Shown here one piece after another: positions 1 through 64,000 of a stretch of 64,000 bases of DNA; position 1 is the stretch's first letter; each line of letters begins with the position of its first letter. The notes beneath the pieces were generated by a model. It was not told the origin of the DNA and did no database searches. It saw nothing but the letters and a program-made list of their open reading frames with translations. The position numbers and the translations under genes are program-made. Source of the stretch: Geosiphon pyriformis uo1. Lineage: Eukaryota; Fungi; Glomeromycota. The stretch is from NCBI GenBank assembly GCA_016748015.1, contig JAAOMT010000161.1, positions 30,077 to 94,076 on the forward strand, given 5' to 3'.

Positions 1-62
1 TTATAAAAAAAAATCTTAAATTTGAAAATAATTTGAAGTAAACATATGCTGTCTTCTTATAA

Positions 63-3355
<3,293 letters not shown>

Positions 3356-3749
3356 TATCTTGACTCTTGGCTAAAATAAAACTCAAGTCCTCGATCATAA
3401 ATGATGTCATCCGCTGTAATCAATAAATACAAAGCTCGTTTTATCGAATCCACTTTATACCGATAACATTAAATTTGCATTTTTGCGAAAATCAAGGGTT
3501 AAATGTAGTTGGGAAAGCCCAATATTTTTTTGGTCTGAATTCAAAGTATTTATACTGTGAATATGTAAATCTCTTGGTAATCTAACGTGTGCAGTCTCAT
3601 CTAGAGATGTTAATCGGTCTGTCTGGTCCCCAAGGGACGGACCGCAATTATCGTGAATCGTCCCACTTAATAATATTTAGGGTACTATAAAAATGTCAGA
3701 CGCGTTTCGAATAACTCTTTTTGCCAATATGGTCTTATACAAAACTAAT

Positions 3750-4840
3750 TGTGTATGTATTAATAAAAATTGTTGGTTCAAATAACACATTAGTTGATTG
3801 AAATTCAAAATAGTTACAAACATTTGTTAATATAAAAAACTCTTATACATTATATTAACAGATTAATTGACATTAGATAAAATAAAATTAGATAATTTTT
3901 TATTATAAAATTTTTTAATTTAAGTATATACAAATTAAAATATTGTAATAAACCCAATAATTTGGTATGTAGTTTTAAAAGTGTCTTTAATATTGTATTG
4001 TTACAAAAACAACATATAATTAATCATTTAAACTAATTAAGACTATTCTAAATTAAACAAAAAAAACAAACTTTGTATTTTTATCTTGCCAATACAAAAA
4101 TTTTGATAATTAATATTTTTAATAAATTTACACACTACAAATAAATAGACTTTTTGCTATTATTTATAAAGAAAACATAAAAGTTTTAAAGCATTATTAA
4201 TTTATTAAAAGTGTTTTTATTTACAAATAAAGTTTTATTATTATTATTATTATTTATTATATTATTATTACATAATTAACACTAAAATTAAAACCATATT
4301 TTTTTGTAAAACTAACAAAAATTTTGTATATATTATTTATTAAAATTATTATATTATTAATTTGTTTTTTAATTTAAAAATATTTTTTCATATTTATTTT
4401 AATATTAGATATTATTAATTAAAAATTAATACAAAATTTAATAACAAATAAACAGTTTTTATATAAAATTTTATATTAATAAATTAATTTTTAAAAATTT
4501 TAAACAAATTATAAACTTAAATAAAAGTTTTATTAAACAAAATAAAAAAAATTTGTACTTAAAATTAAGTAATTTAAATCTTAATACTTAGAACAGTATT
4601 AATAATTAGAAATTTTTTATTAAATAAATCTTTTTTTTTAAGTTTTAGTTTTAATATTATTATTATTTAAGCTTTTTTAAAAAGCCAAAAATAATAATAA
4701 CATATTTTTAAAGCAATATTATTAATAAAAAATTTAATTAATTTGATTTTAAAATTGTTTTTTATTAATAAATCAAAATAATATATTATATTATTATTAA
4801 TTAATAAATTTAACTTAATATCAAAAAATTAACAAAAACT
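3750..4840. repeat. Extremely AT-rich decayed repeat DNA, origin unresolved
   Basis: Almost no C/G; same texture as the identifiable decayed transposons further right. Confidence 0.4.
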
Positions 4841-4963
4841 CTTTTTTTTGTTGATCCTCCAGTCACGACGAGATCATTGAGTCATCACTGAAATAGTCTT
4901 CTTTTTCCCTTTTCCCTTCAACTTTCTCCAGTTATTTCTTCAAACATTCCCCTTTTTGTAGCT

Positions 4964-7788
4964 ATGAAACCGGTGGGCTTTGTTGCTGGTGGTTCTGGGT
5001 CCATTTCGGCTGGATTGGGAACCCAGTTTGGTGTCAAAAATAAGCATTCGATTGGTCCTCAATCTCATGGTGCATCCTATAAGAAGCCGAAGAAATCTGT
5101 GGTGGTTGATGGTTTGGTGAAATTGTCTGCTAGTGTCTCGAACGTTATAGATGAAAGTAGTGACAGACCTAATATTGGACGATCGTGGGCTAGCAAAGTC
5201 AACAGTGAAGTGGACAGCATAAGTGGCATCTCAGACTTGGATAACTTGGAAAACGTTGTTGCTAAAAAAACTAGCTATGTGAAGTCGGATGTTTTGGGTT
5301 TGGATAACAACATGAACAATGCCATGCCAAGGAAAATGTGTACCTGCATCTATGTTCTGAACAGTAAGCCACCACCTCTCTCTTTCAACATTTTAAGTGA
5401 TGGTGAAGATATTTTGCCTCTTCCGAGTCCCAAATTTTATGGATCCAATCGCCTTCCTCTAGTTGAGTCACATGCACCAGAGAAACGGAATTTTAATTCG
5501 TCAAAATCATTTGCATTAGATATTGAGCTATCTGCCATTTCTGGCAAAACTAATAGTGATAAGTTAGTCTCAATCAAAAAAATTTTTTATCATGTTGATG
5601 GTTTTGGGGGGGCCTCCATTCTCTCAAAGTTCCCTGGGATTATCAGATCTACTTTCATTTCAGAAGCTAATATGAATAAGGCAAAGAGTTTGGAAGATTT
5701 TAGTTAATGATGAGCTAAGAAAAGTAAACAGTCGTTCAAATCAGGAAATTGTGGTCAAGGAGATTCTGGTCAATCTTCCCAAATTGGCTGTGAAATCAGT
5801 TTTTTCCAAGTTTGGTAAGATTGTTTATCAGATTGCAGCTAATTGGTCTATGGCAAAAGGCCTTAGTGAAGTTTGAGTCAGCTGAAATAGCTGGCATGGT
5901 TGCTTTCAAGTGGTCAGTTCTCATGGGTAAGGATTCTGTGCGAATGGCTTTGGCAATTGAAGATAAACAATCATGGGTTTTCAAGGATCAGCATTGGGCT
6001 TTGTTGTATACTTTGTCAGTAGGAACAACAGTCCATAATTTTTCTGATTTGTTGGAATCATATGGTGAGAAGACATATTTCATTGGTCACAATCCTGTTT
6101 CTTACATTCGCAATAGGTGTGTGACTGTTTGTTTTGATGATGAGACAACCAGATTGGTTGCTATTGGTTCAGTTTCAGTCTTCAAGAGTGTGAATTTATG
6201 TTGGGCCAGTCTCTCTTTGGCTTGTTGTGCCAAGTGCGAACATTTTGGTCATGTTTTAGATATGTGTTCAGTTGGTGGTTTCTTTGGTGGTCATTGTTAC
6301 AGATAATTATTTGGGGTCTCAAGTCAAATAACAAATCTGTAACTTGGTGCTCAAAAGTAATTTCCGTTGATGATGTTCTGAAAGTATTGTATCTGAAGGC
6401 TTTGATGGAGTCCTTTGTATAATAGACAGAGATTCAATAGTTGTTTTATCCATAGCTCTCCAGACTTGCAAGTCTGTCAATTTTTTTCTCAGCTTAGTGG
6501 CTGGCAATCTTCTAATAAGTAATCCATATCTACTGTATGTGTCTTACCTTCTCACAGGGGTCTTTTATCAAGCAATCCTTGACGTTAGTAATCTAGCACT
6601 TTATTCAATCTATTAGTGCACAACAATAAAATCAAAGAAAACAAAAAAAGAAAATAAAAGAAAATAAAGAGAAAATAAAAGTTTGGCCAAAATGCAATTG
6701 CAAGTTAGTATTCCGTTAATAGCCGTGATTAAGAGCTATTGTTCTAGTGTAGTCAAGTAGGAATTATTATCAACATAAAGTGTTGATAGTGAACAGTAGA
6801 ATTGAGATAACAAATAGTTATTTATTCGATGATTGTGATAACTAAGTTAAGGATTCTTGGTGTCAATTCTGTCTTTTCTGCTTTTAATGCTACTGCTATA
6901 TATACATATTTGAGATTCCTCAATTCCTCAATTCTTTGTGACAGAAATCCTGGAATTTCTGGAATCCTGTGATTCCTGATGAGAGGAATCCTGAAATTCT
7001 GGAATCCTGTGATTTCTTGTCAGGGAATTCTAAAATTCCTGGAATCTTGCAATTTCTCTGAGAGGAATTCTGAAATTCCATATTTACTATGTCTACATTT
7101 GATTGGCTAATATTTACTGATTACTAATACTATATTTCCTATATTCTATGAGTAATATTGTGGAAGAAAGATGGTGTCTGTTCATGATTAGGTTCGCTTA
7201 ACAAATATATATAAGAAAAAACATGCTCTAGTTGCTTGCCCTGTCTCTTTTGGTGGCAAGTCTTGGGCTTAGGTTGCTTTACTTGCTGTTCCTTCTGGTG
7301 CTGGTGCCCGAACTGTTTCTGGTCCTGGTGTTCTTGTGTCTGGTGCCCTTTCTGCTAGTAGATTACTGACGGAAGTTCCAAATGTTTCTTGTATTGTTGA
7401 TCACCTGGCTGTATTGAAATGGTCCTTTGAGCTTTTGTCTAACCAAATGTCTGAAATAGTGCATAGACTAAATGGTGTGGATTTGGTTCCTCTGGTTCCT
7501 GTTTTTCCTGTTGTATCTTCTGTTGTCTCTGCTTCTCCTGTGGTGTTCTCTGTTCAGGACATGGCTTTGGATCCTCTATTTTCTTCTTCTTATTTCTCTT
7601 CCTCAGTTTCTGTTTTGGAGAACATTGTTTCCGATTTAAGTTTGAGCAGTTCAAAGATTCTTACCTCCAAAGTTGGTGGGCTTGAATCTAAGTTGATGGC
7701 TCTTGATGTTGCTGTTGGTTCTATATTAGCAAAATTGGATCAGCTGGGTACAGGGTTAAAGTCTCCTTAACACTCTATTTCTCAATGA
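4964..7788 (+). pseudogene. LINE ORF1 (RRM-like region + CCHC knuckle CAKCEHFGHVLDMC + coiled-coil C-terminus), disrupted
   Basis: ORF pieces 4964-5707, 5812-6306 and 7336-7770 are collinear with copy B ORF1 (23149-25095); split by the solo LTR at 6295-7157. Confidence 0.88.
6295..7157 (-). mobile_element. Solo LTR of a second LTR-retrotransposon family
   Basis: Termini TGTTAC...GTAATA. Flanks TCAT (6291-6294) and TTGT (7158-7161) are both CpG-decay products of a 4-bp TSD TCGT, and removing the insert restores ORF1 GGRGRK. GGAAT(T)CC tandem repeats at 6912-7079 lie upstream of a minus-strand TATA (~6898-6906). Confidence 0.85.
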
Positions 7789-10750
7789 CAAATCTTATCT
7801 GGAAAATAGCCACATGCAATGTCAAGGGTATGAACAATGTGGTGAAGCAAGAAGACATTGTGCATTGGCATAACTCTATGAACAATTTGGTTTTGATTTT
7901 TATGGAAATGAAGCTCAAAGGGCATGCTCGTCTCTGGATAGCTGACAAATTCGATGGTGTTTGTGTATTTGTCTCTGGTTTGGACTCTGGTCATCTTGGT
8001 TCTGGTGTGGCAATTATAATGAACAATTCTCTAGCCAAGCATGTGTGCAAAGTTTCTGAGATTTCCAGTCGACTTTTATCTGTTAAATTGCTCTTTAGGA
8101 ATAAACTTTCTGTTTCTGTGTTAGGGCTGTATGCTGGCGCTTTTTCGGCTGCTTGTTTTTCCCAGGCCAGTGAAATTAATTCTTTTGTTGCCAAGGCTGT
8201 GAATGATTCTTTTTTTGTCATTTTTGGTGGTGATTTCAATGAAAATGGTTCTCGTAGGTGTGCTAGTTTCAAAAAGTGTTTTGACTTGGGCTTGGTCAAT
8301 GCTTTGGGTAGGAGTTTGTTCTCAAAATCATTTATATGGTGTAATTCTCATGGTGTAACTAAAACAATTGATTACGTGTTCGTCTCTTCTGGTTTGGTCA
8401 ATGTGATTGTAAATTGCAGTGTGATGGATGTTGTGGAATTTTTTGATACTGATCATAAGGCTGTTTCCATTTCCATGGGTTTGGGTGGTTTGTTGAACAC
8501 ACGGCTCTCTGCTATGCACAAACAGGCCAACAAAGATTGTTGGAAATTTGACGTTAAAAGTGCTGATGTTTTGAAATGGGAAAAGTTTGGGGACATGTTA
8601 GCTGCCAATGCTTCTGTGTTTTTGGATAAGTTTGCTGTGGCTAAGGAATGCTCGGATTTGAATTTAATATGGGATGTCATTCATAGGATTATGGTTTTTT
8701 CCGCTAATAGAACATTAAAAAAAAATGGTTTAAGGGTTATAATAGTGTTTTTACCAAAGTATCTTCTAAGTTTCATAAGTTGAAGTTGCTGGTTTCCAAG
8801 TTAGTGAGAGCTTCTTGTTTGGCATCTGGTGATGTCTTTGCATCACTGTTGGAGGTATGAGATAAGCTCGACCCAGTCAGTGCCTCGGCAACAAAATTGG
8901 TCTTTTTTTCAGGTGCTAATTTTGATGCTGTTTGGTCTGTGCTGGCTAAAGCAAGGAAATTTTATCACTCCTTCAAGCTTCTGGAATCCAAGCGTGCAGA
9001 GGAGTTCCAGATCAGACAGGCTATTACCAGGCATATGAAGAGCTTTGTATTAAACAAAGGTCATACTATCAGGAGTGTGTTAGAACATCTCTTTCATAAG
9101 GTGGTATTAGACCATCTGGTGGTCAGTGATGAGCTGGTTTTGGAGCCTGAGTTGGTGAAATCTAGGGTAGATGTGGTTATGGAGGGCTGGACATGGACAC
9201 ATGAGGTGGTCTCTAATATGTCTGATGTTTGGGTTTATCAATATCAACCTCTGGATTACGTTTTTGATAGTGCTTTCTCTAATGTTATGTGCTCAATCAG
9301 CTTTGATGAGATGTCTATGGTCATTTTAGATTTACCTGATGGGAAGATGGCCAGTCTCTCTGGTATTTCAAATAAATTGTGGAAGCACTGTGACAAATTG
9401 GTTTTGGATATGCTGTCGGTTCTTTTGAACTCTTGTTTGGTTTGTGAATTGGTCCCTGGACTTTGGAAGAAAGCTTGGGTTTCCATGATTCCTAAACCTT
9501 ACAAATGGAAGGGTGTTTTCACGAATACTTGTCCTATTGCTTTAATTAAAACAGCCTACAAGGTTCTGTTCAAGATTTTGTTAGATAGGATTTCTTTGGT
9601 TTGTAGCAAGTTTGACGTTTTGTGTGGAGACAATTTCTCGGTTTTGAAGAGTATGACAACACAGTTTCCGATCTTTGCCATTGGTTTTGTGATTGAGAAT
9701 GCCTTGGAGAAGAACCATAAACTATGGTTGGTTTTGCAAAACATGCACAAAGCCTATGATTCTGTTAGTTGGGAGCACCTTAGGAGGAGTTTGGTTAAGA
9801 TCAAGATGTATGACAGTTTTATTAAGTTCTTTGGCTTCATCTACAATGGTCACACTAACAGGGTGATGACAAATTTCAGTTTGACAGATGGATATTATGT
9901 GCATGATGGCTTGGATCAAGAAGAAGTTTTCTTGCTGCTTTTGTGGCACATATTTTATGATTCACTTCTTTGTGAGGTTAAGAGGCAGGAGGCTGTATGT
10001 GGCTATAGATTAAATTTTTATTTCGTTTTCAAAACTGGCCAGGTGGAATCTCAAGCTGGACTGACATCATTTCTGGCCACTGGTGCTTTTGTTGATAATA
10101 CGATTTGGATAGGCAATAGCCAGTCAGCTACTCAACACATTCTCAATGTCGCTAGTGATTTCTTCAGGATTAATGACATTTTAATAAATAATAAAAAAAC
10201 TGTGGCCATCCTTATTAACTGTTGGGTAGTGAACTCTACTCTTAATATCAGTGGCTTGCCTATCTCTGTTGCTAAAAAGGGGGAACCTCATTATTATTTG
10301 GGAATTTTTCTTTCTTTTGAAGGTTTGTCTAGGCCTAGCTTGGTTAGAGCGCATTTAGATGTTTGGTTTTTTACCAATCTTGTCTTGAAAAAAGCAATTT
10401 CAGATAAACAATTTGCATATTTAGTGTCAGCAGTTCTTGTTCTTATTGTCAGTTACAGGACTCAGTTCAGTTTTGTCCCTACTAATGTGTGCAACAAATG
10501 AGATGCTCTCATTCACAAGAGTTTGAAATCTAAGTCTGGTCTGCCTCTCAATTTTCTCAATGATGCACTTTATCACCTTTCTTTATATAGTTTAAAAACA
10601 TTCGAGCAGATTCAGGCTGAAAGTAAATCAGCTTCTATTGTTTTTTTTGCAAATTTGGTTGGTGTTTTGGGTTGGTTGTTTTCTCACAGATCTCATGATC
10701 TCCAGGTTCTCAGCTGGTGCCCATGACATCTGTTACTATTTCTGACTTGT

Positions 10751-11733
10751 TGTTACCAGACAAAATTAGAGATATTATTTAGCATGAAATTATCTTATAA
10801 TTCCTATCATTAATTAGCATATATTATCATTTTAAATGATCACTTATTATATTAGCAAAATGTCCGAAATTATCATTTAATTAATAACCCAAATTGTACA
10901 CAATACCAATGTAACCTAATTGCAATGATCAATCATGCAATACTCCAAACTATGTAACATTCAAAAAGTTCGCCGAAATTTGTAAAAATTCGCCGAAATA
11001 ATTGATAGTTCACCGAAATATCTAATAGTTCGCCGAAATAACTTATAGTTTGCCAAAATGTATCTTTAGTTCAGCGAAATTGTAGAAAATAGCAAAGTTT
11101 GAGTTCATAGAATAGTGTTACGACAAGTTGTATAAAAGAAGAGCTTCTCTCTTTGAGAAAATGTATCTTACTTTAGATTTATCTTCTACAAACCATTTCT
11201 ATACACACAAAAAGAAATAAATATCAAATAATTTAAAAAACCAAATTCTCTAAATTATTGTACTTGGAAAATTCCCAAAACCCAACTAACATTTCAAAAT
11301 TGATTAGCTACCAATTTCAGTAAACTGTTAGTGACTCCAGGCCTGGATAGAAAACGTTTTTCTTGATAAAATTCTTATTTCTTTTTACATTTCTTTTATT
11401 TTCTTTTATTTTTCTTATTACAATCATTAAGGTAGCCTACAGACAAGATTCCTGTAGAAGAATTGACTTTCACAGCAAAGTAACTACACATTTTTAGTGA
11501 ACTTCCAGACGAACAATTCCTGGGAAAGAGTTGACATTTACTACAACATAACTACATAAAGTAACTGGCAAGGAATTGGCCATTCCACTTATAAGCCCAG
11601 CAGTTCAAATTATAGGAGATAATTTGAAGATAAATTCAGTTACTGGAGGTTCAACCACATCCAGAAAACGTGAATTCACAGCAAATAAGTATCAACAACA
11701 TTACAGAAAAGAGACCAAAAACCTCTGGTAACA
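10751..11733 (+). repeat. 5' LTR of gypsy copy 1
   Basis: TGTTACC...GGTAACA inverted termini; matches 16377-17358. Confidence 0.95.
10965..11137 (+). promoter_or_regulatory. U3 enhancer-like array (six ~20-bp units, core TTCGCCGAAA) followed by TATA box TATAAAA (11131-11137)
   Basis: Periodic repeats upstream of TATAAAA; conserved in all LTR copies of this family. Confidence 0.6.
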
Positions 11734-11735
11734 TT

Positions 11736-11750
11736 TGGTGCTCTCCCATG
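11736..11750 (+). other. Primer-binding site TGGTGCTCTCCCA (tRNA 3' end ...GGGAGAGCACCA; not initiator Met, possibly Thr)
   Basis: Starts 2 nt after the LTR end with TGG; same 13-mer in copy 2 (41663-41675, minus strand). Confidence 0.85.
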
Positions 11751-11778
11751 GAAATAACACAGCAAAAACAAATTCAAA

Positions 11779-14700
11779 GTGGTGACCACACCAGACGCAA
11801 CAACTCTAGAGTATTACCAATCAATTTACACCCACTGCAAGCAAAGATTCAACATTCCAGACAGAATTGAAGTTGTCAAAAAATCAGTATACCAATACAT
11901 TGAAAACCGCATCAACAATTATCTTTTTGGAAATTATAATATCTCAGAAGTTAGAACCAACCTTTACAATAATTTAGTACACTATTCACAGTTGGGAACT
12001 GAAGACCTTAATAGTGAAACACTTGCCACTTACTTTCACGAACTTAATTTTAACATTATCAAATACTGTGAAGAAACATATCCAGTGCAGTCTCAATACA
12101 CTATTGATTTTGAATTGGAAACAGAAACAAGCAACAAAGGCAAAAACAAAATTAAAACAATATTCAAGAACCACCCCAAATACTCCAATACTACCAAAAA
12201 CAACTGCCAAACATTTACAAACACCTGAACAAGGAACCAGTTCAAAACTTCCACTTACTATCACACCTTTTCTAGCTTCACTTGCACAAACACAAACACC
12301 TAATTCACCCTTGAATCAATTTGCAAGACCAGAAGATTTTACATTACTCAGAAGTTCCACCAAACAACAAGAATCCCTTCAAACTAGTTCCAATCTTCTT
12401 GATTTTCTAGCTGAAAATCAAAGTGAACACTCTGAGACAGCAGCAAACGAAGAAAACAACTCTGAAATAACCGAAAAAGAATCAATAGACAGTGAAAATG
12501 AAGAAAACAAAATGACAACATACATCGCAAAAATCCCTGAATTCAATGGAGAAGATATTGAGACCAGTCTCCAAGAATGGCTTGACCAAGTTACTAAAGC
12601 TGGAGATGCAAATGGATGGAACGCTGCCAGAATGTTAAGAACAATTCCCTACTTTCTCAAAGGAACAGCAGGAGAATGGTTTGAAAACCTTGCCGCCCCA
12701 TTGAATGATTGGAATGCTTTCAAAACAGCCTTTCTTGAACAGTTCACTGACAATAATACCTCTATCACTCTTCGCAATCGTTTTCGAAATATCAAACAAG
12801 AACCCTCCGAATCCGTTATGACTTATATTGGGAAATTCAACAAACTTCTCAGACGGATTTGCCAACTCGAGACAAACGATTATTATTCCGATGCTCAAAT
12901 CTTGGATCAATTTATCGCTGGTCTAAAAGATAAACTAATTAAAAAGGTTCGCCCACATGCGCCAGAAGATTTAAACTCTACAATACAGCACGCGAAAAGA
13001 TACGAAATGGCCATAGAAGAAGCCAATTGTACAAAACTTGTAAATTTGGCAATTGGAGAAACCAGCTCAGCAGCTGAGAAAAAAATTGACCAACTCACAA
13101 AGAAGGTCGAAAACTATTTTACCAACCAACAACAACAACCCCAAAGACAAAATCAAAATAACTTTGCACTACTTTCCAATAACCAGCCCCAAAATTGCCA
13201 TTACTGTGGAATCTCTGGCCACTGGAAAAGAAATTGCAGAAAGCTGCAACAAGACCAACAAAATAGGGGTAATCAACGTTACTCTCCACCACAGCAATCT
13301 TATTATCAACCATTACTACCAGTTTACTATCCACTAAGACCCCAATACTAAAATAACTATTATCAGCCCGCCCTACAACCAATCCAACAGCAATACCAAC
13401 AACCACCTACACAACATTATTAAGTACCTGCTCGAAGACTGATTACACAAAATCAATTCACACCACAAAACCGATACCAAGTAAACAACAGTAGAATCAG
13501 TTCGAACAACCAATTGGTTCTCCGAAATACCACTCAATCAAGACCCAACCATTACCACACTCAACCCAGTTATTTAACAATGCCGGAAGAACAGGATTTT
13601 CACCATACTGTACTCTTGGAAGGTAGAGCTGCAGCACAACAACAACAAAACCCTTCTCATAACCACACCACTATTCCACCAGCCCGAATTGCTGAAAATG
13701 CCAATCTCTCTGATATCTTTCCTTTTGAATTTGAAGCAAATGAATTACCATTCTTGCTTAGCAATGCAGCGGCTAATGAGCAAAAAGCCATCACTGCAAT
13801 GTACGCAAAAGCTGAAGTAGAAGGAAAGCCAATTCGCTTGATCCTAGACAGTGGATCTGCCGGAAGCATTATTACCTACCAGTTAATGCAACAGTTGAAA
13901 AGAAATGTTGACTGACCAGCTCAAACAGTAATCATCACTGCTGATGGCATGAAAAAGACACCAGTAGAAGAAATTGACAATTTTCCATTTACTCTTGATG
14001 GAATTACCATTCCAGTCAAAGTTCTTGTAATGGACGCACCCCAGTACCAAGCTCTCGCCGGAAATGATTGGCTTCAAAAAGCCAATGCTAATCTGAATTG
14101 GGAAACACAAGAGTTAACAATCTCTTACCAAAAACAACACGCCCAGGTACCTGCCATTTGTGGTACATTCAACAAACGCTCTGAAAAAGCCCCAGCTTTT
14201 GAATTTGAACCAAAAGAAGAAAAACCAATAATCAAAACATTCATGGCTCTTGGATCAACGTCCAACTGGGCCGATGAAACAGAACAAGAACATTTTTCCC
14301 CACACACTAAACCCAAAACCTCTGGATGGAATATACCTTACTCAAAACCCAAACCAAGAAAACAACGCCCCTATATTCCCCTTAAATATAAGGACTGCCA
14401 CAAGAAACTATCATCAATGGAAGCCTGCATTTCACCTGAAGAAGAATATGAGAATCATACTTGTTATTACTGCAAGGCTTGCCACAGAGAGTGATGGGGC
14501 CATCTAATAAAAAGGAGTGGAAAATGGGACAACACTGCTTGTTTGACTTGTGGAGATATGCTACTGGAAGAATGCAATTGGATTGATATAGCAATGAGAG
14601 GAGGCGTCTGCGATCAGAGCTGTCAATATGCCTTATCAATTTCAGAAAAAGTAAAAAGAGGAACACTCTTTAATGCAGCATACAACAGTGCTTTCAACAA

Positions 14701-15265
14701 ACTTTATCACTATTCTTATGATGCCGAGATGATTTTCGACTTAGCAATGGCATTAATTAATAGAGCTACCAAAGAAGATGTTTGTCAAATAAAGAAAGCA
14801 GAATACATTGAATACACTATGGAATTAGCTGGATTTGATTACGAAGATAAAGTAGAAGTCTATCACCAAATTGCAAGTCACACCTACTCAATCCAAGAAG
14901 CTCAAATTCAACGATTAGAGCAAATGAACATTAGGCTATGTGAAGAATGCATTATGCTTTGTGATGAACAATGGTGTCCCGAATGCTATGCTCTTAGTAT
15001 CCCCTTGCCCAGCAAAAATGATGAGAATGAAATTGAATTTGGAGAACCTGAAGAAACGGAAGAAATTAAAACAACACCCATCTACCTTATTAAAAATCAG
15101 CCTGCCTTATAACTTAAATACTTCAACAACAACGGACAAGGAATAAAACCTAAAAAAGCACACGAAATTGATGCTGGATATGACCTAAGATATCCAGGCA
15201 AGGATACTCTTGTTCTCAAACCCAAATCTCTCACAAAAATCAACCTCAAAATTGCACTTGAAATC
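11779..15265 (+). pseudogene. Single-frame gag-pol 5' part: N-terminal extension, Gag capsid + CCHC knuckle, aspartic protease, Cys-rich domain, dUTPase (start)
   Basis: IPEFNGED..QEWL, QEPSESVMTY..F, CHYCGISGHWKRNC, LILDSGSAGSII, CxxC cluster, AHEIDAGYDLRY. ORFs 12014, 13514, 13949 and 14543 share one frame and are separated only by point stops; one frameshift near 12150. Confidence 0.92.
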
Positions 15266-15730
15266 NNNNNNNNNNNNNNNNNNNNNNNNNNNNNNNNNNN
15301 NNNNNNNNNNNNNNNNNNNNNNNNNNNNNNNNNNNNNNNNNNNNNNNNNNNNNNNNNNNNNNNNNNNNNNNNNNNNNNNNNNNNNNNNNNNNNNNNNNNN
15401 NNNNNNNNNNNNNNNNNNNNNNNNNNNNNNNNNNNNNNNNNNNNNNNNNNNNNNNNNNNNNNNNNNNNNNNNNNNNNNNNNNNNNNNNNNNNNNNNNNNN
15501 NNNNNNNNNNNNNNNNNNNNNNNNNNNNNNNNNNNNNNNNNNNNNNNNNNNNNNNNNNNNNNNNNNNNNNNNNNNNNNNNNNNNNNNNNNNNNNNNNNNN
15601 NNNNNNNNNNNNNNNNNNNNNNNNNNNNNNNNNNNNNNNNNNNNNNNNNNNNNNNNNNNNNNNNNNNNNNNNNNNNNNNNNNNNNNNNNNNNNNNNNNNN
15701 NNNNNNNNNNNNNNNNNNNNNNNNNNNCTA

Positions 15731-16408
15731 ATGTTAGCTTTAAAAACAATACCCGAATTATCTATTACTGTTACTGGAAACCACATTAATTATACCCAAA
15801 CAGAAGTAGTTACAAATTTAGCCCCAAACTCACGAAAATATTACCCATATAAAAAAAACACAAGAAGTTATACTGGAATTCATCTGCCAGAACTTTTAAA
15901 GCTTGCTTTAAGAGAAAACTTAATGCTCACTCCAATTAGTATTCCACCAAATGCTACAATTCAACAAAAACTTCAACTGTGTCTCAATGAGGAAAACACT
16001 GAATATCCTCCAATCTATAGATATTTTGACATTGGAAAAACACTCTACGAACGGAAACTGGAACTTATAACAGCAAACCTTACAAAAGAAGCTATTCAGA
16101 AACAACTCCACAACAAATTCAAGACAACAGCTGGATCAACAAACAGTCACTACAGGCTTAGAGCCACTCTTAGACTTTATGACCTATTTTACACCTGTGA
16201 AAATGTACTACAAAACCCAATTTTTCAACCTTTGAAGATTCAATACATTGGAAAGCTCACAGAACTGAAATTTCAACAATTTTCAGACCAAATTTCTTCA
16301 ATAATTTTGGATTATTATCTGGAAAAAACAGACAGTACTTGGACTTTGACAGAGCTTAGTCTTGAGGAGGAGGTTATATTACCAGACAAAATTAGAGATA
16401 TTATTTAG
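15731..16408 (+). CDS. Accessory ORF3 of gypsy copy 1 (unknown function; 5' end probably in the N gap; runs through the PPT into the 3' LTR)
   Basis: Uninterrupted 225 aa, clearly homologous to 33753-34460. Confidence 0.8.
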   Translation: MLALKTIPELSITVTGNHINYTQTEVVTNLAPNSRKYYPYKKNTRSYTGIHLPELLKLALRENLMLTPISIPPNATIQQKLQLCLNEENTEYPPIYRYFDIGKTLYERKLELITANLTKEAIQKQLHNKFKTTAGSTNSHYRLRATLRLYDLFYTCENVLQNPIFQPLKIQYIGKLTELKFQQFSDQISSIILDYYLEKTDSTWTLTELSLEEEVILPDKIRDII

Positions 16409-17358
16409 CATAAAATTATCTTATAATTCCTATCATTAATTAGCATATATTATCATTTTAAATGATCACTTATTATATTAGCAAAAATGTCCGAAATTAT
16501 CATTTAATTAATAACCCAAATTGTACACAACACCAATGTAACCTAATTGTGATGATCAATCATGCAATACTCCAAACTATGTAACATTCAAAAAGTTCGC
16601 CAAAATTTGTAAAAATTCGCTGAAATAATTAATAGTTCACCGAAATATCTAATAGTTCGCCAAAATAACTTATAGTTTGCCGAAATGTATCTTTAGTTCA
16701 GCGAAATTGTAGAAAATAGCAAAGTTTGAGTTCATAGAATAGTGTTACGACAAGTTGTATAAAAGAAGAGCTTCTCTCTTTGAGAAAATGTATCTTACTT
16801 TAGATTTATCTTCTACAAACCATTTCTATACACACAAAAAGAAATAAATATCAAATAATTTGAAAAACCAAATTCTCTAAATTATTGTACTTGGAAAATT
16901 CCCAAAACCCAACTAACATTTCGAAATTGATTAGCTACCAATTTCAGTAAACTGTTAGTGACTCCAGGCCTGGATAGAAAACGTTTCCCTTGACAAAATT
17001 CTATTTCTTTTACATTTCTTTTATTTTCTTTTATTTTTCTTATTACAATTATTAGGGTAGTCTACAGACAAGATTTCTGTAGAAGAGTTGACTTTCACAG
17101 CAAAGTAACTACACATTTTTAGTGAGCTTCCAGACGAACAATTCCTGGGAAAGAGTTGACATTTACTACAATGTAACTACATAAAGTAACTGGCAAGGAA
17201 TTGGCCATTCCACTTATAAGCCCAGCAGTTCAAATTATAGGAAATAATTTGAAGATAAATTCAGTTACTGGAGGTTCAACCACATCCAGAAAACGTGAAT
17301 TCACAGCAAATAAGTATCAACAACATTACAGAAAAGAGACCAAAAATCTCCAGTAACA
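16377..17358 (+). repeat. 3' LTR of gypsy copy 1, preceded by PPT GAGGAGGAGG (16364-16373)
   Basis: TATTACC (decayed TGTTACC)...GTAACA; matches the 5' LTR. Confidence 0.95.
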
Positions 17359-19399
17359 TCGTATTAGGGTCAACTTTTCAAATAATTTTTTGGCTGGTGT
17401 GGTCCGTATTTTTTCTGATTTGGATTTGTCTTTGGGCAGCTCAGTGGCCAATGTCTTTTGCCTTGTGTCTGGTACTCCTTTGTCTCTTGTGCTTGGTGAT
17501 AAGATGTTTTTCAAGTGTGTTTCTTTACTCCGCTGGTATGGTATTGCATTTGTGGAACAACTTCGAGACCATAATGGTGCTGTTTTTAGTTGGTTGGCCT
17601 TCAAGCAGTAGAAAAAGTTGGACCCCCATGGTCTGGTTCCATTTTGGTATGATACTACTGTTCGCTTTATTACAAATATGATCTCTTTTTCTATTGGTCT
17701 GCTGTTCTTAGATGGTAGTGCATCTCATGACATTCTTTGGTCTTGTGAGTTTGGTGTGGTCAGTTCTGGTCTGTTGAATGCTAATTCTAATTGTCTTTCT
17801 GTGTATACGAATGATTCTTTGTGTGGGCTGGGGACTCGTAATATGAAAGCTGGTGCTGCAGTGTTTTTTGAGAACATTAATTTGGGTTTGGGTGTGAGTG
17901 TGTCTGGCTTGGTCTCTTCTACGTTGGCCGAATTACAGGCCATTACTCTGGCTCTTGAGTGTGTTCCTTTTCTTAGTTCTGTTGATTTGTTCTCAGACAG
18001 TCAGGCTGCTTTGAATGCATGTGTGTCAGAATTTGTTTTGTTTCATCCAGATTTCAGAAATCGGTGCTGGATTGAATGCCACCATATTGCTAACATCATT
18101 TGTCATAAACAGTTGGACATAAATTGGGTTAAAGTCAAAGATCATTCTGGCATTATGGGCAATGAGTGTGCTGATAAGTTTGCTAAGGCTGCTGCTTTTT
18201 CTGACTTTTGCCTGCCTCCTTCAATTGATGAATGGTTTCTAAAAGCTGGTAGTACTATGGTTTCTGGTAGTTCTAGACACTTTGTTCGTAATGTTTTCTG
18301 ATCAGTTTATTGTGTGGGTTGGGAAGTGGGTTCAGGCTCTTAGGTTATATTGAGTAACTTGTGTTCAGACGTGGATTAGTTTAGATCTTCTTTGGTGTGG
18401 CATCTGGATTTTCATTTGGCTGCTGGTTTTACCAGTAAACATACTGTCAACTGTCGAACATATTTCATGAAAACGTTGCATCACCAGCTTCCTGTAGCTG
18501 TGCGCAAACATTTGTATAATAGGTACTATTCCAGCATGATATGTCTTTATTGTGGTAATGTTAAGGTCTCTGACCATGTGTTTTCTTGCCCATCTGATGC
18601 TTCTGCCCACACTCAGTTGGTTGATGTTTATCTATCTGCTTGGGAGACTTACACTGGTTTTTCTTATTCTTCTTCGTGTGTCTCATAGTTGTTGTCAAAT
18701 TGTGTTTCTGGTGCTACAGTTGGCACGGCTCTGTGTAAAGGTTTTGTTTTTAATGATTGGTACCATGAATCAGTTGCTGTTTTTAAGGATTCCAAAGTGG
18801 CAGCTCTAACCGTTGTAGACTTTGTGCATAAATTTTGTCTTGCTTTTTGGGAGGAGATTTGGCTGGTTCGTGCCAGACACAGGTCTCTTATGAAGAGAAA
18901 TGGTTTAATTCTATGTGATGGTTCTCTCCCTCTCCTTGTTATAAGCCCCTCTAAGTTACTTTCAGCTGGTGTGGTTAAGTTATTAGGTGTCACTGATGTC
19001 TTTGGTATTAGCTTTGGATTTCATAAATCTTGTCTGTTTTTTTCTGATGTAGGTAATATGGTTTCTGTTCATATAGGTGTCTAGTGTTGTTCTGATTAGC
19101 TTGAATGGCTGGTTACGTGTAGAAAATACATAATTCACATCTAGTTTAGATTATTTGCATGATGTATAGTACTAGGTAGTGTTTGGACTTCACTTGTTAA
19201 AAATGTAAAAAAAAAATATATCAAAAACTTTACCAAAAATTTTTTTATATTATTTAATAAATACAATTTAATTATTACTTATTATAATACAAATAAATAA
19301 TATTTAACTATGAATTTTTAATTTATTTATATATATTAAATAGTAATTAAACCATATTTATTAAATATTTAATAATAATAAAATAATACAAAAAAAATT

Positions 19400-21531
19400 T
19401 TCTTTCTAATTTTAGAATTATAACTAAAGCAAAGAATAAAAAAGCTTTAAACATTATTTTTTTTATAGTAATTAATAAAGTTTTAATAATAAAAAGCTGT
19501 CTTTAACAGTTTTTAAAGTATTTTTTATCTTTGACAAATAGTTTTTTTCTAATTAAAGTTTTTCTTAAAAAACACACTTAGATCAGTTTTAATATTGTTT
19601 TTATTTTCTTTAAAAATTCTAAAGTTTTTAACAATAAACTGATTAATAAACTGATTTTTTTTGTTTTTATTACTATTATTATTACTATTTTATAAATAGC
19701 CAAAAAAATCAAAAAATCAAAAAAACAGCAACAATTGTTTAAATTTGCTATTGTTATATTAAAATTTTTTATAATTCTAAATAAGATTTTAAAAAAAAAA
19801 TTTTAACAACAGTTAGCTCTTTTTCTAATATAAACAACAATAATAATAACATATTTTTCAAGATAAACTAAGATTAATAATTAATTATATTTATCAAATA
19901 TAATATTATTTGACAAATTTTTACTGATTTTTAAACCAAAACTACTTATTAGATTATTTAATCTTAAAAATTAGACTAATTAAATAGAAACAAAATCAAT
20001 TTTTTTTTTGTTTTTTGATACTTGAAAACCAATTTTCAGTTATTAAAGGTTTTTTAAATAGGTAACTTTTATATTAATACTTAATATTATATTTAAAATT
20101 ATATTAGTTTTAGTTAATTTTTTGTTTAAACTGCTGTCTAATTTTATTAAACTTAAGTTGTTTTGTGTAAATTTTACTTCTAAGTTTTTTTGATTGCTGT
20201 TATTAATATTATTATTAATAGTTTTTTTTTAATTATACTTAAACTGTTAAGTTTTTTGTAATGACTTTTGGTTTTTTTTTTACTTCTGTTATATTTTGTA
20301 TTATTTTTTTTAATACATTTTTTAATAATATTAAAAATATTTTTGGTGTTTTTAATGTGATAAATTAAAGCCTATTGGTTTATAATAATATGTTATTATT
20401 AGTTTTAAAAATTTTTTTTTTGCTGCTGTTGTTTTTAGTAACTATTTTGTATTAATAAAAAAAACAATATTAAAATTTTTCTATTGTTTAACCAAAAAAA
20501 ATTGTAATTTTAAGAAATACTTTTAAAATCAAATTAATCAATTTTTTTAATTATATTGTTTTTATAATTAATAATTTGATTTTTTGGATTGGTGGCCATA
20601 TTTGTTTTATTTTTTATTTTTCTTATTCTTATTATTATTAATGCTTTGCTGTTATAATATTTAAGTCTTATAAATCTTTAAATTTGGTTGTTGTAAAGAC
20701 TAATATTTTATATTAATATTGTATTTAGTAAAAACTTTTTAAATATTATTGTTGTTACAAAAATTAAAGCTTAGATTATTTATTTGTTAATTATAAAGTA
20801 TTACTATCATTTTTCAAGTTTTTTGTCAAATTTTTTAATAACTTTAAGTTTTTTGTTTTATTTTTTATTAATAAGAAATTTTATATTTAAATTTCTGTTT
20901 TTTTAGTTTTTTTTTTACTGTTTTTATGGTTATACTTATTGTTAATTTTATGATTAAGTTAAAATTGAATTCTTTAAAATCTCAAATTTTGAATTTGGCT
21001 TTTTTGATTAAATTTGTTATTAAGCTAATTAATGTTTTAATTATATTAATTATCTCTCTTTTGAACATTTTTTTTGTAGTATATGTTAAAATTAGGAATG
21101 TTATTTATAAAATTAAAAATCAGATTTTTGTTTTTAATAAATATTTATACAAGATTAATTTTAACTTGTTTAAAGTTAAATATAAATACAATAATAATGA
21201 CAAGTAAGTAATTTATTAAGTAAAAAAACTTTTGTTAATTTAATAAAGCTTTAAAAACTTTAATCTTTTAAAGTTAAGCAAAATATAAATAAAACTGCTA
21301 AGTAATTAAATAGTATTATTATAAGTAATAAAATTTTAATTATTATTATACATAAAATATTTTTTTAAGATAGGTTTTTATTTATAAATTTAATTTAGTA
21401 GATTGAATTTATGTCTAATTTTATGTAAAATATGTATAATTTATATCTAATTTAAAATACTTTTAAAGATTATATTGTATTAGATTGGTATTTAAATTTA
21501 TATATTAAATAAATAATAATAATAATAATAA
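19400..21531 (+). mobile_element. Heavily decayed ORF1-only LINE satellite (HAL1-like family)
   Basis: Collinear with 51840-53800 and the reverse complement of 29872-31301 plus 44441-46220. Ends in a LINE-like 3'UTR remnant and a (TAA)n tail at ~21510-21531. Confidence 0.7.
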
Positions 21532-22975
21532 TACAATAACAAAAAATTTCAAAATAAATATAATTTTTTTTTATATATAACTAATTACTTAATTTAATTA
21601 AAACAATATTATATAATTATAATATTAATTATATTAATAAGTTTACAAATTTTTTTAAAAAACAATTATAAATTAATAATTAAACCAAAATTAATACAAA
21701 GTTTTTTAATAATTATTATTTTTATAATATAATCAAATATATACAAAAAAATATAATTAAAATTTTAATATCAATTATATTAAAAGCAAATTATACTTAA
21801 ATATTTAAAATTAAAAAGTTTTTTCTAATAATAATTAATAATTTCTTATAAAAAACTTTATAAAATAATTTAAAGACCAAAAATAATATTATTAAATAAA
21901 TTATTTACATATAATTATTAAAATATTACATTAAAATTATTATTAACATATTTGGCTCTTTTATTAAAAACTTATTAATAAATTTATTAACACAATTAAA
22001 TTTTTATTTTACAAAACCAACTAAATTAAATAAATTTTTTATGTATTAATAAATATTTTTAAAAATTTTATTATTTGCCAAAAAAAATTTTATATTAATT
22101 AACAACGTAAACTTTAAAATTATATATTTGTAAATATCTTAATATAATTATTATTTTATAATTTTTAAGTAATTTTATTTAAACAGACTTTTTTTAAATT
22201 GGTTTTGTTTATTTTAAAGTGGTAAAAATTAAACAAATATTAATAATATAATAAAAACAATATAAATAAACTTTTATTAATAAAATTACTTATTTTAATT
22301 TTATTATAGAACTAAATTACATAAAACTAAACTATTAAAATTAAGTTTTTTTTAATAACAAAAATTTTTTTAATTAAAATAAAAGTCTTAATTATTTAAT
22401 AATTAATTAACAAATAAAAACAATAACAAACTTTATAAAAAATTAAATTATATTATAATAAGTTAATTAATTTAAAATCTTTTAAAATAAAAATTTTTTT
22501 TTTAAAATAAAAAAATCTTAATTATATTAACCAAAAAATTGTTCAAAAAATTAACAAATAACTTAAAAAAAAATTGAAATAAATTATATAATATTATTAT
22601 TTATAAAATAATACAAAAAATAAGTAATAATTAAAATATAACATAAATTATTTAATAATATAATAAAAATTATTAGATTATATAATACCAAAAATACCAA
22701 AAAAAATTTCAGAAATTTCAAAAACACTAAAAATACCAAAAATTTCAGAAATTTAAAAATTATTAAGAATTTCAAAAATTTTGTTTTATAAAAATTTATA
22801 TATATATATAATAATAAATTTATTACGTAATTTTAATAATTAAAAATTTAATATTTAAAATAAATACTTTTTTAATAAAATTATTATTTAAATTATTTAT
22901 TATTTTAATTTTATAAATTTTTATTTATTTTATTAAATTTACTTATTTTAATTAATATGAATAATATTAAAACAA
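21532..22975. repeat. Extremely decayed repeat DNA, including a possible ancient LTR promoter (short tandem units 22685-22780 then a TATATA run)
   Basis: Layout resembles the U3 array + TATA of the solo LTR at 6295-7157; sequence too eroded to assign. Confidence 0.3.
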
Positions 22976-23005
22976 TTATTATTATTATTATGTTTAATGA
23001 GTATG

Positions 23006-26000
23006 ATAATAATAATAAACTTTTTTCTCTCATCGATCCCTTAATTATAGTGAAAGCAAAAAGTAAATCAATAAAATAGCCTTCTCTTTCTTCTTTTTCC
23101 CCCTTTCATCTTAAAGTTATTTCTTTCAATACACTTCTTTTTGTTAATATGGAACCAACAGGCTCTTCAGCTGGTGATTCAGGTTCTGTTTTGACAGATT
23201 TAAGGATCTGTTCTAGTGTTAAATCTAAACATTTGGCGAGTGTTCACTCGTGTGGTGTATCCTACAAGAAATCTAAGAAGCCTGCTGCTGTTGGTGGTGT
23301 GATCAATACGTCTACTGGCCCTCTTAGCTTAGAAGATTTGGGTGAAGCTAGTACCAAACCTGTGGTGTCCTGGGATAGTGATGTCAGTAGTATAGTGAGC
23401 AGTATGAGCGGTCTTTCAAATACGGAAAATATGATGAACTTAGTAGCTGAAAAAACAAGTTACATAGAATCTGGTAAAGACAACGACATGGACGAAGCTA
23501 TGCCAAAGAAAACATGCACCAGGACATACACTCTAAGCAACCTGATGAAGCAACCCCTTTTCAACAATGTAAGTAATGATGATAGTGTGCTGGAGTTTTT
23601 TCTTCGCATGCTTAGTGGTTCCAATCAATTACCACCATTCATGTCACATGTCTTGAAAACACAAAGTTTTGATTTGATGAAGTCTTTCGCACTTAATATT
23701 GAACTTTCTGTGATGTCTGGCAAATTAGTTAGTGACAAGTTAATTGCAGTAAAAAAAATTTTCTATCAAATTGATGATTTTGAGGGGGTGTCAACTCCCT
23801 CAAAATTTCCTGGGATCATCAGATCTTCATTTACTTCTGAGAATAGCTTGATAAAGGCAAGGAAGATGGCAGTCAGTGAGAAAATCTTGGTTAATAATGA
23901 TGTTAAAAAAGCAAACAGCCATTCAGATCGGGAGGTGATTGTCAAGGAGATCCCAGTAGATCTTCTCAAATCGGCAATAAAATCAGTTTTTTCTAAATTT
24001 GGTGAGATTGTGTCCATCAAGATGCAGCTGATTGGTCTTTAGCAAAAGGTCCTGGTTGAATTTAAATTATCTGAAGTAGCTAGCCTGGTTGTATCCGAGT
24101 GGTCAGTTTTCATGAGAAAGGATTCAGTGCATGTAGCTTTGGCAATTGGTGATAAACAAACATGGGTATTGAGAGATCAGCATCAGGCATTGCTTTATAC
24201 TCTTCTAGTTGGCACTACTGCCCATGATCTTTCTAATTTGTTGAATTTTTATGGTGGGAAAACCTGCATAGTTGGCCATAATCTGGTTATGTATGTTTGA
24301 GATAGGTGCACTGTCATTTGTTTTGCAGATGAAGCTTCCAAGTTGGCTGCAATTAGTTCAGTTCTGATCTTTAAGGGTGTGAGTTTGCATTGGGCTGGTT
24401 TTTTTTTGGCCTGTTGTGCTATGTGTAAACATTTCAGTTATGTTTTAGATATGTGCTCTGTGAGTGGGAATTCTGGGAGACATGATAGACGTGTGATTAC
24501 TCCTCAAAATCAGGCCTGTTTGGCTGACATTTATAAAAAGAGACAGGTGCCAATTGCTCATCCAGTTTTTTTTGGTGGTAAAACTTGGGCTCAGGTGGCT
24601 GGTGGATCTCTTTTTCATGTGGTTCCCTTGGTTGTTTCTGGTGCAAAGTTGTTTTCAAATGTCAAGAGTCTCTCAATAGATTCTGATTCTCTCGTGGTCG
24701 CAGGTCTGAATAATTGCTTAATGTCCTTGAAATGCTCTTTGGAACTCTTGGCCAACCAGGTTTTTGGCATCTTGAAAAGATTGAGCTCTGCTGAATTGGT
24801 GCCTTTGTCTTTTGCTTCACTAGCTTCCCTTCCTGTCATCTCTGCTTCTCTGGATTTGAGTGCAAACTTGAACATGGTGTTGGATGCTCCACAGGTTTTT
24901 TTTTCTCCTCCCGTCACAGTCATTGACAATGCAGCTTCTGATTTTGGTTCTAATAGTTCAAAAATTCTGACCACCAAAGTTGGTGGTTTGGAATCGAAAA
25001 TGATGGCTTTAGATGCAGTAGTTGGTACAGTTTTGGCTAGATTGGATCTTTTGTGCTCTGGGTTGGGTTCGTCATCTGTTTTTTTATCTCAATAAGTGGT
25101 CTGGTTTGGAAAATTGCTATTTGCAATGTTAGGGGCATAAACAATCCTGCAAAACAGGATGACATCATTTGTTGGCACAATGACATGAACAATTTGATTT
25201 TAATTTTTACAGAAACAAAGTTAAAAGGAAGAGTTCATCTCTGGATTGTCAACAAATTTGATGATGTAAGGGTGTTTACCTCTGGCTTGGATTCTGGTTA
25301 CCTGGGTGTTAGTGTTGTGATCGTCATGAATTCTTCTTTGGTGAAACATGTGTGCAAGGTTTCTGAGATGCCTGGTTGGCTCTTGTCTATCAAGTTGCTG
25401 TTTAAAAATAAACTTTTGGTATCAATTTTGGGGCTTTATGCAGGCGCTTCTTCGGTGGTTCAGTTCTTTCAGGCTGGTAAGGTTAACTCTCTTATTGCTA
25501 AGGCTGTTAATGAATCTTCTTTCATAGTTCTTGGGGATGATTTCAATAAAAATGGTTTGTGTAAAAGCACAAGTTTTAGGAAGTGTCTCGATTTGGAGCT
25601 GATCAACTCTCTGTCAAGTAGTCCAATTGCAAAATGTTTTACTTGGAAAAATTCAAGGGGTGCGAAGAAGACAATTAATTATATGTTTGTTTCCTCGAGT
25701 CTGGTCAGTGCAATCGTACACTGTGATGTTTTGGAGGTTGGTGAACATTATGATACAGATCACCAGACTGTCTTTGTGTCCATAAGCTTGGATGGGCTTT
25801 TGGATGTGCAGATAAACTTTCTTCGCAAACAGGCAAATAAAGATTGTTGGAAGTTCGATTTTAAGAGTGCTGATGAGATTAAATGAAACAATTTTAAAGG
25901 TGCCATATTGGCCAACACTACAATGTTCTCAGATGAGTTTGCTACCTCTGCAAAGTTTTCGGACTTGGATGCAATGTGGGACATTGTTCGCAAGATAATG

Positions 26001-29000
26001 GTTCTCTTAGCTAGTAAAGTGTTCAAGAGGAAATGGTTCAAGGGCTTTGATTATGTTTTTACCAAGAAATCTTCGAGATTTCACAAATTGGAGCTTTTGG
26101 TTTTCAAAATTGTCAAGGCCTCACGTGAAGAATGTGTAGCAAATTTTGAGTCTCTTATGGGACATTGGGTTTCTTTGGACAATGATAGGACTTCATTTGT
26201 GCAAGATGTGGTGAACTCTGGTGCTAGTGCTGATGGTGTTTGTTTTGCTCTTTTTAGTACTAAGAGGTCTTATCGTGCATCCAAGCTTGCTAAGTCTTTG
26301 AGAGCTAAGGAAGCAAACATCAGATCTGCTATAGATAAAAGGATGGAGAGTTTTGAGGTAGATAAAGATCACATGATTAGAAGCATGCTGGAATGACCCT
26401 TTTGCAAGGTGGTTTTGGATCATTTGGTTGTGGGTGATGAGTTGGTTCTTGAGCCTGACTTGGTGAAGTCCAAAGTGGATGATATTATGGAAGGATAGAC
26501 CAGAAAGCGTGTGGTGGTCGATGATGTTTCTGATACTTGGTCTCATTAGTACTGACCTTTGGACTACATTTTTGATGAGGCCTTCTTTGGGGTGATGTGT
26601 GCAATTGATTTTGATGAGTTGTATCATGTGGTCTCTAATCTGCCTAATGGCAAAGCCACTGGTCTTTCAGGTATCTCTAATGAGCTATGGAAATATTGTG
26701 ATGAGTCAGTTTTGGGTTTGTTTTTGGTCCTGTTGAATTCTTGTCTGTCTTGTAAATTGGTACCTGGTCCTTGAAAAGAGGCTTGGGTTTCAATAATTCC
26801 CAAGTCCTATGAGTGGGAGGGTGTTCTCACGAATACTCATCCTATTGCTTTGATCAAAACAGCTCACAAAATTCTCTCCAAGATTCTTTTGAATAGAATC
26901 TCACTGGCTTGCAGCTCTTAAGATGTCCTACATGGTGACAATTTTTCTGTCTTAAAGGGTATGACAACTCAGTTACCTATTTTTGCTATTGGTTTAGTTA
27001 TTAAAGACACTCTGGAAAAAAACTGAGAGCTTTGGTTGGTTTTATAGGACATGCAAAAAGCTTACAATTTGGTTGGCTGGAAGCACCTCAAGAAGAGTTT
27101 GGTTAAGGTTAAGATGTACAGCAAATTTATTTGGTTTTTTAGCAGTATTCATAAGAATTGCACCAATTGTGTGATGACAGATTTTGGTTTGACAGAAGGC
27201 TATCATGTACATGATGGCCTGGACCAATGAGAGGTTTTTTTCCCTCTGTTGTGGCATATTTTTTATGATCCTCTGTTGTGTAAAGTCAAGCATCAGGAAA
27301 GTGTGTGTGGGTATAGATTGAATTCTCATTTTGTTTCCAAAAGTAGTCATACCAAATCTTAGGCTGGGCTCTCTTCTTTTTTTGCTGCTGGTGTTTTTGT
27401 CAATAATATAATCTGGGTTGGTAGCAGTCAAAATGCTACTTAGCATATTCTCAATATAGCTAGTGAATTTTTTCAAATTAATAACATTTCAATCAATAAT
27501 GACAAGACAATGGCCATTCCTATCAATAGCAGGGTCAGCATTCCTTTTCTCTCTATCAGTGGCTCACCAATTTTTATCGCCAAAAAGGGTGAATCTCATC
27601 GGTACTTGGGTATTTTTCTTTTGACTGAGGGTCTTTCAAAGCCTAGTTTGGCTAAAACAAATTCAGATGTTTGTTTTTTCACCAATCTGGTTCTAAGAAA
27701 GGCAGTTTCAGATAAGCAATTTTTGTATCTGGTGTCGGCAGTTCTCCATCCTATAATCAGCTATAGAATGCAGTTCAGCTTTGTTCTTGTTGATATGTGC
27801 ACCAAATGGGATGTTCTGATTTGCAAAAACTTGAAACTTAAATCTGGTCTTCTACTGGATTTTCCTAGTGATACAATTCACCATCCTTCTTTTTATGGTT
27901 TAAAGTCTTTTTTACAGTGTCAATCAGAATGTAAGATTGCTTTACTTGTTAGTTTTATAAACTTTAGCAGAATTTTGGGGTGTTTGTTCAGTCACAGGTC
28001 TCATGACTTGCAAGTTCTGTGTTGGTGGCCGATCCATCTACTGATTTCTCCTACTCATATTTGTGTCAATGTTTCTAATAATTTCTTGGCTGGTGTGGTT
28101 TCTATCCTTCTTGACTGCAGGCTGTCTTTGGATAGTTTTTTGACCAATGCTTTCTGGTTTCGTGGTGGGATTTCTATGTCTGTTGTTCTTGACAATTCTT
28201 TGTTTTTCAAGTTTTTGCTATCCCTTTGGCATTATGGCATTGTCTTTGTGGACCAGCTTCAGAATCGTCGTGGTGATGTTTTTAGCTGGCTCACCTTTAA
28301 GTGGTGGAAGAGACTAGATCCTTATGGTCCAGTTCCTGAGTGGTTCAAACGTTCAGTTAAGTTCTTTGTGACTTCCCGTTCTTCTCCCTCAGTCTCAGTT
28401 GGTGTTGGTCTTGTTGATATTTGTGGTTCTAATGATTTTATGTCTGTATGTGATCATCTTTCTCAGGTTGGTGCTGATAGTTTGTTTGTGTATACAAATA
28501 GGTTGTTGAAAAATTTGGGCATGACTGGTTGTAAGGCCGGGGCTGCTGCCTTTTTTGAGAACATTAACTTGGGTTTGGATATCAGTGTTTAGGGTTTGGT
28601 GTCATCTACTTTGGTGGAATTGCAGGCTATAGCATTGATTCTAGAGTGCATACCTGCAGCTCATTCTGTTTGTCTGTTTTCAGATAGTCAAGTGGCCTTG
28701 GATGCTTGCATGTTGGAGGTTAACTTGGTGTATTCTGACTTTCACAATCAGTGTTGGGTCGAACACCAGCATATTAGGAATGTTATCCACAATAAAAATT
28801 TAAGAGTTAGTTGGCACAAGGTTAAGAGTCACTCTGGTGTATTGGGGAATAATTGAGCTGATAGCATTGCTGACGTTGCGACTCTCTTTGATTGGTTTCT
28901 TCCTCCTCGTGTTGATAAACATTTTTTGTTGGTGAATAATAGTATTATCTCTGGTAATTCTAGATACTTTGTTTGAGACGTTTTTTATGCTGTTTGTCAG

Positions 29001-29864
29001 GCGCATTGAGAGATTGGTTCCAGTTCTGGGTTTCTACTTGGGGATTTGTACTTGAATGTTAATTGGCCTGGTTCTTCCAGGGTTTGGCATCTTGATTCGC
29101 ATATGGCAACAGATTTCACTAGCAGGCGTACTGCCAACACTTGTATTTACCTTATGAAGGCTTTGCACCATTAACTTCCCATGGCTGTTCAAAAGTGTGT
29201 TTATAATAAATGTTACCCATGTATTTTCTTGTGTAATTGATGATTCAGCTTGTCATTGGGTTTTGGAATCCTGTATGTCTTCTTGGAAGACGCTTTCTGG
29301 TCTTTCCCTCTCTTTTTCAAGTGTATTGCAGCTGTTGTCAACCTGTGCTTCAGATTTCCTGGTTTCCTCGACTTTTTACAAGGGTTTTGTTTTTAATGAA
29401 TGGATTTAGGAGGCTGTTTCTGTCTTTCATGATCCCAAAGTCACTAGTGTCAAGATTGCTGATTTTGTGCACTCTCTTTGTGTTGCTTTCAGGAATGACA
29501 TTTGATTGGTCCATGCCAAGCATTGTGCATACATGAAAAAGAATGGCTTAATCTTAGTGGATGGCTTGATTTCTGTCTCAGTTTCTGGTTTGGTTTCGAG
29601 GTTCTCAGATGGTGTGGTTAAATTGCTTAGTATTGCTGAAATTTTTGGCATCCATTTTGGCTTTCGCAAATCTTGTTTTTTTTTCTTAGGTATTGATGAC
29701 CCGATTTCTGTTAATATAATTGTGTAGTGTTGTTCTGACTGGCTTGAGTGGCTGGTCACATGTAAAAAGTGCATGATTCATGCTTAGTTTAGATCATTTC
29801 TTTGATGTATAGTTCTAAGTAGTATTTGGACTTCACTCATTAAATGTTAATAATAATAATAAAA
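23006..29864 (+). mobile_element. Full-length LINE copy B (ORF1 23149-25095, ORF2 25092-29727), decayed
   Basis: Same domain order as copy A; (TAA)n tail at 29848-29864; TSD GAGTATG at 22999-23005 and 29865-29871. Confidence 0.93.
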
Positions 29865-32830
29865 GAGTATGGTCTAACTACTATCTAAGAATCAAAAACA
29901 AACTAAGTATTCTAGTGCTAAATATAGTTCACACATTTTCTACATATAATTAGCTATTCAACCAGTTTAAACTATATTATATTAATACCTCAAAAGAAAA
30001 CTTACTCAAAAATAATATCTTCAAACAATATAATACTATTATTAATTAATTTAATTAATTATTTGGCTGTTTTTAAAGCATTAAACTTAACACTAATAGA
30101 TTCATGTTTTTATAGTAATATTAAATTAGAAAACATATTATAATTAATAGCAAATAGATTTATATAAGAACCAAACATATCAATATTTTTATAATTATAC
30201 TTAGTTTTTAATACAACTATTTTCCATTCCAACTTATGAACTGCTTTGCTAAAAGTATTTATATATATCAAAATCTTATTAATTTTAAGGCTAATTGTAC
30301 TATTTGAAACCAGATTATTATTAATAAATTGTTTAAACACAACAACCAAAAATCCAACTGGCTTAACAATAGATTTGACCAGAGCAAAAAGCTTGACCAA
30401 ATCAAACTCCAAAGAAGCCAACCAAGAGAAAACTACAGAAATATTAATCAATATATTAGTAAAAAAAACAAAGCCAACTAAAAGGCTAAAAACTAAAAAA
30501 GACACAAGAGCAATAGCCTTAACATAAGACTTAATACTAACAAAATAATATACAAAAGCTCTAAAATTTTTGAAAAAAGAAGATAAAAACATCTTATAAT
30601 AAACAGCCAAATAGTATAAGCCTTAATACTTAAAACAATATTAGTATTCAGAAGTTTTTTATCAAATGCAATATTTTTTTAAGATACTAGTTTTAAGAAT
30701 AATAGTATTTAAATTATTTTATGAGCCAAACATAATTAGAAAAAACCAGGAATAATAACCAGAATTAAGTGAATAAAGAATAAAACATATTTGATTACTA
30801 ATTTAAGAAATTATATTACTGATTTTATAAACAGTATAGCCAAAAAAAAAATTGATCAACTTGGTCTTAAACTTATTATAAAACAAAATAGTTTTATTTT
30901 GATTTACAAAAAAAAATCCTAATACTATTTTTGTCCAATAAAACTGACCAATAATTTAAAACAAATGCTACAGTATTTAAAGTTTTAAAATAAACTACTA
31001 CATATTATCAAATGCCAGCTGGCTTTAGCACAACACAAAAAATCTTACCAAACACACCAAGAGCTGTCTTAATATTAACAGCAAATATATTTAAAAACAT
31101 ATTATACAATATAATAATATCAAAAAAAAAATTAGACTTAGAAACCACCAAAAACTTGGCAATTTTAAAAGTAATTAAACAAACAGAGTTTGTAAGCTCA
31201 ACCAGAAACACAAATTTTAAAAATTTTTGTGAAGCAAATTTTATACAAAAAAATTTCATATTGTTTTTTAATATTGATTTTGTAGCCAAAAAACCATATA
31301 TTAGGATTCTAATTAAATTAAACTGAATTAAACTTTGGGTGTTGTTCAAGCTTAATTCGAATTATAAACTAAACTTGAACTGAAACAATTTTTCAAAGTA
31401 GATTTGGTTTAAATTTGGCATTAAATCTTTTGACAGGTCTGAATTTAATTTAAGTCTGGTTTAAAATTCATGAACTTGTTTAAGTTTAATGAAATTAAAA
31501 AAAAATATAACTTGTACTATTTATTCATCAATTATTACTTTGTTTAATTATTATGATCAATTAAAAAGATATATAAAACTATGCATATATAACAACTTTA
31601 CTCTCCAACTTACCAAAATAAATTTATTGTTAGCATTATTCAATTTTATCAAAGATTCAAAATCTGAAATAACAGAATTTGATAATCTAAATAGTTTAAA
31701 TACTAATATATTTGATAAATATAGTTTTTAGAGTAAAGTATGAGCTATTTTAATAAGTTTGAGTAAACAAAAAAAAAAAAACAGCTAAATATACAGTCTT
31801 AAAATGTGTACATAAACTATTTTTTGGTAAAATTATAAACACTACCAAATTTTTATGGTACTATTTAAAGACTTCCCACTAGACAATATATGTTACAATA
31901 AAAAAATATCATAAGAAAAGACAAAATATCCAGAAAGATTACAAGTTAATTAAAAAAATGTTTTAACAGATGAAATTGTTATTTTTTTTTGTAATTTTTG
32001 GCCAATCTAACTAAAAAACTGTTTTAGTCTTCTATAGTAACTGTTATTGACATTAATAATAAAAAACTTTGTAATATAATTACTATTTGGCTTATTAACT
32101 GCTGAAATTAATCGAAATATTTCAATATTTGAATCTTATTTTTCAACTTGTTTGTGCTAATACAATTAAAAATAAAATTATAAAACTCTATGTCTTAGAT
32201 AAACAAAAATTAAGAGTAAATACTACCTTTATTATAAAATATCCCTTTTTTTCATCCATATTTATAATATAATAGGCATACTTAGATACTATTAAGTCTA
32301 AAATTTTCTTTATATCAGATTTCTGAATATTTCTCAATAATAAAGGCTTTGTTTCTATTACTATTCATTATATTAATAACAATTAAGACTTTCAACAAAC
32401 AATAATTAATTTTGGATTAATGAATAAATAACATAATAAAATAAACATTGTAAATGGATTTTTTAAAGTATTAAAAAATTATAGAATTATATTAAAAGTA
32501 CATACATATATTCTTGTATGAATTTGGATTAATCAATAGTTAATAATAAAATTAGCATACTACACAACATATTAATATTATCTAAAACTCAAAGTTATCA
32601 TAGTGTTTATATTATTTAAAATTGTGTTTTCTCAATGTTGGTTTAAGTTGGTTTTCATTATTAACTTAAAGCTAAATTTTTGGCATTAGCATTATTTGTG
32701 GCTTAAAGTTATTACAGTATTTATATTATTGAAAACCATATTTTCTTAATATTAATTTAAGTGGTTTTTATTATTGCCTTAAGCTGAATTTTCAGCCAAA
32801 AAGATTGAAAAAAAAGTTTAAGAAAGAAGT

Positions 32831-33772
32831 TGTTACCAGAGGTTTTTGGTCTCTTTTCTTGAATGTTGTAAATGTCTGTTGGTTGCAAATTCACGTTTTC
32901 TAGAAGTAGTTGAACCTCCAATAACTGAATTTATCTTCAAATTATCTTCTATAATTTGAACTTGCTGGGCTTATAAGTGGAATGGCCAATTCCGTGCCAG
33001 TTGCTTTGTGTAGTTACGTTGTAGTAAATGTCAACTCTTTCCCAGGAATTGCTCATCTGGAAGCTCACTAAAAATATGTAGTTACTTTGCTGTGAAAGTC
33101 AACTCTTCTACAGGAATCTCGTCTGTAGGCTACCCTAATNNNNNNNNNNNNNNNNNNNNCACTAACAGTTTACTGAAATTGGTAGCTAATCAATTTCAAA
33201 ACGTTAGTTGGGTTTTGGGGATTTTCCAAGTGCAATAATTAAAGAATTTGGTTTTTCAAATTATTTGATATTTATTTCTTTTTGTGTGTGTAGGAATGGT
33301 TCTAAGTGATAAATCTAAAGTAAGATACATTTTCTTGAAGAAAAAAGCTCTTTTTTTATACAACTTGTTGTAATACTAGTCTATGAACTTGCACTTTTTC
33401 TCTTTGCTCAAATTTCGGCAAACTAAAGATACATTTTGATGGACTACAAGTTATTTCGCTGAACTATTGATTAATTTGAGTAAACTATTCATAATTTCGG
33501 CAAATTTCTATAAATTTCGGCGAATTTCTTATAAATTTCGGCGAATTTTTGTAAATTTCGGCGAATTTTTGAATGTTACAAAGTTCAGGGTATTGTGTAA
33601 TTTGATCATTCTACTTTTTGTTATACTAATTGGATTATTTAATTGAATCGTGATATGTGATAATTGATTAAATAATAAATGATAATTTGAAATGATATTA
33701 ATATACTAATTAATTATAGGAATTATAAGGGTAATTTCATGCTAATTAATAGCTAAAATTCTACTAGTAACA
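32831..33772 (-). repeat. 3' LTR of gypsy copy 2 (small N gap 33140-33159)
   Basis: Matches 41678-42648. Confidence 0.95.
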
Positions 33773-34460
33773 TAATCTCCTCCTCAAGACTGAGCTCCAT
33801 CGAAGTCCAAGCACTATCTGTGATATTGAGATAGTGATCCAAAATAATTGAAGTAATCTGATCTGAAAATTGTTGAAATTTCAGTTCTGTGAGTTTGCCA
33901 ATGTATTGGACTTTTATTGGTTGCAGTATTGGATTTTGTAGAACATTTTCACAAGTATTAAACAAATTATAGAGTCTAAATACTGCTCTAAGTTTGTAGC
34001 GAGTGTTTGTTGGTCCAGCTGCTGTTTTGAATTCATTATGAATTTGTTTTTGTATAGCTTTAGGAGTGAGATTTGTTGTTTCAAGTTCCAGTTTTCGTTC
34101 ATAAAGTGTCTTTCCAATGTGAAAGTATTTATAAATAGGGGTGTGTTTATTGTTCTGTTCATTGAGAAGTAGTAGAAGTTTTTGTTGCATTGTAGCATTT
34201 GGTGGAATGTCAATAGGGGCAATTAAAAGATTTTCTTCCAATGCTTGTTTCAAAAGTCTTGGTAACCTATTTTCAGAGTAACTTCTTGTATTTCTTCTAT
34301 AGGGGTAATAGTTTTGTAAATAATTTATTACTGTAACTGTGATTTCTTTCTGAATGTAATTAATTTGACTTCTATTAATTGTTATGGATAAGTCAGAAAG
34401 TGTTTTCAAGGCTAACATTAACTTTTGGGATATTTGTTGAATATTTCGAGGAATAATCAT
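33753..34460 (-). CDS. Accessory ORF3 of gypsy copy 2, 235 aa, unknown function
   Basis: ATG-to-stop intact ORF downstream of integrase; homologous to 15731-16408. Confidence 0.82.
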   Translation of the reverse strand: MIIPRNIQQISQKLMLALKTLSDLSITINRSQINYIQKEITVTVINYLQNYYPYRRNTRSYSENRLPRLLKQALEENLLIAPIDIPPNATMQQKLLLLLNEQNNKHTPIYKYFHIGKTLYERKLELETTNLTPKAIQKQIHNEFKTAAGPTNTRYKLRAVFRLYNLFNTCENVLQNPILQPIKVQYIGKLTELKFQQFSDQITSIILDHYLNITDSAWTSMELSLEEEIMLLVEF

Positions 34461-34689
34461 GATAAAATTAACTAATTATGAAAAAGGAGAATAAAGAAAA
34501 TTATTTTTGGATATGGAGTTTTTATTTGTTTTTGGGTTTGGGTGTTTTTTGTAATTATTTACTATTTTTTTTGTCTTTGTTTTTATTAAAGAATTATTGT
34601 AAAATTTAAGTGTTCAAATTTGGTTATTGTTCTATTATAATTATTGGTTTTAAATTTCAGGGAATATCTTCAAGATTAATTAAAGAGGA

Positions 34690-37600
34690 ATGTGTACCAA
34701 TTTGTGAAATTAATGGTTTAGGATTGTTTCTGAAATGATAGTGTTTCAATCTGTCTCTATGTGCAACTTTTGCTAGTATTTTGTCATTAAGTCTTAACTT
34801 GTATGATCTATTGCCTAGAATTTTGTGAATATAAAATAGTCCATCTCATTTATGTTCAAATTTTCTACTCCATTGTTTTTCAGCCTTAGTTCTGTGTAAG
34901 AGAACTTTATTTCTAACTTTAAATTTGTTGGTTATGAGTGGTAATTTGTTGTCATGTCTTTCTTTTTGTTGAGCTTGGGACTGTTTAATATAAGTTGCTG
35001 CTATTCTTCTTTTTCCTTCCAGTGTACTAAGAAGAATGTAGGTCCTTCTTTGGAATGTTTCTTGAAAGTTCTCTTCATTAATTGGTTGCACAGGGTATGT
35101 TTCTACTGGAAAATTAATTGGTAATGTTGTTGTCCTTCCATAAGTAAGGTCAAATAGTGTGTGTTTTGTAGTATTCTGTTTTAGTGTTCTGTATACTAGT
35201 AACACTGATGGAATAAAAATATCTCATTTCTGCTCAAAATTTGTTGAGACTTTGGTCAATGATTCACACAATGTTCTGTTGAAATGTTCTACAAGTCCAT
35301 TTGTTTGAGGGTGATAAGGTGATAATAGAAGTCTTTTGATATTGAATCATTCACAAATTTCTTGTATCAAGTTGTTCACAAAATGTGTTCCTTGATCAAA
35401 TAAGAGTTTAATTGGACATCCATGTCTACAAATAATGTCTTCATAGATAAAATTTGCTACTGATTTTGCATCTGCTTTTTGGATGACTCTAGCTTCAGAC
35501 CATTTGGTAAGATAATCCACTGCAACTGCAATATAACAATTTCCTTGGATTGTGATAGGTAATGGTCTGACTAAATCAATTCCAACTCTGTCAAAAGGTT
35601 GTTCAACTTTGATTGGATTTAAAGGTTCTGTGGGACAAGTTTCTTCTCTTCTTTGACAACTATCACAAGATTCTACACATATTTTCGAATGTCTTTTTGC
35701 ATGTGTGACCAAAAATAATGTTCAAGAGTTCTTTGAATTGTTCTATTTCTTTCCAAGTGTACTGAAGAAAGATCTGTGTGCATGTTGTATAGAATTGTTT
35801 CTTTTTCATTTTTTTGTACTAATCTGAGTGATTGGTTTGGGTTTTTACAATTTTTGTAATAGATTTTGTTATGGTGTATAAAATATTGTTTGGATTGGTA
35901 TTGTAATCGATGTTTTTCACTTGGAGACCAATTTTTTGGCATGGTGAGAGTCTCCAAATAGTTTTTGATGTTGTTGTAGTTTTCTGGATCTATTGTTGTT
36001 GATTTTGTTGTTTGTTCTGCTGTTAAGTTTGTTGGTGTTTTGTTGGTGTTGATATTGGTATTAATATTGTCTCATTCTTGAGAGGCTATCAACATTGGTG
36101 TGTAGTTTTCCTGGTTTGTGATGTACAATATATCTGTAGTCTGCTAGGAAGTCATTTTATTGAGACTGTTTGGCATTTTGTTTAGTTTTCTTTTTATTAA
36201 GCCATTTGAGGCCAATATTGTCAGTTATTATGTCAAATTCTTTTTCATTCTTCAGATATTATTGAAAGTGTTTAAGAGCCCAGATGACTGTAGCAGCTTT
36301 TAATTCAGTTGAGCCATATTTGAGTTCTATTGGCTTGAGTGTTCTGCTGGCATAGGCAATAACTTGTTCTTGGCCATTTTCATCCAATTGTGATAAGATG
36401 GCACCAAATGCTATGTGTAAAGCATCAGTGGCTAATTGGAATTGTTTGCTGAAGTCTGGGTAAGCAAAAACTAGAGCTGTTGTCAATTTTGTTTTGAGAG
36501 TTTTAAAAGCTTTTTGTTGTTCTTCAGTCCATTTGTATGATACGTTTTTGTTGGTAAGATAATTAAGTGGTTTGGCAATTTCTGAGAATCCTTTTATAAA
36601 TTTTCAATAGTAAGAGGCTAATTCTACAAATTCTCATAGTTCTGTGGTATTTCTGGGAGTTTAAAAGTTTTTGACAGCACTGATTGTTCCAGGATTTGGT
36701 TTGACTCTATCTTTGCTAACAATGTGTCCAAGAAAGATTAAGCTTGTTTTCTCAAAGTGACATTTTTTAATGTTTAACTTCAATTCTGCTTTCCATAATT
36801 GTTGAAAAACTTCTCTCAGGTGGATAAGATGAGTTTCAAAGCTTGGTGAATATACATTAGTGTTATTAAGATAGACAATTACTGATTGCCATAAGAGTCT
36901 TTTATATACAACATCCATGAGTCATTGGAATGTTGCTGGTGCATTGCAGAGTCCAAAAGGCATAACATTGAACTCATAGTTTTCTTCCTGAGTGGTAAAT
37001 GCTGTTTTGGGTCTATTTCGACTTGCCAATATCTACTTTCCAAGTCTAAAGTTGAGAAGAACTTGGCTTTTTCTAGAGCATCTAGCATGTCATCAATTCT
37101 GGGAAGAGGGTAGGCATCTCCAATTAACACAAAATCTGATTTTTCCATTTTTCTTTTTAACTAAAACTACTGGTGAGACCCAAGGACTTCTTGATGGTTG
37201 AATCAATCCGTTATTGAGCATTCTTTGGACCTCTTTTTTGATGAATTGGTGACTGGCAGATGGCACTCGATAAGCTTTTTGACATTTTGGTGGAGCATCT
37301 CCTGTATGAATCTGATATTAAACAATATCTGTTTTTCCCAAGTTATTGTTGTCTTTTGCAAATATATCTGCAAATTCAGCTATCAATTGTTTTAATTGTC
37401 TTTGTTGTTGAGGTTCTAAGAAACCCATGTTAATTTGAGCAAGTTTTTCTTCCAAGAGATGGTAGTTTTCAGTGGTGAAAATGATATTTGGATTTGGGAG
37501 TAGAATGTGCTTTACAATTTCAATGAAATTAGAGACAATTTGAGAGTTTTTATCTTGAAAGATATTGCTGTGTATGATTCTAATTTCTACTTTGTTTAAT

Positions 37601-40600
37601 AAGACAATAGGACAATTATTAGGGTTGTAGAATGTAACTCGAAATTTTTTCATTCTTTTGGGAATATAAACGTTTGGAATTGAGATTTCATGCTTCAAAC
37701 AGATTTGTTTATTGGATTCAAAGATTTGTTGGGTAGTAGTAGGTTTTAAGCAAGTGTAAATTTTGTGATGTTCTCCAAAAGATGAAATGGTAATTGGTTG
37801 GAGAAGTTGAAGAATCTGGTAAGATTCATTCTGTGTATTGAGAGCTATGTTTATTGGAACTGTAAATCGTCCAGTTGAACCAAAACCTTGTATTTTCCTT
37901 TCACTTTTTCCCAATTGTTCTCTGTTGTTAACTGATTGTAGACCCGAAATATTAATTAAGAGTAGGTAAATTGCTTGAGCAATTTTTTCAGCATGTTCAA
38001 TCTTGAATGATTTGTCTGTTTCATTCTACAACATGATGGTAATATCTCCAGTATATCCTGCATCTATAACTCCTCCTCTAATATTGATTCCTTTGCTTGC
38101 CAATAATGATCTGGAAGCAATTTGAACCATTGCTCCTGGTGGTATTTCAAGAGCAATTTTGAGATTGATTTTTATCAAGAACTTTGGTTGGAGAACCAAA
38201 GTATCTTTTCCTGGATATCTTAAATCATATTCAGCATCAATTTTGTGTGCTTTTTCTGGTCTGATTCCTTAGCCATAGTTGTCAAAATATTTAAGTTGTA
38301 GAGGTGGTTGCTTTTCAAGAAGATAGATGGGAGTGGTTGGTAGTTCAGATACTCCAAATTCGATTTCATTTTCATTATTCTCATCTGGCAGAGGAATGTT
38401 AAGAGCATAACATTCTAAACACTATTGGTCATCACAAGGCATAACACATTTTTCACACAACTGAATGTTCATTTGCTTTAATCATTGAATTTGAGCTTCT
38501 TTGGTCAGATATGTGTGGCTTGCAATTTGGTGATAGGTTTCTACTTCATCTTCATAATCAAATTCAGCTAATTCTATAGTATACTCAATGTATTCAGCTT
38601 CTTTCATTTGGTAGACATCTTCTTGGGTGGCTCTATTGATCAATGCTATTGCTAGGTCAAAAATCATTTTAGCATTATGAGGGTAGTGGTAAAGTTTATT
38701 GAGAGCACTGTTGTATGCTGCATCAAATGGTATTCCTCTTCTGACTTTTTTCAAAATTGATAGAGCATATTGACAGGTCTGATCACATACTCTTCCTCTC
38801 ATTGCTACATCAATCCAATTGCATTTTTCTGGTAGTCTTTCTCCACAAATAAGGCAAGAAGTTTTGTTCCATTTTCCACTTCTCTTTGGGAATCCAAATC
38901 ATTCTCTATGGCATGCCTTGTAGAAATAGCAAGTGCGAGTTTCATATTCTTCTTTTGGAAAAATACAGGCTTCTATAGATAAAAGCTTTTTTTTGCAATC
39001 TTTGCATTTTAGTGGAATGTATAGTGGTTCTTTTCGTGGTTCTGGTGTGGAATATCTAACTTTCTTCTATTCTCTTGATTCTTTGAAAATCTTTTGTTCT
39101 GTTTCCTCAGCCCAATTGGATGGTGATCCAAGAGCCATGTAGGTTTCAGTGAGTGGCATTTTCTTCTCTTCTTCAAATTCAAATACTAGAGCTTTTTCTG
39201 ATTGTTTGTTAAAGATACCACAGATTGCAGGTACTATGGTATATTGTTCTTGGTATGAGATTTTTAATTCCTGAATTTCTCAGTTCAAGTTTGCATTGGC
39301 CTTAAGAAGCCAATCATTTCTGACCAGAGCTTGGTATTGGGGTGCATCCATGACTAGAACTTTGACTGGAATGGTGATTCCATCAATGGTAAATGAAAAA
39401 TTGTCAATTTCTCCTACTGGTGTCTTTTTCATATCATCTGCTGTAACAATTACAGTTTGGGCTGGTCTGTCAACAGTTCTTTAAAGCTGTTGTATTAACT
39501 GGTAAATGATAATACTTCTAGCTGATCCACTGTCTAGAATTAGTCGGATGGGTTTTTCTTCTACTGTAGCTTTAGTGTACATGACAGTGATAGCTTTTTG
39601 TTCATTAGCTGCTGCATTACTAAGCAAGAATGGTGATTCATTTGCTTTAAATTTGAATGAGAATATATTTGAAAGGTTGGCATTTAGGCAATTTGAGCTG
39701 GTGAAATAGTGTTGTTGGAAGAGTTTGATCTGAGTGCTGCAACTTCACTTTCAAAAAGTGCAGGTTGTTGAAAATCCAATTCCTCTGGTATTGTAAGATA
39801 ACTGAGTTGAGTGTAATAGTGATTGGGTTTTTGCTGACCAGAATTTTGGGGAACCAACTGGTTATTTGAATTGATTCTGTTGTTGTTACTTTGCAATTGA
39901 TTTTGGGGTGTGAATTGGTTATGTTGAACCAATTTTCTTGCTGGTACTTGATATTGTTGAGTGGATGGTGTCTGATATGGCTGAATTGGTAAAGGTTGCT
40001 GATATTGTTGCTGCATTGGTTGTGAAGCTGATGGATAGTAACTGTTTTGATTTTGTGGTTTTGGTAAATAATAGGTTGGTGATGGAGATTAGTAATAAGA
40101 TTGTTGTGGTAAAGAGTAATGTTGATTACTCCTGTTTTGTTGGTCTCTTTGTAATTTCTTACAATCTCGTTTCCAGTGTTCTGGAATTCCACAATAATGA
40201 CAATTTTGAGGTTGGTTGTTGGATGGTGATCCAAAATTGTTTTGGTTGTGTCATTGTGGGGGTTGATATCTTTGTGGTTGTTGTTGCTATTGTTGTTGGT
40301 TTGTGAAGTAGCTTTTAACCTTTTTTGTGAATTGGTCTATCTTCTCTTCAGCTGCTAAGCTGGTTTCTTCAATTACAAGGTTTACAAGCTTGGTGTGATT
40401 TGCTTCTTCTATTGCCATTTCATAGCTCTTTACATGTCTAATAGCAGTTGCTAAGTCTGCTGGAGCATGTGAATGGACTTTCTTAATCAGTTTGTCTTTT
40501 AACCCTGCTATAAACTGATTCAGAATTTGAGCATTGGAATAGTAGTCATTGGTTTCCAATTGTCGAATTTGTCTGAGAAGTTTGTTGAATCTTCCAAGAT

Positions 40601-41632
40601 AGGTCATAACAGTTTTAGATGTTTCTTGCTTGATATTGTGAAAGCATTTCTGAGAGTGATAGAAGTGTTGTTATCAGTGAATTGTTGTAGAAAAGCATTT
40701 TTGAATGCTTGTCAGTTTTTAAATGGTTTTTCTAAGTTTTCAAACCATTCTCCTGTAGTTCCTTAGAGAAAGTATGGAATTGCTTTGAGCATTCTTGCTG
40801 CATTCCAACCATTTGCATCTCCTGCTTTTTGAACTTTGTCAAGCCATTCTTGAGGACTGGTATCATTATCTTTACCTGTGAATTCTGGAATCTTTGTAAT
40901 ATAAGCAGTTGCCATTTCTTCTTTGTTTTCTGTGGCTTCTTCTGGTTTTGGTTCAGTTTCTTTACTTTCCAAGCTTTCTGAATGATTACTTTCGTTTTTC
41001 TGTAAGTAATCAATAATATTGGCACTTGTTGATATTGGTTCCTGTTGTTGAGTAGGATTTCTAAGTGACTGAAAATCTTCTGGTCTGGAGAAACAGTTAA
41101 GTGGTGAACTTGGTATTTGTGATTGAACAAGTAAAATTGGAAATAGTGTAATAGAAAGTGGTAATTTGATACTGGTTCTTTGTTCAGGTGTTTGCAAGTA
41201 TTTGGCAGTTGTCTTTGGTAGTATTGAAGTGTTTGGAGTGGTTTTTAAGTATTGTTTCACTTTTTGTTTGTCTTTGTTGCTTGTCTTTGTTTCTAATTTA
41301 AAGTTAAAAGAATATTTGGGCTGTACTGGGTATTTTTCTTTACAGTACTCAATAATATTAAAATTAAGTTCTTGGAAGTAGGTAGCAAGTGTTTTACTGT
41401 TCAGGTCTTCTGTTCCCAATTGTGAATAGTGCACTAAATTATTGTAGAGATTGCTTCTAACTTCTAAAATGTTGTAATTTCCAAAAAGATAATTGTTGAT
41501 GCGATTTTCAATATATTGGTATACTGATTTCTTGACAACTTCAATTCCGTCTGGGATGTTGAATTTTTGCTTGCAGTGGGTGTAAATTGACTGATGATAC
41601 TCTAGAGTTGTTATGTCTGGTGTGGTCACCAC
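34690..41632 (-). pseudogene. gag-pol polyprotein of gypsy copy 2, many premature stops
   Basis: ORF fragments 40763-41632, 40287-40607, 38482-38802, 37318-37914, 36661-37148, 36259-36486, 35347-35957 and 34846-35205. Confidence 0.93.
37868..38300 (-). pseudogene. dut: dUTPase domain within pol
   Basis: All five trimeric-dUTPase motifs: DAEYDL (AGYDL in copy 1), ASRSLL, GGVIDAGYTGDI, EKIAQ, ERKIQGFGSTG. Confidence 0.93.
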
Positions 41633-41677
41633 TTTGAATTTGTTGTTGCTGTGTTATTTTTGTGGGAGAGCACCAAA

Positions 41678-42648
41678 TGTTACCGGAAGTTTTTGGTCTC
41701 TTTTCTTGAATGTTGTAAATGTCTGTTGGTTGCAAATTCACGTTTTCTAGAAGTAGTTGAACCTCCAATAACTGAATTTATCTTCAAATTATCTTCTATA
41801 ATTTGAATTTGCTGGGCTTATAAGTAGAATGGCCAATTCTGTGCCAGTTGCTTTGTGTAGTTATGTTGTAGTAAATGTCAACTCTTTCCCAGGAATTGCT
41901 CGTCTGGAAGCTCACTAAAAATGTGTAGTTACTTTGCTGTGAAAGTCAACTCTTCTACAGGAATCTCGTCTGTAGGCTACCCTAATAATTATAATAAGAA
42001 AATATAAAAAATATAAAAAAAATGTAAAAGAAATAGAATTTTATCAAGGAAAACGTTTTCTATCCAGGCCTGGAGTCACTAACAGTTTACTGAAATTGGT
42101 AGCTAATCAATTTCAAAACGTTAGTTGGGTTTTGGGGATTTTCCAAGTGCAATAATTAAAGAATTTGGTTTTTCAAATTATTTGATATTTATTTCTTTTT
42201 GTGTGTGTAGGAATGGTTCTAAGTGATAAATCTAAAGTAAGATACATTTTTTTGAAGAAAAAAGCTCTTCTTTTATACAACTTGTTGTAGTACTAGTCTA
42301 TGAACTTGCACTTTTTCTCTTTGCTCAAATTTCGGCAAACTAAAGATACATTTTGATGGACTACAAGTTATTTCGCTGAACTATTGATTAATTTGAGTAA
42401 ACTATTCATAATTTCGGCGAATTTCTTTAAATTTCGGCGAATTTTTGAATGTTACAAAGTTCAGGATATTGTGTAATTTGATCATTCTACTTTTTGTTAT
42501 ACTAATTGGATTATTTAATTGAATCGTGATATGTGATAATTGATTAAATAATAAATAATAATTTGAAATTATATTAATATACTAATTAATTATAAGAATT
42601 ATAAGAGTAATTTTATGCTAATTAATAGCTAAAATTCTACTGGTAACA
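41678..42648 (-). repeat. 5' LTR of gypsy copy 2
   Basis: TGTTACC...GGTAACA termini; PBS adjacent. Confidence 0.95.
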
Positions 42649-44925
42649 AAGTACATTTATTCTTTTTTTATATGAATTTATTATTAATTTTATTAGTTAT
42701 AACTTAATTTTTTTTGACAGTTTTTTGCTATTATCCTTAATAATGCCATAAAATAATAGTACTTTCATAAAAGAATTAGCAAAAAAATTAGAAAAAAAAA
42801 ACATTCAATAGAATTCAAAAAATTTTTGATTTTAATACTTTAATTATATTCTAAATTTGGCAGTACAGACAGCTTTAGATAAAATAAAAAATAATGTTTC
42901 CAAAATATTTGTTAAAAATTCAAACCAAATATATTTACCTGAAATTTTCTTAATATAAACTTTATATAAATTAAAGATTAGAGAACTTAACTTTGCAATT
43001 TATACTTCACTTCAATATTTTGAGCTTCTTGAACACATTTGTAATACATGTTAAATTAAATACCATAAACTTATTTTAGATTGTCTTATCTGGTAAAATT
43101 TTACTTATAACATAGTCAGAAATAAATTATCTTTTAAATTAGCAAGTTGTTTATTTCTAATTTATATATTTTGAATACAAAAATTCTAACTGTAAATTTA
43201 TAGACATTAAACACCCTTTTTAGCACTCATATTAATCTTTATCAATATGCTATTTTATATAATCAGTGGCTGTTTTTGATAAAATTGCTAAATTTCTTAA
43301 ATTATTTAAAAATATTATGATTAAAATATTAGTCAGTTAAAATAATACTGTTTTTTTAATTATTTTTTTTTTTAATATCATTTTTAATTATGTCAAAGAC
43401 ATAATTAATAATAATAAATTTGGTAAAAAATTATAATTTCAATTGTATTTATTTAGTTATTTATTTAACATATTTAATATTAGATTTATTACTTGTTATA
43501 GTAATTAGAGCAGTAAAAGGAAAGTTGGTTAAATATTACTTTAAAACAAATACAACTGTAATGCTCTGTACTGTATTAAATCCAAGGAAAAAATTCTATT
43601 ATTTTATAAAAAGAAAATTTTCAGATAATAATATTAATAAAACAAAAGAATTATAAGTTATTAATTTATTCAAATAGTTTTATTTTCTAATTTTTACATG
43701 ATAAATAAACTTTTAAAATACATACTTTTTTTGAAATAAAGTACACACTAGACATTATATTAACATCAAATAACAGTTTTTTGTTGAATGACAATTTTAA
43801 TAATACTATAACATTAGTTATACAATTCATATTAAAGACAGACTTTGACAATAACAAGGAAAAAAAACTTGATAAAATTGATTGTTATATCTCTGAAAAG
43901 ATGGCCAATAAAAAAATAAATATAATAGTATAGTGAAAGGTATATTATAAAAAATATTTATTTAAATTAACATTTTATTAATAATTTAATATTTAGGTAC
44001 ATTAAACACAATTTTTTTATCTTATATATATAACTCATAATTATTTGGCAATCCAAAGATTATCTGTTGTTTCTGAATGCACTTTTTTTGTAAGTAAAAA
44101 TATGATTACAGATATAAGATCTCATTTAGTGTCTAAAATTATAAAAGCAGTACAGTGTCTTTAATTATAGATGTAAAAACTATTGAAAAGAAAATTAAAT
44201 AATAATATAGTATAATATAATGTTTTTAATAGTCAAACTTAAACATATTCATGAACTTCAAACTAAACTTAAACCAGATTTGTTATATGTATTTGGTTTT
44301 AGTTTAAGTTCAGTAATTTTAAGTCTGGTTCAAGTTTAAGTTTAAAATTTTGCCAAATCTTCTATTTAAGTTTGGTTCAGTTTGGTAATTTAATTAAATT
44401 TGAATTGAATTGAACTGAACATTAGAACTCTATTATATATAAACTAAAAAACAGCTTTAATATAAGCCAATTTGATCTTAAAAGTAGTACCAGACACCAA
44501 AGTAAAGACTACTCATCCAACAAACTTTTAATAATTAGAAATAAATTTTCAAGCATTACTAGTAACAGCACCAAAAACCAAAAAAGAAATTGAATCAGTT
44601 TTTATCTAATTAATCCAGTTTTTAAGAACAAATAATCCAACAAAAAACTATTGTTTTGTTTTTAAAACCAGTAATAATCTGTTAAAAGACACTATATTTA
44701 ATAATATAACTAGTAATTAATCTTGGTTTATCTTAGATAATAGACCAAATAATACAACAGAGATTTCTTATAAAATTTTATTAAGAATCACAAAAAGTTC
44801 AGTATAATAATAGCAAAAACAAATAAATATTTCCATTTTTTTGAGTTTTTGGTCTTTTTAACTATTTTTTTTAAAAAAATAGTATTAAAAACACCAAATA
44901 TAAAAGCTATAGAAGAGAAAACCAG

Positions 44926-45900
44926 TGTTACCAGTAGAATTTTAGCTATTAATTAGCATGAAATTATTCTTATAATTCCTATTATTAATTAGCATATATT
45001 ATTATAAATTCGATTATTACTTATTATTTAGCCAAATTATCAAATATTATCATTTAATTGATAACTCGATTTGTACCATAGAAATTAAAATAATCAAATT
45101 ACACAATACTTTAAACCATTTAATATAGTTAAAATTCGCCGATATTGATGAAAATTGGCCGAAATAATCAATGGTTTGTAGAAATAACTTATAGTTTACC
45201 AAAATATATCTTTAGTTCACCAAAATTAAAGCAAAGAGAAAAGTACAAATTCAAAGACTAATACTACAATAAGTTGTATAAAAAAAGAGCTTCTCTCTTT
45301 AAGAAAATGTATCTTTTTATAGTATCTTACCATAATATCTTATTTTAAATATTTTAATTAGAACAAATTACTTTTTACACATTCAAATAAAAATTAAATA
45401 TTTAAAAAACTAAATTCTTTGATTATTGCACTTAAAATTCTCTCAAAACACAACTAATATTTTGAAATTAATTAACTACCAATTTCAGTAATCTGTTAAT
45501 GACTCCAGGCCTGAATAGAAAACGTTTTCCTTAACACAATTTAATTTCTTTTACATTTTTTTTATTTTTTTTTTATTTTTTTATTATTATTATTAAGACA
45601 ACTTACAAATGAGATTTTTGTAGAAGAGTTAACTTTCACAGCAAAGTAACTACACATTTTTAGTAAGCTTCCAGACAAGCAATTTCTGGGAAAAAGTTGA
45701 CATTTACTACAATATAACTATATAAAGTAACTGGCAAGGAATTGGCCATTCCACTAATAAGCCTAGCAGTTCAAATTATAGGAGATAATTTGAAGATAAA
45801 TTCAGTTATTAGAGGTTCAACTGCTTCTAGAAAACGTGAAATTAGCAACTGACAAACATTAATAACATTTAAGAAAAGAGATTAAAAACCTTCAATAACA
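44926..45900 (+). mobile_element. Solo LTR of the same gypsy family
   Basis: TGTTACCAGTAG...AATAACA; perfect 4-bp TSD CCAG (44922-44925 / 45901-45904); no PBS after it. Confidence 0.95.
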
Positions 45901-46229
45901 CCAGTTTGTTGACTAGTCTGTTATTAAAAATTTTTGGGCTTCTGAAAAAAAATAAAAACAACATTAGAATTAATTAAAATGTGTTTTTTAAGAAAACTTT
46001 AACTGATAAAACACTAGTTAAAGATAAAAAAAATGTTTTAGTGATTACTAAAAACAGTTTTTTATTATTTTTAGCCAAAAAAAAAGCTTCTAAAACATTT
46101 TGTCTAATTGCTTTTACAACAGAAAGAACTTTTCTGGTTGAAGTTTTGTAAAATACCAAAAAATACCAGTTGTAGCTTTTTTACTCTTTCTTTTGGTTAT
46201 AATTATAAAATTAAGAACACAAAAAATTG

Positions 46230-48180
46230 CTTAACTTTTATAATTTTTAATTATAATTATTAATAAAATATTAATTTTTATTTATTATTATTTATTTTTT
46301 TTGTTTGTTTTGTTTATTAATTAATTAAAAAAAAGTATTAAAATTATAGCATTAAAAATTGTATGGTAATAAATACAAAAATAAATATAGAATTGATTTA
46401 TTAAATTATTAACCAAAAAAAAAACCATTAAAATAAACTGATTATAATTTTAAATTAAATTCTTTAAAATTTAAAATTTCTAATTTGGCTGTTTTAATTA
46501 AGTTTGTTATTAATTTAATTGGTTTTTTGGTTACTTTGGTTTTTTTTTTGGCTAAAAATATGTACAAAAATTTTGAAGTAAAAAAAAAAAATTATTATAA
46601 AATATATTATTAAGAATTTTACTAGTTTTTTGACTAATCTGTTTAAAACTTTGCTAATTTTAAGGCTAAAATAGATTTTAATATCATAGATAAAAATAAT
46701 ATAAGTGTTTTTAAGACATTTTTTTTAAATAATAAAATTATTAATTATTTAGTAATTTTATGATAAATAAGTAATTCTAATATTAAGTATAATATTAAAA
46801 AAATCAAATTGTTTTTAAATAAATTTATTTTTAATAATCGAAATTTAAATAATTTTATTATTAAATTTTGTAAATTGGATTTTTTTTTTAATTTTTTTTA
46901 ATTTAGTTTAATTTGTGTTTTAATTAACTTAAGTAGTTAAATATATATAAAAAATATGTAAATTGTAGTTATTTGTAAGATTTTAAAATTTTATGTTATA
47001 GTTAATAATTAAATTATACATTATTAAAACATAAAAAAATTGTTATATAATTATAATTAATTATATTTAATATAAAATATATTTGTTATATTCGTAATTT
47101 TATTTTAATAACAAAATATTTAATGTATAGTTATTTTTAATTTTTTTAAATATGTAAATTCAACTATTATTAATATAATATATTAATTAAATAGTTTAAA
47201 TTAAATATAATTTACATATTTTTTACATATAATTAAACATAAAATTAGTTTAAGTTAAATTATATTAAGTTTAAAAAAAATTTATTCTAAAAAAACCTTA
47301 CAATAATATTACTTAATTATAAATTAGTTTTATTTGTATTTAATTTAACACTAATTATTAATACTTTTAAAATTCCAATAATTAAGTATAAATATTTTTA
47401 TTAAAAGTATTGTTAAAACTTTCTATAAAATTAATTATAATAATAATACTATTTATATAAAAAACAAAGAAATAATAATAGTATAAAAATAGCTAATAGC
47501 AAAATAAAAAATTATTTAAACATATAATATTAAGAATTTTAATAATAATTTAAAAGAATTATAAAATTTTAGAAATTTTGTATTATGAAAATTTATGTAT
47601 ATATAACAAAAATATTAGAAATTAAAAAAAATATTTGAAAATTAAATAAGCTTATTTTAAGATTAATTTGATTTTTATTATTACTTTAATTAAATTATAA
47701 TTAATTTAATAAAAATATTAATTAAAATATATTTAATATTATTTATTAATAATCTTAACCTATTTTATTAAAATTCAAATACTCTTATATTTGATACTAT
47801 TAGTATTAAATTTATTAATTTAACAATATTAGAACAATAATTTTTAATTCCAGTTATTGATAAAACATTAACTTTTATTTTTATTTATTATTTGCTTTTT
47901 GTGGTTTTATTGTTTTACTAATTAATTAAAAAACAAATGCTAAAATTACAATATTAAGAATTGTTTAATAAAAATGCTAAAAAAAACATAAATATAGTTA
48001 TAAAAACTAGAATTATTTACCAAAAGAATGTAAACACCAAAATAAACTAATTATTAAGCTAAAAAAAATTCATATTAATTGTTAATTACAATTACATTAA
48101 ATTTCTGTTTATTATAAAAAAAACTTTTATTATTAAAATCTTCAGAAAACTTTTAGAATATAATTATTAAAAAACTAAAT
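46230..48180. repeat. Mosaic of highly decayed repeats, including 3' fragments of the HAL1-like family (about 46440-47040 on +, about 47140-47400 on -)
   Basis: KLNSLK.KISNLAVLIKFVI-like frame matches 20960-21030; 46260-46440 resembles 47860-48060. Confidence 0.45.
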
Positions 48181-48183
48181 ATA

Positions 48184-49985
48184 TTTTTTTTTAATTTAAT
48201 GAGTAAGATCCAAACACTGCCTAGTATAATATATCATACAAGTAATCTAAACTAGGTGTAAATCATGTATTTTCTATACGTGACCAGTTACTTAGGCTAA
48301 TCAGGACAACACTAAGTACTTATATGCACCGAAACTATGTCACTTAAACCAGAAAAGAATAAACAAGATTTATGAAACCCAAAACAAATACCAAATGTGT
48401 CTGCAATACCTAACAACCTAACCATGCCGGCTGAAAGCACCAAAGAAAGACCAAAGACAGAAACAAGAACAGAATCATCACATGGGATCATGCTATCTTT
48501 CTTCATAACTGCTCGGTGCTTAGCACATACTAGCCAAACATCATTATGAAACACAAGACAAAATTCATGCACAAAGGCCATGACATTCTGAACTGCAATC
48601 TTAGAGTCTTTAAAAACAGCAATAAACTCATAATACCACTCCTTAAAAACAAAGCTCTTACACAGAGCTATACCAACACCAACATTGGAGAAGCAAGTAG
48701 AAAACAACTGCGAAACACATAAAGAAGAGCAAAATAAGCCTAAGCATGCCTTCCAAGCAGATGCATGAATCTCTACCAACCGAGCACAACCAGCAGCATC
48801 AAATGGACAAGAAAACACATGGTCCGAAACCTCAACATCACCACAGAATAGACATATTACACTGGAGTAACTCCTATTATAAAGACACTTATGTACAGCA
48901 ACCAGAAGATAATGATGCAATGTCTTTATAAAATATGTCTGCAAGCCAGCAGTCTGAGCACTAGTGAAATCAGCAGCCAAATAAAAATCTGGATGCCACA
49001 CCAAAGATAATTTAAACCAATTAACATTAGCATGCAGACTATTCACCAAGACTTGGGACCTGGAACCAACCTCCAGTATGCACAGTAAACAGATTAGAAA
49101 ACGTCATGAACAAAATGCCTAGAATTGCTGGACACTGTAGTACCACCAGCCTTAAGAAAATGTTCATTAATTATGTGAAGAAGACACATATTAGAGAATG
49201 CAGCAGTTCCAGCGAGAGCATCAGCATGCTTATTTTCCAAAACACCAAAATGATCTTTAACTTTAACCCAATTAACATTCAAATTTTTGCATCAGATAAC
49301 ATCAGTAATATGACAATGCTTAATCCAACACCGATTCCTGAAATCCAGACGAGTCAATAAGGATTCTGACTTGTACGTATTCAAAGCAGTCTGGCTGTTC
49401 AAAAACAAGTCAACTGAATGAGAAAAAGGAACACACTCAAAAGCCAGAGCAATGACCTGCAATTTCGCCATTGTAGAAGAAACTAACCCAGAAACTTCCA
49501 CACCCAAACCCAAATTAATGTCCTTAAAAAAAACAGCAGCACCAGCTTTCATATCAAGAGTACCCAGCCCATTCAGAGAACCATCCATAAACAAAAAAAG
49601 ACAACCAAAATTAACTCTCAACAGACGATTGCACATAACTTCAAACTCATGAGACTCAAGAATGTTGGATGAACCATTGCATAGCAACAGAGAATTGCAA
49701 ACAGAAGGTGATCCAGATTCATTCAGATAGTAAACAAAAATGTCAAATCAATGAAGAACTGGGCCCCGAGGATCCAATCTTTTCTACTGCTTGAAAGTCT
49801 TCTATTTGAAAACAGAACCAGTATGACTGTAAAACTGTTCAACAAAGGCAATCTCATAATGCTGAAGTAAAGAAACACAATTATAAAAGGTGGGCTCACT
49901 AAGAACGACAGACATAGGGGTTCCACTTGGGAAATAAAAAGCATTGATCACAAAACCACTTAGAGAAAAGTTGTACTCCACTAAA
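48184..49985 (-). mobile_element. 5'-truncated LINE copy C (RNase H, CCHC, 3'UTR, poly-A)
   Basis: ORFs 49292-49687, 49094-49282 and 48312-49049 match the 3' end of ORF2; T-tract at 48184-48192. Confidence 0.92.
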
Positions 49986-49989
49986 TATT

Positions 49990-51238
49990 AAGTTATAAAA
50001 CTAACTAATTTTAATTAAAAAATTTACTTATAACACTATATTTAATTTTAACTATTTTTAGTTAAAGCTTTATTAAAAATAAATATTTTACTTTAAATAA
50101 TAGCAATTATATAAAAAAAGTATTTAAAAAAATAGTAATTAAAATAATTAAAACACTAATTAATTTAATAATAGACTTAATTATTAAAGCCAAAATACTT
50201 AATTCAAATTTTAAAAAAGTTAAACAAAAACCAATTAAAGAATTAATAATAACAACAACAATAGTTAAAAATTAATAACAAAAAAATTCAAAAAACAAAA
50301 ACAAAATTTATAACATAAAATTTAATTTTAACAAAATACAATTTAAAAATTTTGAAAAAACAATAAATTAAAACAGAAATTTAAGAAAAAAAAATCTTTT
50401 TTTGTTTATTAAAATTAACTAATATATTAAAGCAATTATAGTTATATTAAAAGTCTTAAAATAAATAATAGTATATTGTTAACTACTAATAAACTTTAAC
50501 AAAAACTTTGAGAATTTTATTATAAATATTAAGAACTATTTTAATATTAACTATAATCATATTTAAAAACATATTATATAAAACAATAACAAAGAAAAAA
50601 ACTTAAATATTATCATAAATTTAGCAATTTTGAATAAAAAAAATAAAATTAACAAATTTAGTTTAAAATATAATATTCAAAAAAAGCTTAAAAAGCAAAT
50701 TTCATAAAAAAAAGTTTTATATTGTTTTTAAACACAGACTTAATATTAATAAAACTATATATAAATTAAAATATAATTTTAATCTTAAAAAAAACATTAA
50801 ACATTAAAGTAAAAACTATTTATTTAATAAATTTTTAATAGTTAATAATTGTTTTTTAAATATTACTAAAAACAACATAAAAAAACAGAAAAGATAGTTA
50901 ATTTAGTTTTTATTTAATTAGTTTAATTTTTAAAAAATAATTTAATAAATTAATTAATTAAAACATATTTAAAAATATGTCTTGTTTTGTTTTTAAAATT
51001 GGCAATAATTTGTTAAAAAATATTATATTTAATAACATGATTAGTAATTAATCTTGATTTATTTTAAAAAATATATTATTGTTAATATTATTTATATTAA
51101 AAAAAAATTAATTATTATTATGAAAATTTTATCTAAAATTTTATTTAAAATTACAATAAAATTCAATATAATAATAACAATAAATATAAATAACTATTAT
51201 TGTTTTTTAAAGTTTTAGTTTTTTTGACTATTTGCAAC

Positions 51239-51310
<72 letters not shown>

Positions 51311-51600
51311 GTAATAGTAAAAACAAAAAAAACAAGTTTGTTAATTAGTTTATTATTAAATACTTTAAAACTTTTAAAAAAACTTTAACTGAAAATGATC
51401 TATTAGCCAAAAATAAAAAAATTTATATTAAAAATAGTTTTTACTATTAATATTTAAAAAATATTTTTTTAAAATATTTTGTTTAATAATTTCTATAATA
51501 AAAAATAATTTTTTTATTGGAATTTTATTAATTATAATAAAAAAATATAATTACAACTTTTTTATTTTTGCTTTGGTTATAATCATAAAATAAAAAAAAA
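49990..51600 (-). mobile_element. Heavily decayed HAL1-like ORF1 copy
   Basis: Reverse-complement match to 19400-21200 and 51840-53500. Confidence 0.65.
51239..51318. repeat. (AAT)n microsatellite
   Basis: Perfect run of more than 20 units. Confidence 0.95.
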
Positions 51601-51839
51601 TTACAATATTATAATAATAATAACATATAAAAAAATTATTAAAATAATACAAAAAATATTTATTAATCAATTTATAAATTTTTTTAATTTGTTATAATTA
51701 AAAATATATAAATTAATTTTTTGTTCTTTATATAAAAAATAGAAGTTTTTATTTTTTTATAATTATAATAATATATTTTTTATAATAATTAATAAATTTT
51801 TAACAAAAAAAAGTTTTTTTGTTATTAAAATAATTAAAC

Positions 51840-53800
51840 AAAATGTTTTAATAATGTTTTTTTTTAAATATTAATAGTAAAAAGTGGTTTTTAACAGTTT
51901 TTAAAGCATTTTTTTTACTTTTAACTAATAGTTTTTTTAATTAAAGTTTTTTTTAAGAAATACATTAAAATTAATTTTAATATTGTTTTTATTCTTTTTA
52001 AAAATTCTAAAGTTTTTAACAATAAGCTAGTTAATAAACTGGTTTTTTTTGTTTTTATTATTATTTTTAATATTATTATTTTATAAATAGCCAAAAAACC
52101 AAAAACTTCAAAAAATAGCAATAATTATTTGTATTTACTATTATTATACCAAATTTTTTTGTGGTTCTAAATAAATTTTAAATAAAATTTTCATGGCAAT
52201 AATTAGTTTTTTTCTTAATATAAATAATAATAACAATAATATATTATTTAAAATAAGCCAAAATTAACTATTGGCTGTATTATTATTAATTTTAAAAACA
52301 CAACAAAGCATGTTTTTAGATGTATTTTTAATCAATTAATTTATTAAATTATCTGATTTTAGAAATTAAACCAACCAAATAAAAATTGAATTGATTTTTT
52401 CTTCTTTGTTTTTTGGTATTTTTTTTAATAATATTTGAAAATCAATTTTTAGTTATTAAAAATTTTTTAAATAGATGGTTTTTATTTTGGTATTTAGTAC
52501 TATATTTAAAATTAAATTCACTTTAATTAATTTTTTGTTTAAATTAATATTTGGTTTTGTTGAACTTAAATTAGATTTAAAGAACAATATTAAATTGTTT
52601 TATATAAAGTTTGTTTTTAAGATTTTTTAATTGCTTAAAATTTTTATTGGTATTTTTTTTTGATTATATTTAGATTACAAAGTTTTTTTTAATAATTTTT
52701 GCTTCTTTTTTGTTATATTTTATGATGTTTTTTTTATATATATTATTAATAATATTAAAAATATTTTTGGTGTTTTTAGTATTGTTATTTGATTAAGTTA
52801 AAACTTAATAATTTGTAATAATATATTGTTTATTTTAAAAACTTTTTTTTTGTTGCTGCTGTTTTTGCCAATTAGTCTGTATTGGTTAAAAAAAATAATA
52901 TTAGAATTTTTTTTGCTTAACCAAAAAAAATTAATATTTTAAAAGATACTTTTAAGACCAAATTAATCAATTTTTTTTTGGTTATATTATTTTTAAAATT
53001 AGTAATTTGATTTTTTAAATTAATAATCATACATGTTTTATTTTTTACTTTTTTGATTTTTATTATTAATAATATTTTATTATTATAATATTTAAATTTT
53101 TAAAGATTTTAAATTCAATTATTGTAAAAACTAATATTTTAAATAAATATTATATTTGGTAAAAAACTTTTAAATATTAATATTATTATAAATATTAAAG
53201 TTTAGATTATTTAACTTTAAATTATAAAGTATTTTTATCTTTTATTTTTAAGTTTTTTTTTAAGTTTATTAGTAATTTTAAGTTTTTTAATTTATTTTTT
53301 ATTAATAAAAAGTTGTATATTAATATTTTTACTTTTCTGACTTTTTTTTTTATTGTTTTTTTTGTTTTACTAATTAGTTATTTGATTATTTTAATTATTA
53401 TTTTGTTAAATATTCTTTTAATTTTATATATAGAGCTTAAAAATATAATTAATATTATTTAAAGTAAAGTATTAATTTTTAATAAAACTGTAAATAAATT
53501 TTTCTAAATATAACTTAAGTTAAAGTTGAGTATAGTTTTAATATTAATTAAATAAAAAATTGTGATAAATTTTTAAATAATATTATTTATACTAGATTAA
53601 TTACTTTCTAAAAACATTAATTAATTAGTATTAAGTTTAATTCTTAAATAATTAAGTAAAATTATTTTAAATAGTAGTTTTTTGGTTGTAATTTTACATA
53701 AAATGCTTTTTAAAATAAGTTTTTTTTTATAAATTCAATATAAGTTAATTTAAACTAGACTTTATATTTGATTACATATATTAAAATAAAAAAAAAGTAT
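51840..53800 (+). mobile_element. Heavily decayed HAL1-like ORF1 copy with A-tail
   Basis: Collinear with 19490-21420; ends in an A run near 53797 with no ORF2. Confidence 0.65.
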
Positions 53801-54617
53801 ATAACAAAAAATATTATATATTAAGAATAACTTATATGTAACCAATCAATTTTTAATAATAATTGTTTATTAAAATCATAGTTTTTAATATTTCATGTTT
53901 GGATAACATAAAATTTTACATTTTTGTTTGTCATTATAAAAATCCAAAAGAAAGATTGCTTAATATAGTTAAAAAATTTATTAAGAAAATTTCTTTAACT
54001 GTTTTTATTACTTAGGAGAAATATGTATTAAACATAAAACAGTTTCCAAAATATCTTTTATATGTTCACAAAGTTTATATTTAATGTTTTCAACTTTTTT
54101 CTCTTTTAAATCTTGAACACTACTATCAAGACTTAGCTTACTAGCAGAAGAATTTTTAAATTTTTCGATTCAAATCATATTGGTAAAAACCAGTTACGAT
54201 GCTTTTTTTGCTTGCTTGCGGTTTGATGTTTGTTAAAACGGCAAGTAAAAACCATCACCATGAAGTTTGCAGAAACTAAATTGTGCTCATATGTTTGAAA
54301 CCAAAGACTACTGATTTTTGTCTAATTCTTTTCTTAAAACTTCAAGTAAACTGCTCACATTAAAAAGAAGACTAACTTTTTTTCAGGAGTGAGGTTTAAA
54401 AAATACTCGTTAGGGAGGGCCCGTTTTTTGTTAACAGTGAAGTCTAAGAGGTTATAATAAAGGTGATATGAAAGTCCAATACAGTAATTTTTATTTTAAC
54501 TTATCAAACCTGTTTTAAATTAATTAGTGATTAATACGTAATTAAATTTTTCGATAGTAATATGCGTCACGCGTTTAATTATTAGTGATTTTTCGTCTCG
54601 GTCACGAAGTTGGCATA

Positions 54618-56648
54618 ATGGAACCCAAACATGAAGATTCCAAAGAAATCTCTTTAGAGATTTTACCCAACACAAATGAGGCTATAACAAACACATCCTC
54701 CATCTTCCCGGTACCCATTCAACAACGCCGTTCAAAACGCCACTTAAATTCCCAAGTCATAATCCCACCTCAAAGTCACGATACGACTGCTTCTCAGATA
54801 CTAGCACCGTCCAGTTCTATCGAGTCTAATAAGTCCTTAAACTTACTTGAAAAAGAAAAACTCTCAACAACCAGAATGAACAAGCGGTTAAAAACTCATG
54901 ACCCCGAGTGTGATAATTTGCTTGAAAAGGAATCCTGCAATATCCAAGTTTCGACTGCACTTATAACAAAAGAACGCGACGAAACATTTTTTAAAAATTT
55001 TCGACTGCGCCGTATTGTTAAGGAAAACCATGGACATGATATTAATGAGCTAGCGTTCTTTTTTAATCCAAGACATTTTGATGCACCTGTCGGTCCTGAA
55101 TATCTCAAAAAATTCAATAAACAAGGCCACATTGTGCGCCAGGTTGAGGATACAAGTAATATATTAGCAACTGTCGGGGATATACAGGTAGTACGAATTT
55201 ACGTGTGTACAATTGAGAACGGGATAAAGTTGAGAAAAGTTAATCCTTTAAATGATCAAAAAAAGGCAAATATTTATGATAATGAGCATTGTGGTGACCA
55301 TTTGGATATAATGTCGAATTTCTCACTAGAAGAGGAAGCAGGGAAAAATCTTAAGGACTTGGTGAGTAACTCATCTTTATTACGGAGTTATTTTTTATTT
55401 TTAACAATTTATGACCTTATATTTCATTTTTTGAATTGTAAAGGAATTGCTTACTTGTTGTTGGCTTCATAGACCGGATGACGCATTGTTGGCTGTAGCT
55501 GGGAAATCAAAGATTATATATATTCTTAGCCTTACAACTTCAAGAACTTTAAAAGAATTATCCGGTCATGCCGGTATTTTATATTACTAAATTTTTCTAT
55601 GAATATCTGTTATTCTCTTTTAAGGCCAATTTTCTTTTAGATGCGATCACAGATCTTAAAAAGTACCCTCAAGATGAGCAGCATTTGTTGTCCGCATCAA
55701 GGGATGGTACCGTCGCTCTCTGGAAGGTTGATAGTGGGGAATGTTTGTACATATTTGAAACCGATGCGTCCGTAATAGTGGGTGATCAACTATAATCCAA
55801 TTGATATTTGAGCCAACAATCTACCCTCTAACATTTTAACTCTCCGGCTCTTTCGAGTGTTGGCAACCATCCGGAGTTGTCTTTCTGACGGGAGGGTATA
55901 ATGGTGAAATTCGCTTATGGGTCACGCCGGATTTGTCTCCACGGTTAGAACATAAAAGGAATTTTAAGGAAAAAGAATTGGTAATCAATATGAAAAAATT
56001 TCATAACGAAGCCATAGGTATGCGATGGTGATATTTAATGACCGGTCATGCTAATAGAAAGCCCATTAGAGCTTAATTTCAAAATAAGTTTTTAAATAAT
56101 CTCCCTGATTAAAACAACTAGATTGCATTCGTTTTGTTAATGAAGGTGTATTATCAAAATCGGTGGATGGTAAATTAGAGTATTGGAATCCAGAAACAAT
56201 GCACCTTCATAAATCGTATACCATCAAGAACGGGTCAAATAATCGATCAAAATTTGATGTGAGGTCAGTTCCCAATTCCCTTTTATAATGGAGTAGTTTG
56301 GTTTTATGATTTTACAATAGTCTATTCATTTTCCTTATAATTAGTCTTGACGATCGTTTCTTTTGTGTGGGAACAAACAATGGTAGTATCTGTATATATA
56401 ATATAATGACGGGGAAACTTGTTACAGAATTAAGACATCGGCGCTCAATGAAAGCGATAAGGTGTTGTGCATTCACGCGGGACTGCAGGTATGTAAACTA
56501 TGATTTCATTCGATTCTCTTTTTGAAGCATTTTATTAATTTCATTCAGACAAATTATTGTGGCTGGTGAGGAATCTTATATTTGGCGGTATGACTATGTA
56601 AACGATGAAACACTGAAAGAGTGGGAAAAGTGGACGTCTTCAGATTAA
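54618..56648 (+). CDS. EED/ESC/FIE-like WD40-repeat protein, multi-exon
   Basis: Spliced product parallels EED blade by blade: KENHGH, LATVG, ELLTCCW, LLAVAG, GHADAITDLK.YPQD..HLLSASRD, HNEAIDCIRF..VLSKSVD, VGTNNG, IRCCAFTRD..IWRYD; stop TAA at 56646-56648. Confidence 0.85.
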
Positions 56649-57831
56649 ACAAATTTTAAATCGGGAAGGTATTATCTTATCTAAAGAGACATTAATTTTA
56701 TTCGTGACTAATATTCCTATTTACTTTGGATTTTAGGTCAGGAAATTTGTCGATCATTAATATACCTCAAGAAGTCTGCGACTTCCCATCTTTAAATGGC
56801 CCATTCAAACCTAATTTTAGGATCAATAAAAACTGATGCTGGAACAGTGCTTAACTAAGGCTCTTTTCAATCAAACTAATTAGCTTTTTTAATGACAATC
56901 TCGATATTTGTCAATTGGTCAGGATATGAATGATTTAAAAGCTTTGTTTAGTGATATGGTACGAATTAGACTATTTTTCGGGGGCGCGATCATTGAGAAT
57001 CATGGGCGTATCTGCTTTGGATATCTTTCCATTGTTTCTACAAAACTTGACATTTACTACTAACAAACTAATAGAATACAAAATTTCTATTAAAATGAAG
57101 TTCAACTTACCCCTTGGTTCAACCTATCCCAAATTTTGTCTGCAGCAGAATCAAAAGCCATTTCAAACACAAATGCTGTTGTGAATATGCCTAAGAGAAA
57201 GACAGAATTACGTCTAAACAAGCCATTATAGGCTAAACGAGAGATCCTGAGGAGAAAAAAAAGCATGAGGTGAACATTTGGTTTGAAACTTGATATACAA
57301 GGTGATAAAAGTTAATACTTGTTAATTTTAGAGTTTTGTCCAATAGCGTCAACCATTATTCTTGAGATTGAAAATATGAAAAGCGAGATATAAGAAATCG
57401 GGTTTTAGGGTTTTCGATATTAAAAGTGGAAAGGTTCTCTGTAGATCATTTCTTTTGTGAGAAAGTAATTAATCAGATCAAATCCTCTGACGATCTATCC
57501 TACAATCATATGGACTGGCGTCAGTCTGATATCATGAAAATTTCTGGTGTCATTCATGCATCATTTCGAAAAATTATGACGCATGTTTAAAAGGATCATT
57601 TTAATGGTAATATGATTATATATAAAGATTGAAGTGCAGAGAAGCAAAGTTTTTGAATTACTTTTTTTTCTTTTTATGTTGTGTACTACATCTAAGGTAT
57701 TTTCACGCATTTTAATTCGCCCTAAACCCATTTTCTTATATTCAACTTCAAAAGTATTTAAACTTTATTCCAATTCTATAGTTGTAACAAATAATCAATT
57801 GGTTCATTCAACATTTAATCTTTTAAAAATA

Positions 57832-58803
57832 ATGGAAACCACCATCGATCCCAGTAAAGACGTGACGAAACAAAAAAATGAGGATAATAATGTGCCAATT
57901 GGTGTAAAGTTGGATGATTTGTACAAATTAATTGACGGGATCAATGTAAAATATTGAACTATGAATATCACCACATTTTAGTCATTGATTCTTTTAAATC
58001 AAATTTTTCTAATTAAAAATATTTATACTTGGTAGGTTTGTATGTTGACTACTAGGCGATCAGGTAGGCTTTGAAAATCTTAAAAATGCTTTGTTCAATA
58101 AATAAATTTCTGAAATTTTTATTAATATGGTTGACCTTTCCAATCTCTTGTCAGATGGTTCACTTGTTTCGCGTGCAATGCAAACACGTACCCGTAGTCC
58201 GGCCTCTGACATTTGGTTCATTGCCAACAATCAATCACATAAATTTGAAGAAATTTTGACAGATCCAAATGTTAATGTCGCCTACTTGCGTCAATCCACT
58301 GGTGAATGGGTCAGTGTTTCAGGAATGGCGCGAGTAGATAATGATCGGGAGATGATTAAAAAGTTGTATGCAGCTGATATTAAAGCTTGGATTGGTGACC
58401 TTGGTGATGGTATTCATGACGGCTCAGCTAGTGATCCTAGGATTTCGTTAGTAAGTTGAGACGTGAATCAATTGGCCTTCTCCGTTATAATGGTGAGATA
58501 ATATTCGCATGGAAAAGTTAATAATTCGATATTTCAATAGATTTTTGTAGAAGCTCAATCAGTTTCTTACTCAAAGAAAGACAGACCAACGATTGTGCAA
58601 TGGTTTAACATTGTCAAAGGAATGGTTACCGGTAAGTGATGTTCAGAGAACTTATTAATTAAAATCCTAAATAATTCCACGTTTCTCATTCAAATATTCT
58701 TATTGAATATTTTTAAGGCGAACCACCCAAAGTTACTGCTGACCGCCAACTTGACCAAGATGAATTGAAATCTTCACGATTTGAACGCGGTACCAAGATT
58801 TAG
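57832..58803 (+). CDS. bli-3: BLI-3-like / general stress protein 26 FMN-binding split-barrel (PNPOx-like) protein, 5 exons
   Basis: CMLTTRRS|DGSLVSRAM, DIWFIANNQSHK, WVSVSG.A, KAWIGDLGDGIHDGSASDPRI, KGMVTGEPPKV. Confidence 0.88.
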
Positions 58804-59627
58804 CTCAATAAACTGTTACAAAAAGGTTTAGGAGGGTATATATTATCATAACTGAACTCAATTCGTAATTGCCGCCAAAAATTGTAAAAGTTTTGCTTTG
58901 AAAAATTTGCAAAGATTGCAAGCTTTAAACCTATAAAAAGCTCAGAAATTTCCTGGGCTTGACCAATCATGGTCTATATAAAAAAATGTAATTTTCCTTA
59001 AATAACTATTGACTAATATATAAAATTGGTATTAATATCGGGCTCCGTTTTATTTTTTGTAAAAAAGTTGCTGTTTAAATATTTGGTGGCGAATCTCGAT
59101 AAAACAATTAGGCATTTTTTGAATTTCATAAAAATTGGGCAGTTTGTTCAATTTGGTTTTATAAAATTTGATATAAGTATTTTTTATTAAAAGTAATTTA
59201 TTTATTTATTTTTGCAAATCTTATGTTTGTAACCAAATCAAAAAAAAATAAATAACCATTATTTTGGTTATTATAATTAAAAAACAGTTATACCAAAATA
59301 AACAAAAAGAAAGAAATAATAAGAGCTCAGAATTGGAAAAAGATTTTGATTACAACCCGTTAAAAATCTATAAATTTTCAACAAAAACAACTTCTTTTCA
59401 ATAATAATTCAGCTATTTGGGGTGGACATGTTTTTACGAAATTATTTAGGTTCAGCTCTTGCCACTATTATAGATGAAGCAATTGACTGCACGAAATGAA
59501 GTTATTAAACATAATACACAGTGACAACAAAATGCACCCAATACATTATCTTTCTTTTTTTTCTCATAAAGCATTACATCAAACTATTACAATTCGTGTT
59601 CAAAATTTTAGTAAATCTTTTTGGAAT

Positions 59628-59963
59628 CATTTTTTTTACTCATGAATTCTACGCTATCATTATTCCGCCAGGTATCTAACATGGTGAATCGAAAAACAAG
59701 AAAAATTACACAAGTTTTAGACGTATAAGTTTCATTTTGGATAATAACATGAGCTCCTAATTCCTCTGCTTTCGCTATGAAACGTTATCGAAATCGATAA
59801 TATGCCCAGCCAAGCATTTTTCGGACCGAGTTTCGTAGTTGGTGTGGAAAACATATATAAATGCCGAAATTGTAATACTGTAATGGATAGAGGTGAAAAT
59901 GGCGCTTGGGGAATTTTTCTCCGGGCATTGCTTGATTCTCTCTGGAGATCATGCAGGAAATAG
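59628..59963 (+). pseudogene. Fanzor2/TnpB-family RNA-guided nuclease relic (C-terminal RuvC-II, Zn finger, RuvC-III) with internal 127-bp inversion
   Basis: After re-inverting 59710-59836 it reads EFYAIIIPP/VSNMVNRKTRKITRNSVRKMLGWAYYRFR*RFIAKAEELGAHVIIQNETYTSKTCSWCG/IYKCRNCNTVMDRGENGAWGIFLRALLD (slashes are frameshifting deletions). Confidence 0.88.
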
Positions 59964-60543
59964 TAGCAATGCTTAACATTGTTTATTATTGATATATTAC
60001 AATCCATCCGGCCTATTTTCTATGGATTCACTTGTGGATTATTCAAAGGAGAAACTAGTTTTGAACATTCCAATATTGGTTTATAAAGTTTTTGATATTC
60101 GGGTTTTATAATTCTTAATGGTATGCGTGGAAGAAGCTCTTGGGAATAGATTCATTCAATATCTGCCATGCAATATAATATAGCATTGAGGATGCAAAAT
60201 ATTCAAGCCTATCACTTTCATGGGATATAACGATCAAACCCTTATAGATCTATAAAAGGGCTTTGGTTTAGCTATTCCAAATCTTTTTTTGAAGGGAATA
60301 AAACTTTTCGATGTGACATACTACCTTGTGGTTGCGTTTTTACGAGTTCCAAGACCATATGAGCTTAACTCCGTTTAATCAAATGCTCCTCAGAAAATAA
60401 TGACAAATGTACAGGAGGAATTCATGTTTAGAAAGCATTGAATGGTTTTCTTTAATCTAAACGTCATTCCGTAAGATGAAAACTTTTATCACATGTAAAC
60501 AACATTCTTGAGAAAAGGATCATGGGAAATATGACCTCATTTC

Positions 60544-62888
60544 CTATGAATGAACCAAATCTCGTAAAAATAGCAAGATTCCCTTGGCATCGAGTTCTAA
60601 AGAGACCCGATCTTCATATGTGGGATCAGGAAAACCATATGAACCATCTAGAGCAGTTTTATGATGTATTCCATTCCAGGTGGTTGAATCGGAACAATTT
60701 GTCGTGAGCGAGGTTCCAACAGTGAAGGTGTGATGGTAATAAAAGGCAGAGACCAGGCGAATAAATAATAATGGCCCCCATTTTAGATATATAGGGCATA
60801 TAGCATTTCGTGTGGTCCCTTTGAATGGCATACCGGGTGAAGAGTGACAATCGACTTGTGTTCCATTTGGGATTCCGTAGCAAATAAACCATGCACCCAT
60901 ATCTTCATTGAATATGTAAGCCATATCTCCATCAGGCATTGGGCCTACAGGCGGAGCGGCCATAGGGTCGTAACATGGGGTTTTACAATTAGGGCATGCT
61001 CGTGGAGAAGATGGCATGCTAAGCCATGTTTCGATGCAAGATTTATGAAATAGGTGAGGGCAGTTTTTCATTTGAACAATATCTACTACTTGGACGTGAT
61101 TTAAGAACATTACTTCAGCGCAAATAGTGCATCCCTCCTGTGTAGAATACGCTTCCTGGAGCCGTTGCGCATTTGCCTGGACCAATATTTCTTCAAAGTT
61201 AACTGCTCGTGTTGATTCCACCTGTCGGCGTCTAGCATAAACAATACCCTCGGAGCTATCGAGATTCCTTAACATATCTAACAGATCAGAATCAAGCTGC
61301 TTGGGAGAGCTACCCTTTTTCAACATCACCCACTCTAAGTATGAACCCAAATTTGGAAATCTTGTTTTTGATCCACTAGGCCAATATTGCTGGTCCGCAA
61401 GTGTAACACCGATGAAATTGCTAATATTTGTCGAATTGATTTTTAACATCCATTGCTGCATTGTTGTTTTTGCCTTACGCAGTGCATAGTCCTTTGGTGG
61501 GTTAGCGGATGCAGAAGAGACATTTAAGGGCATAGCTAATTGAAAAGTTCCAGTAGGGCTACTAAGGCCGGTGTTTGTCGTTAGGAGATTAAAATTTGAA
61601 CCAAAATATGTTGGTTTTGCTAAATGGCCCTGATGGTGTGTATTATGAAAACCTTTAGGCTTAAAATTGTAAGAAGATTTGAGATTATTCTACGAAGAGA
61701 TAAACAAAAAGAAAAACATGCAAGAAAACTCTTGATATAATTTTACCTGAAAACTCATAGGACTCATTCCATGTGTTATGGGATGAGCAGGTTGCAAGCT
61801 ATTGAAAGAATTATTGCTATATAAGCTCTGGACCATCCCATTTGAGAATGGCCCAGAGGTAGGTGGGAATCCAAACATAGAGCCTGACGTGGGGGGAAGA
61901 AGCTGTTGGAAAAAATAGTGCAAGATTTTAACTCAAGTTCTGTAAGTAAACGAGAAGGTAAAAATGCTGGAGTTGATTAATATACAATATATAATCCATA
62001 CCGCAGACAGTGTTATCGTTCGTTCATAATAGATCGCCAATATGGGTAAAACCTGAGCGTTTTCGTATACAACATATTCGTCAGCCACTGCAACATAATG
62101 TTTTACACAATCATGTCCCTTTGGTGGGTACTTGGTGTGGGAATCAACTGCCTGATGTTTGTTATTGTCATATATCTTGCCAAGAGCAGTTACGCATACG
62201 ATCAGACATCTTTGATGGTTATTATTACGACTTGAAAATAGGTCACATTTTTCAAAACTGGGGGATAAGTATATGGCCGGGCCACAATTACCAAATGATC
62301 GAGATAGACGGCCATCCTAAGAAATGCATAGGAATTAGCAAGCCAACAAAGGTGAGTCAGACATAAATCATAATTATTGTGAGAAATCAAGGCAAGTTAC
62401 CGTAGAAAGAGAATTTAGACTTACCAATCCGTGCTCAAGTATAGAGTTAACGTTATCAGGATGGGTACCATGAAAGAGAACTGTGTCATTGAAAAAAGTC
62501 ATAAATTCCTCTGAGGCTAAATTTGAGGGCCTAGCCTGAGCTTCCATTATTTTTTTTGTATTTTTAAAATGCTGATACCTAAATTTAAAAGTTTAAATGA
62601 GTGTAATTAACTAAGGATTAAACATGGTTTTAAAACTTCTCGATCGAACCTCTCCCATATCACGCGATTCTGTAGGACTGCGATCGTACTGATCCCGCAA
62701 CTCACAGCCTCCAATTGATCCTTAAAATATGACGCTATATCAATGTATAGAGGGTCATTCTGACTCAGGCCTACCCTTGTGGGTACAGAAGCTAAGGGAA
62801 CGTTGAAATATTCGCGTATACGCTCCAAGATCAGACCACCGTCTTCTAGTTTATATTCTCGCTTATCGAGAAATTGTTTGAAGCTCAT
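60544..62888 (-). CDS. PARP-type ADP-ribosyltransferase domain fused to Deltex-type RING-H2 + DTC E3 ubiquitin ligase (~660-670 aa, 5 exons)
   Basis: Exons 62888-62650, 62578-62425, 62316-62002, 61902-61747 and 61689 (or 61659)-60544, all GT-AG and phase-compatible. PARP: LQNRVIWERY, LFHGT, GPAIYLS, ALGK, DEYVVYENAQVLP. RING: CTIC..CPHLFHKSC..W..CPNC. DTC: GPMPDG, FTVGTSLTT, WNGIHHKT, YGFPDPTY..ELDAKGI. Confidence 0.88.
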
Positions 62889-63664
62889 CGAAAAAGCTAG
62901 CGTTCAATAATTCTTTTTGGTGCAAAGTGAGTATAAGTGACTATTTTGAGCTGGGAAATTAGAAGTTAGAGAGGTCGCTAAATACTGGTTTCAAAGAACT
63001 TCGGCAAAGTTTGGTAATCGGTTATTAGCAAACATCTCTTTAGAGGGGGGCTTAGTAGTGTTTCACGGATCTTGAACTTATTTGTGGCGCCAGTATAAAA
63101 TTAAAAGTTTATTGAAAATCAAAACATGCGTCATTTATGATCAAATTCTAGGTTGGTCTATTTATAATCCAATTTTGGTTAAAAAAACTCTTTTCTTCAC
63201 TAAATTTGTAACCTTTAGTATCTTAAGAAATACAGCGGCAACCGAATATCTCCCAAAACCACCTAGAAAAAGAAAAATAAGCTTCAAGGTCACCCATGAC
63301 AAATCAGATCTCTTCTCTTGGTGCCACCTCCTAAACTTCACCCCTATTGTAAATACACCTTTGGATTCCAAGACATCTTGCCTTTAGTATTTCTTAAAGG
63401 TGTAAATAAACCTTTGAATTGAATGAAATTCGAAAATTTCATGATTTTTTTCGATCCTTAAATAATAATGAATTGTATTTGACATTGGCGATCTTATGAT
63501 AAATCCCATTTTTAAACCTTGCCCGTAGAATTAAAAATTCGGAAAATCGCAATGGCTTGACGCCTTGGTTCTTTAAATTCGGAGGTTTTCTCGAAGCTTG
63601 GACCACATTTTATTGATATGATCGAGTCACTTTAAAGTCTTGAAATTCATTTTACATATTTCCA

Positions 63665-64000
63665 TTACTCGAGCTTAGCCTTTTTTCTATAGCATTCATT
63701 TTTTTTCTCTACTGAATCACACGTTTTTCTATCCATTATTTTAACATACTTACGTAATTCCATTTCCATTCCTCCGCCAAGAATAACCATGGTTAATTTA
63801 TTTTGAGTGTTTCTGGCTGTAACATCAGCTGATAAGGAAAGGTATTCTTTCAATGACTCATCATCATTTTCAGGTATGATTTGATTATTAGGAAGAAGTT
63901 GTTTTAGTTTCAAATTGCCAATGGTACCGAGAAAATTTTCAAAAATCAGAGATCTTGTTTTGTGAATATACCATTGCTCATAAAAGTGTTTGAATATTCG
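63665..64000 (-). CDS. Possible 3' end of an unidentified gene running off the window
   Basis: Frame is open from the window edge (RIFKHFYEQWYIHK...) to a stop at 63665; no recognisable motif. Confidence 0.4.
   Translation of the reverse strand, partial: RIFKHFYEQWYIHKTRSLIFENFLGTIGNLKLKQLLPNNQIIPENDDESLKEYLSLSADVTARNTQNKLTMVILGGGMEMELRKYVKIMDRKTCDSVEKKNECYRKKAKLE

Follow-up and report, generated by a model that had tools for sequence, protein, structure and literature searches.

Can a single fungal polypeptide carry both the PARP that writes ADP-ribose and the Deltex ligase that ubiquitylates it? In animals the ADP-ribose-ubiquitin hybrid mark takes separate PARPs and Deltex ligases, with PARP14 or PARP9 and DTX3L, PARP1 and DTX2, and tankyrase and a Deltex ligase all acting as separate proteins, and the pairings of PARP to Deltex are still being worked out. 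Interest in the mark itself is recent, and work on it is active (PMC7615817, PMC12407064, PMC13061329). The question arises here from a gene on the minus strand of the window (the whole stretch of 64,000 nucleotides of Geosiphon pyriformis DNA that was analysed), for which the first-pass annotation had proposed a fusion of a PARP catalytic domain to a RING-DTC module.

The gene, at 62888-60544, consists of five in-frame exons encoding a protein of 659 aa (Table 1). The exons are phase-compatible and all of the coordinates and motifs originally assigned to them hold: the exon-wise translation is identical to a public protein (P0001, KAG9288126.1) which carries the NCBI name "hypothetical protein", and on which the exon translations lie contiguously at residues 1-79, 81-131, 132-236, 237-288 and 289-659, the R80 codon being split AG/G between exons 1 and 2. 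An in-frame TGA is found 18 nt upstream of the ATG, exon 1 encodes the strands and helices with which the PARP domain begins, and each of the four introns runs from GT to AG.

Table 1. Features of the PARP-Deltex gene (positions in the window)
Feature	Position	Strand	Details
Exon 1	62650..62888	-	residues 1-79 + 2 nt of R80 codon; ATG at 62888
Intron 1 (predicted)	62579..62649	-	71 nt, GTTCGA..TTTAG; from orthologues and public model P0001
Exon 2	62425..62578	-	residues 80-131; FHGT motif; triad His116 at 62472-62470
Intron 2	62317..62424	-	108 nt, GTAAGT..CTTAG; skipped in cDNA record 2
Exon 3	62002..62316	-	residues 132-236; triad Tyr147 (62271-62269), K154, F158, triad Glu211 (62079-62077); cDNA records 1 and 2 cover its two ends
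Intron 3	61903..62001	-	99 nt, GTATGG..AACAG; skipped in cDNA record 1
Exon 4	61747..61902	-	residues 237-288; Pro/Ser/Gly/Asn-rich low-complexity linker
Intron 4	61660..61746	-	87 nt, GTAAAA..TTAAG; skipped in cDNA record 1
Exon 5	61659-60547	-	residues 289-659
Exon 5 start, remainder of low-complexity linker	61489..61659	-	residues 289-345
Conserved pre-RING region	61144..61488	-	residues ~346-460
RING-H2 finger	60982..61131	-	residues 465-514
Deltex C-terminal (DTC) domain	60571..60969	-	residues ~519-651
Stop codon TAG	60544..60546	-	
3' UTR	60312..60543	-	at least 232 nt; cDNA record 1 continues to 60312

Splicing was followed in two contigs of the public run X1, the first of 1624 nt (cDNA record 1), joining 62112-62002, 61902-61747 and 61659-60312, and the second of 252 nt (cDNA record 2), joining 62553-62424 and 62315-62194. 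The three joints have GT..AG ends on the strand of the gene, introns 2, 3 and 4 are removed exactly, and the cDNA departs from the genome at two places, each time synonymously. Since the introns are so precisely removed we infer that run X1 is cDNA, its record not classing the run as RNA. Exon 1 and intron 1 fall outside the coverage of this run, and therefore of the four introns originally drawn, three are confirmed by cDNA contigs while the first is a predicted one, placed solely by orthologue conservation and the public model. An alternative form of intron 1 (donor after 62637, exon 2 from 62571, reading WERFDRE/HFK) was rejected because the exon 1/2 junction reads WER/YQ in 10/10 Glomeromycota proteins and in P0001, matching an exon 2 start at 62578.

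The same contigs bear on the possibility that gene prediction has falsely merged a small PARP gene with its neighbour, a separate gene for a RING-DTC ligase starting from the ATG at 61533. The longest simple ORF (60544-61533) does open with a Met and includes the entire RING-DTC, and models consisting of RING-DTC alone are known from Entrophospora and Glomus cerebriforme; however, PARP exon 3, exon 4 and the RING-DTC exon are spliced together in frame within a single cDNA contig, the frame is open for 42 codons upstream of the Met at 61533, up to the acceptor at 61659, and fused models are found in nine Glomeromycota orthologues and about 15 from other phyla. A break between 62002 and 61533 is refuted by this splicing, leaving two genes an exceedingly improbable arrangement. 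The locus is one expressed gene, and a single polypeptide joining PARP to RING-DTC, as first proposed, is borne out by the spliced transcripts, the identical public model and 24 further fungal proteins.

That the N-terminal part is a PARP domain, as had been predicted, was confirmed both by profile search and by structure prediction. The whole protein matches Pfam PF00644 (PARP) at residues 49-203 with 44.7 bits (gathering cut-off 26.7, E 1.4e-11), while exons 2 and 3 taken singly give sub-threshold scores of 20.1 and 20.6 bits (E 5e-4 and 3.5e-4) that are colinear on the profile. A profile of the family matches the PDB catalytic domains of PARP12, PARP4, tankyrase and PARP15 at about 1e-12. 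The AF2 model of residues 1-245 (pLDDT 85.4, pTM 0.83) has the ART fold, with Foldseek matches to catalytic fragments of PARP15, PARP10, PARP13 and PARP12 (E~1e-13, TM 0.76-0.88, target-normalised). In alignment, H116, Y147 and E211 (in FHGT, AIYL and DEYVVY) are in register with the H-Y-E triads of PARP4 and tankyrase-2, so that the triad reported earlier is indeed intact, a feature which alone neither proves activity nor separates mono- from poly-ADP-ribosylation. The Lys and Phe which had been assigned to the PARP1 K903 and Y907 positions are likewise found, K154 and F158 aligning with tankyrase-2 K1067 and Y1071, the equivalents of those two residues.

In the C-terminal part both the RING and the DTC domain matched their profiles, the latter (Pfam PF18102) with 87.3 bits at residues 540-649 (gathering cut-off 25, E 1.3e-24). 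The ligands of the RING-H2 finger are C465, C468, C488, H490, H493, C496, C510 and C513, and all eight of these Zn ligands are invariant in 25 homologues. The RING lies directly N-terminal to the DTC, and the alignment with DTX2 runs unbroken from one into the other. DTX2 (6y22, E 4.9e-23) and DTX1 (6y5n, E 4.3e-19) are the closest sequence matches; modelled with AF2, residues 335-659 match the RING-DTC of both as well as the DTC of DTX3L, at identities of no more than 39%, and the DTC fold matches 6y22, 6y5p and 3pg6.

The roles of the Deltex pocket and catalytic residues are documented (PMC7500938, PMC7442474, PMC7615817): the NAD+/ADP-ribose pocket of DTX1 is formed by R534, S566, W577, H581, T584 and the aromatic residue 593 (PMC7500938), and H582 and E608 of DTX2 constitute the catalytic His-Glu pair for ubiquitylation of the ADP-ribose 3'-OH (PMC7615817). 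Residues R572, S605, W616, H620, T623, Y629 and E643 of the Geosiphon protein align with DTX2 R535, S567, W578, H582, T585, H594 and E608. Retention of GTS, HHKT and the C-terminal Glu (in SLEL), noted when the locus was first read, is thereby upheld, these motifs falling at DTX2 S567, H582 and E608. The predicted pocket thus comprises R572, S605, W616, T623 and Y629, and the predicted catalytic pair His620 (60666-60664) and Glu643 (60597-60595). The position of DTX2 His594 is Tyr in Geosiphon and Phe in other Glomeromycota (Y, F, H or W family-wide), and an aromatic residue there has been argued to be sufficient (PMC7500938). The position of DTX2 S568 is Leu in the Geosiphon protein, and in the structures the ligand is contacted there by the backbone only. 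A Pfam search of the protein gave no match to WWE or KH_DTX3L at E<=0.01, and with no WWE or KH-like module it cannot be placed in any named animal Deltex subfamily, while still being a member of the RING-DTC family. The NCBI label of the Rhizophagus orthologue is 'WWE domain-containing protein', a domain for which the Geosiphon protein has no match.

Between the PARP and Deltex modules lies a disordered low-complexity linker, encoded by exon 4 and the start of exon 5, which extends for ~110 aa up to a conserved middle region and varies in length and sequence between orthologues. The middle region (residues ~346-460, before the RING) is mostly helical and has S423, G426 and R432 among its invariant residues; it yielded no Pfam match, no PDB fold match beyond RING-DTC and no Atlas lead.

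The architecture is not peculiar to Geosiphon. The claim that this fungus encodes both steps in one chain stands as regards the fusion, yet the same PARP-RING-DTC order is present in nine other Glomeromycota (including Ambispora, Funneliformis, Acaulospora, Diversispora and Rhizophagus), 13 Mortierellomycota cluster representatives and two chytrids, i.e., the 24 further proteins mentioned above. The PARP triad is invariant in 10/10 Glomeromycota and kept in every homologue whose model is complete through the triad. Across the family the triad, the RING ligands, the DTC pocket and the His-Glu pair either stay unchanged or change conservatively. The exceptions are four models, evidently partial or broken, which have gaps at such positions, and a Thr-to-Ala replacement of T623 in Mortierella sp. 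GBA35; equivalents of H620 and E643 are missing only from the C-terminally truncated Blyttiomyces model. A search for chytrid relatives with the Blyttiomyces PARP part returned the query alone. Some Glomeromycota models have no PARP part, those of Entrophospora (344 aa) and Glomus cerebriforme (401 aa) and a 475-aa JGI protein, and in Entrophospora no PARP exon was found within 4 kb upstream of the RING-DTC-only model. Evidently the ligase half can exist by itself, unless these models lack part of the gene.

Whether such proteins had been described before was left undecided by the first-pass annotation, and the answer is a divided one. Full-text literature searches, whose coverage did not include Aravind et al. 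2015, which could mention it, returned no description of a PARP-RING-DTC protein; on the other hand, the databases already hold the sequences, the orthologues bearing automatic names such as 'Poly [ADP-ribose] polymerase' and 'putative E3 ubiquitin-protein ligase dtx2'. What is already known is the functional link between PARP and Deltex, and the fungal proteins themselves under these automatic names.

Taken with the conservation of both active sites, the single-chain protein is supported as a Rosetta-stone fusion, and we consider it reasonably probable that it is a self-contained writer which ADP-ribosylates targets and then ubiquitylates the ADP-ribose. The PARP domain would use NAD+ to ADP-ribosylate itself and/or nearby substrates, the DTC pocket would then bind the ADP-ribose made by the PARP half, and the RING would recruit E2~ubiquitin. 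The His620-Glu643 pair of the DTC would activate the 3'-hydroxyl of the adenine-proximal ribose, with the result that ubiquitin would become ester-linked to ADP-ribose, giving the ADP-ribosyl-ubiquitin hybrid mark. With its modules tethered to one another, the protein would carry out both steps on the same targets. Candidate processes that it might serve are the maintenance of the genome, defence against viruses or transposons, and the signalling of stress.

Other outcomes are conceivable for a protein of this architecture. Both halves may be active and yet constitute a conventional ADP-ribose-directed E3, which ubiquitylates lysines of the marked protein (which may then be degraded) without forming a ubiquitin-ADP-ribose ester. 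Such a mode was the one originally reported for DTX2 acting on PARylated substrates, and it resembles RNF146 with tankyrase. The conserved pocket residues would suit this, and the DTX2 RING-DTC does ubiquitinate PARylated substrates via ADP-ribose binding (PMC7442474), but the activation of the hydroxyl has a specific need for the His-Glu pair, which is invariant, and binding alone would need no Glu643; we regard lysine modification without the ester as rather unlikely, noting that the two outcomes can coexist. A different departure concerns the PARP half, which could be a pseudo-enzyme or a sensor, in the way of PARP9 or PARP13, binding NAD+ or ADP-ribose or serving as a scaffold; the protein would then be just a Deltex ligase whose targeting domain is an unusual one. 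Its structural neighbours are of the macro/CCCH-PARP group, inactive PARP13 among them, and its sequence similarity to any characterised PARP is only 17-22%. Against this, the triad, G117, K154 and the aromatic residue at 158 are kept in three phyla, in all models complete there, whereas triad residues are missing from the PARPs known to be inactive, which makes loss of activity improbable.

Substrates other than proteins have also to be considered, since modification of nucleic acids has been reported for some PARPs, including PARP10 and PARP15, two of the fold neighbours. Phosphorylated DNA or RNA termini might receive ADP-ribose from the PARP half and ubiquitin from the DTC half, or the DTC half might ubiquitylate single-stranded nucleic acid directly, as reported for the RING-DTC of DTX3L, which acts on both single-stranded DNA and RNA (PMC11460948) and whose Tyr at the DTX2-H594 position is shared by the Geosiphon DTC. 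The Pfam search, however, detected no nucleic-acid-binding domain and the conserved middle region has no assignable fold, and nucleic-acid ends appear to us very unlikely to be the substrates.

Among known systems, the writer proposed here invites comparison with DTX3L-PARP9 (with PARP14), in which a Deltex RING-DTC ligase is likewise paired with an ART domain of the macro-PARP type. The Geosiphon DTC is 39% identical to that of DTX3L over 133 aligned columns, and both have Tyr at the DTX2-H594 position. In contrast with the animal system, where two proteins are encoded from a bidirectional promoter, the Geosiphon protein is one polypeptide in a fungal host, has no macrodomains or KH-like domains and possesses a complete H-Y-E triad; PARP9 is without activity in auto-modification assays (PMC7500938). 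Separate subunits, macrodomains and a degenerate triad, by which the DTX3L-PARP9 system is recognised, are thus all absent, and the protein is not a member of that system but may work like it. With human DTX1, DTX2 and DTX4 (WWE-WWE-RING-DTC), whose targets are the products of PARP1 or tankyrase, it shares the ADP-ribose pocket and the His-Glu pair, differing in that it lacks WWE, has its own predicted ADP-ribose writer in the chain and, together with its relatives, has Tyr or Phe at the H594 position. RNF146 (Iduna) with tankyrase is alike in logic, being a RING ligase that reads a PARP-made ADP-ribose mark and ubiquitylates, but it reads poly-ADP-ribose by WWE, has no DTC, is a separate protein and modifies lysines.

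Early-diverging fungi carrying the PARP-RING-DTC family had no sequences yet at the time of Citarelli et al. 2010. Fusions of PARP to ubiquitin-pathway domains have precedents there in fungi and Amoebozoa: fungal clade-6 PARPs carry an E2-like (FPE/UBCc) domain and a Dictyostelium PARP carries a U-box and a Macro domain, but none of these has a DTC and Deltex is absent from that paper (PMC2964712).

Proteins with the same three domains were also found elsewhere. Two PARP-RING-DTC proteins (P0179 and P0180) come from run assemblies, and a third (P0181), from the diatom Thalassiosira profunda, is TAZ-RING-DTC-PARP; all three have PARP, RING and DTC in one chain with a DTC 36-38% identical to that of Geosiphon, although their PARP parts are only weakly similar. 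The diatom protein differs from the fungal family in its extra TAZ finger and in its domain order, which is the reverse of the fungal one and therefore probably represents an independent fusion. Recurrence of the fusion in reverse order argues for a functional coupling of the two activities.

A 2026 preprint assumes that PARP-Deltex coupling arose during metazoan evolution. We put forward, tentatively, that the fungal PARP-RING-DTC proteins may be ancient self-sufficient writers of the ADP-ribosyl-ubiquitin ester, dating back to the divergence of chytrids and Mucoromycota or further. If this were so, the coupling would not be a metazoan invention; either the ancestor of opisthokonts would already have had it, or its advantage would have been great enough for it to be assembled repeatedly, the reverse-order diatom fusion being an example, and it would extend outside animals to arbuscular-mycorrhizal fungi, Mortierellomycota and chytrids and, separately, to a diatom. 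The family would then be the minimal natural system, a single polypeptide able to produce the hybrid mark when given NAD+, E2~Ub and a substrate, and its role might lie in innate defence or in a response to genome stress in fungi. An enzyme of this sort, occurring in nature as one chain whose active sites are both intact, would also constitute independent gene-fusion evidence that the two steps belong to one pathway, and would offer a compact reagent with which to reconstitute and structurally trap the two-step reaction. For fungal biologists, it is a candidate stress or defence gene that is missing from the yeast models.

As regards the genomic setting, the gene is single-copy in Geosiphon pyriformis. 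An apparent second copy, on contig C245 (3954 nt), was rejected as a paralogue, since it merely duplicates, with 100% redundancy, the end of C774. Upstream of the ATG of the PARP-Deltex gene the contig that carries it continues for 1.1 kb before ending. The Geosiphon genome also encodes PARG, Macro and PARP1-like loci, a set of ADP-ribose genes that speaks in favour of the proposed writer.

The gene under study (window 60544–62888, minus strand) lies in an AT-rich eukaryotic contig with a GC content of 32–39% in genes and down to 10% in intergenic stretches. The longest frame in the ORF listing there has 329 codons (60544–61533) and, in a Pfam scan of single pieces, matches the Deltex C-terminal domain (DTC, E 1.7e-24) and RING; 5' of it lie shorter open pieces, with intervening stretches bounded by GT...AG. 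When scanned alone, the pieces belonging to exons 2 and 3 (62425–62577 and 62002–62316) gave sub-threshold PARP matches (profile positions 34–69, E 5e-4, and 83–137, E 3.5e-4), which are colinear on the profile. A search of protein representatives returned P0001, a public 659-aa protein 100% identical over the long ORF, on which the separately translated exons lie contiguously, residue R80 being a split codon (AG/G). An in-frame TGA is found 18 nt upstream of the ATG.

Coordinates of the fusion gene, its transcript evidence and related loci (window positions unless a contig or locus is named)
Feature	Coordinates	Details
Exon 1	62888–62650	residues 1–79
Exon 2	62578–62425	residues 81–131
Exon 3	62316–62002	residues 132–236
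Exon 4	61902–61747	residues 237–288
Exon 5	61659–60547	residues 289–659
Stop TAG	60546–60544	
X1 record 1	62112–62002, gap 99 nt, 61902–61747, gap 87 nt, 61659–60312	1624 nt; contig-to-window alignment
X1 record 2	62553–62424, gap 108 nt, 62315–62194	252 nt; contig-to-window alignment
cDNA/genome difference	61162	C>A (plus strand); R454
cDNA/genome difference	61552	A>G (plus strand); T324
Pre-RING region	61144–61488	residues 346–460
Duplicated contig end	60472–64000	G000:C245:426–3954
Dispersed repeat	~59360–60013	
PARP1-like locus	G000:C651:760154–760850	strong
Weaker PARP-like loci	C531; C771; C701	
Macro locus	C675:300830–301261	
PARG locus	C682:392735–393127	
Non-fungal PARP/RING-DTC fusion locus	L007:3001–4899	

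The public sequencing run X1 contains 59% of the sampled words of this locus, and all three segments missing from its contigs are CT..AC on the plus strand, that is, GT..AG on the gene strand. The run itself is not registered as RNA and was read as cDNA from its exact intron removal: since three canonical introns are precisely removed and the assembly search found no intron-less copy in the Geosiphon genome, these contigs are taken as cDNA. The longer one connects the PARP catalytic exon with the RING-DTC exon in frame, which shows that the two modules share one mRNA and one reading frame. Two separate genes, a PARP and a RING-DTC ligase, are thereby essentially excluded, and polyadenylation between 62002 and 61533, which the first-pass annotation had named as the sign of such an arrangement, is refuted. 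Coverage by X1 stops short of exon 1 and intron 1, the latter being placed by protein alignment. As WER/YQ spans the exon 1/exon 2 junction in all ten aligned Glomeromycota proteins, the end of exon 1 at 62650 is supported, the start of exon 2 at 62578 stands as annotated, and a different junction considered at first was ruled out. At both positions where contigs and genome disagree the change is synonymous, and the RNA source could differ there from the sequenced DNA by allele or by strain.

Whole P0001 passes the Pfam PARP cut-off (44.7 bits against 26.7), and its FHGT, AIYLS and DEYVVY motifs align with the triad H, Y and E of PARP4 and tankyrase-2 in the PDB comparison, so that the intact triad described by the annotation holds in register. 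Opposite K1067 and Y1071 of tankyrase-2 stand K154 and F158, the positions at which the annotation had, correctly, placed a Lys and a Phe (PARP1 K903 and Y907). A profile built from 22 fusion-family members singled out none of its hits, which at about 1e-12 were PARP12, PARP4, the tankyrases, PARP15 and PARP1. For the AlphaFold2 model of residues 1–245 (pLDDT 85, pTM 0.83), the structural matches are PARP15, PARP10, PARP13 and PARP12 catalytic fragments (E about 1e-13; TM normalised to the target 0.76–0.88), which are of the compact macro/CCCH-PARP type lacking a helical regulatory domain; unlike these four human proteins, the fusion protein retains the catalytic Glu.

For DTC, whole P0001 scores 87.3 bits (cut-off 25), the Pfam scan places RING-H2 at residues 465–514, and the model of residues 335–659 (pLDDT 80) matches the RING-DTC of DTX2 and DTX1 and the DTC of DTX3L. 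In the DTX2 alignment, R572, S605, W616, H620, T623 and Y629 stand at the positions through which DTX1 and DTX2 have been described to contact ADP-ribose/NAD+ (PMC7500938; PMC7442474). Y629 aligns with DTX2 His594, a position which is also Tyr in DTX3L and where aromatic character is the conserved feature (PMC7500938). H620, in the HHKT motif, and E643, the C-terminal Glu, both noted by the annotation, are the counterpart of the Deltex His-Glu pair for which a role in activating the 3'-OH of the ribose for transfer of ubiquitin has been proposed (PMC7615817). Between the two halves, residues 237–345 are of low complexity and differ in length between orthologues, and they are followed by a conserved, mostly helical region of about 115 residues, common to Glomeromycota, Mortierellomycota and RING-DTC-only proteins, for which Pfam, PDB fold and Atlas searches found no known family or fold; it may serve to bind substrates or partners.

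Full-length PARP-RING-DTC orthologues (615–720 aa, PARP part 60–74% identical) were recovered with the PARP part from Ambispora (two species), Funneliformis (two), Acaulospora (two), Diversispora, Rhizophagus clarus and R. irregularis. The best 150 RING-DTC representatives include 15 more with a homologous N-terminal PARP domain: 13 from Mortierellomycota (1000–1565 aa; Mortierella, Podila, Entomortierella, Gamsiella, Actinomortierella, Lobosporangium, Linnemannia, Gryganskiella and Lunasporangiospora) and two from chytrids (Blyttiomyces and Borealophlyctis). Visibly truncated models excepted, the PARP triad, the eight RING ligands and the DTC R/S/W/H/E are invariant in a 25-protein alignment. 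The fusion is therefore at least as old as the last ancestor that these phyla share, and purifying selection acts on both catalytic centres. Three Glomeromycota-type models without PARP, namely those of Entrophospora (L005, L006) and Glomus cerebriforme (P0176) and a JGI protein, keep the pre-RING region, and no PARP exon was found within 4 kb upstream of the Entrophospora gene; they may reflect secondary loss or a split freeing the ligase half, or incomplete models. Outside fungi, the diatom Thalassiosira profunda has a TAZ-RING-DTC-PARP protein (P0181), whose reversed domain order points to an independent fusion, and two proteins from run assemblies (P0179, P0180) are PARP-RING-DTC. One of these is encoded on a contig of 28.5 kb whose genes, including VIT/VWA and an RNA ligase, are closely spaced and apparently free of introns; the contig could come from a giant virus or from a protist with a compact genome.

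By all sequence and fold criteria tested, the protein belongs to both the PARP catalytic and the RING-DTC (Deltex) families. Pfam found no WWE or KH-like domains in P0001, which therefore falls outside every named animal Deltex subfamily; being a single chain with an intact triad and no macrodomain, it is not a DTX3L-PARP9-type system either. Catalogued PARP fusions involve an E2-like domain in fungi and a U-box in Dictyostelium, none being with Deltex (Citarelli et al. 2010, PMC2964712), and a 2026 preprint on DTX3L-PARP9 co-evolution, in which only Metazoa were sampled, places the linkage of both systems during metazoan evolution. With P0001 identity, spliced contigs and orthologues in agreement, the annotated five-exon fusion is confirmed, and its interpretation is supported as far as gene structure and sequence go. 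A non-exhaustive full-text literature search found no published description, but NCBI and UniProt already contain the orthologues, for which PARP, RING and DTC domains are precomputed and the names are automatic (for example 'Poly [ADP-ribose] polymerase' and 'putative E3 ubiquitin-protein ligase dtx2'). This is a real, conserved and uncharacterised architecture whose logic fits an already established pathway; neither a conceptual surprise nor unique to Geosiphon, it extends PARP-Deltex coupling beyond animals and is useful as Rosetta-stone evidence and as a minimal experimental system.

Judged from the alignments, the fusion family has and conserves all residues with a known part in the NAD+ chemistry of PARPs or in ADP-ribose binding and ubiquitylation by Deltex ligases. 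The PARP half would ADP-ribosylate itself or neighbouring substrates, the tethered DTC would then bind the ADP-ribose, and the RING would recruit E2~Ub for the DTC to ester-link ubiquitin to the ribose 3'-OH, giving the hybrid mark; in animals, Deltex ligases make it on the products of separate PARPs. We consider this whole mechanism somewhat probable. A ligase directed by ADP-ribose to lysines seems unlikely; a PARP domain that is inactive or acts as a sensor, in a family that conserves the triad, is more doubtful still, and nucleic acids as the substrates are very improbable.

The fusion gene is single-copy, and the 128-Mb assembly has no other DTC locus. P0001 is annotated as a 'hypothetical protein' of Geosiphon pyriformis under two NCBI accessions (KAG9288126.1 and KAG9303056.1) because the final 3.5 kb of the window's contig recur, 100% identical, in the 3954-nt contig C245, an assembly redundancy rather than a paralogue. 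Since PARP-like, Macro and PARG loci were found elsewhere in the genome, writers and erasers of ADP-ribose are present besides the fusion gene. The window ends with its contig, 1.1 kb upstream of the ATG. Just downstream of the gene's 3' UTR sits a dispersed repeat whose family numbers dozens of copies on many contigs at 70–96% identity, often as adjacent inverted pieces.
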